A stretch of 64,000 nt of DNA from Chiloscyllium plagiosum (lineage: Eukaryota). Every line of letters begins with the position of its first letter. Within the stretch, counting starts at the first letter, position 1. The position numbers were made by a program, and so were the translations under genes. The DNA is taken from contig NC_057718.1 of NCBI RefSeq assembly GCF_004010195.1, forward strand, positions 54,199,585 through 54,263,584, read 5' to 3'. The notes below the pieces were generated by a model. The model worked only from the letters and a program-made list of their open reading frames with translations, searched no databases and was not told the DNA's origin. Positions 1-64,000 of the stretch are shown in pieces.

Positions 1-990
1 GCAACACTCCCTAGGATCTTACCATTAAGTGTATAAGTCCTGCTAAGATTTGCTTTCCCAAAATGCAGCACCTCGCATTTATCTGAATTAAACTCCATCT
101 ACCACTTCTCAGCCCATTGACCCATCTGATCAAGATCCTGTTGTAATCGGAGGTAACCCTCTTCGCTGTCCACTAAACCTCCAATTTTGGTGTCATCTGT
201 AAACTTACTAACTGTATCTCTTATGCTCGCATCCAAATCATTTATATAAATGACAAAAAGTAGAGGACCAAGCACCAATCCTTGTGGCACTCCACTGGTC
301 ACAGACCTCCAGTCTGAAAAATAACCCTCCACCACCATCCTCTGTCTTCTACCTTTGAGCCTGTTCTGTATCCAAATGGCTAGCTCGCCCTGTATTCCGT
401 GAGATCTAACCTTGCTAATCAGTCTCCCATGCGGAACCTTGTGGAACGCCTTACTGAAGTCCATATAGATCACATCTACCATTCTGTCCTCATCAATCCT
501 CTTTGTTACTCCCTCAAAAAACTCTATCAAGTTTGTGAGACGTGATCTTCCACACACAAAGCCATGTTGACTATCCCTAATCAGTCCTTGCCTTTCCAAA
601 TACATGTACATCCTGTCCCTCAGGAATCTCTCCAACAACTTGTCCACCACTGACGTCAGGCTCACTGGTCTATAGTTCCCTGGCTTGTCCTTACCACCCT
701 TCTTAAACAGTGGCACCACGTTTGCCAACCTCCAGTCTTCCGGCACCTCACCTGTGACTATTGATGATACAAATATCTCAGCAATCACTTCTCTAGCTTC
801 CCACAGAGTTATAGGGTACTCCTAGATTTATCCACCTTTACCCATTTCAAGACATCCAGCACTTCCTCCTCTGTAACATGATCATTCTGCAAGATGTCAC
901 CATTGATTTCCCTACAGTCTACATCTTCCATATCCTTTTCCACAGTAAATACTGATGCAAAATACTCATTTTGTATCTCCCCCATTTTCT
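1..990 (-). mobile_element. CR1/HER1-type LINE fragment, reverse transcriptase region
   Basis: ORF 99..788 has CR1 RT motifs: VPEDWRLANVVPLFKKG, PGNYRPVSLTS, YMDFSKAF, SGVPQG, KFTDDTK. Confidence 0.92.
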
Positions 991-2887
991 GCCTTCAAAG
1001 AATGTTTAATGTTTCAATAATATCATCTTATATTCTTCCATATTCTAATGAGTACTTGCCCAAATTACTCAATCTCTCCACACAAGTTAGTTCCTCTGAG
1101 AATGTGTGCAGGGTATAAGCAGGCAGGGAAAGAGTTAAGTTCTGAGTTTTGAGAAACAAGAGGTTCAGCTGAGCATGACTCAGATCAGATAAGAACTTAC
1201 AGTTAAAAATGGGGAAAGAGAGTGGCTTGGACTGCTGCAGGGGCTTTCACTTATTATAAGCATAATTTCAGTGAGAGGATACACAAAAAATGAGAAATGC
1301 TAAAATTAAGGTTGTACTAATACTTGGGTTGAAAAAGGAAAGTTTCGGTGTAGATTGTGCCATGCTGAGAGGGTTTGATGTTTAAAAATTTTGATTTATT
1401 CAAATACTAGTTTGGAAAATTCTTTTAAGTAACTGTTTTGCCTTGTTTGAATCAGGATCTCAATTCTATGTGTTTTGTGGGCTATGTAATGGGGCAGATT
1501 TTGTTTTTGCTTTAAAATTGTACAGCATTATGTCCTTTTTAAAATTATCAAACTTGTAACCTTAAAACAAATTGAGTCCGTTGAGCCCCTGATTCGTTTG
1601 AAATTCTACAATGCCTGCTTAAAAAACACAGTTGGGTCAGTGGTCATGTTTTAGTCAAATGAGAGCATTGTATTATAATATCTTTGCCGCTGCTGTGTTT
1701 TTCGTGCAGAGCGTTCATAAAAAGAAGAGTACATTTGGAGTTTGATTTTTTATTAAGATTTCAGAGAATATTAGAACTTAAGTTTGAACTTTTTAAATTC
1801 TGTTAATTAACATTAAGACTTCATTGGTGCCCTTCATATTGCAAATTCAAATCTCTACCAAAGTTGCCACAGTAACTTTCACTGTTTTATTTGGGAAGTT
1901 TCATTTGGAGAACATATTTTAAAATATACAGCATTTGTTTCGCATGAATATTTGAGATTTAAATCTGAACTGAAACTGCCTCTTCAATTGCTAAAGCACA
2001 GGAAACATTTTGTTGTTTTCTTGCTGTTCCAGATTTTTGAAATACTTTTCCTGACAGCTTTCACATTAACCAAGTATCAATTTGTTAAATTTTTGAATAA
2101 CCTGAATGGAGGCACCCAAGGGTTTGATTTTAGGACTATTGATTGTTGTTTATACTTGACTGAAATGTTTCGGCAGTATAATCTAGATGTTTGTGGATTG
2201 TATAAAACTTGATAATGTCATAAATAGTAAACAAAGTAATAGACTTCAAGAATTCAAAGAATGTTGAAATAGGCAGACACAATTTAGTTTAGTTAAATGT
2301 GAACTGTTTTCCAACTGATAACCAACTTAGCAAGGAGGGAATGAGAGAGGAAATGCAGAGATACTTTCAGCAGCTAACATCTTCTCTAGAGTTTCTCAAT
2401 TCACAGGTAAAGCCTGCCTTTGGACCACCGCCCACCCCTCCACAACCTGTTCAATCAGCTCCCCAGTCATGAGCACGAAAAATGAAGAAACTAACAGTGA
2501 AGAGGAGATTGGTACGCTTTTAGTCAGTAGCCTTTCTATGGATATTAAACCACATGAGCTTTCCTTGTCTTTCAATCATTTAAGGGATATGAAGGTACAC
2601 TGATCAAGCTAACATCACGACAGCCAGTTGGCTTTGTTACATTTAACAGCAGAGCAGGAGCAGAAGCAGCAAAGAATACTGCATCCACCTAGCCTGCTGC
2701 TGCAGCTGCTGCACTGCACACTCAGATGCACTGGTATCTTCCACCTGAAGCATCTCCAGAAGGAAGGAAGTCTTATCGGTTTTGCTAACTATTTAAATGC
2801 CCTTATCCAAGAAATCAGATTTCTCTGAGGAGTGATGCAAGGATAGACTGATTTTTCTTTTCAAGTTGAACTTTACTGAAGGAGATT

Positions 2888-3133
2888 TTGGATAGCTGGT
2901 TTGATTCCATTCGACTTAGAGGGGATGGAGTCACTAAGGCCTGTGGATTTAAGAACTTTACTGGCCATTTTCTTTCCACATGGGAGGATTCTTCAAATTC
3001 TAATTACTGTAACGGGCTAGTAATTTTTGTTGTTATAATCATTGTATGCTGTGTGTCAATAACTTACTTAAATACTAGCTGGCAGAGTCTCATGAAAGCT
3101 GGTAGTGCCATCTCGGTGATTATCATGAAATGA
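2888..3133 (+). pseudogene. env: env transmembrane / C-terminal remnant of ERV-A
   Basis: SWFDS followed by the hydrophobic stretch LVIFVVIIIVCCV, directly upstream of the polypurine tract. Confidence 0.5.
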
Positions 3134-3146
3134 TAAAAGGAAGGAA

Positions 3147-3701
3147 TGAGAACATGTATAGGGTATAAGCAGGCAGGGAAAGAGTTAAGTTCTAAGTTTT
3201 GTGAAACAAGAGGTTCAGCTGAGCATGACTCAGATCAGATAAGAACTTACAGTTAACAATGGAGTGCTGGAGGCAAGGGTAATGGGTTAACAAGATGGAA
3301 AAGCATTCATTATGTAGAGCCATTTAACACGATGATGTAGCATTCAGTATATAAAGTCAGTTAACAAGGTGAAAAGTAATCATTATGTGAAGTTCGTTAT
3401 TCATTGCATAATAGCAGATGGCTTAATCTTTACTATTGACACTCACTGGTTATAATGGTCACACCATCAATATGTATTTTGCCTTATCTGGATGCTCCTC
3501 CCTGTAAAATGACTATAAAGTTCATTGAGAAACTGCTGTTCCAGAGAAGACCGTGAACTCATGCCCCTGTGCACATGGACGATCATTCTCTCTTCCATCC
3601 AGGGCCCGGAATAAAGACGAAGAGAGTAAAATTATACTGTGTCTCTGAGCATTTTGCTTCATCTGACAGGGGCGGGTTGGGGGAGAAACGGGACGACAAT
3701 G
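3147..3701 (+). repeat. 3' LTR of ERV-A
   Basis: Starts TG after the polypurine tract; TATAAA near 3514; AATAAA near 3610; ends at the TSD. The terminus is not a canonical CA. Confidence 0.7.
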
Positions 3702-4104
3702 CCTCCATACGTGGCATTAATGTCATGAACCTCCTCTGGACTGCCCCCAATGCCAATATATGTTTCCTTAGATAACAAGACTAAAATTGTTCACAATATT
3801 CTAGTTATTGTCTAAATAATACCTTGTATAGTTTCAGGAAAACCTCTTTACTTTTATATTCCGATCCCTTTGAAATAAAAAACAATATTCCAGTTTCCTT
3901 CCCCATTTCATGTTGAGCTTGGGTGCTAGCCTTTTGTGATTAATGGACAAGAACTCCCAAATCCCCCTGTTCCACCATTCTTCCTGCCAAACTGCAAAAC
4001 CTAACATTTTCTCACATTATATTCCATCTGACAATTTTTTAAACATTCACTTAACCTATCTATATCTGTCAACAAAGTCTTTGTGTCATTCTTAACACCT
4101 GTCT

Positions 4105-4408
4105 TCTGCTCACAGCTCCAGGGACCCAGGTTTGATTCTAGCCTCAGGCGACAGTCTGTGTGGAGTTTGGACATTCTCCCTATGTCTGCGTGGGTTTCCT
4201 CCAGTTGCTCCAGCTTCCTCCCGCTATCCAAAGATGTGCAGCTTCGGTGAATTGGCCATGCTAAATTGCCCATAGTGTTCAGGAGTAAATGTAGAGTAAT
4301 AGGATAGGGGAATGGGTCTGGATGGGTTACACTTTGGAGGATCGGTTGTGGACTTGTTGGGTCGAAGGGCCTGTTTCCACACTATTGTCATTCTATGATT
4401 CTATGATC
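4105..4408 (+). mobile_element. HE1-type SINE, 5' truncated
   Basis: Box-B-like ggtttgattc, core tgtgtggagtttg..cattctccc, CR1-like 3' tail ctatgattctatga. Confidence 0.85.
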
Positions 4409-4809
4409 TACTTTTGTGTCATCCACAAACCTGGCTATAGTATATTCGCTTTAGTCACCCAGGTCATTGAAAATAATTGTGGCCACAGCACTGTTCCCAG
4501 AGGCTCATCACTAGTAACAGGTTGTCAGTCTGAAAATGCCTCCCACCCAACCTGACTCTGTGTCTTCTGTTAGTTAGCCAATCTTCTCCCTATGCTAAAA
4601 TACTGCCCAAAACACCATGAGCTCTTACTACGTAACATAATGTGTGGCACCTTAACAGATGCCTTCTGAAAATTGAAATATATTATAGAGTCATACAGCG
4701 CAGAAACAGACCCTTCAGTCCAACTCAGCCATGCCAACCAGGCATCCCAATCTCACCTAGTCCCATTTGCCAGCATTTGGCCCATATCCCTCTGGATTCT
4801 TCCTATTCA

Positions 4810-5014
4810 CGTGAAAAAGTGTTGCACTGGAAAAGCACAGCAGGTCAGGCAGCATCCAAGGCGCAGGAGAATCGATGTTTTGGGCATAAGGAATGAAGGG
4901 CTTATGCCCGAAACATCGATTCTCCTGCTACTCAGATGCTACCTGACCTACTGTGCTTTTCCAGCGCAACACTTTTTGACTCTAATCCTTAGCGTCTGCA
5001 GTCCTCACTTTCTC
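4810..5014 (+). mobile_element. PLE terminal fragment with inverted 5' copy (fold-back)
   Basis: About 4813-4889 is the reverse complement of about 4898-4977. TSD cttcctattca at 4799-4809 and 5015-5025. Confidence 0.8.
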
Positions 5015-6129
5015 CTTCCTATTCATGTCCCCACCCAAATGTTTTTAAAATTTTAAAACTGTATCCACCTCCACCATTTGTTTCGGCAGCTCATTCCACG
5101 CACACACCACCATCTTCATGAAAAATTACCCCTCGGGTCCTTTTAAAATCTTTCCCCTTTCACCTTAAATCTATGTCCTCTAGTTTTGGAGTCCCTCACC
5201 TAAGAAAAAGAACTGGCTACTCACCCTATCTGTGATTCATGATTTTATAAACCTCGATAATGTCACCCTTCAGCCTCAGTCGCTCTAGGGAAAAGAGCCC
5301 CAGCCTATTCAGCCTCTCCCTGTAACTCAAACCCTCCAGTCCCAGCAACATCCTTGTAAATTTGTCTGCACCCTCTCAAGTTTAACAGTATCCTTCTTAA
5401 GAAAAGAACAACTGGAATTGAATGCAATATTCCAAAAGTGACCTCACCAATATCTTATATAGCCATAACATGGCATCACAACCGCTATGCTCAGTGTTAT
5501 GATCAACGAAGGCAAGCTTGTCAAATGCCTTCTTCATCACCTGCGACTCCTCTTTCAAGCAACTATGTACCTAAACCCTAGATCTCTTTGTTCAGCAATA
5601 TTCCCCAGGGTCGTAACATTAACTGTATAAGTCCTGCCCCGGTATGCCTTACCAAAATGGAACACCTCATATTTATTGAAATTAAACTTCATCTGTCACT
5701 CCTCGGCTCATCAGCCCATCTAATCAAGGTCCCATCATACTCTGAAATAATCTTCTTCACTGTCCACTACACCACTATTTTGAGTCACCTACAAACTCAC
5801 TAACCATACCTCATACATTCACATTCAAGACATCTATGCAAATGAGAAAAAAACAGCTCTGATCGTTGAGGCACACCATCAGTCACAGATCTCCAGTCCA
5901 AAAAACAACCCTACACCACCACCCTGTGTCTCCTGCCTTCAAGCCAATTTTGTATCCAGTTGGCTAGCTCCCCCAGATCCCATGTGATCTAACTTATCAA
6001 CCAGTCTACTATGTGGAATCTTATCAAATGTTTTCATAAGTAAACATACACAAAGTCTACCACTCTGCCTTATTCAATCTTTTTGTTACCTCTTCAAAAA
6101 ATACAATCAAGTTAGTGAGACATGATTTA

Positions 6130-6720
6130 TCTAACCTGATTTATTGCATCTGTTATCCCCGATGTGGTCTCCTCTGCATCTGAAAGACCAAGTGCAAACC
6201 CGGCAGCCAGTTCAGGGAATATTTATGGTCCGTACACTCCAATCAACCCCACCTTCCAGCTGCCAACTATTTCAACTCTCCCTCCCACACCCCTGACGAC
6301 ATGTCCATGCTGGGTCTCCTCCACTGTCAACACATGGCCACATGTAAACTGGAAGAAGAAACCTCACCTTCCACCTTGGGAGCATGCAACCATATGGTCT
6401 CAACATAGAATTCACCAGCTTCCAAATCTCCCCAATCCCCACCTCATCACATGCCTGGCCCTCTCTCTCCACCACCTCCTTAACCTGACCCTACCTGTCC
6501 ATCTTCCTTCCCACCGATCCACATCACCCTTCCCACTGACCAGTTACAGCCATGTCCTACTTGCATCCACCTGTCACCATCCAAACCCACCTTTCCTCCA
6601 GCCTCAACCCTCTTCCCATCCCCCAGTCCTGATGAAAGGTTCCAACCTGACATATCGACTCCCCTTCTCCTCTGACGCTGCTTGACCTGCTGTGCTTTTT
6701 CCAGCTCCACTCTTTATCCA
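6130..6720 (+). mobile_element. Penelope-like element, GIY-YIG endonuclease end plus terminal repeat
   Basis: Homologous to 53821-54381; degenerate hammerhead ctgatgaaaggttccaacctgaca near 6629. Confidence 0.75.
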
Positions 6721-6943
6721 CACTATGTTGACTATCCCTAATCAGTCCTAGCCTTTAAAAATACGTGTAAATCCTGTCCCTCAGAACTCCATTCGACAAC
6801 TTACCCACCACTGATGTAAAGCTCAACAGCCTATAGTTCCCTGGATTTTCTTTACAGCCTTTCTTAACTAATGGCACCACATTCGCCAACTTCCAGTCTT
6901 CCGGCACCACACCCATGGCTATCAATAATACAAATATCTCAGG

Positions 6944-7105
6944 TTTAATTAGAAGTACACAAGCTTTCGGAGCGACGCTCCTTCATCAGGTGATTGTCAC
7001 TCCGAAAGCTAGTGTGCTTCCAATTAAACCTGTTGGACTATAACCTGGTGTTGTGTGATTTTTAACTTTGTAACCCCAGTCCAACACCAGCATCTCCGAA
7101 TCATG
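6944..7105. mobile_element. Second PLE family terminal fragment with inversion
   Basis: 14-bp TSD acaaatatctcagg at 6930-6943 and 7106-7119; internal inverted repeat; minus-strand hammerhead core. Confidence 0.75.
6958..6992 (-). ncRNA. Minimal type I hammerhead ribozyme motif (PLE family 2)
   Basis: Minus strand reads cac-CTGATGA-a-ggagc gtc gctcc-GAAA-GCTT-gtg; stem I (cac/gtg) and stem II both pair. Confidence 0.65.
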
Positions 7106-7439
7106 ACAAATATCTCAGGAAGTGGCCCAGCAATCTCTCCCCTAGTTTCCCACAAAGTGTTAGGAAACACCTGATCAGGTCAGGGGAACTTATCTACCTT
7201 TATGCATTTTAAGATCTTCAGTACCTCCTCTGTAATATGGACACTTTTCAAGACATTACTCTCTATTTCCCTAAGTTCCTTAGCTTCCATGTTCTTCTCC
7301 ACAGTAAAAACTGGTGCAAACTATTAATTTAGTATCAGACCTATCTCCTGTGGTACCACACATAGACGGCCACATTGTTTCTTAAAGGGCCTTATTCTAC
7401 CCTGCTGTTTTACTCTTTCATTGTTTTCATTTTATCTAT

Positions 7440-8880
7440 CTGCTTGCTATCTCCTCAAAGAATTCTGGAAATCTGCCAGGCATAGTTTCCCTTTCATGAA
7501 GCCATGCTAACTCTGCTTCATCATATTATGAATTTCTAATTGCTCTGCTATTATATCCCTTTTAATAGACTTTAACATTTTCCCAATAATAGATGTTAAG
7601 CTAACTGTTTAAGTTACTTTTTTAGTCACCATCTCTTTTTAAATAAAAGTGGTATAGTGACAGTTTTCCAATCCTCTGGAAATTTCCAAACTCTGAGACT
7701 GCCTGAAAGATTATGACCTTTATCTCTGTAGCTACTTCTTTTAATATCCTAGGATGCATCCCATCAAGACAGGGAACTTATCAATTGTGAGCCGCATTAA
7801 TTTTCCTAGTAACTTTTTCTCTATTAATAATTACTGCATTTATTTCCTGTCCTTTCTCCCTCTGATTATTTAGTTATTTTGGATAGCTATTAGTGAAAAT
7901 TGATTCAAAGTATTTGTTCAGCTCTTCTGACATTTTTTGATTCCTCATTTTTTATTTCCCCACCTTATTCTCTAAAGAATCTATATTCAATTTGGCTTCT
8001 CTCTTCCTTGTCATATATTTTTTTAAATGCTGCTGTCTTTCTTGATATTACTTGCAAGTTTATCCTCCAAGTTTATTTTCTCCCTTTTTATTCTTTTTTG
8101 GTCACTTTCATCAGTTTTAAAAATGTTCCCAATCTTCCAGCTTACCCCTAAACTTTTTCTTTTAATCTGATGCTACCTTTAATTTCCCTGGTTAAAAATG
8201 GCTGTCTTATCCCCTTTCTAGAATTCTTCTCTCTCACTGGCATATATCTTTGCTGTGAGCCATGAACTATTTTCTTAAACATCTGCCATTCATACTGAAA
8301 TGTTTTTGCTGCTAAACTTCTTCCCAGTCCACTCCAGCCAGCTCTGCCCTTGTTCCCTCCTACTTCGCCTTGTTTAGCTTTACTTGCAACTTGCAGCGCC
8401 CACTCAAACTGAATGTTAAATTCTACAATGTAGTGAGCACTATTTCCTCCGGAATCTTTAAGCTTGACAGCATTTACTAAAATCTGCCTCATTACACATC
8501 GCTAAATCCAAAACAGCATAACACTTGGCTGGATCCATAACATATTGTTCTTAGAAACTGTTGTGAATACACTCTATGCATTCTTCTTCATGGCTTCCTC
8601 TGCCAATCTGACTATCCTAATCTACATTAAAAATAAAATCACCCATGATTAATGTACTGCCTTTGTTACATGCCCTCATTATCTCTGATTTTTTTCTCTG
8701 TCCAACCAGTAGCTAATTTTAGGCACCCTATTCAAAACTTCTAGTAGTGCTTCCTTTCCCCTTTCATTTCTTTTCTCCACCCATATCGATTCTACATCTT
8801 CTGATTCAAAATCACTTGTACGTATTCCATCTACTACCACCAATTCTGTCTCACCACACTTCTGCCTGTCCTTTCAGAAA
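7440..8880 (-). mobile_element. Old CR1 LINE continuation (EN-RT linker region)
   Basis: ORF 8148..8492 resembles CR1 ORF2 (EWQMFKKIV..QQRYMPVREK..QPFLTREIK). Confidence 0.65.
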
Positions 8881-9985
8881 TTCAAGTATGGGAGAAGGCC
8901 CAAAGTACACTGTGGAGTAACAGGAAACAAATCAATTGCCCATAATAGGTAAAATATTACAGAAAGAATAGTACTTACAATGCTGAGGAAAAAATGATCA
9001 TTCAGCAGATACACAATGGCAAACACATGAAGTAACAGAATGTTTTTCAAGTCATGAATGAACTCACAGCCAGGAACTCAACTCAGCCAGTTTTATTGAG
9101 AGCCAGCTGTCCAAAACAGAGACTAGAGTAAGGTTACAGTAGTAGCTGCACTTAAAATCAAACACAGATAACTGCAATCTGCATGAGTACCAGCAATAAG
9201 ATTGACAGGATAAACTCTTCATAGTGTATATGATGGGCCCACAGAAGGAATTTGACTGATGCAGACTCACATGATGGTTTTTTGGAATGCAAAGTTCAAG
9301 TTAAATGACAGAGAGACGAGCTTGAATTAGATACCGTAAGAAATGTATTGATCCTTTCAGATGCTGGGTCATGGTTGAGACCAAGTACTCTCTTTTAAAC
9401 TTTGAGGCTTGGAAAGAAAAATACAATTAGAGTAAGATGGTAGGTGCACACTACACTTCACTACAACATATAAAAAAAGACTGAAGAGACCTTCTATGTA
9501 ATTTCTGACCATTATGATTATTTATTAGGCAGGGCTACATAGCTAGCTTTATACATCCTACAGATAGCAGACACCAAAGACAATTAATCCTAGAATTGCA
9601 AGAGGATAGCAAAAACCCTCACTCCTCCCTATCTCTATAATTCTTTCCAGCTCTAAAACTGTTTGAGATGTCTGCACTAAACCATGCTTCTTGTGCATGC
9701 CCAGTTTCAATTGCTCTAGTTTTCATTCAGACAAGGTTAATATGCAAGGTAAGGGTGAGGCCATGGAAACAATTGTAAGTAGCCTGAGGAACAAATGACC
9801 ATTAGACTCATTATCTACAGGAAAAACTGGTGGAAATTTTGATCATGTAATGAAATTACAATGGCTCTATTTTTATAAAGGGAGTAAGTTCATTAAAAAG
9901 CCACAAAAAATTCAGAATAGCTGATGTTATAGGATTTTAGATGAATTGTTTTAATCAAATTATCACTCAGAAAAAGCTAGATGAT

Positions 9986-10332
9986 GGGGTGGCACAATGG
10001 CTCAGTGGTTAGCACTGCTGTCTCACAGTGGTAGGGACCTAGGTTCAATTCTAGCCTCAGGCAATTGTCTATGTGGAGTTTGCACATTCTCTCTGTGTTT
10101 GCATGGGTCCCCTCTGGGTGCTCTAGTTTCCTCACACAGACCAAAGGTGTGCAGATTAGGTGAATTGGCCATGCTAAATTCCCATAGTGTTCAGGGATGT
10201 GTCGATTAGGTGCATTAGTCAGGGGAAATGTAGAGTAGTAGGGTAATGGATCTGGGTGGGATACTCTTGAGAGGGTTGGTGTTGACTTGTTGAGCCTAAT
10301 AGCCTCTTTCCACTTTGTAGATATTCTATGAT
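9986..10332 (+). mobile_element. HE1-type SINE, full length
   Basis: tRNA-like head tggctcagtggttagcactg, box B ggttcaattc, conserved core, tail ttctatgatt. Confidence 0.9.
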
Positions 10333-12734
10333 TTAGGCTAAAATTAACACTACCTTTTGTCTTCTTATTCATATTTAAAGGCTGATGAAACCTATGCTAT
10401 GACGTGGAATTTTCACTTGTTACGAATTAAAAGTAAAATATTTTGACAATCTCTAGGATAGGCCTCTCCAAATTGCAGAACATTGATGATTTAGATAAGC
10501 TTCTGGGAAATACTGTCATCAAAGCAGTTTACAAATCAAGACTGCTGTTTATTTGCTTACTCTAGCATTAATCATAAAATACTCATCTAGATTAGTCACT
10601 TTCAGCACTGGAAGTGAAAATGATCTCTACAGGAAGGAATTTAATCAAGCCTTCTACATAATGGTGTATAAAAGAGATGTGAATTCTGCCCAGAAAGGAA
10701 AGGCCACTTGTTTCAATATTCATTCAATTGCCCAGAACTCTGATGAAGTACTGCATCATCAGCCCAGCAAATATAGCTCTCTCAATTTTCTCAAATTAAA
10801 AAAGGTTGAAAGACACAAAGTGGATTGAAATGAAACAGATTGAAATTTGTTACACTGATACTATGTGACAATCATTTGTTGCCATGGCGATCATTTTCTT
10901 CTGTAAAATCATTTGATAAATCTGGGAAGATGAGATGCACCAGATTATCTCCAGTCTGACTCAACTGAAGATGTTTGGTAAACTGTAAGAATGTGGAATT
11001 AGATTATAAATGTCTTTCCACTCTTAATCTTGAACACGCCACATAGTCAAGAGTGCTATTTCCATACAATTAAATTGATTCCTTTCACCAGTGTGTAAAA
11101 CCCTTAATTGTATATTTCATCATGTGTGAATTGACTTATATTTACATAAAAGCTGAGTTTTGAATCAAGACTGTAATCTATCCAGTTAAGCAGAGAGGCG
11201 ATTCAAATAGACTAGAATTAAATAGAGAAATTAACCATGAATTAGGCTGGTGGAAACTCAAGTGGTGGCTGACTGGAAAATGCGGTTAAGTCATAGGAAT
11301 ATATCTGTTGCTTGGCTCTCATACCAAGGTTACTTTAACACTGCTGTATCTTTGGATAATTTAAGTGTCTAAATAATGCATGTAGGAGTTTCATCAACAC
11401 ATAAAAAGTCAGTATCCAATCATTTATATCTACAGAGTTGATAACTTGTATTTATTTGGTACTTTTTATTAGTAAACGTTCCACTCATTAAAACCCAGTT
11501 CATGCGCTGTAAGTCAAGGATCACAGAATGGACATGGTACATTCCAAATCAAATGGTAATTCCCATTCTATTCGGAAAAGCTTCCCCAGACTCCACTAAC
11601 GTAATTGATCTGACAGCCAGAGATTTGACTTCTCTGTTGCATGATCATAGTAACCCCTCAGCTAGCAAGCTGCCTCGGGTTGCCCACTTCAAGCAGCCAG
11701 TTTGTCTGTGGAATGGCTGTGAAGCCTTCTGTTAAAATAAGTTGGGTTTGCAAGACCACAGTGAAAACTCCCCAGAAACGTTCACCAATATTGACAACAG
11801 GGAAGCTGCAAGGTTCACCGGGGACCAAGAGAGATCAACACCATTAGAATTAAATAGTTCAGAAATAGGAGGAATTAAACAGGGCAAAAAGACAAGGCAG
11901 ATTATGGAGGATTTAAGGTGCATTGTATCACATCCGGGAAGAAATGTTATTGACCTTCAGGCACAAGAAGCCCATCTGGTCATGACTTTAGGGAAATAAT
12001 GGAGACCTGATATTTAATTTTTCTGGCTACAATGTATTCACCATCTGGGGCCAGAAGATAAAAGGGTAATTGCATTTTCTTCCAAGATACTCATCTCTAA
12101 ATATGTGTTTATGTACTTAAGGGTTCAAAGATAGAGGTTATAAATCAAGAAAGAGTAGAAGAGCTATTCTGCTGCTGGGTGCACAATAGAGATCATCAAA
12201 TAGTGGAAAGGTGACAGAGCAGCAAACTTACAGGCTAGTTGCAAAACGATACATATATGTGTATATATATCCAGGCAACAAGAAACAGTGCTGGGTCTGG
12301 GTCTGGGAAATGACATAGAGCAAAGGGAGCATGTTGTGTGGAAAATATTCAAGAAGCAATCATCACAATCATCACAAACTAGTCCTTTTGACTAGTCATG
12401 GAAAGGAATGAGAAATAAAATCAAACTTTGAAATATTTAACTAAAGGAGCTGTAATTTCAGTGAGTTGAAATGGGATGTGGCCCAAATGGATTGATATCA
12501 AAGATTGGCAGATAATTAACAATAAATGAATAATGGGATTCCTTCAAAAGAGAAGGTAGCCAAGGCACAGACTAGACACAACTCCATGAGGGATAGGGAA
12601 GAATATGCAATGGTAGAGCTCTGTGGATAGTTGAACATATTGGGAAATACTGGATTGAGCCCATTATCAGATATGTGTCAAGTAATCACAGCTACACTCC
12701 TCATGGCTTTCTTGTCATTAACTTTAACTATCGG

Positions 12735-12916
12735 CTGGGAAATCAAGGTGGTCATGCCTACAACTTTCCAACATGCAGCGAACCTGACCAAGGCCCTGAT
12801 GAAAGGTTCCAATCTGAAACGTTGACTCACTTGCTCGTCTTGACCTGCTGTGCTCTTTCTAGCTCCACACTTTGTTCACTCTGACTTTCCAGCATCTATA
12901 GTGCTCACTATCTCCT
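12735..12916 (+). mobile_element. PLE terminal fragment with degenerate hammerhead
   Basis: ctgatgaaaggttccaatctgaaacgttgac, followed by gacctgctgtgctctttctagc. Confidence 0.65.
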
Positions 12917-13102
12917 AGGGCCTACACTGGCAGCATTGACTCCAAGCAAAGCCCCAGCTTGACAGCAACCACTCAGCAGAATTAATGCAAATAGCATAAA
13001 TCAAGCCAAAGATAGCACAAAAAGGGAAAATTTCCGAAACCTAATGCTCTCCCAATCAGATAAAAAAGAAGCTCACAGATCATCGAAATATAGTCTTCCA
13101 TT

Positions 13103-14154
13103 GACACGATGGCTCAGTGGTTAGCACTACTACCTCTCAATGCCAGGGACTCTGAACAAAGAGACCTTGGAGTGCAGGTTCATAGCTCCTTGAAATTGGA
13201 GTTGCAGGTAGACAGGATAGTGAAAAAGTCATTTGGCATGCTTTTCTTTATTGGTCAGTGTATTGAGTACAGGAGTTGGGAGGTCATGTTGTGGCTGTAC
13301 AGGACATTGGTTAGGCCACTGTTGGAATATTACATGCACTTCTGGTCTCCTTCCTATCAGAAAGATGTTGTGAAACTTGAAAGGGTTCAGAAAAGATTTA
13401 TAAGCATGTTGGAGGATTTGAGCTATAAGGAGAGGTTGAATAGGCTAGGGCTGTTTTCTTTGGAGTACAGAGGCTGAGGGGTGACCTTTTAGAGGTTTAT
13501 AAAATCATGAGGGTCATGGATAGGATAAATAAACAAAGTCTTTTCCCTGAGGCGGGGGAGTCCAGAACTAGAGGGCATAGGGTGAGAGGGGAAAGATATA
13601 AAAAAGACCTAAGGGGCAACTTTTCACTCAGAGGATGGTGCATGTATGAAATGAGCTGCCAGAGGAAGTGGTGGAGGCTAGTACAATTGCAACATTTAAA
13701 AGACTTCTGGATGGATATATGAATAGGAAGGGTTTGGAAGGATATGGGCCATGTGCAGGCAGGTGGGACTAGATTGGGTTGGGATATCTGATCATCATGG
13801 ACAAGTTGGACCGAAGGGTCTGTTTCTGTGCTGTACTTCTTTATGACTCTATGACTCAAGTTCAATTCCATCCTCGGGCGACTGTGTGGAGCTTGCACAT
13901 TCTCCCCATGCCTGCATGGGTTTCATTCAGGTACTCTGGTTTCCTCACAAAGTCCAAAGATGTGCATGTTAGGTGGATTAGTCATGCTTAATTGTCCATA
14001 GTATCCAGGTATGTGTGGGCTAGATGGATTAGCCATGGTAAATGCAGTATTATAGAGTAGTGGTGTGGGTATGGGTGGGATGCTGTTTGGAAAATCAGTG
14101 TGTACTTGATGGGCCAAATGGCCTGTTTCCATACTACAGGGATTCTATGATTCT
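13103..14154 (+). mobile_element. HE1 SINE interrupted by a CR1 insertion
   Basis: SINE head at 13103-13152 resumes at 13858 (aagttcaattcc). Confidence 0.85.
13153..13857 (+). mobile_element. 5'-truncated CR1 LINE
   Basis: RT C-terminus (QRDLGVQVH, LYRTLVRPLLEY), (GACTCTAT)n tail, GACTC at both junctions. Confidence 0.9.
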
Positions 14155-14359
14155 CTTGCATTCAAATGACATTCATTTAGATTAGAAATTTTGACAAGTC
14201 ACTCACTACTCAAGGTCATTCTGCGTTATCTTGTGTTGGAATGGACAGTTTAAAATATTAGCTTTCTTTAAAGCCTTACATTTGTAACGAAGTAGGTAAT
14301 GTGACATTATCTGCTTTACACCTCAAAAGGATGGAATAAGATATCTTCTGCGGTGAAAA

Positions 14360-14446
14360 TTAGATTAGATTAGATGAGTCGGGAATTGAACCCGGGTCTC
14401 TGGCGCTGTGAGGCAGCAGTGCTAACCACTGTGCCACCGTGCCGCC
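14360..14446 (-). mobile_element. Minimal HE1 SINE derivative (tRNA head fused to tail)
   Basis: Head is near-identical to 55530-55600 and joins directly to a (TCTAA)n tail. Confidence 0.75.
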
Positions 14447-15110
14447 TAGAAAGAGAAGTCCAAACAGCCTTGGAGGACAGCCAGGAATATAGATCATTGA
14501 CATGTCGGGAACAGGTACAGAAAATAATCAAAAAGGTTAAAAGAATGTTGGTCTTTATATCTATAAGAAAACTGCAGCTACATAGAGCCATGGTTGGAGC
14601 ACTTTTGGATTACTGTGTGCACTCTAAGCATCAAATCTCAGGGAAGATGTGTTGGTCTTGGAGGTACTGCTGTGCAGATTAACCTGAATGGACCCTGGAT
14701 TCCAAAGTATGAAAATAGATTATGAAAATTAGTGTTGTAATCCCTTGAGATTAAAATGTTCAGGAGTTATTCGCTCACAACTTATGACATTAAGAGAACA
14801 AGATTGGGCGTATATGGAGAAACCAATTCCATTACTTTTGAACTCAAAGACTTAAAAAACATGGTTGAAAAACAAGAGACAGGCTGTTCATAATGCAATT
14901 AGGAAGTATATCTGCACAGGAATGCATTTTGGAAGTCTCTTCATCAAACAGTAATTGATGCGAGATGAGATTGATAGTGTTTTGTTCATCAAAACTGTTA
15001 TGAGACATGGCGCAAAGGGATGAAGTTGGGTCACAGATCAGCCACTATCTTATTGAATAGTGGAACAGATTAGCATGGCTAAATAATCTCCTCCTGTTGC
15101 TACATTCCTT
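14447..15110 (+). mobile_element. Highly degenerate CR1 3' fragment
   Basis: QVQKIIKKVKRMLVFIS..LHRAMV..LDYCVH; tail resembles atcagccatgatcttattgaat. Confidence 0.55.
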
Positions 15111-15199
15111 ACAGGTGAAACCATGAGCTGGCAACATGTTAATAACTAGATTTGCGTGGCAGGAGCACTCTCCTGTACACTCTGCATTGACAAAAATTT

Positions 15200-15330
15200 T
15201 ATCTTTCAGATAAGATGCTGAACTGAGACCTCATCTGCCCTCTTAAGGTGGATCCCATGAAACTATTCCATTTTAAGTTAGATATTCTTTCAAGGCTCCT
15301 CACCAACATACATGCCAACCAACATCATCA
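15200..15330 (+). mobile_element. DeuSINE (SacSINE1/AmnSINE1-like) central-domain remnant
   Basis: tttcagataagatgctgaactgagacctcatctgccctc..ggtggatcccatg resembles the Deu domain as I recall it; not aligned. Confidence 0.45.
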
Positions 15331-16161
15331 AAAAGAATCTCAATGGCAGGATGTTATATGCCCCTCCTGGGTGTGTTTTCAAGAGAGGGGTGCACATGAA
15401 ATAGAAAATGTGCCCAGCCCATCATGTTCCAACATAGCTAGCTCTAAGCTCACTACTACAATGAAGGTAGTGGGAGGATCCCAAAGACAGCAGCCCACCG
15501 ACCATGTCAAAACGCATAGTGAAGAGTGAACTGAGAGCTGAAAGCTCAATTCACCCCTATGGGAATCTGCCCATACCAATACTCTAACTCTGTCTATCTT
15601 TATTAGAAATGCAAACAGGCTCTAGTTGATGCAACTTCATTTTTAAATCTGGCAGTTTGGAAGAAGGATAACTGATTAGAAAATAAGCTTTTAAAATGTG
15701 CTCAAACAGCATCTCCAATCTATTAAGCTAATTTCAGAGAAACAAAAACAGAGAAAAAACACCAGGAAAATGCCATTTATATAAGTAAAATGCTTATCTG
15801 TTTACAGTGATTGCTTAGTTCTGCCACATTTTCCCGTCTCTCCCCAGAAAAGACACAAAGACAAAGAGAAACATTGAGTCTGGCATTGCAACTCACTCAT
15901 TTTGGGCACAAGTGCTACACATAGCACTAGCATGTAACTATTAAAGACCTAGTAAATCTTGAAGTTGGAATGACAAAAAAGAAGAGAAAAGCATAAAAAA
16001 AAAGGAAAAGTGCCATACTATTTTTCAGATACTTATTCCTGTTTTAGACAGCATACAGCCACAAAAAACAAAAATGGAATTCAAACATCTCACCATGAAC
16101 TTGCAATCCATTGACATTCTGTCAGAGCTTCAGTTCTTCAAAGAAAGACTCAATCTTTACC

Positions 16162-16185
16162 ATATATATATATATATATATATAT
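16162..16185. repeat. (AT)n microsatellite
   Basis: Directly visible. Confidence 0.9.
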
Positions 16186-16199
16186 AGCCCAATAACTGA

Positions 16200-17400
16200 A
16201 TCTACGTCCCTAGCCAAGCTCTTCCAGTATAGCTCCAACACTGACATCTATCCAACGATGTAAAGAATTTCCCAGGTATGACCTTTCACAAAAAACAGGG
16301 TAAATCCAACCAAAGACATTACTACCCATGAGTCTACTGTTAATCATCAGTAGACCGATGAAGTGGTCATCAATAGTGCTATCAAGTGCAATGACGCTCA
16401 CTTTTGGTTCTGTCAGGGCCACACAACTAGCGACGTTGTTCTAGCTCTGATTCAAACATGGACAAAAGGAATTAATTCAAGAGTTGAAATGAGAGTAATT
16501 GTCCTTGACATAAAGCATTTGACTGAGTGTGGCATCAGGGAGACCTTGGCAAAACTGGAGTCAATGGACAATGGGGAAAACTCTCCATTGATTGGAGAAA
16601 TATATATGGGAAAAAGGAAGATGGTAATAGTGTTTGCAGGTCAGTCAACTCATTTCTTGGACAGCTTCAGGAGTTCTTTATTTTAGTTGCCCAGGCCCAA
16701 ACTCTTCATCAATGACATTTGTCGCATCATAAGGTTAGAAATGGGGAAATTCATTGATGATTGTACAATGTTCAGAACCATTTGCAAATCCTCAGGTACT
16801 AAAGCAATCCATGTTCAAAAGCAGCAAGACCTGGAAAATATCCAGCTGTGGGGTTACAAGTGGTAAGTAATACAAACACAAGACAAAGACCATCTCTAAT
16901 GAGAGAATATAACCATTGGCCCTTGTCATTCAATGGTATTGCCACTACTGCATTCCCCACTATCAATCACATGGAAGTTACATTGATTAGCCATATAAAT
17001 GCAATGGTTACAAGAGCAGGTGAGAGGATAGAAATATAGCAGTGAGCAATTCTTCCAGGCTTCCTAAAGCCTGCCCCTATTTATAAGGCATGAATCAGAA
17101 ATATGATGGGATTCTTACCACTTTCCTGGATGAGTAAAGCTCCAACAACACTCAAGAAGCTTGACACCATACAGGATAAAGCAATGTATTTGATTGGTGC
17201 CACATCCACAAGTGTCTATTCCCTCCACCATCAATGTTTTGGAGCAGCAATGTGTGCCACCTACAAGATACGCTGCAGAAATTCACCAAGATTCCTTAGT
17301 GAGTACCTTCCAAATCCCCAACAACTTCCTTACAGAAGGACAAGAAAAGCAGATACACAGGATCACCACCATCTTCAAGTTCCCCTCCAAGCCACTTATC
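16200..17400 (+). mobile_element. LINE family B (CR1/L2 group, clade uncertain), RT and 3' fragment
   Basis: FCQGHTTSDVVLALIQTWTK..VIVLDIK and APTTLKKLDTIQDKA; homologous to 40550-41460 and 62240-63180. Confidence 0.75.
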
Positions 17401-19227
17401 CTCTTGCTGCCAGCATGTGCTCACAGCTGTTTTAAATGCCAGGCCTCACTTTTATACCATATAGGACAGTGATGGGCAGAGAATGACTACTTCCATGTGG
17501 TTGATAGTGGGGGATTCATTAGTGGCAATACCATTGAATGACAAGGGCCAATGGTTATATTCTCTCATGTTAGAAATGGTCTTTGTCTTGTGTTTGTATT
17601 ACTTACCACTTGTAAACCCACAGCTGGATATTTTCCAGGTCTTGCTGCTTTTGAACATGGATTACTTTAGTACCTGAGGATTTGCAAATGGTGCTGAACA
17701 TTGTACACAAACTCTGATAGCCCTTATTCACCCAGCAACACCCAGATAAGTAAGAACTTGGGTTTCCATTGGTCTCACAGTAGGATCAATAAGTATCTGG
17801 GGCAGAGGAGACATGATGTTCATAAAGGCCGTAACGCTCTTCGGTTCCCCCCATCCTTCAATTAGGGCCCTATCAACTTTGACTGAGTAGCTTAGCTGCC
17901 TGTCTAGAAATTTGGAGAAAAGCCAGGTTAAAAATCCTCCCAAAGGCTTTGATTCAGGTATACGTTTAGTTGAGATTTATGTTGAATGCCCACCCCTGAA
18001 TTTGAGTTTGCCATTAAGCTTACAGACATCAAACTTTCCAAAAAAGATCAGCATTGTTTTATCTTAATTTGGCACAAGTTTGAAAGGTCTGCCTACAGTT
18101 GAGAATAAAATGTGCAAAGTCTGGTGGTTTTTCAGCTTTGAGAATGTCACTTTATGAAATAATCATTTCAGCTTCCTGATTGTCAGGACTAAAGTTGCCA
18201 CATTCATGGTGAGCAAGGGAACAAAAGAGACCACTGATAATTAATGTGTTGTTCAGCAGAAGACTATACATGCGAGAGCTTTCACTTTGAAATATTTGAT
18301 TTAGACGTGTTAAGGTGCTGAAAATGAAGACAGATTATATCTTCTCCAAGCTCCTCTTCACTGCAGAGATGATTGTATCTTAATGACTCTTGATAGCTCC
18401 ATCTGAAAGAGCTTTTTGATCACTAGGTCATTTTACCTGGGAATGTCATAGCATACCAAAGCTGATAATGTTTGTCTTGGACACCTGTCATCAAGTAACT
18501 ATAAGATGGTTATTTAAAGCTAGAGGATGCATTGAGACAAGTGGGATATTTCGCAAATTTACATTTTGTACCTTCAATATTTTTTGCTTCAAAAATTAAA
18601 ATAACAATTTAGCAAAGTGCCACTTCATTAAAGATGATGGGATGAATCTTAACCTGCATGAGCAGGTGTGTATGGGAGCAGGTTGGGGTTAAAAGCACAT
18701 GGTTTTGCATTGAAATTAGAAACCAGTTCCACTGAATTCTGCTTTTAAATGCAACAGGATAATTTGTATACAAGCAGCTGGAAGCTGACACATTTCCTGG
18801 AAGCTGACAGTCAAAGTGAATCAGGAACACAGCATCAATTAATGAGAGACAGGAGGAAAGAGGGAGATTGAAAATGTTACAAGAGATCATGCCAACAGTA
18901 CTCACCTGACAGATGCTTGTTTGTGTGTGAAATCTTTTGTTTGCTTGGGTTGAGACGCTATGTTTCACAATTTTAGAGGTCCATATGTCTCATTTCCACT
19001 CTGAGCTTCTGATTTACCAGATCAGCATGAATAATGCTTATGCTGCTTCACTTTGGACCTTAGATGATACCATGATGACCAGCAGATTCGACAAGAGAGG
19101 AAGGAAAAATGCCTATGATGCACCATCAAAAAAAGCAGCAAAAATGGTGTAACTGGCTTTACAAATGACAATTTGGTTACTGTGGTGGTCAGTCACTGAA
19201 GATATTCACAAGAGGCTGCCAATATGC

Positions 19228-19551
19228 TTAGAATCATAGATTCCCTACAGTATGAAAGCAGGCTATTCAACCCTTTGAGTCCACACTGACCCTCCAAAGA
19301 GCATTCCACCCAGACCCACACTTCTACCCTATCCCTGTAATGCTGCATTTCCCCACCTATACACATTGGGCAATTTAGCATGGCAATTTACCTAACCTGC
19401 ACATGTTTGGACTATGAGAGGAAACTGAAGCACGTAGAGGGAGACGCAGGGCGAAGGTGCAAACTCCACACAGACAGTCGCCCAAGGGTGAAATCGAACC
19501 CCTGTTCCCAGTGCTCTGAGGCATCAGTGCTAACCACTGAGCCACCGTGCC
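19228..19551 (-). mobile_element. HE1-type SINE
   Basis: Reverse complement of the SINE head, core and tail. Confidence 0.88.
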
Positions 19552-21535
19552 AGCTCTTCTAATAAAACAATATGAAGGTTTATTGTACATAACTGTGGAA
19601 AATGAACTATTTTATAGTAAAGAAGAACTAAGTGAAACAATCTTATTCCAAATATCACAAATAGAGATTCAACCATTTTACCCCAACAAGAACCCTCAGA
19701 GGTACTCAAACCTCAGTGAATGCTCATCCTACATCCACTTTAAATTACTTTGTTCAGTTGCCAGGGCTATAATTGGTTTCTTTCCAGCAAAGGTCTGCAT
19801 TCACTCGATGATGTCTACATTGGTTAATGTCTCTTCATGACAGCCTTAAACAAACTGTTAACACAGCACAGTTATTCCTTAGCATGGGCTCCTTTAAACT
19901 CATTTATTCAACAGCCTTGTGGAATGCCTTCCTCACTAATACCTTCATGCCTTCGGATTCTGAAATGTTTCTCTCACTAACTTCTAAATGAATCAGGACA
20001 TCTCTTTCTGCCTGCATATTTTCGAGACTCCTAAAATAGGAGTCCTGTACTGTTGATGTTACAGGATGTTTCTCTCTGAATGAGCTGCTTTTCTCTTAAA
20101 GAAGCTTACTAACCTTCTGGATGATTCTCTCTTTTTGTAAAAGAAGCTCATTTCTGTCCCTGTATCCTTGTTCAGTAGGATACCTTGTTGGCAGGCAATA
20201 GCACATTATTTTTGTTATCTTAAAACTTTATTTTCTAAACTCAAAAATTATTCAATTTTTTTTAAAAGGCTCATTTATTTGCATTGAAACAACTTTACAA
20301 ACACCAGTTACCACTCAGAACTCAAAATGAAATTAAAACAATAACTTATCCTTCTTAACCCATACAGCATAGTAATACAAATGAAACTTACATAGTTCTG
20401 TCCATTCTAGAACCCAATTTGCCAAATAATCATCATCACAATAGGAACAGCAAGCACAATAAATCCCACTTCTCAGATTGTAGCTTTATCGAAGAAAGGG
20501 AATGGCCAGATAGAAGTACTGCTCACATGACACCATATCAAGATACATTGCATCATCTCTGAAAACTAGTGTTTCAGACGATTCAGCATCTCCTATTGGT
20601 TAGTGGTAAAAATTTGCCACCTGCTGGAACAAGACCTGGTGCTAAATGGACCTGGTGGCATGCTTTTCCAGTATGTTAGCTACCAGGTTGTCAAAGTCAC
20701 CACCCCGTCAACTTATTTGACTTGGCTCTGCAGAATGCCTTTACAAACTCTCTCAATCAGCAGCTCATATAATGCATAAAAAGAGGTGACTGGATGTTTG
20801 GTTTTTCTAAAATAACATCTATTTTACCAATGATGCCAGTCAAGGAGAGAGAATGCTTGGTTTTGTAGGTCTGGCTAATGTTGAACAGCCTGCTGACTGC
20901 ATGCAGGTTACAAGTAAGGTTACCCTCAATCACCCAGGCACATTCATCAAATTCAAGGGTGCCTTTTTCACAATATGTTGCTGATGTATATCTCATAGAA
21001 GAGGTATATTTAGGTAATTTGTTTTAATATAATAAAATGTTCGAAGGCTTTTCAGAAGTGTGCTATAAAACAAAACTTGACAGTAAGTCACATAAGGAGA
21101 TATTAGCAAGGACTGCCACATCAGAAGATTATGCAGCAACATCCATCCACTGCACCTGTAAAACACTTCGATAGATATTGGTTGGGAACTGAATTAAAGC
21201 CAAGAGTGATGTTTCATATTTGAATAGCTCACCAGCCTTTACTGCTCACACGTGAAGATGATCACATACCAAGGGAAGGAATGGTACCTGAAACCTGAGG
21301 TGGTATATTCCAATGTAAATGGATTCTTCCGAAAGGAAGAACAAGAAAATAAAACAATGAAGGGCACACATTGTATAAAATAAGTCATAATTTATGAAAC
21401 AAATGAAAGCAGTAACTTCAAAAGCAATGTTTTATTATTAAATATGCTGTTAATTCTTCTTCATAATCTGGCATCGATGAACATATGAATATACAGACTA
21501 GGAGCATGAATAGGAGTCCCTGGAGCCTATGTGGA

Positions 21536-22700
21536 TAACCCATGATTACGTAATTTGGCCCTGGGTGCTGAGGGTGAAAATCATCTAATCAAATGAGGTA
21601 AGTTTCTTGATAAGAAGGTCGACATCCCAAAATGGTTCTATCCATCCAATAACTGGGAAAATATTAATGCCGTTAGGGGAATCATAATGAAAGTGGGTGT
21701 TGTTCCCCTCTCCACATTGAGTTTGAATTCCAGTGGTAATAGGGATACATTTTTCATTAAGGCATACACACGAGATGCGAGGTCCTTCAGAAAAGCAGTG
21801 ACGACTAATACATTTAATCATAGCACAGGGAATAATTTTAGGCACTCTTACATAAGCGCACCCCCACACCTTACCATTGTAGCAATTTAGATAGAATATT
21901 GCAGATTTATTGGAAGAAGTCCATAATCAAATAGCAGGTGGAGATAGGTAATAGCTAAAAGAGATATTATGTCCTGTAAATACTTTCGTACCATTCTGTA
22001 TGCCCATGTTAGAATTTGGAAGGATTAAAGGGGTCAGGGAGTCTCTTGCTGAAGTAAGGGCATAACAAAATTACTTAATTCTCTCCAAATATTTTATTGT
22101 GGGTTTCTAGAAACAAATTGTTAGTGAAGGATAACATCCCCCCTTTGTCTCTTTTACCACGTGATCTATCTGAAAGGGGACAAGGCTTATCAGGGATGCC
22201 CATAGTACAAATGTAATCAAACTGGCACACAATACCTTTATAGGGTAAAGACCATTTAGACTTGTTCTGAAAAATGAACTGTTAATCTTTTTGATGCAAT
22301 TGACCACGGCAATAGTCATTCTTGGCAACATTCAGATTTTCGGCACACAAGGACATCTTCCTGGCATAGTTCGTACACAGTCTGTGTTTGCTCAGGATCG
22401 CACAGGTAAACTGTCCCTTCTTGAGCACCAATGCTGGCAATGCCAAGTCCACACAGCAGGTCAAGTTCGATCTTTATCATCTTCCCCCTTGCAATGTTGG
22501 AGACTGCAGAGTGTCCATTGTAATAAAGTAGAAACCATTTCTTCCTTTTTTATAAGTATATACAATATACACATAGTCGATTAAAATAGGCAGCAGCAAA
22601 AAAGTAATACAAACTAATCTAGTAGAGGTCACCCATATTATGTTTTGAGTATCACGGGAGTACCTTATTTGAGGCCATAATTTGTGCTCTTCAGCAGGCT
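21536..22700 (-). pseudogene. env: Cys-rich env SU-like remnant (inverted block)
   Basis: Cys-rich fragments (CAYVRVPKIIPCAMIKC..CVCLNEKC; CQFDYICTMG..RSRGKRD) with N-glycosylation sequons; position follows pol on the minus strand. Confidence 0.45.
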
Positions 22701-22960
22701 AGAAGTCCTAAGAGTAATTTTGAAATAAACAATTCTCAAATTAATCAAACTCAAATAGCCCACTAGAATAAATACATTGCCCATATTGGCAAACAGCTCA
22801 TTCATTTTAAAGTCTGCACTAGAGATTTCCTTCCTACCCATTATCTTCTTATTTTATATGGAAAAGCCCAGGCATGGGCGAATGAAGCAAACCTATTTCT
22901 ATAAATCCAGCTTTGCTAGGATGTAATACTCTTTGAAGTTTTGCTACTAAAAAACATCTA

Positions 22961-23481
22961 TATTATCTAAAATTTAGATTAGTTCTGCAATATATTGTAT
23001 TCTCATTTTGTAAAAAAAACGTTAATATTGTGCAACAATTAAATGGCTTGATCTATAGCTGTAGTTAACAGTAATTAGAATTAAGTGTAGAAACCTGATG
23101 TTGATTTTGAGCAGAAAAGTTGGTAATGAATATTGGCTGGAGGGCAATGCTGTCCCCAAATTATGGTAACATGACACAAAGCTTTCAAACCACACTGGAA
23201 TTTTTCTAATATTGAGCTAACCCCAGAATTTAGATATTGGTACAATCTCAAATTTATAAGCCATCACTGTTCAGTATTAAATATCTAAGTGAAGATAATA
23301 GCTCAGCCAGACACTTATTTTATATTTAACAAGCTTTAACCTCTGTGTTGCTGGATAGAATTGCATAAAGGTACCTTAATTCAATAAACTAATGACCCTT
23401 ACTTTTTGAACAGACCGCATTTGTCGATTCTTTTATCGATCTCGTACCAAAAGGCCCCTCTTGAGGGGTCTTAGCTCTTCA
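22961..23481 (+). repeat. Solo LTR related to the ERV-B LTR
   Basis: 23330-23481 aligns with 25910-26061 (R-U5, AATAAA, ends ctcttCA). U3 is only weakly similar. Near-TSD tcta/ttta. Confidence 0.7.
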
Positions 23482-23489
23482 TTTAAATT

Positions 23490-23790
23490 TAAATTCTTTA
23501 ACCAATGGGATCAGAATGGGTGTAAGGTTGCCTGCTTGGCAGCTGCATATACTTGCCTACTACTTTGGAAACTGTATCAGTTTCATCAGCATGAGCTGAA
23601 CATCTTGATAACTGTCAGATTGATTGGACAAAATAGCATTACTATAACGCTGCCCCTTTGGGGGTTAAAAATCTTCAATGTTCCCATAAGGCTCTAAAAT
23701 CATGAATCATATTAAAAGCACAATGACGAGTCAGTGTATATTAGTAGCTTTTCCTTTTGATAGGATGAAAGCATGTCAATTCCCAACGAC
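23490..23790 (-). pseudogene. pol: Retroviral RNase H remnant
   Basis: Frameshifted minus-strand reading GKATNI/YTDS..AFNMIHDFRALWEH*RFLTPKG..VQAHADETDTVSK..AAAKQA, matching class I RNase H. Confidence 0.75.
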
Positions 23791-23799
23791 TGCTCTGAG

Positions 23800-24350
23800 T
23801 TAACATTAAAGACACATTACTCCCCATTGGCCACATTTCAATAGTTAAAGCAAGGGCTAGGCATTTATCCCTGGGGTTTTTGATCTCTTGTTGCCAGTCT
23901 CAAAGATGAAATGTTGGAGCCTGCCTGTCCCCATTTTCAGGATGCCCTCAGGAAAAGATTATCCAGCAGTGGTCATCGGGTGGACACATGAGATAGGTTC
24001 CACCCCCAGTGGGTATCCTGGTTCCAATCAACCCTATCAGGGCTGAGATCACGAGGATACTGAATATAATTTGTTTTACCTGTAACTTGCATCATGGTTC
24101 AGTCCGGTTCTGGCCATCCCAATAGAAAACCACCGCTCACCTCATTTGCGACTAAAAATTCCTGGACTGGTTCATACTGTTGGTCTGGATCCTGTCAGTG
24201 ACTCCAGGTGGAAAACATTGCAAAAGCATAGGGTTAAATAAAGGTAATTGAGCTTCTTGATTATTATTCAACTGTTTGTCACTTCCATCAGACAGATAGG
24301 CGCATCTTTCAGTCTTGTAAAACAAGCCATTCATATTCAGGCTACTCCTG
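23800..24350 (-). pseudogene. gag: gag capsid-like remnant
   Basis: MHR-like QQYEPVQEFLV near 24150-24185, upstream of RNase H on the minus strand. Confidence 0.4.
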
Positions 24351-24409
24351 AATTTTACTGCATTTACATTCGCATCATCCTGGGACATATTGAGCAAATG
24401 TGGCCGGTT

Positions 24410-25346
24410 TGGACTTCCAACTAGGGGCATGTTTCATTAACATAACTCTAGTTCCCAGGATGGGACCCGGTTTAGGATGGCGCAGGTCACTCATCCCCAT
24501 GATATCGGCTATGAAGGCTGGATGCTTCATTTTCAAAAAAAAGGAAAGGTTTGTAACAAGTGAGTGATTTAAATTAAGGCTGGGGACAATCGGGAAATGT
24601 TAGGGGCTCAGCAGGTATACAAGAACAAAATTCCAATCCTCAAAAAGAGTCGGTATGCTAGACATAGTCTCAGGATTCAGAGTAGAATCTAAGTTCTTTA
24701 TTTTACTGTGCAGAATGGAAGAATCCAAAGGCCATACCAAGAAGTAAAACACACTCATTGGCATTTGCAGCTCTTAGTGTTCTTTCATTAGGAGGGTCTT
24801 CACAAATTATTAGTCATCAAAACCATAATTATGTCATTTGTGGACTCACAATTTTGTGAAATGAGACAACTGCTGCCTTAATAGAAATTAGGGACATGCT
24901 GTCAGAATTGCCCTTTTAGCCCAACAAAACCAATTACATACTTGTGAAGGAAGGTGGATTTTGTGCTATAGTTAAAGGAAAATGCATTATGGGGGTCACT
25001 GATCTTATCGAAAACATCACTAGACATATCGATAGTATTTGCACTTTTGTCAACCAAATGAATGAAGGTGCAGGACGGGGAGATTGGGGTTTTGGCTTAT
25101 GGTACAACTGGCTAATTAATATGGCTATGTATGGTGCTATTGTTTTAATTGTTTATTTTTGTTGGCATTGCTATAGTTAAGTGTATTATTGCTAAAATAT
25201 TAACTTCTATTGACAATATTGGTTCCACCCAGAAAATGCTTCTTCTCCACTTAAATCATGATGAGGAAGCATCATTGCCTGCCCCTCATTCCCATTCAGA
25301 GGAAAAGGAAGTATTGCAGTCTTTTGCTGCCATTGAATTGGATTAA
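24410..25346 (+). pseudogene. env: env SU C-terminus and TM (frameshifted)
   Basis: Fusion-peptide-like AFAALSVLSLGG, heptad NETTAALIEIRDMLSEL, ISD/CX6C-like QQN..ILVKEGGFCAIVKGKC, then WYNWL and a transmembrane segment. Confidence 0.85.
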
Positions 25347-25395
25347 TTTGAACCGTGCCTTTATGGTGCGGTCATAGAATGACCAAAGGAGGGAA

Positions 25396-26061
25396 TGTAG
25401 ACCTAAAATTTGAATTTAGGCAACCAGTATATGTAGATTTTTATTAACCACAAAATAGTTTTTCAATTTAAAAAAATACTATAAAATGGCTGAGAATACG
25501 ATTGAACCTTGTGAACCTGTACTGCTGATTTGTAGAATTAAGCTGAAATTCAAAGATAAGAGGACAATAGAGTTTTCATAAAATGAATACTGGCACATTA
25601 ATTGACCATTTGAACTAACATTCAACTGATACATGGCATGACAATTTACGTAAATAAGATTTCTTTTCCAAGGAATACCATTGGATTAGCCTGTTGTCAA
25701 TCATGTCACCATATTACAGTTGATTGGACTTTTCTTGTAATTAAGAACCCTTTCCCAGGAAATATCATTGGATTAACTTGCTGTAAATCATGTCACCTTA
25801 TTATATGTGATTGGTCTTTCTTGTAATTAAGGCTGTACTATCTCGGAAAAAAAACATAAATAATATGTAATTTTTAAATGTAATTGCTCAACTTCACCAT
25901 GGAACACAAAAGCCTTAACCTCTGTTTTGCTGGATAGAATTGCGTCAAGGTACCTTAATTCAATAAACTAATGCCCCTTGCTTTTTGAACAGACTGTATT
26001 CATTGATTCTTTTAACCAATCTTGAACCAAGAGGCCCCTCTTGAGGGGTCTTAGATCTTTA
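25396..26061 (+). repeat. 3' LTR of ERV-B
   Basis: PPT aaaggagggaa at 25385-25395, TG start, duplicated U3 unit, AATAAA near 25962. Confidence 0.85.
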
Positions 26062-26570
26062 CCTACTCCACCATTGAATAAGATCATAACTAATCTGATT
26101 GCAACTCAACTCCGCGTTCTCCTCAATAACCTTTGATTCCCTTGTCAGTCAAGGATCTACCTACTTCTACCTTAAAAATATTAAATGACTCTGTCTCCAT
26201 CTTTCTCTGGGAAAGAGAGTACCAAAGACTCTAAACCATGTATGCAAAAGATCTTCTCATCACATATTTTTAAACAATATATGTCCCTTAGTTCTAGTCC
26301 CTCCTACAAGAGTAAACATCCTTGTCGCATCCAGGATGTCAGATCATTCTCAGAACCTTATATATCTTAATAAGATTATCTCTTATTCTTCTAAATCTCA
26401 AAGGATACAGGAACTGCCACACCACAATATTATGTAGACAGTCCTGTCTGTCCAAACTTTCCTCATAAAATAAACTCCTACTCCCTCAATCCCAAGTATC
26501 AGTTGAGTCAACCTTCTCTGAATATCTTCTAATGCATTTGTATCTTTTTTAAAAATAAGGAGACCAAACC
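26062..26570 (-). mobile_element. CR1 3' fragment hosting ERV-B (tail at 21480-21529)
   Basis: KKDTNALEDIQRRLTQLILGIEG. Confidence 0.7.
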
Positions 26571-29409
26571 TATTCTCAATGAGCTGTACAATTGTACCAA
26601 AATAAAGAAAAAAGATGTAACAACTTATTAATAATAACAGAGCAAAGTGAAACAATAAGGTAATCTAATTAATGTCTCGGATGTGAACCCAATAACCTTT
26701 GTTGTCAGCCCCATTCATACAAAAAGCTGGCAGAGAAACAAATACAGTTGAGAGATAAATTAAAAGAAAAATAACAAAACTTGACAAACATATGGATGAC
26801 AATGGAATAGTGTAGGTTAGATGTGTTTCAGATTGGTTTCACAGGTTGGCACAACATTGAGGGCTGAAGGGCCTGTACTGCGCTGTAATGTTCTATAACC
26901 AAAAACTGCAAAGAAGACAGATGCTATGAAGCAGCATCTTAAAGATGAAAAAAGAGATAGAGATGGAACTCCACAGCTTAACGCAGGTCACTCATCCCCA
27001 TGATATCGGCTATGAAGGCTGGATGCTTCATTTTCAAAAAAAAGGAAAGGTTTGTAACAAGTGAGTGATTTAAATTAAGGCTGGGGACAATCGGGAAATG
27101 TTAGGGGCTCAGCAGGTATACAAGAACAAAATTCCAATCCTCAAAAAGAGTCGGTATGCTAGACATAGTCTCAGGATTCAGAGTAGAATCTAAGTTCTTT
27201 ATTTTACTGTGCAGAATGGAAGAATCCAAAGGCCATACCAAGAAGTAAAACACACTCATTGGCATTTGCAGCTCTTAGTGTTCTTTCATTAGGAGGGTCT
27301 TCACAAATTATTAGTCATCAAAACCATAATTATGTCATTTGTGGACTCACAATTTTGTGAAATGAGACAACTGCTGCCTTAATAGAAATTAGGGACATGC
27401 TGTCAGAATTGCCCTTTTAGCCCAACAAAACCAATTACATACTTGTGAAGGAAGGTGGATTTTGTGCTATAGTTAAAGGAAAATGCATTATGGGGGTCAC
27501 TGATCTTATCGAAAACATCACTAGACATATCGATAGTATTTGCACTTTTGTCAACCAAATGAATGAAGGTGCAGGACGGGGAGATTGGGGTTTTGGCTTA
27601 TGGTACAACTGGCTAATTAATATGGCTATGTATGGTGCTATTGTTTTAATTGTTTATTTTTGTTGGCATTGCTATAGTTAAGTGTATTATTGCTAAAATA
27701 TTAACTTCTATTGACAATATTGGTTCCACCCAGAAAATGCTTCTTCTCCACTTAAATCATGATGAGAAAGCATCATTGCCTGCCCCTCATTCCCATTCAG
27801 AGGAAAAGGAAGTATTGCAGTCTTTTGCTGCCATTGAATTGGATTAATTTGAACCGTGCCTTTATGGTGCGGTCATAGAATGACCAAAGGAGGGAATGTA
27901 GACCTAAAATTTGAATTTAGGCAACCAGTATATGTAGATTTTTATTAACCACAAAATAGTTTTTCAATTTAAAAAAATACTATAAAATGGCTGAGAATAC
28001 GATTGAACCTTGTGAACCTGTACTGCTGATTTGTAGAATTAAGCTGAAATTCAAAGATAAGAGGACAATAGAGTTTTCATAAAATGAATACTGGCACATT
28101 AATTGACCATTTGAACTAACATTCAACTGATACATGGCATGACAATTTACGTAAATAAGATTTCTTTTCCAAGGAATACCATTGGATTAGCCTGTTGTCA
28201 ATCATGTCACCATATTACAGTTGATTGGACTTTTCTTGTAATTAAGAACCCTTTCCCAGGAAATATCATTGGATTAACTTGCTGTAAATCATGTCACCTT
28301 ATTATATGTGATTGGTCTTTCTTGTAATTAAGGCTGTACTATCTCGGAAAAAAAACATAAATAATATGTAATTTTTAAATGTAATTGCTCAACTTCACCA
28401 TGGAACACAAAAGCCTTAACCTCTGTTTTGCTGGATAGAATTGCGTCAAGGTACCTTAATTCAATAAACTAATGCCCCTTGCTTTTTGAACAGACTGTAT
28501 TCATTGATTCTTTTAACCAATCTTGAACCAAGAGGCCCCTCTTGAGGGGTCTTAGATCTTTACCTACTCCACCATTGAATAAGATCATAACTAATCTGAT
28601 TGCAACTCAACTCCGCGTTCTCCTCAATAACCTTTGATTCCCTTGTCAGTCAAGGATCTACCTACTTCTACCTTAAAAATATTAAATGACTCTGTCTCCA
28701 TCTTTCTCTGGGAAAGAGAGTACCAAAGACTCTAAACCATGTATGCAAAAGATCTTCTCATCACATATTTTTAAACAATATATGTCCCTTAGTTCTAGTC
28801 CCTCCTACAAGAGTAAACATCCTTGTCGCATCCAGGATGTCAGATCATTCTCAGAACCTTATATATCTTAATAAGATTATCTCTTATTCTTCTAAATCTC
28901 AAAGGATACAGGAACTGCCACACCACAATATTATGTAGACAGTCCTGTCTGTCCAAACTTTCCTCATAAAATAAACTCCTACTCCCTCAATCCCAAGTAT
29001 CAGTTGAGTCAACCTTCTCTGAATATCTTCTAATGCATTTGTATCTTTTTTAAAAATAAGGAGACCAAACCTATTCTCAATGAGCTGTACAATTGTACCA
29101 AAATAAAGAAAAAAGATGTAACAACTTATTAATAATAACAGAGCAAAGTGAAACAATAAGGTAATCTAATTAATGTCTCGGATGTGAACCCAATAACCTT
29201 TGTTGTCAGCCCCATTCATACAAAAAGCTGGCAGAGAAACAAATACAGTTGAGAGATAAATTAAAAGAAAAATAACAAAACTTGACAAACATATGGATGA
29301 CAATGGAATAGTGTAGGTTAGATGTGTTTCAGATTGGTTTCACAGGTTGGCACAACATTGAGGGCTGAAGGGCCTGTACTGCGCTGTAATGTTCTATAAC
29401 CAAAAACTG

Positions 29410-30330
29410 CAAAGAAGACAGATGCTATGAAGCAGCATCTTAAAGATGAAAAAAGAGATAGAGATGGAACTCCACAGCTTAAGGCCTTGGTACTGCCACT
29501 ATTAAAATTAGGATGCTCAAGCAGTAGGAATTCATGAATGCGACCACCTCACAGATACCTCAGAGGATTTTGTGGATGGATAGACTACAGAAGTGGCTAG
29601 GGCACTCAAACTCAGGATTCTCAAACAAGAAGCGTTTAAATTCTAGACATTATTTAACAGGGACCTGATGGATGTTGGTAAGCATGGGTTGATGGACGGA
29701 TGAGACTTGGTGTGAATTAGCACACAGGCAGCTTTGTTTGAACAAGAAAGATTTTGGAGAATAGAAAATAGGCAACATTACAGGAGTGGATTTGACCAGT
29801 TGAGTCTGAAAGTAACAAATGCATGGATTACGGTTTCACTAGCAGATGAGCTGTGGGGGGAATGTGGTTGATGTTTGGAGCTAAAATGGAAAGAATTAGT
29901 GATGGTATGAATATGTGATCAGAAAGTCATCTTGAGGATAAATGCTGGAATTGTCTGGTTCAGGATCAGAGAGTTGCCAGGATGTGGGATAGAGTTAATG
30001 ACGAGGCAATGGATTTTTGTATCAGGGACTGAAAACAATGGCTTCAGTCTTTCCAGTGCATAGTTGGGGAAGAAGGTTCTGCTCATATAATGCTGGATGA
30101 TAGACAGCAGTCAGACAACTTGGAGACAGGGGAGGGCTTGAGAGAGAGGTGGTGGTATCACAAAGCTGCATGTAAGCAATGTAGATGCAGCAACTGATGC
30201 TGTGTTTTGCAATAATGTTGCTGACTGGCAGCACAGAGATGAGAAGAAAGAGTGGGCTAAGGCCAAATCATTGGTGGGCACAGTGCTGAAGTGGGAAGTG
30301 ATGTCATTGCAGAGCGATTAATGCGGATGC
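29410..30330 (-). mobile_element. L2-like LINE RT 3' fragment
   Basis: QNLLPQLCTGKTEAIVFSP resembles the L2 LQLNxxKTEAIVF motif. Confidence 0.6.
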
Positions 30331-31384
30331 AGTGGTGTAATGGTAACTCAACAAATCAGTCCGCAATATAATGAAACCCATAAAACAACCAAGCAATCAG
30401 CATAATGAAAATGTGCTGAGGTTTCTCCAGATGTCTGGAGATCCATTGAGTATTCACCAACCTCCATCTCCAGAACTGTCAAAATGTACTGTACTCAGCA
30501 CAACATTACACAGCCAAGATGTGTGGACCTGCAGGAGGAACAAGGCACCAATCACAGAGCCTTTTCACATAATACTGAGAAGAAACAAGATGATAAGCTG
30601 GAAGAACATGATGTAACCTCCACCAGTTCCCATGATTCACTTGAAGACCGCATAGGAAATTAAGAACACAAATTGGAACTGTCAAGGTAAGAAAGCTTTA
30701 AGTAAGCATGATGCATATGATCAAAATTCACTTGTTGCTGACATCAAATCATCAAGAGACCTATAAGCAAGATAATGACACATGTTGCACTGCTGGATGG
30801 AAAACATTTGTTTCGGGTGACTTTGAAGAAACTGCATGATATTGCAAAAGATGAGGGCTAGTATGAGTGATAAATGGGCAAATAGGGATGTGAGGAAGGA
30901 CACAGAGAGAAAGGCTATATACATCTGCAATGTAAGTCACTATGAAAGAATGCAGCGCTTGATTAAGCATGAAAAACCAAATCAAGGGATTTGGATAATA
31001 TGTTCATAAGGATACAACTATACTTACTTTTCCTGTCATTCTTATGTCATTAATCCACTTTGGGCTTTGAATCCAAGAGCATGGCACCATAATCCATTTG
31101 CTGCACACTTCCTTCTTCCCTCCAGGCACAGCTTCTTAGTTTTACTGGCAGACTTTTCCAAGTTTCATTGGGAAATTTATTCGATCCATTAGTACCTCTG
31201 AATGTGTTCAGGAACAGGGTCTGTTTGGTTGAAAATCTCACTGTTTTCACCAATTTACCTTTCAGTTTTGATGTGGAGATATCGGTGTTGGACTGGGGTG
31301 GACAAAGTTTAAAAATCACACAACATCTGGTTTGACGCCTCTTTGTGCTTCACCTCATGCTCATTTAGTCTTAATATTCAGGAT

Positions 31385-31727
31385 GTGTATTTAGTGATAT
31401 TGTTGCTAGACTATTAATCCAGAGACCCAGGTAATATGCTGGGGACCTGGGTTTGAATCTTACCATGGCAGACAGTGGAATTTGAATTCATTTTTAAAAA
31501 GCTGAATTAAGAGTCTAATGATGGTTGTGAAGCAATTGTTGGTAAAAACCTGTTTGGTTCACTAAAGCCCTTTCGGGAAGGGAACTGCTGTCCTTACCTG
31601 TCAGGCCTATATGTGACTCTAGGCTCACATCAATGTGGTTGAATCTTAAACTGCCTTCTGGGTAAGAAGGGAAGGGCAATAAAGGCTAGCCAGTGATGGC
31701 CGCATTCTGTGAATGAATTAAAAAAAC
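31385..31727 (+). mobile_element. tRNA-headed SINE / bipartite derivative of LINE family B
   Basis: Box-B-like gggtttgaatc; body matches 61315-61830; 3' end gggcaataaa..gccagtgatg..tgaatgaattaaaa matches LINE B tails near 41400 and 63120. Confidence 0.7.
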
Positions 31728-32869
31728 CACAGTTCTCCAAAAGAAATTTTAAGAGAAGCCATCAGCAGTGTTTTTGAAAGTTGTAGATGGAATGTGAATG
31801 GGACATGCATTGTCCATATTTATCCAAAAACTGTAAAGAGGTGGAATTGGGCTTGGTGTAGTTAGATTTTAACTTGACCTTTCTCATAGTACATTCACAG
31901 TCATAAGCAACAAGGTCATCACAGCCATTTGATATTAAAATGTGACTGAAGTACTCATTTATGTCATTGTATTTTAAATCAGTGTATTAAAAGGAGCCAT
32001 TCCTGAAACAAATAATTGCAAAAGTAATGAATTTGATTGAGTTATGTTGTAATGAATGCATTAATGTAATTCATAATCATATTAGAAAGACTGAATTTTA
32101 ATTGAAGTATTAGCGAATAATCACTGCATAAGTTGAAAGACACTCCCACATGAGAAAGTGCAGTTTCAGCCAAACTTGTTCAAACAAGGGACCCTTTCTG
32201 GAATCCTGATAAGGTCCATGAGACTGTTCACCAGGGCTGTGCAAGGTGCCTTTCTTCATGAATCAGTAGTGCAGAAACAAATTAAAGGGACAGTGCGAGG
32301 AAACCACATTGTATTCCTCTCTGAAACACTGAGAACAGACAACTCCAGCAGACAAGAAGTAAGAAAAACCTAGACCAATCTATCCAACAACTGTTCAAGC
32401 AGGAGTTCCCAAACTGTGCATCCTGACGCTCAATGAGGCCATAGGATAAGGAATTGGGGTCCAAATATCGCAGGGGAGGTTGATCTGGAATATTGACAGG
32501 ATGTCCTAATCTAGTTCAGTTAAATTCAGCACTTGGGTGATGGTGTTATACTGTATCTAGAATTGTTATAACACTCTGTACCTTGCCTGAGGTACTATAG
32601 ATATGGTTATCGCCATTCTGTAATAATCACACTGCTGAGTCACTTCCTGCCTTGAGTAAGATCAGCATGTGCCTATTCATCCTGACTGTCCCTTCAGGGG
32701 TTCTGACAACAAACAATCTCAGTTGCTGTTTCTCTGATGACCATAGCTACTGATTTTCTGTTCCTTAACCAGACTCTCCATCCTGGATTAATGTTTGACA
32801 AGGTTTTCACTCTGCGTCGAGTTACTCTGCCGCTTTCTGTTGTTTTAGGATAAGGGGTAGCAGATGTAA

Positions 32870-33135
32870 AACAGAGGTGAGGCAAAATGACTTCTCTCAA
32901 AGTGTTGTGAATCTGTGGAATTCACTATCCTAGAGTGGGGGGGGATGCTGAGACATTGAATACATTTAAGGAGGAGATAGACAGATTTTTATTTAGCAAT
33001 GGGTTCAAGGTTATGGAGACCAGGAAGGTAAATGTAGCTGTAGCCAATATGAGATCAGCCATGATTGTATCAAATGGCAGAGCAGGCTCAAAGGGCTGAA
33101 TTGCCTACTCTCATTCTTTGTTCTTATGCTCTTAT
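32870..33135 (+). mobile_element. CR1 3' fragment
   Basis: ttctctcaaagtgttgtgaatctgtggaa...atcagccatgatt...ttcttatg tail. Confidence 0.7.
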
Positions 33136-33716
33136 GACAATGAAACTATTAAAATATAAGCAATACTCAATGTTTATGAATTTTCCCTGAGATTTATTAG
33201 TTAAAGTTTAGGAATGTAGGAAAGAACCCTAATCAGATGTTTGCAGAATTTGCAAGTGGAAAAGAAATGATGTGGAATGAGTGGTTTTGATCACTGAAGT
33301 TTAAGATTTTTGAGTATTCATGATGATGGAAGAATTCCAAAACAATGTTTTAACAATCCTTAAGACTTTATTTCGATGAATGACAAGTATCAAAGATTGG
33401 GAAGTGACAGCCCTGGTGAATACCTATGATATCACAGAGAGAAAATTACATATGGGGAAATGGTCACATGGAACCATCAAAGAAACTGGAAGAACAGAAA
33501 ATCTGGGAATGGAAACGACATTAGCTTTGGGGAATAAACAGAAGGATGACAAAATAATAAAGGGAAAAATGTTAGAATCTAAAAGTGATATAAATAAAAT
33601 AATTAATTTCCATTGTAATAAGATTGGATATAATAAAGCTAATTACTGCAAGTTTTATTTATTGAAAGTGAATATGAAGGCAAACCAATGTAGTAATTAA
33701 AATGAACTTGAGTTGG

Positions 33717-34330
33717 CTATCTTGTACAACCTAACATTGCTGATGTCATTGATTCCTGCTTTTGGAGCATTTTAATGGGCTTTGGGGAGAGTGGCAATAT
33801 TGTGTTGGAGCTAGTGTCTCTTGTACTAATTTTGGACCTTGATTTTAGTCTGTGCAGTTCCAATGTTGCCTGTTCCAATGTTAGATCCTCCTTAAATTGA
33901 AGTAAGTCAGACAGCTTCTCCTTTCTGACACTGACCATAATACAGTCTCCAATGAATTCATCCTTCAAAGCTATGTACCCGCAACGTCATGCTAGACAAA
34001 ATGCATCCATTAAAAAGCCTTCTATCGATTCTCCCAAACACTGAGATTGCTAATTAAATCTTGCATGTTCTATCACTAAATTTCTTGTGGGCTAAGTTAC
34101 ACATTGAACACTTTAATCAATGCTTAACAGTCTGTAGTGCTTTTTATCACAACTTGCCTTAACAGAATTTCATTTACTGGGAGGTTATATTACATAAAAA
34201 TGTGCTAATTTGTTTGTTCTGCTCCTTCATGTGTAAGTCTGAAGTTATCTATAACACTGAAACTGCACATTCTTGGTCCACTCTGGGCCTTTCGCGTACT
34301 CAAATGTTTGAGGAAATAGCAAGCTCTCAA
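33717..34330 (-). pseudogene. gag: Gypsy-type gag remnant
   Basis: KDEFIGDCIMVSVRKEKLSDLLQFKEDLTLEQA resembles the gag motif DELIRDRIVxGxxD..LTLEKA. Confidence 0.6.
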
Positions 34331-34473
34331 CAAAGGTGGCCATTCCTATGCACTACACCACCTGACAGATATGATTTGACTTGATTTGATTTTAACTTCA
34401 TATCCACGCTGTGGAAGATACTCTGTCTGTATGTTTAGGAGCAATATCACTGCAAGGTGGAGCAACTCCAACA

Positions 34474-35354
34474 AATTGGAGGTGTAGTGGACAGTGAAGA
34501 GGGTTACCTCAGATTACAACAGGATCTTGACCAGATGGGCCAATGGGCTGAGAAGTGGCAGATGGAGTTTAATTCAGATAAATGCGAGGTGCTGCATTTT
34601 GGGAAAGCAAATCTTAGCAAGGAGTGCTGCTGAACAAAGAGACCTTGGAGTGCAGGTTCATAGCTCCTTGAAAGTGGAGTCGCAGGTAGATAGGATAGTG
34701 AAGAAGGCATTTAGTATGCTTTCTTTTATTGGTCAGCGTATTGAGTACAGGAGTTGGGAGGCCATGTTGCGGCTGTACAGGACATTGGTTAGGCCACTGT
34801 TGGAATATTGCATGCAATTCTGGTCTCCTTCCTATCAGAAAGATGTTGTGAAACTTGAAACGGTTCAGAAAAGATTTACAAGGATGTTGCCAGGGTTGGA
34901 GGATTTGAGCTACAGGGAGAGGCTGAACAGGCTGGGGCTGTTTTCTCTGGGGCAACAGAGGCTGAGGGGTGACCTTATAAAGGTTTACAAAATTATGAGG
35001 GGCATGTATAGGGTAAATAGACAAAGTCTTTTCCCTGGAGTCAGTGAGTCCAGAACTACAGGATATAGGTTTAGAATGAGAGGGGAGAGATATAAAAGAG
35101 AACTAAGGGGCAACTTCTTCCACACAGAGGGTGGTACGTGTATGGAATGAGCTGCCAGAGGAAGTGATGGAGGCTAATACAATTGCAACATTTAAGAGGC
35201 ATTTGGATGGGTATATGAATAGGAAGGGTTTGGAGGGATATGGGCCAGGTGCTGGCAGGTGGGACTCGATTGGGTTGGGATATCTGGTCGGCATGGACGG
35301 GTTGGACTAAAGGGTCTGTTTCCATACTGTACATCTCTATGACTCTATGACTCT
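34474..35354 (+). mobile_element. Young 5'-truncated CR1 LINE
   Basis: RT C-terminus in ORF 34494..35150, (GACTCTAT)n tail, candidate TSD aacaaat (34470-34476, 35355-35361), short internal deletion near 34620. Confidence 0.92.
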
Positions 35355-35964
35355 AACAAATATATATGCGCAGAAATGCAATGCTGCAGTGTGACATTGT
35401 CTGAAATTAAATTAATTCAGTCTTGCACAAATTAAAAATTTCCTACGCAGCATTACTCATTAGCCCCAGGTCTACCATCATACAGCACGTGAAAGGAATT
35501 TGTTGAGAGAAATCAGTTGTCCAAATCTATTCACATTCCTCAGTCTCAAAGATTGGTCAAGTTCTTTCATTTCTAATAATTCCATGTTTTGTCATCAGAT
35601 ATGATGAGTGAATAAACTCAAAATGTCACAAACAAGAAGAACAATAATGAAGTAATTTTATTCTTGTTTGAGAGTTTGACCATTTTGACAATGAAATAGG
35701 TTGCAAACAGAAAGAATTATCTGATTGTGCCTGTTCAAGTTGTTGGATCACAACAACCATTATTTCTGGTGGTGTCCTATCTCCTGCTTTGGGAACATAT
35801 ATTTCATTTTACATGAGCTGACATCATGCTATATCTTGTGCTTGAACCTAATACCGCTCCTTGAACATTCAGGTATGGGTCTGGATTATCTCTGGGTTTT
35901 AAGTGTCTGCACACACTGTTACTGAGACTGCTTGCACCTTATAACTAAGTAAGTTTTTTTTAAA

Positions 35965-36298
35965 ATTAGATTAAATTCCCTACAGTATGGAAACAGGCCA
36001 TTTGGCCCAACTAGTCCACACTGACCCTCCAAAAAGCAACCCACCCAGATCCATTCCCCTACCCTATATTTACCTCTGACTAATGCACCTAACGTTATAG
36101 GCAATTTAGCATGGCCAATTCACCTGACCTGCACATCTTTGGATTGTGGGAGGAAACCAGAGCACCCAGAGGAAACTCATGCAGACACAGAGAGAATGTG
36201 CAAACTCCACACAGACAGTCATCTGAGGTGGGAATCAAACCTAGGTCCCTGGGGAGGTGAGACAACAGTGCTAACTACTGAGCCACTGTGTCACCCCC
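35965..36298 (-). mobile_element. HE1-type SINE
   Basis: Reverse complement of SINE consensus elements. Confidence 0.88.
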
Positions 36299-36534
36299 AG
36301 TTCTTCAACTCCATATGTATTGTAACACTCCTTTGATACATGCACATACTAGGTTATCAAATACAGCTCTCAATATTTAGTTGAAGCTTTCTATCTTGCA
36401 GTTATCAGGACAATTTACAAGAAACAGCAAAGTATAGAGAAAACTATATTAAAGGAGAGTGCTGATACATTGGCAAATGAACTCTGATTTGTAGAGGTGT
36501 TGTCATGGAGAATACACCAGTTAATGATAACTGT

Positions 36535-36848
36535 AGTTAGAATCGCCACAGTGTGGAAACAAACCATTCAGCCCATCAAGTCTACACAGACAAACAAACC
36601 ACCCAGACCCATCTCCCTAACCTTTCATTTCTCATGGCTAATCCACCAAACCTGTACAACCCTGGACACCATTATCAATTTAGTATGGCCAATCCACCTA
36701 ACTTGCACATCTTTGGAAGGAAACCCATACAGACACAAAAACAATGTGCAACCTCCACATGGACAGTCACCCAGGGCTGGAATCAAGCCCTGATTGATGC
36801 CTTGCACTGTGACGCCACAATGCTAACCACTGAGCCACCATGCCACCC
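36535..36848 (-). mobile_element. HE1-type SINE (diverged)
   Basis: Reverse complement of SINE head and core. Confidence 0.8.
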
Positions 36849-37729
36849 AATCAAGTGACAAGATTTGTTTAAATTTTAATGCAGGTGATTTAGAGTCATA
36901 CAGCATAGAAACATTGACTGGGATAGATCAAGGAATTGCCGTGAGAAATGATCAGAGAAAATCTATCAGTTATTTTGTTGATTTGAAAAAAGACACAGTG
37001 TGCACATACGCTAAATACCTGTAAAGACGAGGGCCCCGTGTATTATTAGATTTCTGTACACACAGATGCATCATACTTACCTGTTGCTCAAACTTAAGAT
37101 AGTCTCCAAGGTAATCTGAAATGAATAGAAGGCTTTGCATGGACTAGCTGTGATAGTCAGGGTCATTCATGAATCAGTGCAATATGCAGTGAAAAATGAT
37201 CTATCAGAAATTGCCATTAACCTGCAGCTTTTTCACATTGCTGCAATGCAATAGCAAGACAAGTAACAGGAAACTGCCTTCAAACTAAAAGGACATTCTA
37301 TCACAAATTATCAATATGGTATATGAATTTTAATACCACCCGTATAATGAGAGATATGGAGACCATTAGCTCCAAAACCTAGTGCATCATATCAAGCACC
37401 TTATCCCTTCAGATGGTCATAACAGCAAGATACTGACTACACCCCATGGTTACAAAATTCAATACAGAAGTTCTATACTGTCAATTGACTATTTCTTACA
37501 ATGGATAAATTTCTTATGGATTGGAATCGCTACCAAAATGAACTACAAATTAATTAATTTTCTCTGCAGGATCCTCCAACAAGCATAGAATCCAATTTAC
37601 TTTTGGCAGCAAACTATCTCAATTTCTTCCTTCCAACCACCTTGACTTCCCATTGCCTCCATTTGCTTTTCTGGCAAGAAATGAGCGCCAGTTGAAAACA
37701 ACTGCCCAATAGTATTATACAAAAGAGAC

Positions 37730-37885
37730 AAAAAAGAAATTGCTGGAAAAGCTCAGCAGGTCTGTTCTAAGGAAAGGTCACTGGACACGAAATGTTAACC
37801 TCTGATTTCTATCCACAGATGCTACCAAACCTGCTGAACTTTTCCAGAAATTTCTATTATTTATCCTGATTTACAGCATCCACTA
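37730..37885. mobile_element. Degenerate PLE terminal fragment with inversion
   Basis: gctggaaaagctcagcaggt pairs with acctgctgaacttttccag; decayed hammerhead core. A related piece lies at 41795-41893. Confidence 0.6.
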
Positions 37886-40539
37886 TTATTTCAATGTTAA
37901 TTTAGTATTTTGCTGATTTTCCTGAGGTGGCTGTAGCATCGTACAGAACCCTTTCTATGTATGAAGCTATCTCTACAAATAATGAAGTCTATTTTCTATA
38001 ACTTAGAGCAGTCATTAATTGTTGGAGAGAATCATAATTTGGTTGTTATCTACACCCAAGTCTCAGCAAACAAAATAACACTGGAAATAACAAATTCGTA
38101 GAGACCTTAGTTATTACCTTTCTGCTTCTTTCAGGATTCTGTGATGATACAATAATATATTTATATCAGTAAGGAATAGTCAATCAACAAAAAGCTTCTC
38201 AATGGACCATTTGGCTGATTTCATGGGGAATGAAAATGAGCTGGAAATAGCTTAAACAGCCATGAAAATAGTTCCTCTTCTCCACAATTATATTGACCTG
38301 TCAGAGGCTAGGAAAGAATGGAATTCTCATAAGCTTGGATTCAATAGGCTTGAAATGTAAATGACAGATCATCTCAGAAGATAATTATAACATAATATTG
38401 CTCTGACAATTAAAGTCATATCGAATGAAGCCAGAACACTGTAGTGAAACATTTTATGGACTAAGATGTAAATATTCCCATAAGGTGCAAGAAATCTGTG
38501 AATATAAATGCACTTAGCAATTGTACCCTAGAAATTATTGTGATGGCATTTTGCAAACACAATGCATAAATTGTCAGACTCATTTCTCTGCCACAACAAT
38601 GGAGGCATTAATCGGCTTATTTCTCACAGGTAATTGCCCCACTTAAAACAGTGAAAGGAAGAATTTAATGTGAATTCAAGAAGTATTCATACAGTAATAT
38701 AGCCAAAGGTGATTTCTAGCCTTTAGAAAGTTATGATAGTTGATTAGCCATTCATAACCAATGGATAGAAAACCAAGATGGAGGTCAATGAAATGTCATA
38801 ATATTCCCTTCTGATTAATAGACCGCTTGCTTGTTAAGCTTTTCCATGTGAAAATATAAATACTGTTAATGTTGAATTTAAGCAAATATTTACAGTTTAT
38901 CAAATAAGGATAGATATTATTTACAATAATGATTTTATTGCAAAATCTTATACTAGATTGATATTTATCTTTGTGAAGTAATATGAATCTAAAAGAAAAG
39001 CAGTTAATAATTGAAGTGAACTAAGAGAACAATGTGTTTGCCTTCAATATTGATTTTTAGTTGTTGCTATTTTAAGTAGTAACCTTTTTTATCTCATAAA
39101 CTTTATCAGCAATGAGTGGATAGAAAGCAACTATTTCCTTGACAAAGAGGTTAATAACCATAGAACATTGAATTAAAGTAATTAGCAAGAAGGGCTAGAG
39201 AGGTTTTAGGAGGTTGTTTTAATCGAAAGGCTCTGGAATTCTTTGAATGGCTGGTAGCGACACTTTTAAAATATATGTCGGTGGGTATTTGAAATGCCAT
39301 AACCTACAAGGCTATGGACTAAGAGCTGGAAAATGGGATTTGACTCCCCAGTTCTTCTTCAGCTTTCTGCCCATATGTTTTTTACATTGCAAGGACATTA
39401 ACCCCTTGCTGCAACCCCAGAATAATACACATCACTTTGTGTAGTGAGGCTAGATATTAATGCATTAGGAAAAGCATTAAAATCAAATGAGTTAGAGAGA
39501 GACTGATGTCCAAATCTTGCTGGAATATGTCCTGTTAATTAAACTTCTTCCCACACCCTTCTGCTTGAAATGGTTTAATCCAACAAGTCGTTGGAACTAT
39601 GCATTGAGAACAATAATGTGAGAGCAATGAGACTTTTGAAAACTTAGGACAATAACTTGCTGGAACAGAGCACATGCCCCTGGTTGGCCTTTACTCATTA
39701 ACGCAAAAGTTTTCTTACCTTGTCAAATACAGGGTATGGAATGTATGAGCTGGTAAGATTGCAATGAGATCATCTGGGAATCTCATGAGCAAGGAGTCTG
39801 TTGTATGGACATGCCAACTCACTCTGCAGTGTAAATTTCTGCTCAGGATGAAGATAGCGTTAACATCATCTTTCTGTACAGGAAACTACAAGACTTGCTT
39901 GATCACTTCCTGGTCTAACTAGAACAGTCACTTGTCATTATGTTAATAAGGATTAGATTGAATTTTCTGTGAGTAGTTCATGTAATCCAAAGCAGATTAC
40001 TGGGCATCCTAAGAAAGTGTTCAGTTGTAGTAACATGGCAAAGTCTAGCACCATCCCCCACATAAATAGCAATGTTGTAAGAATTGGTGAGCAGATTTCA
40101 GCCATCAAAGCAGTAGATGTCATGAAAGTACTTTTGTACAGAGAAATGGAAGTACAGACAAATCCCAAGTACTCCTATTTAGATCCAAGGCATTATCAAT
40201 TGATTACATTTCAAAGTTATCTCGAAAATTATCTTCTGCTAGTATTACAAATAAAATCAAGGAACTAAACCCATAAATCAGGCTTATAGGGTATATCATT
40301 GCAGAAACCCATCTGGAACCATGGTAAGACAAGAAATTAACTTGTATCAGGGTATAGAATGTTTCAAAATGTCAGTAAAATAGGAATGATGGGGTGGAGG
40401 TTTGAGCTGTTTCTGGAAACATTAAGAAAATGCATTATCAAGAAAGGAAGGATCTAAATAAGCACAGACAGTTTTGTGGAATTGAAGTGTGATTGCATGT
40501 TCTGGTATTTAGAAACCTAGGCCCAACCATATTCAGCTG

Positions 40540-41460
40540 CTTCATTTGTGACTTTCCCTTCAACATAAAGGTCCAAACTGGGGATGTTCATTGATATTTG
40601 CACAATGCCCAGCATCATTCACAAATCCTCAAGTATTGAAACAGTCCATGTCTAAATGCAACAAGACCTAGACAATATCTTGATGAAATATCGACTATCC
40701 TGCTCCTCGGATGTTGCCCGTCCTGCTGTGTTTTTCCAGCGCCACACTTTTTGACTCTGATCTCCAACATCTGCAGTCCTCACTTTCTCCCAATATCCAG
40801 GTTTGGTCAGTTAAGTAGCACATAGCATTCACACCATAAAACTATGAAGCATTGATCACTCCAACAAAAGAAAATATAATCATCCTTCCTTGACACTCAA
40901 AGCATTGACACCAGTGTATAACTCACCTTGTGATGTTCCAAAGCCTGTCCAACACCTACAGGAACGTCAGGAGAGTGATAGAATACTCCCCCTTGCCTGG
41001 AATGTACACCTCCATCTCTACTCAAGAAGCATCAGAAGCACCATCCAGAGCAAAGCAGAATGCTTTACTGACACCACATCTACAAATATTCATTCCCTCC
41101 ACCATCGATGCTTAGTAGCAGCATTATGCCCCATCTTTAAGATGCACTGCAGAAATTCACCAAGGTTCCTTAGACAGCACCTTCTAAAGCCATGACAAAT
41201 TCCATCTAGAAGGACAAGGCAGTAGATATATGGAAATATCATCACTGGCAAGTTCCCATCCAAGCTACTCACCATTCTGATTTAGAAATGTATCTCTGGA
41301 TCAAAATCCTGGAACCCCATCCTTATCAGTATTTTGGGTCTACCAAATGGACTGTATGGGTCAACAAGGCAGATAACTACCATCTTCTCAAGCACGACTA
41401 GAAATGATCAATGAAGGCTGGCCCAGCCAGTGATGCCCACTTCACATAAATAAATATTAA
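40540..41460 (+). mobile_element. LINE family B 3' fragment with PLE insert (40680-40790, TSD caatatc)
   Basis: Homologous to 16720-17400; caatatc flanks the PLE tail on both sides. Confidence 0.75.
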
Positions 41461-43074
41461 ACAAATTAAGTGACAAGAGGAGATGCAAAATACTATTAGT
41501 AAATTATAGGCTTACTGACTGCAATAATTTCACCATGCAACATGTATATATGCAGATTACAGATGCCTGTAAGAAGGATAATATGATAATAATAAAGATT
41601 GTGATTTGTGATATTTTGCGAGAGAAATCAAAATGAGTAGGAAAGGAAATAGATTTATTGAATATTGTCTGTTCAAGATCGTCTCACAGCAGTATGTTTC
41701 TAATCAGCTATCAGAACAGGCAAGGGTTGATGCATAATGAACAGGATGGACATCTATTTATAACATTTTGTGAATACTGACCATAATATGATGAACAAAA
41801 AGAAGAAATTGCTGGAAAAGTTCAGCAGGTCTGGCAACATCTGTGGAGAGAAATCAGAGTTAACATTTCAGATCTGGTGACCCTTTCTCAGAATTATGGT
41901 CAATAAGTGGACTTTATTAAAATGAATCAGTCTAAATGCAGAATCTATTTTTTTAAAAAGTTATTGGATTGCAAACAAACATTGAATGATGTAATAAATA
42001 TTTCTGTGGTAATGTTAAGTGAGGACGACTCGAATCAGTGGTAAGCAGAAAGTAAAAGGATGTTTGAGTCAGGATGAATAAAGATGAGAGCAACTAGGAC
42101 TGGGAAGATTTTCAGTTGCGACAAGAAAAGAATAATAAAACAACAGGAAAGAAATTGAGAACCATTCCCAAAGTGGAAAATGGAGATATCAAAAAATCAT
42201 CAACATCTCATGGCCATGTGACAAGTTTCCCTGAGAAATATTCAGTGTTTATGGGCTTGGAAACTTACATCTTACATTTTTTTACTGAACCATTTGCAAT
42301 GTGGACAAGTAGCCTCAATCGATGGAGCTATTTCAGATTAGTTATGAGTAATGACTTATTGAGAGAGCAGCAAATTGCTAGAGAATTTAGATTAAGCCGG
42401 TGATGAAAAGATGGCATGTGCAATTTCACGTAACAAGAAATGAGGTAATCAAATGTTGGCATGAGCATGACAGATAGGAATTGAATCTAAATGTGTGATT
42501 GCTCATGGGTCACTAAAAGCTGCTCCACAACCTGCAAAGGAGCAAATGGGATGATGAAGTAATTGCCAGAAAGAAGTATACGGATAGTGTTCCTGATGAG
42601 ATGTGCTGATAGTACTGGCACCCGTCAGATTAACAGGAACTGGAGAGTGAGATGACAGTACTTAAACATCATTTTTATCCAATGATCAGACTATGGCACT
42701 TTACACAACTCTTTTGATACATATAAGTCTATCACTCACTACATGCAATCATCCAATTCAGCTCTTGCAATTTGCTCAAAAACTTACTAGGTCTGATTTT
42801 CATGTCTTCATCCATGCCAGAATATGGATTGAAAAGAAGCATATCGGATCCAATTCCAGAAACCACCCTCCACCCTCCCCCCATTCCATAAAATCGTGTG
42901 GGATTTTATGTTCCATGCGATAGGTAGTAAGGTTGTAATCAGCAATCCTTTTCCTAATGCATTGTGGGAGTAGGCATATTGAACATGACGAAGATCCATT
43001 TTGAAAGCGATTGTGGTTAAGCAAGTTTCATAGGAGTTCTAAACAACAGGGAATCCCTAGTTCCAAGTGGAAAT

Positions 43075-43381
43075 GATTAGATTAGATTACTTACAGTGTG
43101 GAAACAGGCCCGCCCAACATGTCCACACCGACCTTCCGAAGAGCAACCCACCCCCATACATTTACCCCTTCACTTAACGGTATGGGCACTTTAGCATGGC
43201 CAATTCACCTAACCTGCACATTTTCGGAATGTGGGAGGAAACCGGAGCACCCAGAGGAGACCCACGCAGACATGGGGAGAATGTGCAAACTCCACACAGA
43301 CAGTTGCCTAAGGCAGGAATCGAACCCGGGTCTCTGGCACTGTGAGGCAGCAGTGCTAACCATTGTGCCACTGTGACGCCC
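43075..43381 (-). mobile_element. HE1-type SINE
   Basis: (TCTAA)n tail and tRNA head on the minus strand. Confidence 0.88.
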
Positions 43382-44269
43382 ATTCCAAGTGGAAATCTGC
43401 TACTAAATTCTTTAATTGACAAGCTTTAAGTACAAAAAAGATGTTCTTTCCGTTTCATTAATTAGATGCTGCACTGCGAGTTGTCAGTTTTAGTATGGTA
43501 TCTGATGAAAAATCTCTGTCCAGCAAAGTTGGACATTATATGACCACTATGGTTGAAGTGTTAGCATGCATGAATTACCACAATGCAAAACTTAGAAAGT
43601 GGAATATGAGAAAAACTAGTTGGTAATCTGAAAGCACAATAAACTTTCACACAGGCATTTAAAATGGAATGGAGTAAGTAAGCTGAGTGGTGATCCTCTA
43701 GAAAGTTGACTGAATCCTGTGATTGTTTTTGGTTAAGTTCGAGTGGCATCAAGTGTTTTTTGAGGAATTTCCTCCACGAGGCTATGTGAGTTTTCTCACC
43801 AAATTCACCCCATCTACCTAGCCCCAATCCATCACATCCAATTCTGATCCCATCATAACACACACCAGTCTCAGAACAACTCACCAAGCAGCAGATATCC
43901 ACCAAAACAGCAGCATCCCTTGCACCATCATAACAGGACAAGTGTTGGCAATCTGGTATTACCCCTCACCAGCAATGTCATTGCAAAGCAGCCACAATGC
44001 TACATTGCTCAAGACACATAGCTGGTCAAGTTGGCACTCGCTCACACATGCAACCCCATTCTCTCACTCTTGCCACTATCTATTCACCATGCTACCCAGC
44101 TGATCTGTCCATTGCTTTGTGGCCAATGCCTATTGTAGACCTACAGTAGGGGAACATCAAATACAGGCAAGCGTTTGGACAATGCATAGCAGATTTTGGC
44201 ATCATAACCAATGACTATTTTACAGTCACAATGTTCTGCTGCACCCAGCTCCCATTTATTGGTAGAAAG

Positions 44270-45100
44270 CATCAATGAGGTTCTGTTTGGATCATAGACA
44301 CTGTCACAGCTGAGCTCTGTCATAGACAATGTCCTTGTTCTTTTCCTTGGAAGACTGCTCCTATTCCACAATCAATCATCATCCAAGCCATTGCTGCTTT
44401 GCTTGCTCAATTGTGCAGAGCACAGCACACCAGGATAATGTGTCACACTGTTTGGACAATACTGGAGGGCCCTATCCCACTCCATGCTAGACTGGTCCAG
44501 GCAGCAGATCTCCATCTTCAGCAACCTATTGTCAGCTCCACCATGGCCGTGGTTGAAGCCTGGGCAGTATGGAATCTATGCTCTGCATTAATCAGGGGTT
44601 GTGCAATGACATTATGAACCATTGTCACAGTCAGTAGCCCTTGCCTCCTACCACTCCCCCCCAACCTCCGTATCCAACCTTGTAGGGCACCTGGACTCTC
44701 AAACTCACTGGGCACAGGACACTATTTCAGGATGTCAGAGTCATGCCAGCTGCCAGGCGAGTGGCCCAGGCTGCAGCCCTGACCTTGTCATAGGAAAACA
44801 AAATGAACCACTGCGATGGTACACAGATGGCATCAGTCACAATCCTAATGTATTTGTGGGTGCACACTGAGAGGTTTCACATGGGTCATCTGTCACCCCC
44901 TGGAAGGAGCCAGTCACATTGATGTTCAAAGTGACAGTTGCATTCACAACCAGAGGGAGAGGATGGTCTCCCACTCCTGCAACACTCCAATCCTGCTCCA
45001 GTATCAGGCAAAGTTCTGTTACATTGCCCCAGGAAATACGGAGCCTCCATTGTCACTGCACCTCACTCATCCCCAGGAAATGGAGTCAGGGCTGAAATGC
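44270..45100 (-). pseudogene. PIF/Harbinger (HARBI1-like) DDE transposase relic
   Basis: Minus-strand fragments TGSFQGVTDDPCETSQ..HKYIRIVTDAI; AEHRFHTAQASTTAMVELTIG..LKM..CLDQS..ALQYCP..IILVCCALHN. Confidence 0.8.
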
Positions 45101-45509
45101 TCTGGTCCTTCTATGGATCCCACACATCCTGAGGGAATCTGCAGCTGTGACATCTCCATCCGCTGCTCCTGGGCTTGCCAGCATCCCTGATCCTCCTGTA
45201 TCTGCCTGCTCCTTCTGAGGAACACATCTACAATGACTATCAGTCAGGCATAGCACTCTCAGTTGAAGTGACCTCCTTTTGAAATGGAAGATATGAAACA
45301 TCTCAGATCTTAGGTCTTGGAAGAATCATCATTGGCATATCCTGCAGGAAAAGGCTGAGCACACTTCTTTGTATAGTGAGACATTCTGGACCTCGTCTAG
45401 CATTCATCCACATTTAGCTTCAATGCATACCCTGATAAAGTTGCCGTGTTGGCTGAGTGACCACCACAGACTATTGAAAAAGGAATGCCTTCAGCTCGCC
45501 ATCCACTCA

Positions 45510-48289
45510 CCATTCCAACCCTGTGCCAACTTTAGAGGGTTATGCCTATCAGGATGTTGCTTAATCGGAACAGCATCTCCTATCTCGACATCATGCACAA
45601 TTAGGTTATATTTCCCGGTGTATTTCCGCATATCCCCCCATGTGATAATAATATCTCTTTTCAGGTCATTTAAATTTTCTTGCAGAAGGTAACTCAATAA
45701 TTTATCCCAATTTATAGCAACTTCCTCATTGTCCAATTTGTTTTGAGGAATGTCCAATTCAGAATCCTCTGAACCTGGTTCTTCCTTGTGTACTGTAATC
45801 ATTAACATCTTCTCCTCTTGCTTTCCTTCCCTATCAAAATACCTTTTGAGCATATTCACATGACACACTCGGTGAGATTGCTTCCTGTCAAGAGTCCTTA
45901 TCAAGTAGTTCTCCTCACTCAATTTCCTCTCAATTTGATACGGTCCACTAAACCTGGCTTTTAAAGGCTCACCTGTCACTGGAAGTAATATCAATACTTT
46001 ATCCCCAATTGCAAAATTGCAAATTTTGATTTCTTCTCTGCTTCCTGTTTCATTGTATGCTGCGATTCTTTTAAATGCTGTCTAGCCAGCTCTCCAGCTT
46101 TATTTAATTGTTCTCTAAACTTTGACACAGTCCAAATGGGTGGTCTCTGAATTCTGACTTATTAATTTTGCCTTAATCAATTTTAATGTTCCTCAAAAAT
46201 TAATTCAAATAGATTCATTTGGTGCATCTCTAATCACAAAATGTACAAACGGAACTCCCTTATCCCAATCATCTGGGTAGTCCTGACCATAAGCCCTCAA
46301 CATGGTCTTTAATGTTTGATGCCATCTCTCTAGCCCTACCTGCGCATTTAGATGTAGATTTGAATTGCTTTATTCCTAAGTTATCCATAACCTCCTTGAA
46401 TAGTTTGCATGTGAAGTTTGATCCTTGATCTGACTGGATCTCAATTAGTAATCCGTATCTCAATTGCTGGAATAGGTATTAATGGTGCAAGTTTTATTAC
46501 TTCATGTGGTTTTCCAATTAGCTGACATGTGTGACACATCTGGCAAAATTCAACTACATTCTTGTGTAATCCAGGCCAGCAAAAATGTCTTTGTATTTTA
46601 GCTTGTGTTTTCCTCACTCCTGAATGACCTCCAAGTGGTAGCTCTTGCACCACTCACAGCACGTCCTTTCTCTACCCTACTGGCAAAATAATTTGATGAA
46701 TCTCTGCCTACAGCTGAGAGTTTGTCCTGTACTCCTACCACAAATTCTCTACTTTTTTCTGGAGTCTTTAGCCTCAATTTATATAACTGAGTGCTTTTTG
46801 TCTCACCATGAATTCCTTACCAGTACCTTTTCTGGCAATAGTCACTCAGGAGTAAATAGTTCCACATCCTTCAGCATTACAGACTGAGAGGATCCTATGT
46901 TCCTTAATATTGTAACCTCTTTACATGCTACTCCTGACCTATGTGAATAAACCTTACCCTTGCATGTATATTTTTTAAATAGATCTGGCACTTCCTTAGT
47001 CAACCTCTGATCATCTTGTACAATCTGAGGCAGTTGTCTGATTTCCCTTCTGCTTTTTGTTACTCATCCAACAAAACTTCCAGGCTTGTCTGGTTTTCCT
47101 ACATCTGACTTTCTCCTAGCCCACCAACACCGTGAGTTTGTGTGGCCCACTTTATTACAATGAAAACACTGGAGATTTTTAACTTCTTTATCCCCCTCAA
47201 GGATTTCTTTATTACCCTGTGGTAAGTTATCCTTATGCCCTTTGCCCCAATTTCTATCCCTCATGGACTGAAATTGATTCTGGAGGCCAAACCAAGTTTT
47301 ATGGACCAGCTCATAATCGTCAGCCACTTAGCATTTTAACTGTCTGTTCTTCCACATGAGTTCACACTACTTCAGGCAGTGAATTTTTGAATTCCTCCAA
47401 AATAATTGCCTCTCTAAGGGCGTCATAGATTTGCTCGATTTTTAAAGCTCTTATCCATCTATTGAAATTACTCTTTGATCCTTTCAAACTCAATGTAGGT
47501 TTGACTGGGGTCCCTCCTTGGGTTCCTGAAACATTGTCTATAGGCTTCTGGTACAAGCTCATATGCACTTAAAACACCTCCTCATACTCCCCAGATACCT
47601 CCTTTGATAGGGATGCAAATACCTCACTACCCCTACCTACATGCTTCGTTTGGATCAACAAAACCCACATTGCCACTGGCCACTGCATTTATTGAGTCAC
47701 CTTTTCAAATGAGATAAGAAAGACTTCCACATCCTTCTCATCAAATTTAGGCAATGCTTGAACATATTGAAACAGTTTCTCACTTGGCTTCTGACTACCA
47801 GGGGCTTGCTCATCCTCACTCTCTTCCTCACTAAGCCTACCTTTAGACTTCTGAGAACTCAGTCTATCCAAATTAGACTTAATTATGCTGTTCCTAATAT
47901 ACACAAGAGTCCCAATAAGCAAACCCCCTTAAAAAACAGTAAAAATGGAACATATGCGTACAGGTTAAAGTTAGAAGGGCAGAAGGAGAGAGAGAGAGAG
48001 CCTGATCCACACAGCTGAACTCTTAACTAGTTCTAGACTGAACAGCACAGCTAGAGACCTGACCGCTCCACTTTCATTATACAGGTCACTTCTAAAACAT
48101 GACCACTTTTGTCTGAAGTCTCATCTGTTTACATTTAAACAAAAGGCCTCTCAAAATCCTTTTTCATCTCTGTACCAAACTAGTCTAAACAGAGCCGGGA
48201 GGATTTATGACCCCTCTGAAAAAAGCCAATGAGACAGTATCCTTGAGAAAAGGAACAGCTTTTAGAAAAAAAGGGTCAGCTTTGTGACA
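45510..48289 (-). mobile_element. Gmr1-like Gypsy LTR retrotransposon relic (LTR, gag, IN, start of RT)
   Basis: TGTCAC start at 48289; gag PKFDEKDVEVFLISFEK, ILEEFKNSLP, CCHC CFHCNKVGHTNSRC; integrase HSGVRKT..CHTC, SDQGSNF, GPY; then RT-proximal HDVEIGDAVPIKQHP. Confidence 0.85.
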
Positions 48290-49207
48290 TGAGGAGGAAG
48301 GTATTAGATTACAGGTAGATAGAGACAGATTGGTCAGATGGACAAATCAATGGCATAGGGATTCACTTGGATGAAGGAACAAGATAAGGGAATACTCAAT
48401 GAATGGCAGGACGTTGGGAAGCTCAGAAGAACAGAGGGATCTTGGGGTGTTCATCCACACATCCTTGATGATGGCAGGACAGGTTATTATGGTATTTAAG
48501 AAGGTATTCAGGACATTTGGGTATCAGTCGTGGCATAGATTGTAGGAGCTGAAAAATGTGTCAGCAGGTCAGGCAGCATCAAAGGAGCAGGAGAATCAAC
48601 GTTTCAGGCATAAGCCCTTCTTCAGATTATAGGAGCAGAGAGGTTATGTTGGAACTATACCAACTTTGGTTAAGCCACAGCTGGAGTCCAGTGTGCATTT
48701 CTGGTCACTACACAAGAGGAAGGATGTGACTGAACTGAAGGGGATGCAAAGGAGATTCACCAGTATGTTGTCTGGAATGGAGCATTTCAGCAATGAGGCA
48801 AGGTTTGATAAGCTCTGGTTATTTCAATTGGAACAAAGAAGGTTGAGGGGGACCTGATTGAGGTGTATAAGGGTCATGGACAGGGTGAATAGAAAAAAGG
48901 TGTTCCTCTGAGTTAAAGGGTAAACAAGAGAAGCATAGTTTTAAGGTCAAAGGTAGGAGGTTCAGAGGGAATGTGAGGAAAATCCTTTTCATCCAAAGGG
49001 TGATGGATGTCTGGAATGCAGTGGGTAGTTGAGGTGGCAAAATTTACAATCCTTAAAAATACTTGGAGAAGCACTCGAAGTGTCATAACATTCAAAACTA
49101 TGGGCCTAGTATGGGAAAATGGGACTAGTGTTGGTAGAAGTATATGTTTTGGCAATACAGACTTGATGGACTGAAGGGCGTCTTCTGTACTGCATGATTT
49201 TATGATT
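48290..49207 (+). mobile_element. CR1 3' fragment with PLE tail insert (about 48551-48624)
   Basis: VKPQLESSVHFWS..MQRRFT; TSD agatt(g/a)taggagc around the PLE piece. Confidence 0.8.
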
Positions 49208-50723
49208 ATATGATACCAAGTATTCTGACGGGTGAAGAATAAGCGTCATCTCTTTGTGCTCCTGCAAGAATCAGTTTTGCTGTAATTACATTAGCAAGAA
49301 AATTAAGGAAAAGAATCGCTTTATTCTCCTGCGTGATGCGTAAATTGTAATATGAAGGTTTAAATGTACTCATTCTTTGGGGTGTGGTCAAAGCAACTTG
49401 TAATAGACATTCCACTTGTGCAAACTTCAAATTCCGTTGCCATCCTGTGAGATTGGAAAGTATTAAATTCATGCATTAAACTACAAAGCAGCTGTGGAAA
49501 TACATTTGTAATCTCCTTTCTAAACTGAAATATAAGGCCAGTTTAAATTCCATGTTTTGCTGTTGTGGCAGTGACTCTGCAATTGTCCAGTGAGGAATTA
49601 TGTTTATGAGGAAGGAACACAGCTCATAATCTTAGATCTTGAGGAGTAACCCTTTATATTAATTTGTCTTTGCATATTATCTCACCAATCACAATTTTTT
49701 AGGAGCTGGTTTTGCATGTCTCATCCCTGAGAGAGTGACCTTCAGAGAAAAGCGCTCAGCCAGTCAGACTGCTGTTTCTCACTCAAGCACTGAAAATTCA
49801 GAAGCTACATAACCTCACTCTCATGATTTCTATGAGACTTTGTTCTCTGCCGGTGAAAAGCCAGCTCCATTGTGCACATACAAAATATCAATACTGAACG
49901 CCTGCTTCCTGCTTCTGATCCTACGATGGAAAGCTAGTCAATTAAATATAACTGCAAAGACTTTACCTTTTCTTGTGCAGCTGAACTGTCAGATCAACCA
50001 TTGTATTCCTTTGGGAGCTGATCTTAGTTGGAACTCCACTATTAAAAGGTAAATGCTTTCAACTTACTTCATATGTCGATTTCTCCTGCAAATACTTTGA
50101 GATTTTACACAGTTTTACCAGAACAAATCAGTCACCATAAACTCAGTTTCAAATCTAACATTGAGAGTTGTTACAGTTATTGCTGAAAAGAATTAACTCA
50201 CATGTAAAGTCAATGGTTTCACGTTAAACATCGAATAAACCTTTATTTTACATGAGATATTCTGCATGCCTCCAAGAAGCCTCTAAAAGCCAGTAAATGG
50301 TTCTTTGCTTGCTGGAAATGCTCCCTAAAGGGACTCTTAACATGAAAAAGCCTGTGCAGCAAATGGGAAGTACATGCTAGAAAGCTTCAGATTTTTTACA
50401 ACAGTTGATGTGAAAAAGCCATTCAAAAAGGTTGTGAAACTGAATTAGGGACCATTTATCAACATTGAATGAGATTGTAGAAACTCGATTCTCTTTCTTA
50501 ATGGTTTCTGGATACTGTCCAGTGCTCAATATATGGGGCTTCCTTTGGCTCTGAAGCATTAGACATTAATATCTTCCTGGATGTTCCCGTCAAGAGAGAG
50601 TTCCAATTATATAGCTATATTGTAACGAACTTTGTGCTGCTAGTATTGTAAATGTGAGAAAATGAAGGTTACAGCCTTCTAAATCTTAATTGACAATATT
50701 CTTGGCTCATGTCAAATCCAAGA

Positions 50724-50848
50724 TGAGAACTCCACAGAGGCCAGTATCTCGTCACCAAGTCACCCTTTATTTACACATGGAGATTGATACTGATTCAACT
50801 TCCTCAGAGTCAGTTCACAGCATGAACAGATGACTGATGCTCCAGTTT
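50724..50848 (-). repeat. Partial Gypsy LTR (copy 1), interrupted by Tx1
   Basis: Aligns with 51999-52117 and 57923-58034 (accaagtcaccctttatttacacatgg). Confidence 0.8.
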
Positions 50849-50886
50849 CCTTTTTTCTTTTTTTCTATTCAAGACTCTCCTGTTTA

Positions 50887-51821
50887 TTTTTATTCTTTCC
50901 CCCTTTTTTCCCCCTAACTGCGGTAGTGCTTATTTTTTCCCCAGCACCCATGTTGTGTGTGTGCAGGTGTGACACACAGTAAAAGACACAAGGTGCATGA
51001 ATCTTTATTCAGTTTCCACCACCGGGAAGAAAGGAAACACCCGAGTGGCCTATGACAAGCAGTGCCCTTCACATCAAAGGGCAATACTGTGTGATCAATC
51101 AGTGAAGGGGAGGACAGGGAATAAATCAAAATAGAGTTTGATGGGGAAATAATGCTCTCCCCTCCCTGCGGCGCCCACCTCTCCCTGAACAACTCCAGGG
51201 TGTTAGTGGACACCGCGTGCTCCTTCTCCAAGGACACCCGGGCTCTAATGTAACCGCGGAAGAGGGGCAGGCAGTCGGCCCTAACGACCCCCTCCACGGC
51301 CCGCTGCCTGGACCTGTTTATGGCAAGTTTGGCCAGGCCCAGGAGCAGACCCACGAAGAGGTCTTCAGACCTGCCCTTCCTCCTCCGTACCGGGTGCCCG
51401 AAGATCAGGAGTGTGGGACTGAAGTGCAACCAAAAGCAGAGGAGGAGGTTTTTAAGAAAATCAAAAAGGGAGTGCAAATGCCCACACCCAATATACACGT
51501 GGTCCACAGAGTCCACAGCACCACAGAACAAACAGCTGGGCTGGGAGTCCGGGAACCACCGCAATCTGCAGTTGCAGGGGACCGCTGCGTGCAGCACCCT
51601 CCCCGCCAGATCCCTGAGAGAAAGGGGGAGGACTCCCGCGTAGAGAGCCCTCCACTGGGGATCCCCACCGCCCGGTGGCAAATGGGCACGCCAAGGTGTG
51701 TCCGGATGGTGGATGAGGGAGGAGAGGTGGACGGTGTGCAGCAGCAGTCGATACAGGGCCCACCTTTTTACGTCCTTAAAAGGTAGAAAACTAAAATTCC
51801 GGAGGCGGCTCAGGTTGTAGG
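50887..51821 (-). mobile_element. Tx1/L1-type non-LTR retrotransposon 3' fragment (copy 1)
   Basis: ORF 50914..51681 has the C-terminal CCHC-like domain (WRALY..LHAAV..CLFCGAVDSVDHVYIGC..LAKLAI); A-rich tail. Confidence 0.85.
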
Positions 51822-52117
51822 GATGCTCCTGTTTATTTTTTCTTATGACAAGGAATTTGTCAAGCTATGAGAGTGTGCTCCAGATCATCTAATCATTGGA
51901 AGGGAATTTTCTGTTAAGGATTTTTAATTTTTTACATGTTCAGTAGGGCAGATATAGTGACGATATCTACATTTGTGAAGAAGTCCAAAGTCAGGGGCTG
52001 AAGTAACTCCAAAGAGACCGGTATCCCATCACCAAGTCACCCTTTATTTACACATGGAATTTACTTGACATTGCTCCACCTCCCTCAGAGCCAGCTCTCA
52101 GAGTGAACAGAAGGCCT

Positions 52118-52914
52118 GTTTTTTTTCCTGCGGTAGTGCTTATTTTTTCCCCAGCACCCATGGTGTGTGTGTGTGTAGGTGAGAGACACAAGGTATACGA
52201 ATCTTTATTCAATTTCCACCACCAGGAAGATAGGAAAACACCCGGTGGCCAGTGACAAGCAGTGCCCTTCACAAAAAAGGGCAGTGCTGTGTGATCAAAA
52301 CAGTGAAGGGGAGGGTAGGGACTAAATAAAAATAGAATTGGAGGGGGAAATAATGCACTCCACTCCCTGCAGCACCCACCTCTCCCTGAACATCTCCGTG
52401 GCGTCCACCAACACCCTGTGCTCCTTCTCCAAGGACACCCGGGCTCTAACGTAACCGCGGAAGAGGAGCAGGCAGTCGGCCCTAACGACCCCCTCCACGG
52501 CCCGCTGCCTGGACCTGTTTATGGCCAGTTTGGCCAGGCCCAGGAGCAGACCCACGAGGAGGTCTTCAGACCTGCCCTCCCTCCTCTGTATGGTCCACGG
52601 ACTCCACAGCACCACAGAACAAGCAGTTGGGCTGGGAGTCCGTGAATCACCGCAGTCTGCGGTTGCAGGGGACCGCTGCGTGCAGCACTCTCTCCCCCAG
52701 ATCCCCCTGAGAGAAAGGGGGAGGTTTCCCGCGTAGAGAGCCCTCCACTGGGGATCCCCACCGCCCAGTGGCAAATGGGCACGCCAAGGCGTGTCCAGAC
52801 CGTGGATGAGGGAAGAGAGGTGGACGGTGTGCAGCAGCAGTCTATACAGGGCCCATCTTTTTATGTTCTTAAAAGAGACAAAATTAAAATTCCGGAGGCG
52901 GCTCAGGTTGTGGG
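52118..52914 (-). mobile_element. Tx1/L1-type 3' fragment (copy 2) inside the Gypsy 3' LTR
   Basis: Highly similar to 50887-51821, with an internal deletion near 52590 and the same 5' end. Confidence 0.85.
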
Positions 52915-53820
52915 GATGCTCCTGTTTATATCTGTCAGCCACACTCCCTGATTGGACCAAATTAATAGAACCAGTCAGGGCACTCATTCCATGAGGTCCA
53001 CCTGACTAACCTCATTCCAATCACTACATCCTTCTCCCACTGATTCCAAGGACATAGGTTGGTTCCTTTTAGTAGCTCTTCATGAGGTATTTTAGCACCA
53101 GGTCAAGTTCATCCAACTCCACCACTGATATAGGCAGTATGTAACACGCAGTAGATCACCTCTTGTGCCTGGAGCGTCTCAGAAGGAGCTCATTCTCCTC
53201 TTCAACTGGAGAAGGCATCAAGACGGCGACATCTCTGTGTCTATCTCAGATTCTGAGGTATCTTCAATACTTGGAGAGGGAAAACCCAGGCACATTTTGC
53301 TTCTGCAACGTTTGCAGTTTTCATATGCTCCTTGTGCTTGTTCAGAACATTCGTGACCCAACCCAAATTTTATACATCACTGGAACGAACCTCACATCAT
53401 ACATGCCTCTTACCCATGCAGCTTCATTCCCTGGTGGTTTCTTCCCCAATATTTGTCCCCTGAAATAAGTTGTCTCTCTCACTTAGCAGAGCCTTTTGAC
53501 CAGCACTGGAGTTCCTGATGCTGTTTCACCCTCCATCAAGGCCTAGGAATATCAGATTTAACCTGGTGCGGAGTCTTCTCCCCATTAGCAATTCTTCTGG
53601 AGCTATCCGTGTAGTTGATTGAAGGGTGGCCCTAAAATCAAATAGGAACCGGGACAATTTGGTATTTAGTGAAGCAGTGGACTGTTTCTTCAAGCCTGCC
53701 TTCAAGGTTTCTGCCAGTCTATTGGATGATGGATGGTATGAAGCTATCCTGACATGATGAGTACCATTCACCTTTAGGAAATTCTTGAATTCCCTACTGA
53801 TAAGTGATGGCCTGTTATCC

Positions 53821-54381
53821 TAGCAGAGCGCTTTAGGGAACATCTCCGAGACACCCACACCAATCAACCAAACCGCCCCGTAGCCCAACATTTCAACTCC
53901 CCCTCCCACTCTGCCGAGGACATAGAGGTCCTGGGCCTCCTTCACCGCCGCTCCCTCACCACCAGACACCTGGAGGAAGAACGCCTCATCTTCCGCCTCG
54001 GAACACTTCAACCCCCCCCAGGTCATCAATGTGGACTTCAACAGCTTCCTCATTTCCCCTTCCCCCACCTCATCCTAGTTTCAAACTTCCAACCCGCACT
54101 GTCCCCTTGACCTGTCCGGACTTGTCCGACCTGCCTAGCTCCTTTTTCACCTATCCACTCCACCCTCTCCTCCCTGACCTATCACCTTCATCTCCTCCCC
54201 CACTCACCTATTCTACTCTATGCTACTTTCTCCCCACCCCCACCCTCCTCTAGCTTATCTTTCCACGCTTCAGGCTCTCTGCCTTTATTCCTGATGAAGG
54301 GCTTTTGCCTGAAACGTCGATTTTGCTGCTTGTCGGATGCTGCCTGAACTGCTGTGCTCTTCCAGCACCACTAATCCAGAA
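53821..54381 (+). mobile_element. Penelope-like element (GIY-YIG C-terminus plus terminal repeat) inserted in the Gypsy integrase
   Basis: FREHLRDT..PVAQHFNSPSHS..LEEERLIFRLGTLQP; hammerhead motif at about 54287-54322. Confidence 0.85.
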
Positions 54382-55286
54382 TCTGTGACCAACACTTGTG
54401 GGAGTCTGTGTATTGCGAAAGGTGCATGCGTTTTTCTATTTTCTTCTCTGTATTTGATGAATGAACTGTACATCCAGCCATTTTGAGTGGGCGAGCACAT
54501 GACTAAGAACACTGAACCAGTGATAGGACCTGTACAGCTGACTTGTAACCGAGTCCAGAGTTTTCCCAGTCAATCTCACAAATGTCGGGAAGCTGCGGGC
54601 AGTAATTTTTGTTCTTGTTGGTATTCTGGACACTGCCCCACCAATGTGGCTATGTCTGCATCAAATCCTGACCATTACACATAACTTCTCACCAACATCT
54701 TCATTTTGGAAACTTCTGCATGATCCTTGTTCAGCCAGTATTTGGCAGCAACCTTTGCTCAAGACAATCACTCTTGCATCCCATAATAATATGGCATCCT
54801 CTATTGTGATCTGGTCTCTCCAAAAAGGTTTCAGTTTTTGTTATGATGACCTTTTGGTTTCTTCCATCGCCACCAGCTGCTCCAGATGTGTCAGGACCTT
54901 TCTGTGTTCAAAGTCTGATATTGTCAGCTGTGACTGGAAATGTGGCCAGAAAATTTAATACTATGACGGAATTTTCCAGTGGCAGTACCACTGGTGGTGT
55001 ATCTGCCAGTGGGAGGGGACTCAATGTTTCCGCATTTGCTACTTGGCCTCCTGGACTGTGTTCTAACTTGTAATTATACTCACTTAGTATTAGAGCCCAC
55101 CATTAAATTTGGGCTGAAGCTATGGGCAGCACTGTCTTGTCCTCTTTAACTGGACCTAGCAGGGGCTTGTGATCCATAATTATTACAAATTTATGTTCAT
55201 AAAGGTATTGGTGAAATTTCCTGACTCCAGATATGACCATCAAACTTTCTTTCTCTATCTGGGCATTTTTATGCTCTGCATTAGCA

Positions 55287-55600
55287 GTAGATTAGATTAG
55301 ATTACAGTGTGGAAACAGGCCCTTCGGCCCAACAAGTCCACACCGACCCGCCGAAGCGAAACCCACCCATACTCCTACATTTACCCCCTACCTAACACTA
55401 CGGGCAATTTAGCATGGCCAATTGACCTAACCCTGCACATCTTTGTGACTGTGGGAGGAAACCGGAGCACCCGGAGGAAACCCACGCAGACACGGGGAGA
55501 ATGTGCAAACTCCACACAGTCAGTCGCCTGAGTCGGGAATTGAACCCGGGTCTCAGGCGCTGTGAGGCAGCAGTGCTAACCACTGTGCCACCGTGCCGCC
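55287..55600 (-). mobile_element. Young HE1-type SINE inside Gypsy RNase H
   Basis: CpG-rich intact tRNA head and (TCTAA)n tail. Confidence 0.92.
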
Positions 55601-58034
55601 CACTTGTAGTCCTAGATACAAATGTTGTTGAGTATTCCTCTCCATTGCACCATCTGTGAGCTAATACGACCCCAATACTGCATGGTGAGTCATCGTTTGT
55701 CAATACTAGGTCTCCCTTGGGGTTATAGTGTGCCAAGACCTTAGAGTATGATAACTGTTTCTTCACTTCTCTGAAAGCGCTGGCTTGGCTACACGACCAT
55801 TTCCAAGGCTGGCTTTTTTTTTAAGAGTTGATGCAAAGGTCCCAGGTTATAGGCCAGGTTATATATGAACTTTCCATTAAAATACATCAGCCATAGGAAA
55901 GACCTAAGCTCCAGGACAGATGTGGGAGCCTTTGATCACCCTCACTTTATTTTCTAATGGATTTAACCCAGTTATCTTGACTCTGTAGCCCAATTAGGTC
56001 ACTTGGGTGCCTGGAACACACATTGTTCCCTCCTAAGGTGTACAACTACCTGTGAGAAATGGCTAAAGTTTATGTCCAAGTTCTTTAAGTGCTCCTTATT
56101 GGTTTTCCCTGTTATTAGCATATCATCCAGATAAATGGGGATCTGGGGTAGACCTTATAAAATGTTCTCCAACATCCACTGAAAAATTACACAGGCTGAC
56201 GTTACCCCAAATGGTACAAACTGTTATGGGTACTAATTGTGGCAACCTCTGGGAAGCCTCATCCAACCATAATTGAAAGTATGCATGGCTCATGTTCAGC
56301 TTCATGAAGGACAGTCCACCTGCCAGTTTTGCATATAACTCCACAATGCAAAGGTTTGGGTTTTTATCCAGTTGTGAGAAGCGGCTTACTGTTTGGTTAA
56401 AATCCTCACAAAGACAGATCGACATGTCAGGCTTCACAATCAGTATGACTGGTGCTGCCCATTCCACAAACAGGACTGATCTGATGATTCCTTTGCTTTC
56501 CAGCCTTCTGATTTCTGCCACTACTTTTGCCAATAAGGCAAATAGCACTAGGCAAACCTTGCAGAATAATGAAATAGCTTCCTGCTTAACATGCAAGGTG
56601 GCCTTGGCTTCTTTGATAGTCCCTAGACCTTCCTGAAAAACTTCCAGGTATTTAATTAGGACTTCACTCAGATAGCCATTTTCTAATCAAAAAGTGTTGA
56701 GCCAATGCAAGTGAATTTTCATCAACCAATTTCAGGCCATTAAGTTTGAGCCTTTTACTACAATCAGTGGTAACTGAACTAACTGCTTCTCATAAGAGAC
56801 CGGAACTAAAGCTGTCCCCCTAGTCTATGAAGGTTCCACAGTATAAGTTCTCAGTCTAGCTGAGACCTTGCACAAACTTAAGGATTGGAGTCCAGAGAAC
56901 GTTTTGTGAAAGACTGACTCTGTAATCACTGAAACAGTTGGATCTGTGTCAATTTCCATTAGAACCAGGTGACCATTTAACCAAATGTTTGTTCTGATTA
57001 GTTCTGATTTAGGCATTGCCACATAATCCATCTGTTCCAAAGCAGACATTGTTGGACTTTCCAGGGTGTACACTCTCCTGGATACTGACCTATTAGTTCC
57101 TTTACTCCATTTTAGTTTAGTGGGACTCTTTTGCTCTCTTGAGTCTGCATACTGACAGCAACTACAATAGTTTGCTGAAGAAAATGTTAACCATTTGGTC
57201 AAGGCTTGGTTTCGTTTTGGACTTTTCCTGTGAACTGACCTAGAGTTCCTCTGTTCAGGATATGTCTGAGTGAGGCTATGCAATTGCCTTCAGTCAAGTG
57301 GTGTTCGCCAAGCTCAGTCAGACTGGCAAGAGTGTGGAGTTCCATCCAAATACCCTGCAACTCATATGCTCCACTTTCCACATTTTCCAACGACAAAGTT
57401 GTGGTGCCTGTTTGAAGTCCAGTTGGGCTTCAACTAGTTGACTTTTTGATGGTTACATCATTAATCCCACAAACCAAATGGTCTCTCAGCATCTCATTAA
57501 GGGTTAAACAAAAGTCACATGCATCTGCTAGCCATTTTAATCTAGTCAAAAATCCTGATACTGATTCCCCTGGTTCTTGAATTGCTGAATAAACCAATAG
57601 CACCTCAGAATTAGAGGATGCTTGGTGTCATATAATTCCTTAATTAAGTCCGTCAACTGTTGAAAGTTTTAGCATCTGGTACTTCAGGGAATGTTAGGCT
57701 CCTAATAACTAAAAAACTGCAGATCCACAAGCTTTCAGGAGAATTAATCATTGCTTTTCATCTGCTCCAATGTAATTTGCCTAAAAAAAATGCATTCTTT
57801 CCTCATACTGGATCCAGGCTTCGACAGCAGGATCGAACAAGTCAGGCTACCCAAATAACACTATTACGCCAAAAATGCTTACCCCAACTCTCTTCAGGAG
57901 CATGCTTTTCTCCCATTGCCACTGAAATAACTCCACAGTGGCCAAGTCACCCTTGATCTACTTATGGAGAGTCCTTGACACTGATGCAGTTCCTCCAGAG
58001 CCAGCTCTCAAAATGAACAGGTAGTCTGACACTC

Positions 58035-58577
58035 ATGCAACTCTGGTCTCCTTCCTATCAGAAGGATGTTGTGAAATTTGAAAGGGTTCAGAAAAGATTT
58101 ACAAGAATGTTGCCAGGGTTGAAGGATTTGAGCAATAGGGAGAGGTTAAATAGGCCGGGGTTGTTTTCTCTGGAGTGTCGGAGGCTGAGGGGTGACCTTA
58201 TAGAGGTTTATAAGATCATAAGGGGCATGGATAAGATAAATAGACAAAGTCTTTTCCCTGGGGTGGGAGAGTCCAGAACTAGAGGGGCATCGGTTTAAGG
58301 TGAGAGGGGAAAGACATAAAAGACACCTAAGAGGCAACTTTTTCACACAGAGGTTGGTGCTTGTATGGAATGAGCTGCCAGAGGAAGTGGTGGAGGCTGG
58401 TACAATTGCAACATTTAAGAGGCATTTGGATGGGTCTATGAATAGTAAGGGTTTGGAGGGATATGGGCCAGGTGCAGGCAAGTGGGATTACATGGGTTGG
58501 GATATCTGGTCGACATGGACAAGTTGGACTAAAGGGTCGTTACCATGCTGTACATTTCGATGACTCTATGGCTCTAT
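58035..58577 (+). mobile_element. 5'-truncated CR1 inside the Gypsy 5' LTR
   Basis: QLWSPSYQKDVVKFERVQKRFTRM; gactctatg tail. Confidence 0.9.
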
Positions 58578-58581
58578 GTTC

Positions 58582-58830
58582 TTTTTTTTTGACACTTCTT
58601 TTTTTTTAAAACCCCCACACTACCGCCTAACTGCGGTAGTGCTTATTTGGCTCTATGTTCATTTTTTTTTTTTTTTATTTTATTAAACAAATTACAAAAC
58701 AGTTTACAAAAAAAAACATTGACAGCTGTACACAAAAGACAGCAATTTTACAAGGGAGAGGAGCAGCAAAGCTAGGCCCTGAACCCTACCGTTCAACCAA
58801 TTTACAGGGAGAGGAGGACAAACCTCAAAT
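58582..58830 (-). mobile_element. Two stacked poly(A)-tailed L1/Tx1 3' stubs (58582-58648; 58661-58830)
   Basis: Three copies of ggctctatgttc (58570, 58649, 58831). The first stub matches the Tx1 3' end ctaactgcggtagtgcttattt. Confidence 0.8.
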
Positions 58831-59644
58831 GGCTCTATGTTCATATCTGTCAGGCAGGGCTCCCTGATTGGATAAAAGTAACAGCAGCAATCAGGGAACT
58901 CATACTCTATGAGATCCATCTAGCTGGCCTCATTACAATGATTAAAATCAGCTAATAGTTCCTTTCAGTTCACTGTCAAAATAAACCTCCAGACTTTGCA
59001 ATCAGGTTTGTACACCTAAGTGTTAGAATTAGAATTAGGATTGGAATTGGGATCTGAATTAGATTTTAGAATTTAGTCTTTAGAATTAGATTTTACTGTC
59101 ACGTGTATTCAAGCACAGGGATACAGGACTACAGTGAAATATGAACAAAATTTCCATTCTCCATTGCCATTGTATGTAAAAAAAAACAATTTAACAGAAG
59201 CAACCATCTTAGATACAAAAACAAACAGAAATATAAGAAACAGAGACAAGAAGAAAGGAAAAACCAATTATAATTTTCAGATGAGAATTTCAAACTGGTG
59301 ACAACATAACATAACGGCCCTGAGAGAATGACTTTTACATTTGTACATTTATTGTCCAGAATAATGCTTCAAATGTCAAAGGTGCTGATGCAAGAAATAA
59401 ATAATTCTTTCATCATTACATTATACCTGCTCCCAAAGGTACATTTATCTTAACAGAAATAAAGTGCATGAAATATTAACACGCTGCTCAGACAATAGGA
59501 TGTTAGGCTACTGTATCACTCTGTGCAAATAGAGAAATAATCTTTGTCAACTGAAAAAACAGGGAAGCCAAGAAGTTAAATGTGCATTGCTTTGACTGAG
59601 AGCTGAGAGATTTGGAAGCACTCCACAATGCTGAAATTGACTAG

Positions 59645-59768
59645 GCAAAAGTGAGGACTGCAGATGCAGGAATTTAGAGTGAGAGTGTGGTGCTAGAAAA
59701 GCACAGAAGGTCAGGCAGTATCCGAGGAGCAGGAGAATTGACATTTTGGGCAAAAACCCTTCATCTGA
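59645..59768 (-). mobile_element. PLE terminal fragment
   Basis: aaagtgaggactgcagatgc..ggtcaggcag..cccttcatc. Confidence 0.7.
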
Positions 59769-61076
59769 AATTGGGCCTGTTTACAAGAGGTACAACTGCT
59801 ATACCTGAAACACTCCCTGACCAATCAAGCTATGATATACTTTGCCTTCCATTTTCTAGAACCTCTTGGATGAATGCCAAGGAGACAACAAAGATAAATC
59901 AGTGTAGTCCCAGAGGAGTACTTTTCTCTATTGGAGAGAGATGGCAATGGTAATGGTTTAACCTGAGAGTCACCGTGCCTCAGGTAAGAGGTTAGGTTGA
60001 GTAGGTGGGACCATCATGGTAAACTCAGCCAGTGCAGGAATTGAACCCATGCTGCTGGCATTCCTCACAAGCTGTCCATCTAACTGGCCCCCTTAAGAAA
60101 CAATACAAATAAAGATTAAATTTAGGACCTGTAGTCCACCATTTGACCCTCCAACCTGCTCTACCATTTGGTAAAATCATGGCTGATTTGATGATGGTCT
60201 CAACCCAGTTTCCTGACCATGCCAATCCTCTCCCCCCCCCCCCCCCCCCCCCCCCACCAACCCCCCTTGGAATCCTTTGCTAGTCAAGAACCTATCTACT
60301 TCTGCTTGCATATTCAATGACCCTGCCACCACTGTCTGGGGAGAGAATTCTGCAGGCTTATGAGCATCAGAGGGAAAGAAAAAGTTCTCATTATCAATGA
60401 GATGAATAGCTTGAGCACTCCTTGTAAGTTGATGAAATTCTGGAATTTTAAAATAATTAAAAACTGTCCACCTAACAAATCCAATTACAACTCCCCCCAA
60501 AAAATTCACTTTGACAATCAATCAATACATTGCAAGTTTCTGTTTGAGATTGGTCCCTCACTTCAGATGTGTTTTACACAGACTGAAGGGATCGAAAAGC
60601 CAAATTATTTTGAAACTCTTGCCTTAGAGTTGCTATAGCAACCTTCATTTGTTATGAGTTCAAACCAGATGTTTTCTCCAGTTGAACATTTTAATTAATT
60701 CTCCGTCACGTTTTCAATTGCTGGAAATAAATGCTTGGATAATTTCTCTCCCCGTAGCTGTTTCATTTTATTAAAGATTGTAATAAATTAAAGTTTAAAA
60801 ATATGGCATCTTTTCTCTCTTCATTGTATAAGTTATTTTGTTCTTTCTGTCCTTTCACGACCAGATCATTGCATTCACTGTTGGAAAATACAGGGAGGCA
60901 ACATATATCTAAGACTCTGTTCGTGTTGTTCTTGAGCCACCTGCTGGAAGGTATGTTTGAACACTGCAGATTTAAATCTCTGAACTTATCCTCATTTTAC
61001 TGAGAGGCATGATTCAATGTAGAGCTCATTGTTAGAATTGTGAAAAGACTAGTAAACTACTAATCACCCACCTGCA

Positions 61077-61112
61077 ATTCCTGAAGAAGGGCCTGTGCCC
61101 GAAACGTCGAAT
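61077..61112 (+). ncRNA. Minimal type I hammerhead ribozyme motif in PLE terminus (61078-61205)
   Basis: attc-CTGAAGA-a-gggc ctgt gccc-GAAA-CGTC-gaat: core, stem I and stem II are intact. TSD acctgcaa flanks the insert. Confidence 0.75.
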
Positions 61113-61314
61113 CTCCTGTTCCCTGGATGCTGCCTGACCTGTTGTGCTGTTCCAGCAATAAAGTTTCAACTTTGATCTCCAGCATCTGCAGACCTCACTT
61201 TCTCCACCTGCAACTCTAACCCTAACCCATGAGTATGTACAGGGCATAAAACAAGTTCAAAGTTTACTACCTCAGCAAGATAAGATCAACAAGTATTCTA
61301 GTTGTTAGCAGAAA

Positions 61315-63183
61315 GGGTAGTGTTGTGACATTGTTAGTCAATCAATAATACTGAGAACCAGAATGGTGTTCTGGATACATGGGTTTGAATGTCACCAAAT
61401 CAGATGGTGAAAATTGATTTCTCCAATTCTAGAAAATCTGTAAGTACAACTAATCTAATGGTGACTGTGTAATAATTGTTAACAAAAGCCTAATCTGCTA
61501 ACATTGTTTAGGGAAGGAAATGTTGATTTTACCCCGTCTGGTAGATGTGTGACTCCAAATAGGAGAAAGTGAGGTCTGCAGATGCTGGAGATCAAAGTTG
61601 AAACTTTATTGCTGGAACAGCACAGCAGGTCAGGCAGCATCCAGGGAACAGGAGATTCGACGTTTCGGGCACAGGCCCTTCTTCAGGAATGAGCAGAGAG
61701 TGCTTCAAGGAAGGCATCCTTGTAAGAGGATTCGCAGTAGGTTGAAATCTTCGAGGAGAAAGTGAGGTGACTCCAAATCCATAGCAAATTTGGTTGTTTT
61801 CTAACTGTCCTCTAAAATGGCCTAGCAAGTTACATAATTGTATCAAGACTGCAACAAAGCTTAAAGAAAGGAAGAAAATCAGATTAGCTACCCAGCATCA
61901 ACCTAGGCACCAGAAACCACAGCAGCAGTCTCAGCCCTATTCACCCTGCAAAGTTCTCCTTAACAATGTTTATGGATTTGTGCTGAAATTGGGATAGCTA
62001 TTACACAGATTCTTCAAGCAACAGTCTGACATTATCATAGTTACAGAATTGTACCTTATAGACAATGTCCCAGATACCACCAGCACCATCCTTTGTTATG
62101 TCCTGTCCAAGCAGCAAGATAGATCCACCAGAGATGGTGCCACAGTGATATACAAACAGGAGGGTGTTGCCCAGGGGAGTCTTCAACACTGACTCTGAGC
62201 CCCATGAAGTCTCATGGTATCAGGTCAAACATGCACTCCACATGATATCAAGAAACAAATGAAGGCACTGGATACTGGAAAGGCATTGGAAGCTGTAAAT
62301 ACTAGAAATCTAACAACTTTCCAGCAATAGTACCTGTGTTCCAGAGCGATCTGTATTCCTAGCCAAATTCTCCCAACAATTCTGGCATCTATGCAGCAGT
62401 ATGAAAAATTGTCCATGTACATCCTGTCCACAAAAGCCAAACAACTCAAACCTGGCCAATAACCATCAATCATACTTTTAAAAAATTCACTCATAGGCTG
62501 TTACTTGTTTGGCCAGCATTTGTTAACGAATCTTTGTTGCCCTTGAGAAGGTGGTGGTGAACTGCCTTCTTGAACCATTGAAGACCATGTGTTATAGGAG
62601 ACTCATTATGCCATTATGGAGACAATTCCAGGAATATGAATCAACAATACTAAAGGAATAACAATAGGAATCCAAGTCAGGAGGGTGAATGTCTTGGAGG
62701 GGTACTTGCAGTTGATGGTGTTTCCATGTATCTGCTGCATTTGTCCTTCCACGTGGAAGTTGTTTTGGAAGGTGCTGTCTAAGTCAGCACTTTCAACATG
62801 CAGTACAGTGGCAGCAGTGTATACCATTTACCAGATGCACCAGATTAACTCACCTAGCCTCCTTTGATTGTACCTTTCAAACCCAAAACCACTACCACTT
62901 AGGAGAAGGGCAGCCGATAGATGAGAACACCATCAACTGCAAAATACCCTTCAAGGCTCAAACCTTCCAGACTTGACATTTTTTAACTGCTCTTTCTCTG
63001 TCACTGGGTAAAAATTCTGAATTTCCTTCCCTAATGGCATTGTAGGTCTCCCTGCACCAAATGGACTGCAAACGTTCAAGAAGGTAGTTCACCACCAGCC
63101 TTCTCAAAGACAGCTAGGGATGGGCAATAAATGCCGCCCAGCCAGCGACAACCACATCCCATGAAAGAATATGAATGAAAAAA
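61315..63183 (+). mobile_element. LINE family B relic: tRNA-like 5' head, APE endonuclease, RT fragments, 3' end
   Basis: NVYGFVLKLG*LLHRFFKQQSDIIIVTELYL..KQQDRSTRDG; inverted 3' piece at about 62520-62785; tail cccatgaaagaatatgaatgaaaa. Confidence 0.7.
61561..61766 (-). mobile_element. PLE terminal fragment with intact hammerhead (61655-61690)
   Basis: Reverse complement of 61078-61205; TSD gtgactccaaat on both sides; internal direct repeat aggagaaagtgagg. Confidence 0.8.
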
Positions 63184-64000
63184 TTAGAGCTAGGCAGCCA
63201 TATCTCACAAATAAGTGTTAAAAAAGTGTTTCAGTATCAGTCAAAATGTATGCTCTCAGTAACAATAAAACGGTCTGTTCAATCAATGTCACTTTATCAC
63301 AATTTTTTGTGAATTATTGAATTACTATAATTCAGCAAAAGTTTTAAATTATTCTAAGATAAGGATAACATAATATTATGAACATTTATAAAAAGGATAT
63401 GTAAAAATATAATCACAGCATCCATGATCATGCATTCATCAGACAGTACATCATCACATGCTGCAACATCCATGTATGATAACTACAAGGAGATGCTGAA
63501 GAACAGAAGGGAAGGTTTAGAAGGATCGAAGGGAATTCCTCCCCTTTCCAATTTTATTCTGTATGTTCAGACATCTTTAGTCCTATGATATTCACTTGTT
63601 GCTATGGAAGCATGCTCCCTGCAGAGCACTACTTCAGCGAGCATACTTTGTTAATTAATGAAATGGCTTCACGCCAACGCCAAAAATCTTCTGCACTGGT
63701 GACATTATCATTCAATGCATTTTCACCTCGAATCAAATTCTGAAACTCTAGTGACAGATACATTCTGTGGCTTTGTGATTAATTAACATGGACCAGAATT
63801 GCTCTAACAATATGAATCAAAATCATTAGTAACTCCTACCAGTGAATTTTAGCTGCAAGCAGCTTCTGTCCAGAAAACTGCTCTGAGGAGTTAATTTCCT
63901 GTCTGGCAGAGGCCATGCCTGGCATTATTTAAATGTCACCAGTTTGTTTCCTTTCTCATAAATGAACATCAGTTGACTTCCTTGGAGGGTGTCTTCAATC

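What the first reader, a model, noticed from the sequence alone, without database searches (positions are those of the whole stretch)
50724..58946. Candidate site-specific Tx1-type retrotransposon that targets the TATA box of a Gypsy LTR
Seen: all three copies of one Gypsy LTR family (50724, 51999, 57923) are broken at the same position, ga(c/t)(a/g)ctcctgttt|atatctgtcag. On the LTR sense strand this is within GATATAAACAGGAG, the presumed TATA box. The inserts are poly(A)-tailed Tx1/L1-type pieces, all in the LTR's orientation: 50887-51821, 52118-52914, 58582-58648 and 58661-58830. They are flanked by target repeats (gatgctcc(a/t)gttt at 50836 and 51822, with the right-hand copy also at 52915; ggctctatgttc three times). 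I saw no Tx1 piece elsewhere in the 64 kb. Established: the Tx1 clade includes sequence-specific APE-endonuclease elements (Xenopus Tx1L in a DNA transposon; Keno, Mutsu and Dewa in RNA-gene repeats). Inference: this family parasitises another retrotransposon's promoter, using a multicopy safe harbour and probably disabling the host LTR. I do not know of a description of this target.
Basis: partly seen in the sequence, partly recalled or inferred. Interest (0 to 1): 0.88.

Follow-up and report, generated by a model that had tools for sequence, protein, structure and literature searches.

The report
LINE that targets an LTR's TATA box
A family of jumping genes related to the frog element Tx1 lands again and again at one exact spot, the presumed TATA box of another jumping gene's LTR, which adds a new target to a known group of site-choosing LINEs.

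Summary
The inserts at 50887-51821, 52122-52914 and 58582-58648 belong to one non-LTR family. Its best named relative is Xenopus Tx1L ORF2 (44% identity over 95% of a 653-aa ORF), and it has an APE-type endonuclease. Copies were picked only by similarity to the LINE part. Of 29 such copies, 11 abut the R-U5 half of this LTR and 15 show the LTR or its 11-base target word; random DNA shows the word in 1.5% of windows. Conversely, 7 of 39 LTR copies carry a family fragment exactly at TGTTTA|TATCTG and 30 are intact. Matching local TSD variants, and LTR flanks more diverged than the adjoining LINE (78.9% against 91.5%, 27 of 27 pairs), exclude one duplicated insertion. A second, young poly(A) family (58661-58830) shares the site. 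The target element is Ty3/Gypsy-like. The middle "LTR copy" looks like a half LTR carried in by 3' transduction. Tx1 families preferring LTR retrotransposons are already mentioned for crocodilians (PMC4494074), and this scan noted the same site elsewhere in this genome. Verdict: real, and a new member of a known kind.

The parts
50724..50849 (-). R-U5 half of the resident 3' LTR, ending in the left TSD copy (gatgctccagttt, 50836-50848)
   Evidence: 76-79% identity to the other R-U5 halves. Its TSD variant matches those at 51822 and 52915.
50850..50872 (-). 23-nt T-rich mini-insert, a poly(A)-type stub, followed by a TSD copy at 50873-50886
   Evidence: Read. It lies between two copies of the target word.
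50887..51821 (-). Tx1 family-1 copy A: tail, 3' UTR and the C-terminal part of ORF2, 5' truncated. A TSD copy follows at 51822-51835.
   Evidence: ORF 50914-51864. 43% identity to Xenopus Tx1 ORF2 residues 1059-1291, E 1e-40. 90-92% identity to genome-wide copies.
51836..52914 (-). Probable 3'-transduction unit. It holds a T-run and a few nt (51836-51846), 153 nt of foreign low-copy flank (51846-51998), a foreign R-U5 half LTR (51999-52121) and Tx1 family-1 copy B with its tail (52122-52914; internal deletion relative to A).
   Evidence: The flank has 3 places in the genome. The flank plus half LTR is contiguous at C36 and C43. In the window the homology stops at a T-run next to the TSD. Inference.
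52915..53030 (-). Right TSD copy (52915-52928) and the U3 half of the resident 3' LTR, with a CCAAT-like box (ctgattgg, 52948) and the LTR start next to a polypurine tract
   Evidence: 83-86% identity to 40 scored copies, out of 2015 first-look candidates.
53031..57922 (-). Decayed internal region of a Ty3/Gypsy-like element, with RT-like, RNase H and integrase-like ORFs in that order, nested repeats, and a PBS-like TGG next to 57922
   Evidence: Pfam RT_RNaseH and RT_RNaseH_2 hits. The RT ORF 56123-56686 is 43% identical to P0179, whose best solved relatives are Ty3 RT.
57923..58037 (-). R-U5 half of the 5' LTR
58038..58578 (+). 3' piece of another LINE (CR1-like by recall), in the opposite orientation, ending 3 nt before the Tx1 site
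   Evidence: Read. The family name is recalled, not tested. A like piece abuts the same site in L079.
58570..58842 (-). Stack at the 5' LTR: TSD ggctctatgttc (58570), a 67-nt family-1 3' stub (58582-58648), TSD (58649), a family-2 piece (58661-58830), TSD (58831)
58843..58946 (-). U3 half of the 5' LTR
   Evidence: 77% identity to 52923-53026.

Best explanation
A Tx1-clade non-LTR retrotransposon family (APE endonuclease, RT, C-terminal CCHC) inserts by target-primed reverse transcription. It strongly prefers one site in the roughly 250-bp LTR of a Ty3/Gypsy-like family. On the LTR sense strand the site is CTGACAGATA^TAAACAGGAGTGTC, inside the presumed TATA box, 23 nt after a CCAAT-like box and 88 nt before an AATAAA. 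The element's endonuclease nicks the antisense strand after ...CCTGTTTA. The exposed TTTA end primes on the A-rich tail, and the second nick falls 12-14 nt away. Each insert is therefore in LTR orientation and flanked by a TSD that rebuilds the target, so inserts stack. The choice is made mainly by the protein (inferred). Older subfamilies and a second, young poly(A) family use the same site. About half of the copies land elsewhere, at TTTA-like sites, some of which resemble the longer word. The coordinates, the enrichment, the independence of events and the clade are shown. Nicking specificity, TATA function and any effect on the LTR are inferred.
For: Clade. The natural 653-aa ORF L020:1716-3674(-) has Xenopus YTX2_XENLA as its best named hit (E 9.7e-151, 44% identity, 95% covered). 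Tetraodon and Danio pol-like proteins reach 30-32%, and human L1 ORF2p only E 1e-5 over 175 aa. The APE part of copy L139 is 41% identical to Tx1L residues 47-321, E 4e-64. Genome copies are collinear with Tx1 ORF2 from residue 3 to about 1300.

Forward test. Of 29 copies picked by the LINE part alone, 11 abut the LTR by reading and 11 carry the scripted 11-mer; the union is 15. The control rate is 1.5%. Of 7 divergent copies, 5 are at the site.

Reverse test. Of 39 LTR copies, 7 hold a family-1 fragment plus TSD exactly at ttta|tatctg, 30 are intact and 2 hold other repeats.

Independence. Local TSD variants match on both sides (L012, L024, L071 and the window's 5' LTR). LTR flanks are 78.9% alike against 91.5% for the adjoining Tx1, in 27 of 27 pairs.

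Family 2. Of 20 3' junctions, 12-13 are at the site by reading and 9 by script. Of 16 resolved 5' junctions, 7 are at the site.

Protein-based choice. The transduction unit ends in unrelated flank plus an A-run, yet sits at the site. The off-target TSD gtggacatgcctttta resembles the target word.
Against: About half of the sampled copies are not at the LTR (14 of 29 show neither the LTR nor the word). Seven of 20 family-2 3' junctions and 9 of 16 5' junctions are elsewhere. No nicking assay exists. No RT phylogeny with L1-clade outgroups was run. The samples are the best-scoring 40 of thousands of first-look candidates, not random draws. My classing of flanks by eye differs from the scripted count. 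Two LTR copies carry a CR1-like 3' end at or near the same point (window, L079), which hints at a more general fragile or favoured site. In the natural copy L047 the TATA word is mutated. Conservation of the target block (0.82-0.86) is no higher than that of other LTR blocks.
Confidence: 0.85

Rival explanations
1. All LTR+LINE units descend from one or a few insertions that were then copied, either by retrotransposition of a Gypsy element that carried the LINE piece in its LTR or by segmental duplication.
For: Window copies A and B share the same 5' truncation point and the rare TSD variant gatgctcc. The flank plus half LTR unit recurs at three loci.
Against: Genome-wide copies have different tails, different 5' ends and TSDs matching their own LTR variant. 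LTR flanks are less alike than the adjoining Tx1 in 27 of 27 pairs. Thirty of 39 LTRs are empty. A and B are no more alike (87-91%) than random family members (90-92%).
Confidence: 0.03
2. There is no extended recognition. The family has only an L1-like taste for TTTA/T, and this LTR site is a generally favoured or fragile spot (bent TATA DNA, open chromatin of a promoter) that collects poly(A) retroelements of any kind.
For: Off-site copies sit at TTTA-, TTAA- or ATA-like ends. Two different families use the site. CR1-like 3' ends lie at or within 3 nt of the site in the window and in L079.
Against: The LTR family is a tiny share of a 3.56-Gb genome, yet it takes about 40-65% of sampled insertions at one nucleotide and in one orientation. 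The 11-mer enrichment is 38% against 1.5%. Some off-target TSDs mimic the long word. The closest relative, Tx1L, has a sequence-specific endonuclease (PMC1950540, passages read).
Confidence: 0.07
3. Targeting is guided by RNA. Read-through transcripts of resident copies carry LTR R-U5 sequence at their 3' end, and this pairs with the nicked LTR at new sites, as proposed for some rDNA-specific elements.
For: The unit 51836-52914 suggests that transcripts can read through the Tx1 tail, the R-U5 half and 153 nt of flank. The LTR supplies an AATAAA 88 nt downstream of the site. Kojima 2015 (passages read) cites co-transcription with the target as strengthening specificity in other elements.
Against: Junctions carry A-rich tails directly followed by the TSD. 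The transduction unit's own 3' end was unrelated flank, yet it landed at the site. Family 2 has an unrelated 3' end.
Confidence: 0.05

Closest known systems
Tx1L of Xenopus laevis (type element of the Tx1 clade), inserted in the piggyBac-type DNA transposon Tx1D
   Same: It is the best named relative of the ORF2 (44% identity over the RT-to-C-terminus part, 41% in the endonuclease). It has the same domain order: APE, RT, CCHC. Its target is another mobile element, and it has a sequence-specific endonuclease (PMC1950540 and PMC4494074, passages read).
   Different: The target here is the LTR of a Ty3/Gypsy-like retrotransposon, not a DNA transposon. The preference is strong but not exclusive. 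In the one copy read, the endonuclease hairpin loop aligned to Tx1L's RDGH tip is 3 residues shorter and lacks RDGH.
Tx1-8_Crp and Tx1-4_AMi of crocodilians (Kojima 2015, PMC4494074)
   Same: [quoted passage not shown] They meet that paper's criterion for a target-specific family (more than 20% of flanks), as does the family here.
   Different: The host is a crocodilian, and those families belong to the Keno-related group by that paper's tree. Which LTR elements they target, and at what position, is in supplementary figures that I could not read. Whether a TATA box is hit there is unknown to me.
Tx1-Mar LINEs with SINEU partners in crocodilians (same paper)
   Same: Several Tx1 families and short poly(A) partners share one target in another transposon. 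Copies stack next to each other there too. This is a possible analogue of family 1 plus family 2 here.
   Different: The target there is a Mariner DNA transposon with two preferred regions. Family 2 here has no snRNA head that I saw, and its autonomy is unknown.
Keno, Kibi, Koshi, Mutsu, Dewa (fish Tx1 clade) and R1/R2-type rDNA elements
   Same: They are target-specific LINEs living in multicopy sequences.
   Different: Their targets are RNA genes or microsatellites. The fish Tx1 proteins are only 30-32% identical to this family.
Human L1
   Same: It uses TPRT with an APE endonuclease, a T-rich nick site, poly(A) priming, 5' truncation, TSDs and 3' transduction.
   Different: Its consensus is lax (TTTT/AA) and it has no repeat-specific site. 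Similarity is only E 1e-5 over 175 aa of RT.

Membership tests
Tx1 clade of non-LTR retrotransposons | RT and ORF2 sequence closest to Tx1-clade references (formally, RT phylogeny such as RTclass1) | tested here: inconclusive
   The best named hit is YTX2_XENLA (44% identity, 95% coverage, E 9.7e-151). Fish Tx1-type pol-like proteins reach 30-32%, and human L1 ORF2p E 1e-5. No tree with L1-clade outgroups was built, so the formal test is open even though the similarity is strong.
Tx1 clade of non-LTR retrotransposons | N-terminal APE-type endonuclease in ORF2 | tested here: met
   L139:24-950 is 41% identical to Tx1L residues 47-321 (E 4e-64) and contains GDFN, SRIDH and DH motifs. Pfam Exo_endo_phos scores 23.5 bits, just under the 24.5 cut-off, for this frameshifted partial ORF.
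Tx1 clade of non-LTR retrotransposons | C-terminal cysteine-histidine motif after the RT | tested here: met
   CLFCGAVDSVDHVYIGC is present in window ORF 50914-51864. Pfam zf-RVT scores 22.6 bits, under the 27.5 cut-off, as does Tx1L itself at 21.9 bits.
Tx1 clade of non-LTR retrotransposons | Target preference by Kojima's criterion (one kind of sequence in more than 20% of flanks) | tested here: met
   11 of 29 copies (LTR by reading), 5 of 7 divergent copies, and 7 of 39 LTRs occupied.
Tx1 clade of non-LTR retrotransposons | ORF1 type | tested here: inconclusive
   An upstream ORF in L080 (558-971) has a CCHC knuckle scoring 16.6 bits, under the 20.8 cut-off. Whether it belongs to the element is not shown.
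Ty3/Gypsy LTR retrotransposon (the target) | LTRs with TG...CA ends, a PBS after the 5' LTR and a polypurine tract before the 3' LTR | tested here: met
   Read from the sequence. tgaaataactcc is the outer end in many copies, with unique or PBS-side flanks. TGGCAATGGGAG lies next to 57922, and gggagaagga lies next to the LTR start at about 53030. No flanking TSD of the whole element was found.
Ty3/Gypsy LTR retrotransposon (the target) | pol order RT, RNase H, integrase, and an RT closest to Ty3/Gypsy | tested here: met
   Pfam RT_RNaseH and RT_RNaseH_2 hits at 55103-55820. The RT-like ORF 56123-56686 is upstream and an integrase-like ORF 53526-53819 is downstream (by eye; no Pfam hit). P0179 (43% identical to the RT ORF) hits Ty3 RT 4ol8 at 1.8e-71, against 1e-32 or weaker for retroviral RTs. 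This last link is indirect.
Functional TATA box of the LTR promoter | Transcription starts about 25-30 nt downstream and depends on the motif | not testable with these tools
   Only the layout is seen: a CCAAT-like box, 23 nt, ATATAAAC, 88 nt, AATAAA, about 45 nt, then the LTR end. No RNA data were examined.

The most novel reading that the evidence does not exclude
The Tx1 lineage may have outsourced its transcription signals to its target. It always enters in LTR orientation, and the TSD rebuilds the TATAAAC word. A full-length insert therefore sits about 14 nt behind an intact CCAAT-TATA promoter and about 90 nt ahead of the LTR's AATAAA. The Gypsy LTR would then act as promoter and terminator for the LINE while losing its own R-U5: a LINE that hijacks, rather than merely hides in, another retroelement's promoter. 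The 3'-transduction unit in the window suggests that read-through into R-U5 and beyond does occur.
Probability: 0.2. Interest if true: 0.7.

Novelty: new member of a known kind. Interest (0 to 1): 0.5.

Why it matters
Target-specific LINEs show how a mobile element limits damage to its host. They are also natural models for programmable, RNA-templated insertion. This is a cartilaginous-fish relative of Tx1L with a well-defined 14-base target, empty and filled sites sampled by the dozen, several subfamilies and a possible non-autonomous partner. That gives a good comparative system for asking which endonuclease residues read the DNA, for example the shortened hairpin loop. The site lies in the core promoter of another retrotransposon, so it also bears on conflict or cooperation between transposon classes. 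Insertion splits U3 from R-U5 in nearly a fifth of the sampled LTRs. For genome annotation, it explains the stacked, nested LINE/LTR arrays in this genome.

Tried and rejected
Several lines of work gave nothing or were abandoned.

(1) Searches for a full-length open copy. All ten 10-kb loci held only 1.0-2.2-kb 5'-truncated, decayed copies. The one long copy fetched (L080) reads N over its ORF2 core. I did not pursue that stretch. Its 5' end was not found in 4 kb further upstream.

(2) The search for homologous proteins with the 448-aa C-terminal ORF among longer proteins found nothing. The 653-aa ORF worked.

(3) Pfam on the window's own ORFs gave no hit for the LINE piece, nor for the RT- and integrase-like ORFs of the LTR element. 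PDB searches with those two ORFs gave nothing useful.

(4) I tried to tie family 2 to a Tx1 ORF2 by fetching 3' flanks of 16 ORF2 hits. None carries the family-2 3' end. Only L133 holds an older family-2-like piece with a family-1-type terminal hairpin. Family 2 stays unclassified.

(5) The 9-mer CTCCTGTTT with 2 mismatches was dropped as a test because 21% of random windows match it.

(6) The idea that the target block is the most conserved part of the LTR is not supported. The U3 columns there are also biased by the probe.

(7) The source locus of the transduced unit was not found. C36 holds a different Tx1 3' end and C43 an empty LTR. A longer probe did not bring them up.

(8) Literature. 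Christensen et al. 2000 (PMC85248) is not held. The supplements of PMC4494074 are not readable. A search for Tx1 + TATA box + Gypsy + LTR + target-specific + 'inserted into' (at least 5 of the 6 terms) found 1 unrelated paper. A search for Tx1 + shark + LTR retrotransposon + target showed nothing on this in the 15 listed of 272.

(9) RNA runs (look-up of sequencing runs, read laying), structure prediction and complex prediction were not used.
Full report
WHAT IS IN THE WINDOW. The window is G000:C9:54199585-54263584 of a 3.56-Gb eukaryotic assembly. Earlier notes of this scan call the genome shark-type.

The word gatgctcc(a/t)gttt stands at 50836, 51822 and 52915, and gactctcctgttt at 50873. 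ggctctatgttc stands at 58570, 58649 and 58831, and atatctgtcag at 52928 and 58843.

Three R-U5 halves of one LTR family (50724-50849, 51999-52121, 57923-58037) are 76-79% alike. Two U3 halves (52929-53030, 58843-58946) are 77% alike. Between the halves lie poly(A)-type inserts, all with the T-run on the left. That puts them on the minus strand, the sense strand of the LTR element.

Between the two outer LTRs, the minus strand carries three ORFs in this order: an RT-like ORF (56123-56686), RNase H with Pfam hits (55103-55820), and an integrase-like ORF (53526-53819, by eye). A 750-aa database protein (P0179) is 43% identical to the RT ORF. Its best solved relatives are Ty3 RT and the Ty3 Gag-Pol (E about 2e-71), against 1e-32 or weaker for retroviral RTs. 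The target is therefore a decayed Ty3/Gypsy-like element with LTRs of about 250 bp.

WHAT THE INSERTS ARE. Inserts 50887-51821 and 52122-52914 are 87-91% alike, and 58582-58648 matches their last 26 nt. The minus-strand ORF 50914-51864 ends in a CCHC motif.

A natural 653-aa ORF of another copy (L020) runs from RT motif YADD to the C-terminus. Its best named relative is the Xenopus laevis 'Transposon TX1 149 kDa protein' (44% identity, 95% covered, E 9.7e-151). A sea-turtle protein follows at 43%, and Tetraodon and Danio 'pol-like' proteins at 30-32%. Human L1 ORF2p matches only at E 1e-5 over 175 aa.

The N-terminal part of a further, broken copy (L139) is 41% identical to the Tx1L endonuclease and carries the APE motifs. 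In that alignment the loop that corresponds to the RDGH tip of the Tx1L hairpin is three residues shorter. This is one copy only; the loop's role is taken from passages of PMC1950540.

Searching the genome with the Xenopus protein gives 49741 first-look candidates. The scored copies are collinear from residue 3 to about 1300 at 45-59% identity, and several lie at loci of this family. I did not build a tree with L1-clade outgroups, so formal clade placement rests on similarity.

The piece at 58661-58830 is not this family. Its copies are 96-99% alike (1671 first-look candidates). At least 650 nt from its 3' end are non-coding, with internal repeats of about 100 nt. I could not link it to an ORF2. 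One older variant ends in the family-1-type terminal hairpin.

IS THE SITE PREFERENCE REAL? FORWARD TEST. A search with the LINE part alone (935 nt, no LTR) gave 4724 first-look candidates. The 40 scored are 90-92% identical. I read the 3' junctions of the 29 non-window loci.
- Eleven abut the R-U5 half of this LTR or sit in an array that does: L009, 010, 012, 014, 015, 017, 019, 021, 024, 027, 030.
- L025 has the U3 half at its 5' junction.
- L005, L018, L022 and L029 show the target word without a recognisable LTR.
- The remaining copies lie at unrelated T-rich, TTTA-like sites.

A scripted test was also run. It asked for ACTCCTGTTTA, with up to 2 mismatches, within 110 nt of the junction. 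It finds 11 of 29, against 1.5% of 20000 random windows of this same window. The union of the two criteria is 15 of 29. Of seven more divergent copies found through their ORF2 (71-78% aa identity), five are at the site by reading.

REVERSE TEST. A probe from the U3 half only (2015 first-look candidates, 40 scored, 83-86% identity) gave 39 other LTR copies. I fetched their junctions and read them.
- Thirty are uninterrupted (...ctgacactcctgttta|tatctgtcagcc...), counting variants and one ambiguous case (L052).
- Seven carry a family-1 fragment plus TSD ending exactly at ttta|tatctg: L054, 058, 060, 070, 071, 074, 077.
- One has a SINE-like repeat there (L069, partly N).
- One has a CR1-like 3' end there (L079).

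Every LTR-associated insert seen is in LTR orientation.

INDEPENDENT EVENTS. TSDs follow the local LTR variant on both sides: agattcctgt in L012, gagtcagga in L024, cactcctatttc in L071, and ggctctatgttc in the window's 5' LTR. Tails and 5' ends differ between copies. For 8 LTR-Tx1 junctions at 7 loci, the LTR flanks are on average 78.9% alike and the adjoining 300 nt of Tx1 91.5%. The LTR is the less alike in 27 of 27 pairs. The LINE therefore entered LTR copies that had already diverged. The rival of one copied insertion fails.

Stacks are common: TSD, insert, TSD, insert, and so on. Many loci show two to four 3' ends spaced 300-450 nt apart. This is as expected when the TSD rebuilds the target.

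FAMILY 2 SHARES THE SITE. Of 20 3' junctions, five abut the LTR directly. Seven follow a fragment of family 1 or 2 with the target word. One is uncertain, and seven are elsewhere. The script finds 9 of 20. Of 20 5' flanks, four run on; of the 16 resolved, seven end in TSD plus the U3 half, and the script finds 5 of 20. L101 and L102 are clean examples. One off-target insertion has the TSD gtggacatgcctttta, which resembles gacactcctgttta (L082 with L121). This points to recognition of the longer word.

THE MIDDLE 'LTR COPY'. The 163 nt left of 51999 occur at only three places in the genome. At C36 and C43 the same flank is contiguous with the same R-U5 half (89-91% identity). C43 continues into an intact LTR, and C36 into a different Tx1 3' end. 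C36 and C43 stay alike further left. The window's homology instead stops at about 51846, next to a T-run and the TSD at 51822.

The simplest reading is inference: 51836-52914 is one retrotransposed RNA. That RNA would hold Tx1, its tail, the R-U5 half of its old host LTR, 153 nt of old flank and a new A-run. This is a 3' transduction, inserted at the same site.

The resident 3' LTR is then 50724-50849 plus 52915-53030. Its TSD variants agree (gatgctcc...), and it carries three stacked inserts. This also explains why copies A and B share a 5' end: both were joined to the same target overhang. The source locus was not found. The unit's own 3' end was unrelated flank, yet it hit the site, which argues that the protein, not RNA homology, chooses the target.

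HOW IT MOST LIKELY WORKS. On the window's plus strand the nick falls after ...CCTGTTTA. In most copies the A is kept on the left side. The TTTA 3' end primes on the A-rich tail, and the second nick lies 12-14 nt to the left. Recurrent 5' ends are probably set by microhomology with the constant overhang (window A, B and L019; L029 twice and L036). That last point is inference.

On the LTR sense strand the site is GATA^TAAAC. It lies 23 nt after a CCAAT-like box, 88 nt before an AATAAA, and about 135 nt before the LTR end. This layout fits a TATA box, but no RNA evidence was examined. After insertion the U3 promoter, with a rebuilt TATAAAC, sits 14 nt in front of the insert, and R-U5 lies behind it. 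Whether this silences the LTR or drives the LINE is open.

COMPARISON AND NOVELTY. Target-specific Tx1 elements are well known: Tx1L in Tx1D, Keno, Kibi, Koshi, and Tx1-Mar with SINEU. Kojima 2015 (PMC4494074; abstract and passages read) states in one sentence that Tx1-8_Crp and Tx1-4_AMi prefer specific groups of LTR retrotransposons. The details are in supplements that I could not read.

My literature searches found no description of a TATA-box or LTR-promoter target, nor of such a family in cartilaginous fish. The library lacks most subscription papers and Repbase Reports.

This scan had already noted stacking of a poly(A) retroposon at 'the TATA box of an LTR family' on another piece of the same genome. 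That note left the enzyme family and the target identity untested (e1-7789243). Both are addressed here.

I rate the finding a real, well-documented new member of a known kind, with a testable bolder reading (promoter capture).

LIMITS. The samples are the top-scoring 40 of thousands of candidates. Class counts by eye and by script differ. All copies read are decayed. Family 2 is unclassified. No endonuclease, promoter or RNA data exist here.

Noticed in passing
window 58038-58578 (+); L079: A 3' piece of another LINE (CR1-like by recall, with a tail of ...gactctatggctctatg) ends 3 nt before the Tx1 nick site in the 5' LTR. In L079 a like piece abuts tatctgtcag exactly. That is two CR1-like ends among about 41 LTR copies looked at, which may mean that the site is also favoured by other elements.
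   Followed up: partly
window A/B 5' ends at 51821 and 52914; L019; L029 (two copies) and L036: 5' truncation points recur among independent copies, next to the constant TSD. Microhomology between the target overhang (GGAGC...) and the cDNA is a likely cause.
   Followed up: partly
P0001; P0164: Sea-turtle proteins (Lepidochelys olivacea, Caretta caretta; unnamed products) are 60% (in 18 stretches) and 43% identical to this ORF2 part. That is as close as, or closer than, Xenopus Tx1. The relation between the reptile and fish lineages was not examined.
   Followed up: no
P0178: A stingray gene model named 'von Willebrand factor A domain-containing protein 7-like' matches 9% of the ORF at 77% identity. 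It is probably a Tx1 fragment absorbed into a gene prediction.
   Followed up: no
L025; L117: Two inserts have one junction in the internal region of the Gypsy-like element (near the equivalents of window 57640 and 56600) rather than in the LTR. In L025 the other junction is at the usual U3 site, which suggests a deletion of about 370 bp at insertion or later.
   Followed up: no
window 55290-55610, 53820-54390; L069, L074: SINE-like repeats are nested in the Gypsy-like internal region. The same repeat type lies next to the LTR site in L069 and L074.
   Followed up: no
window 207-776 (-): A weak match (23% identity, E 2e-4) to the RT part of Xenopus Tx1 ORF2. It is probably a different, distant non-LTR element.
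   Followed up: no
L080 1-573 and 558-971: Upstream of the long copy lie proline-rich repeats and an ORF with a CCHC zinc knuckle (below the Pfam cut-off), possibly ORF1 and the 5' region. No LTR U3 half was found in 6.3 kb upstream.
   Followed up: partly
L080 3' flank; L072, L124, L129: A divergent LTR subfamily (…tatataaccgggggattaaaatctcctcag… and relatives) is also hit at the corresponding TATA position. The preference therefore spans LTR subfamilies.
   Followed up: partly
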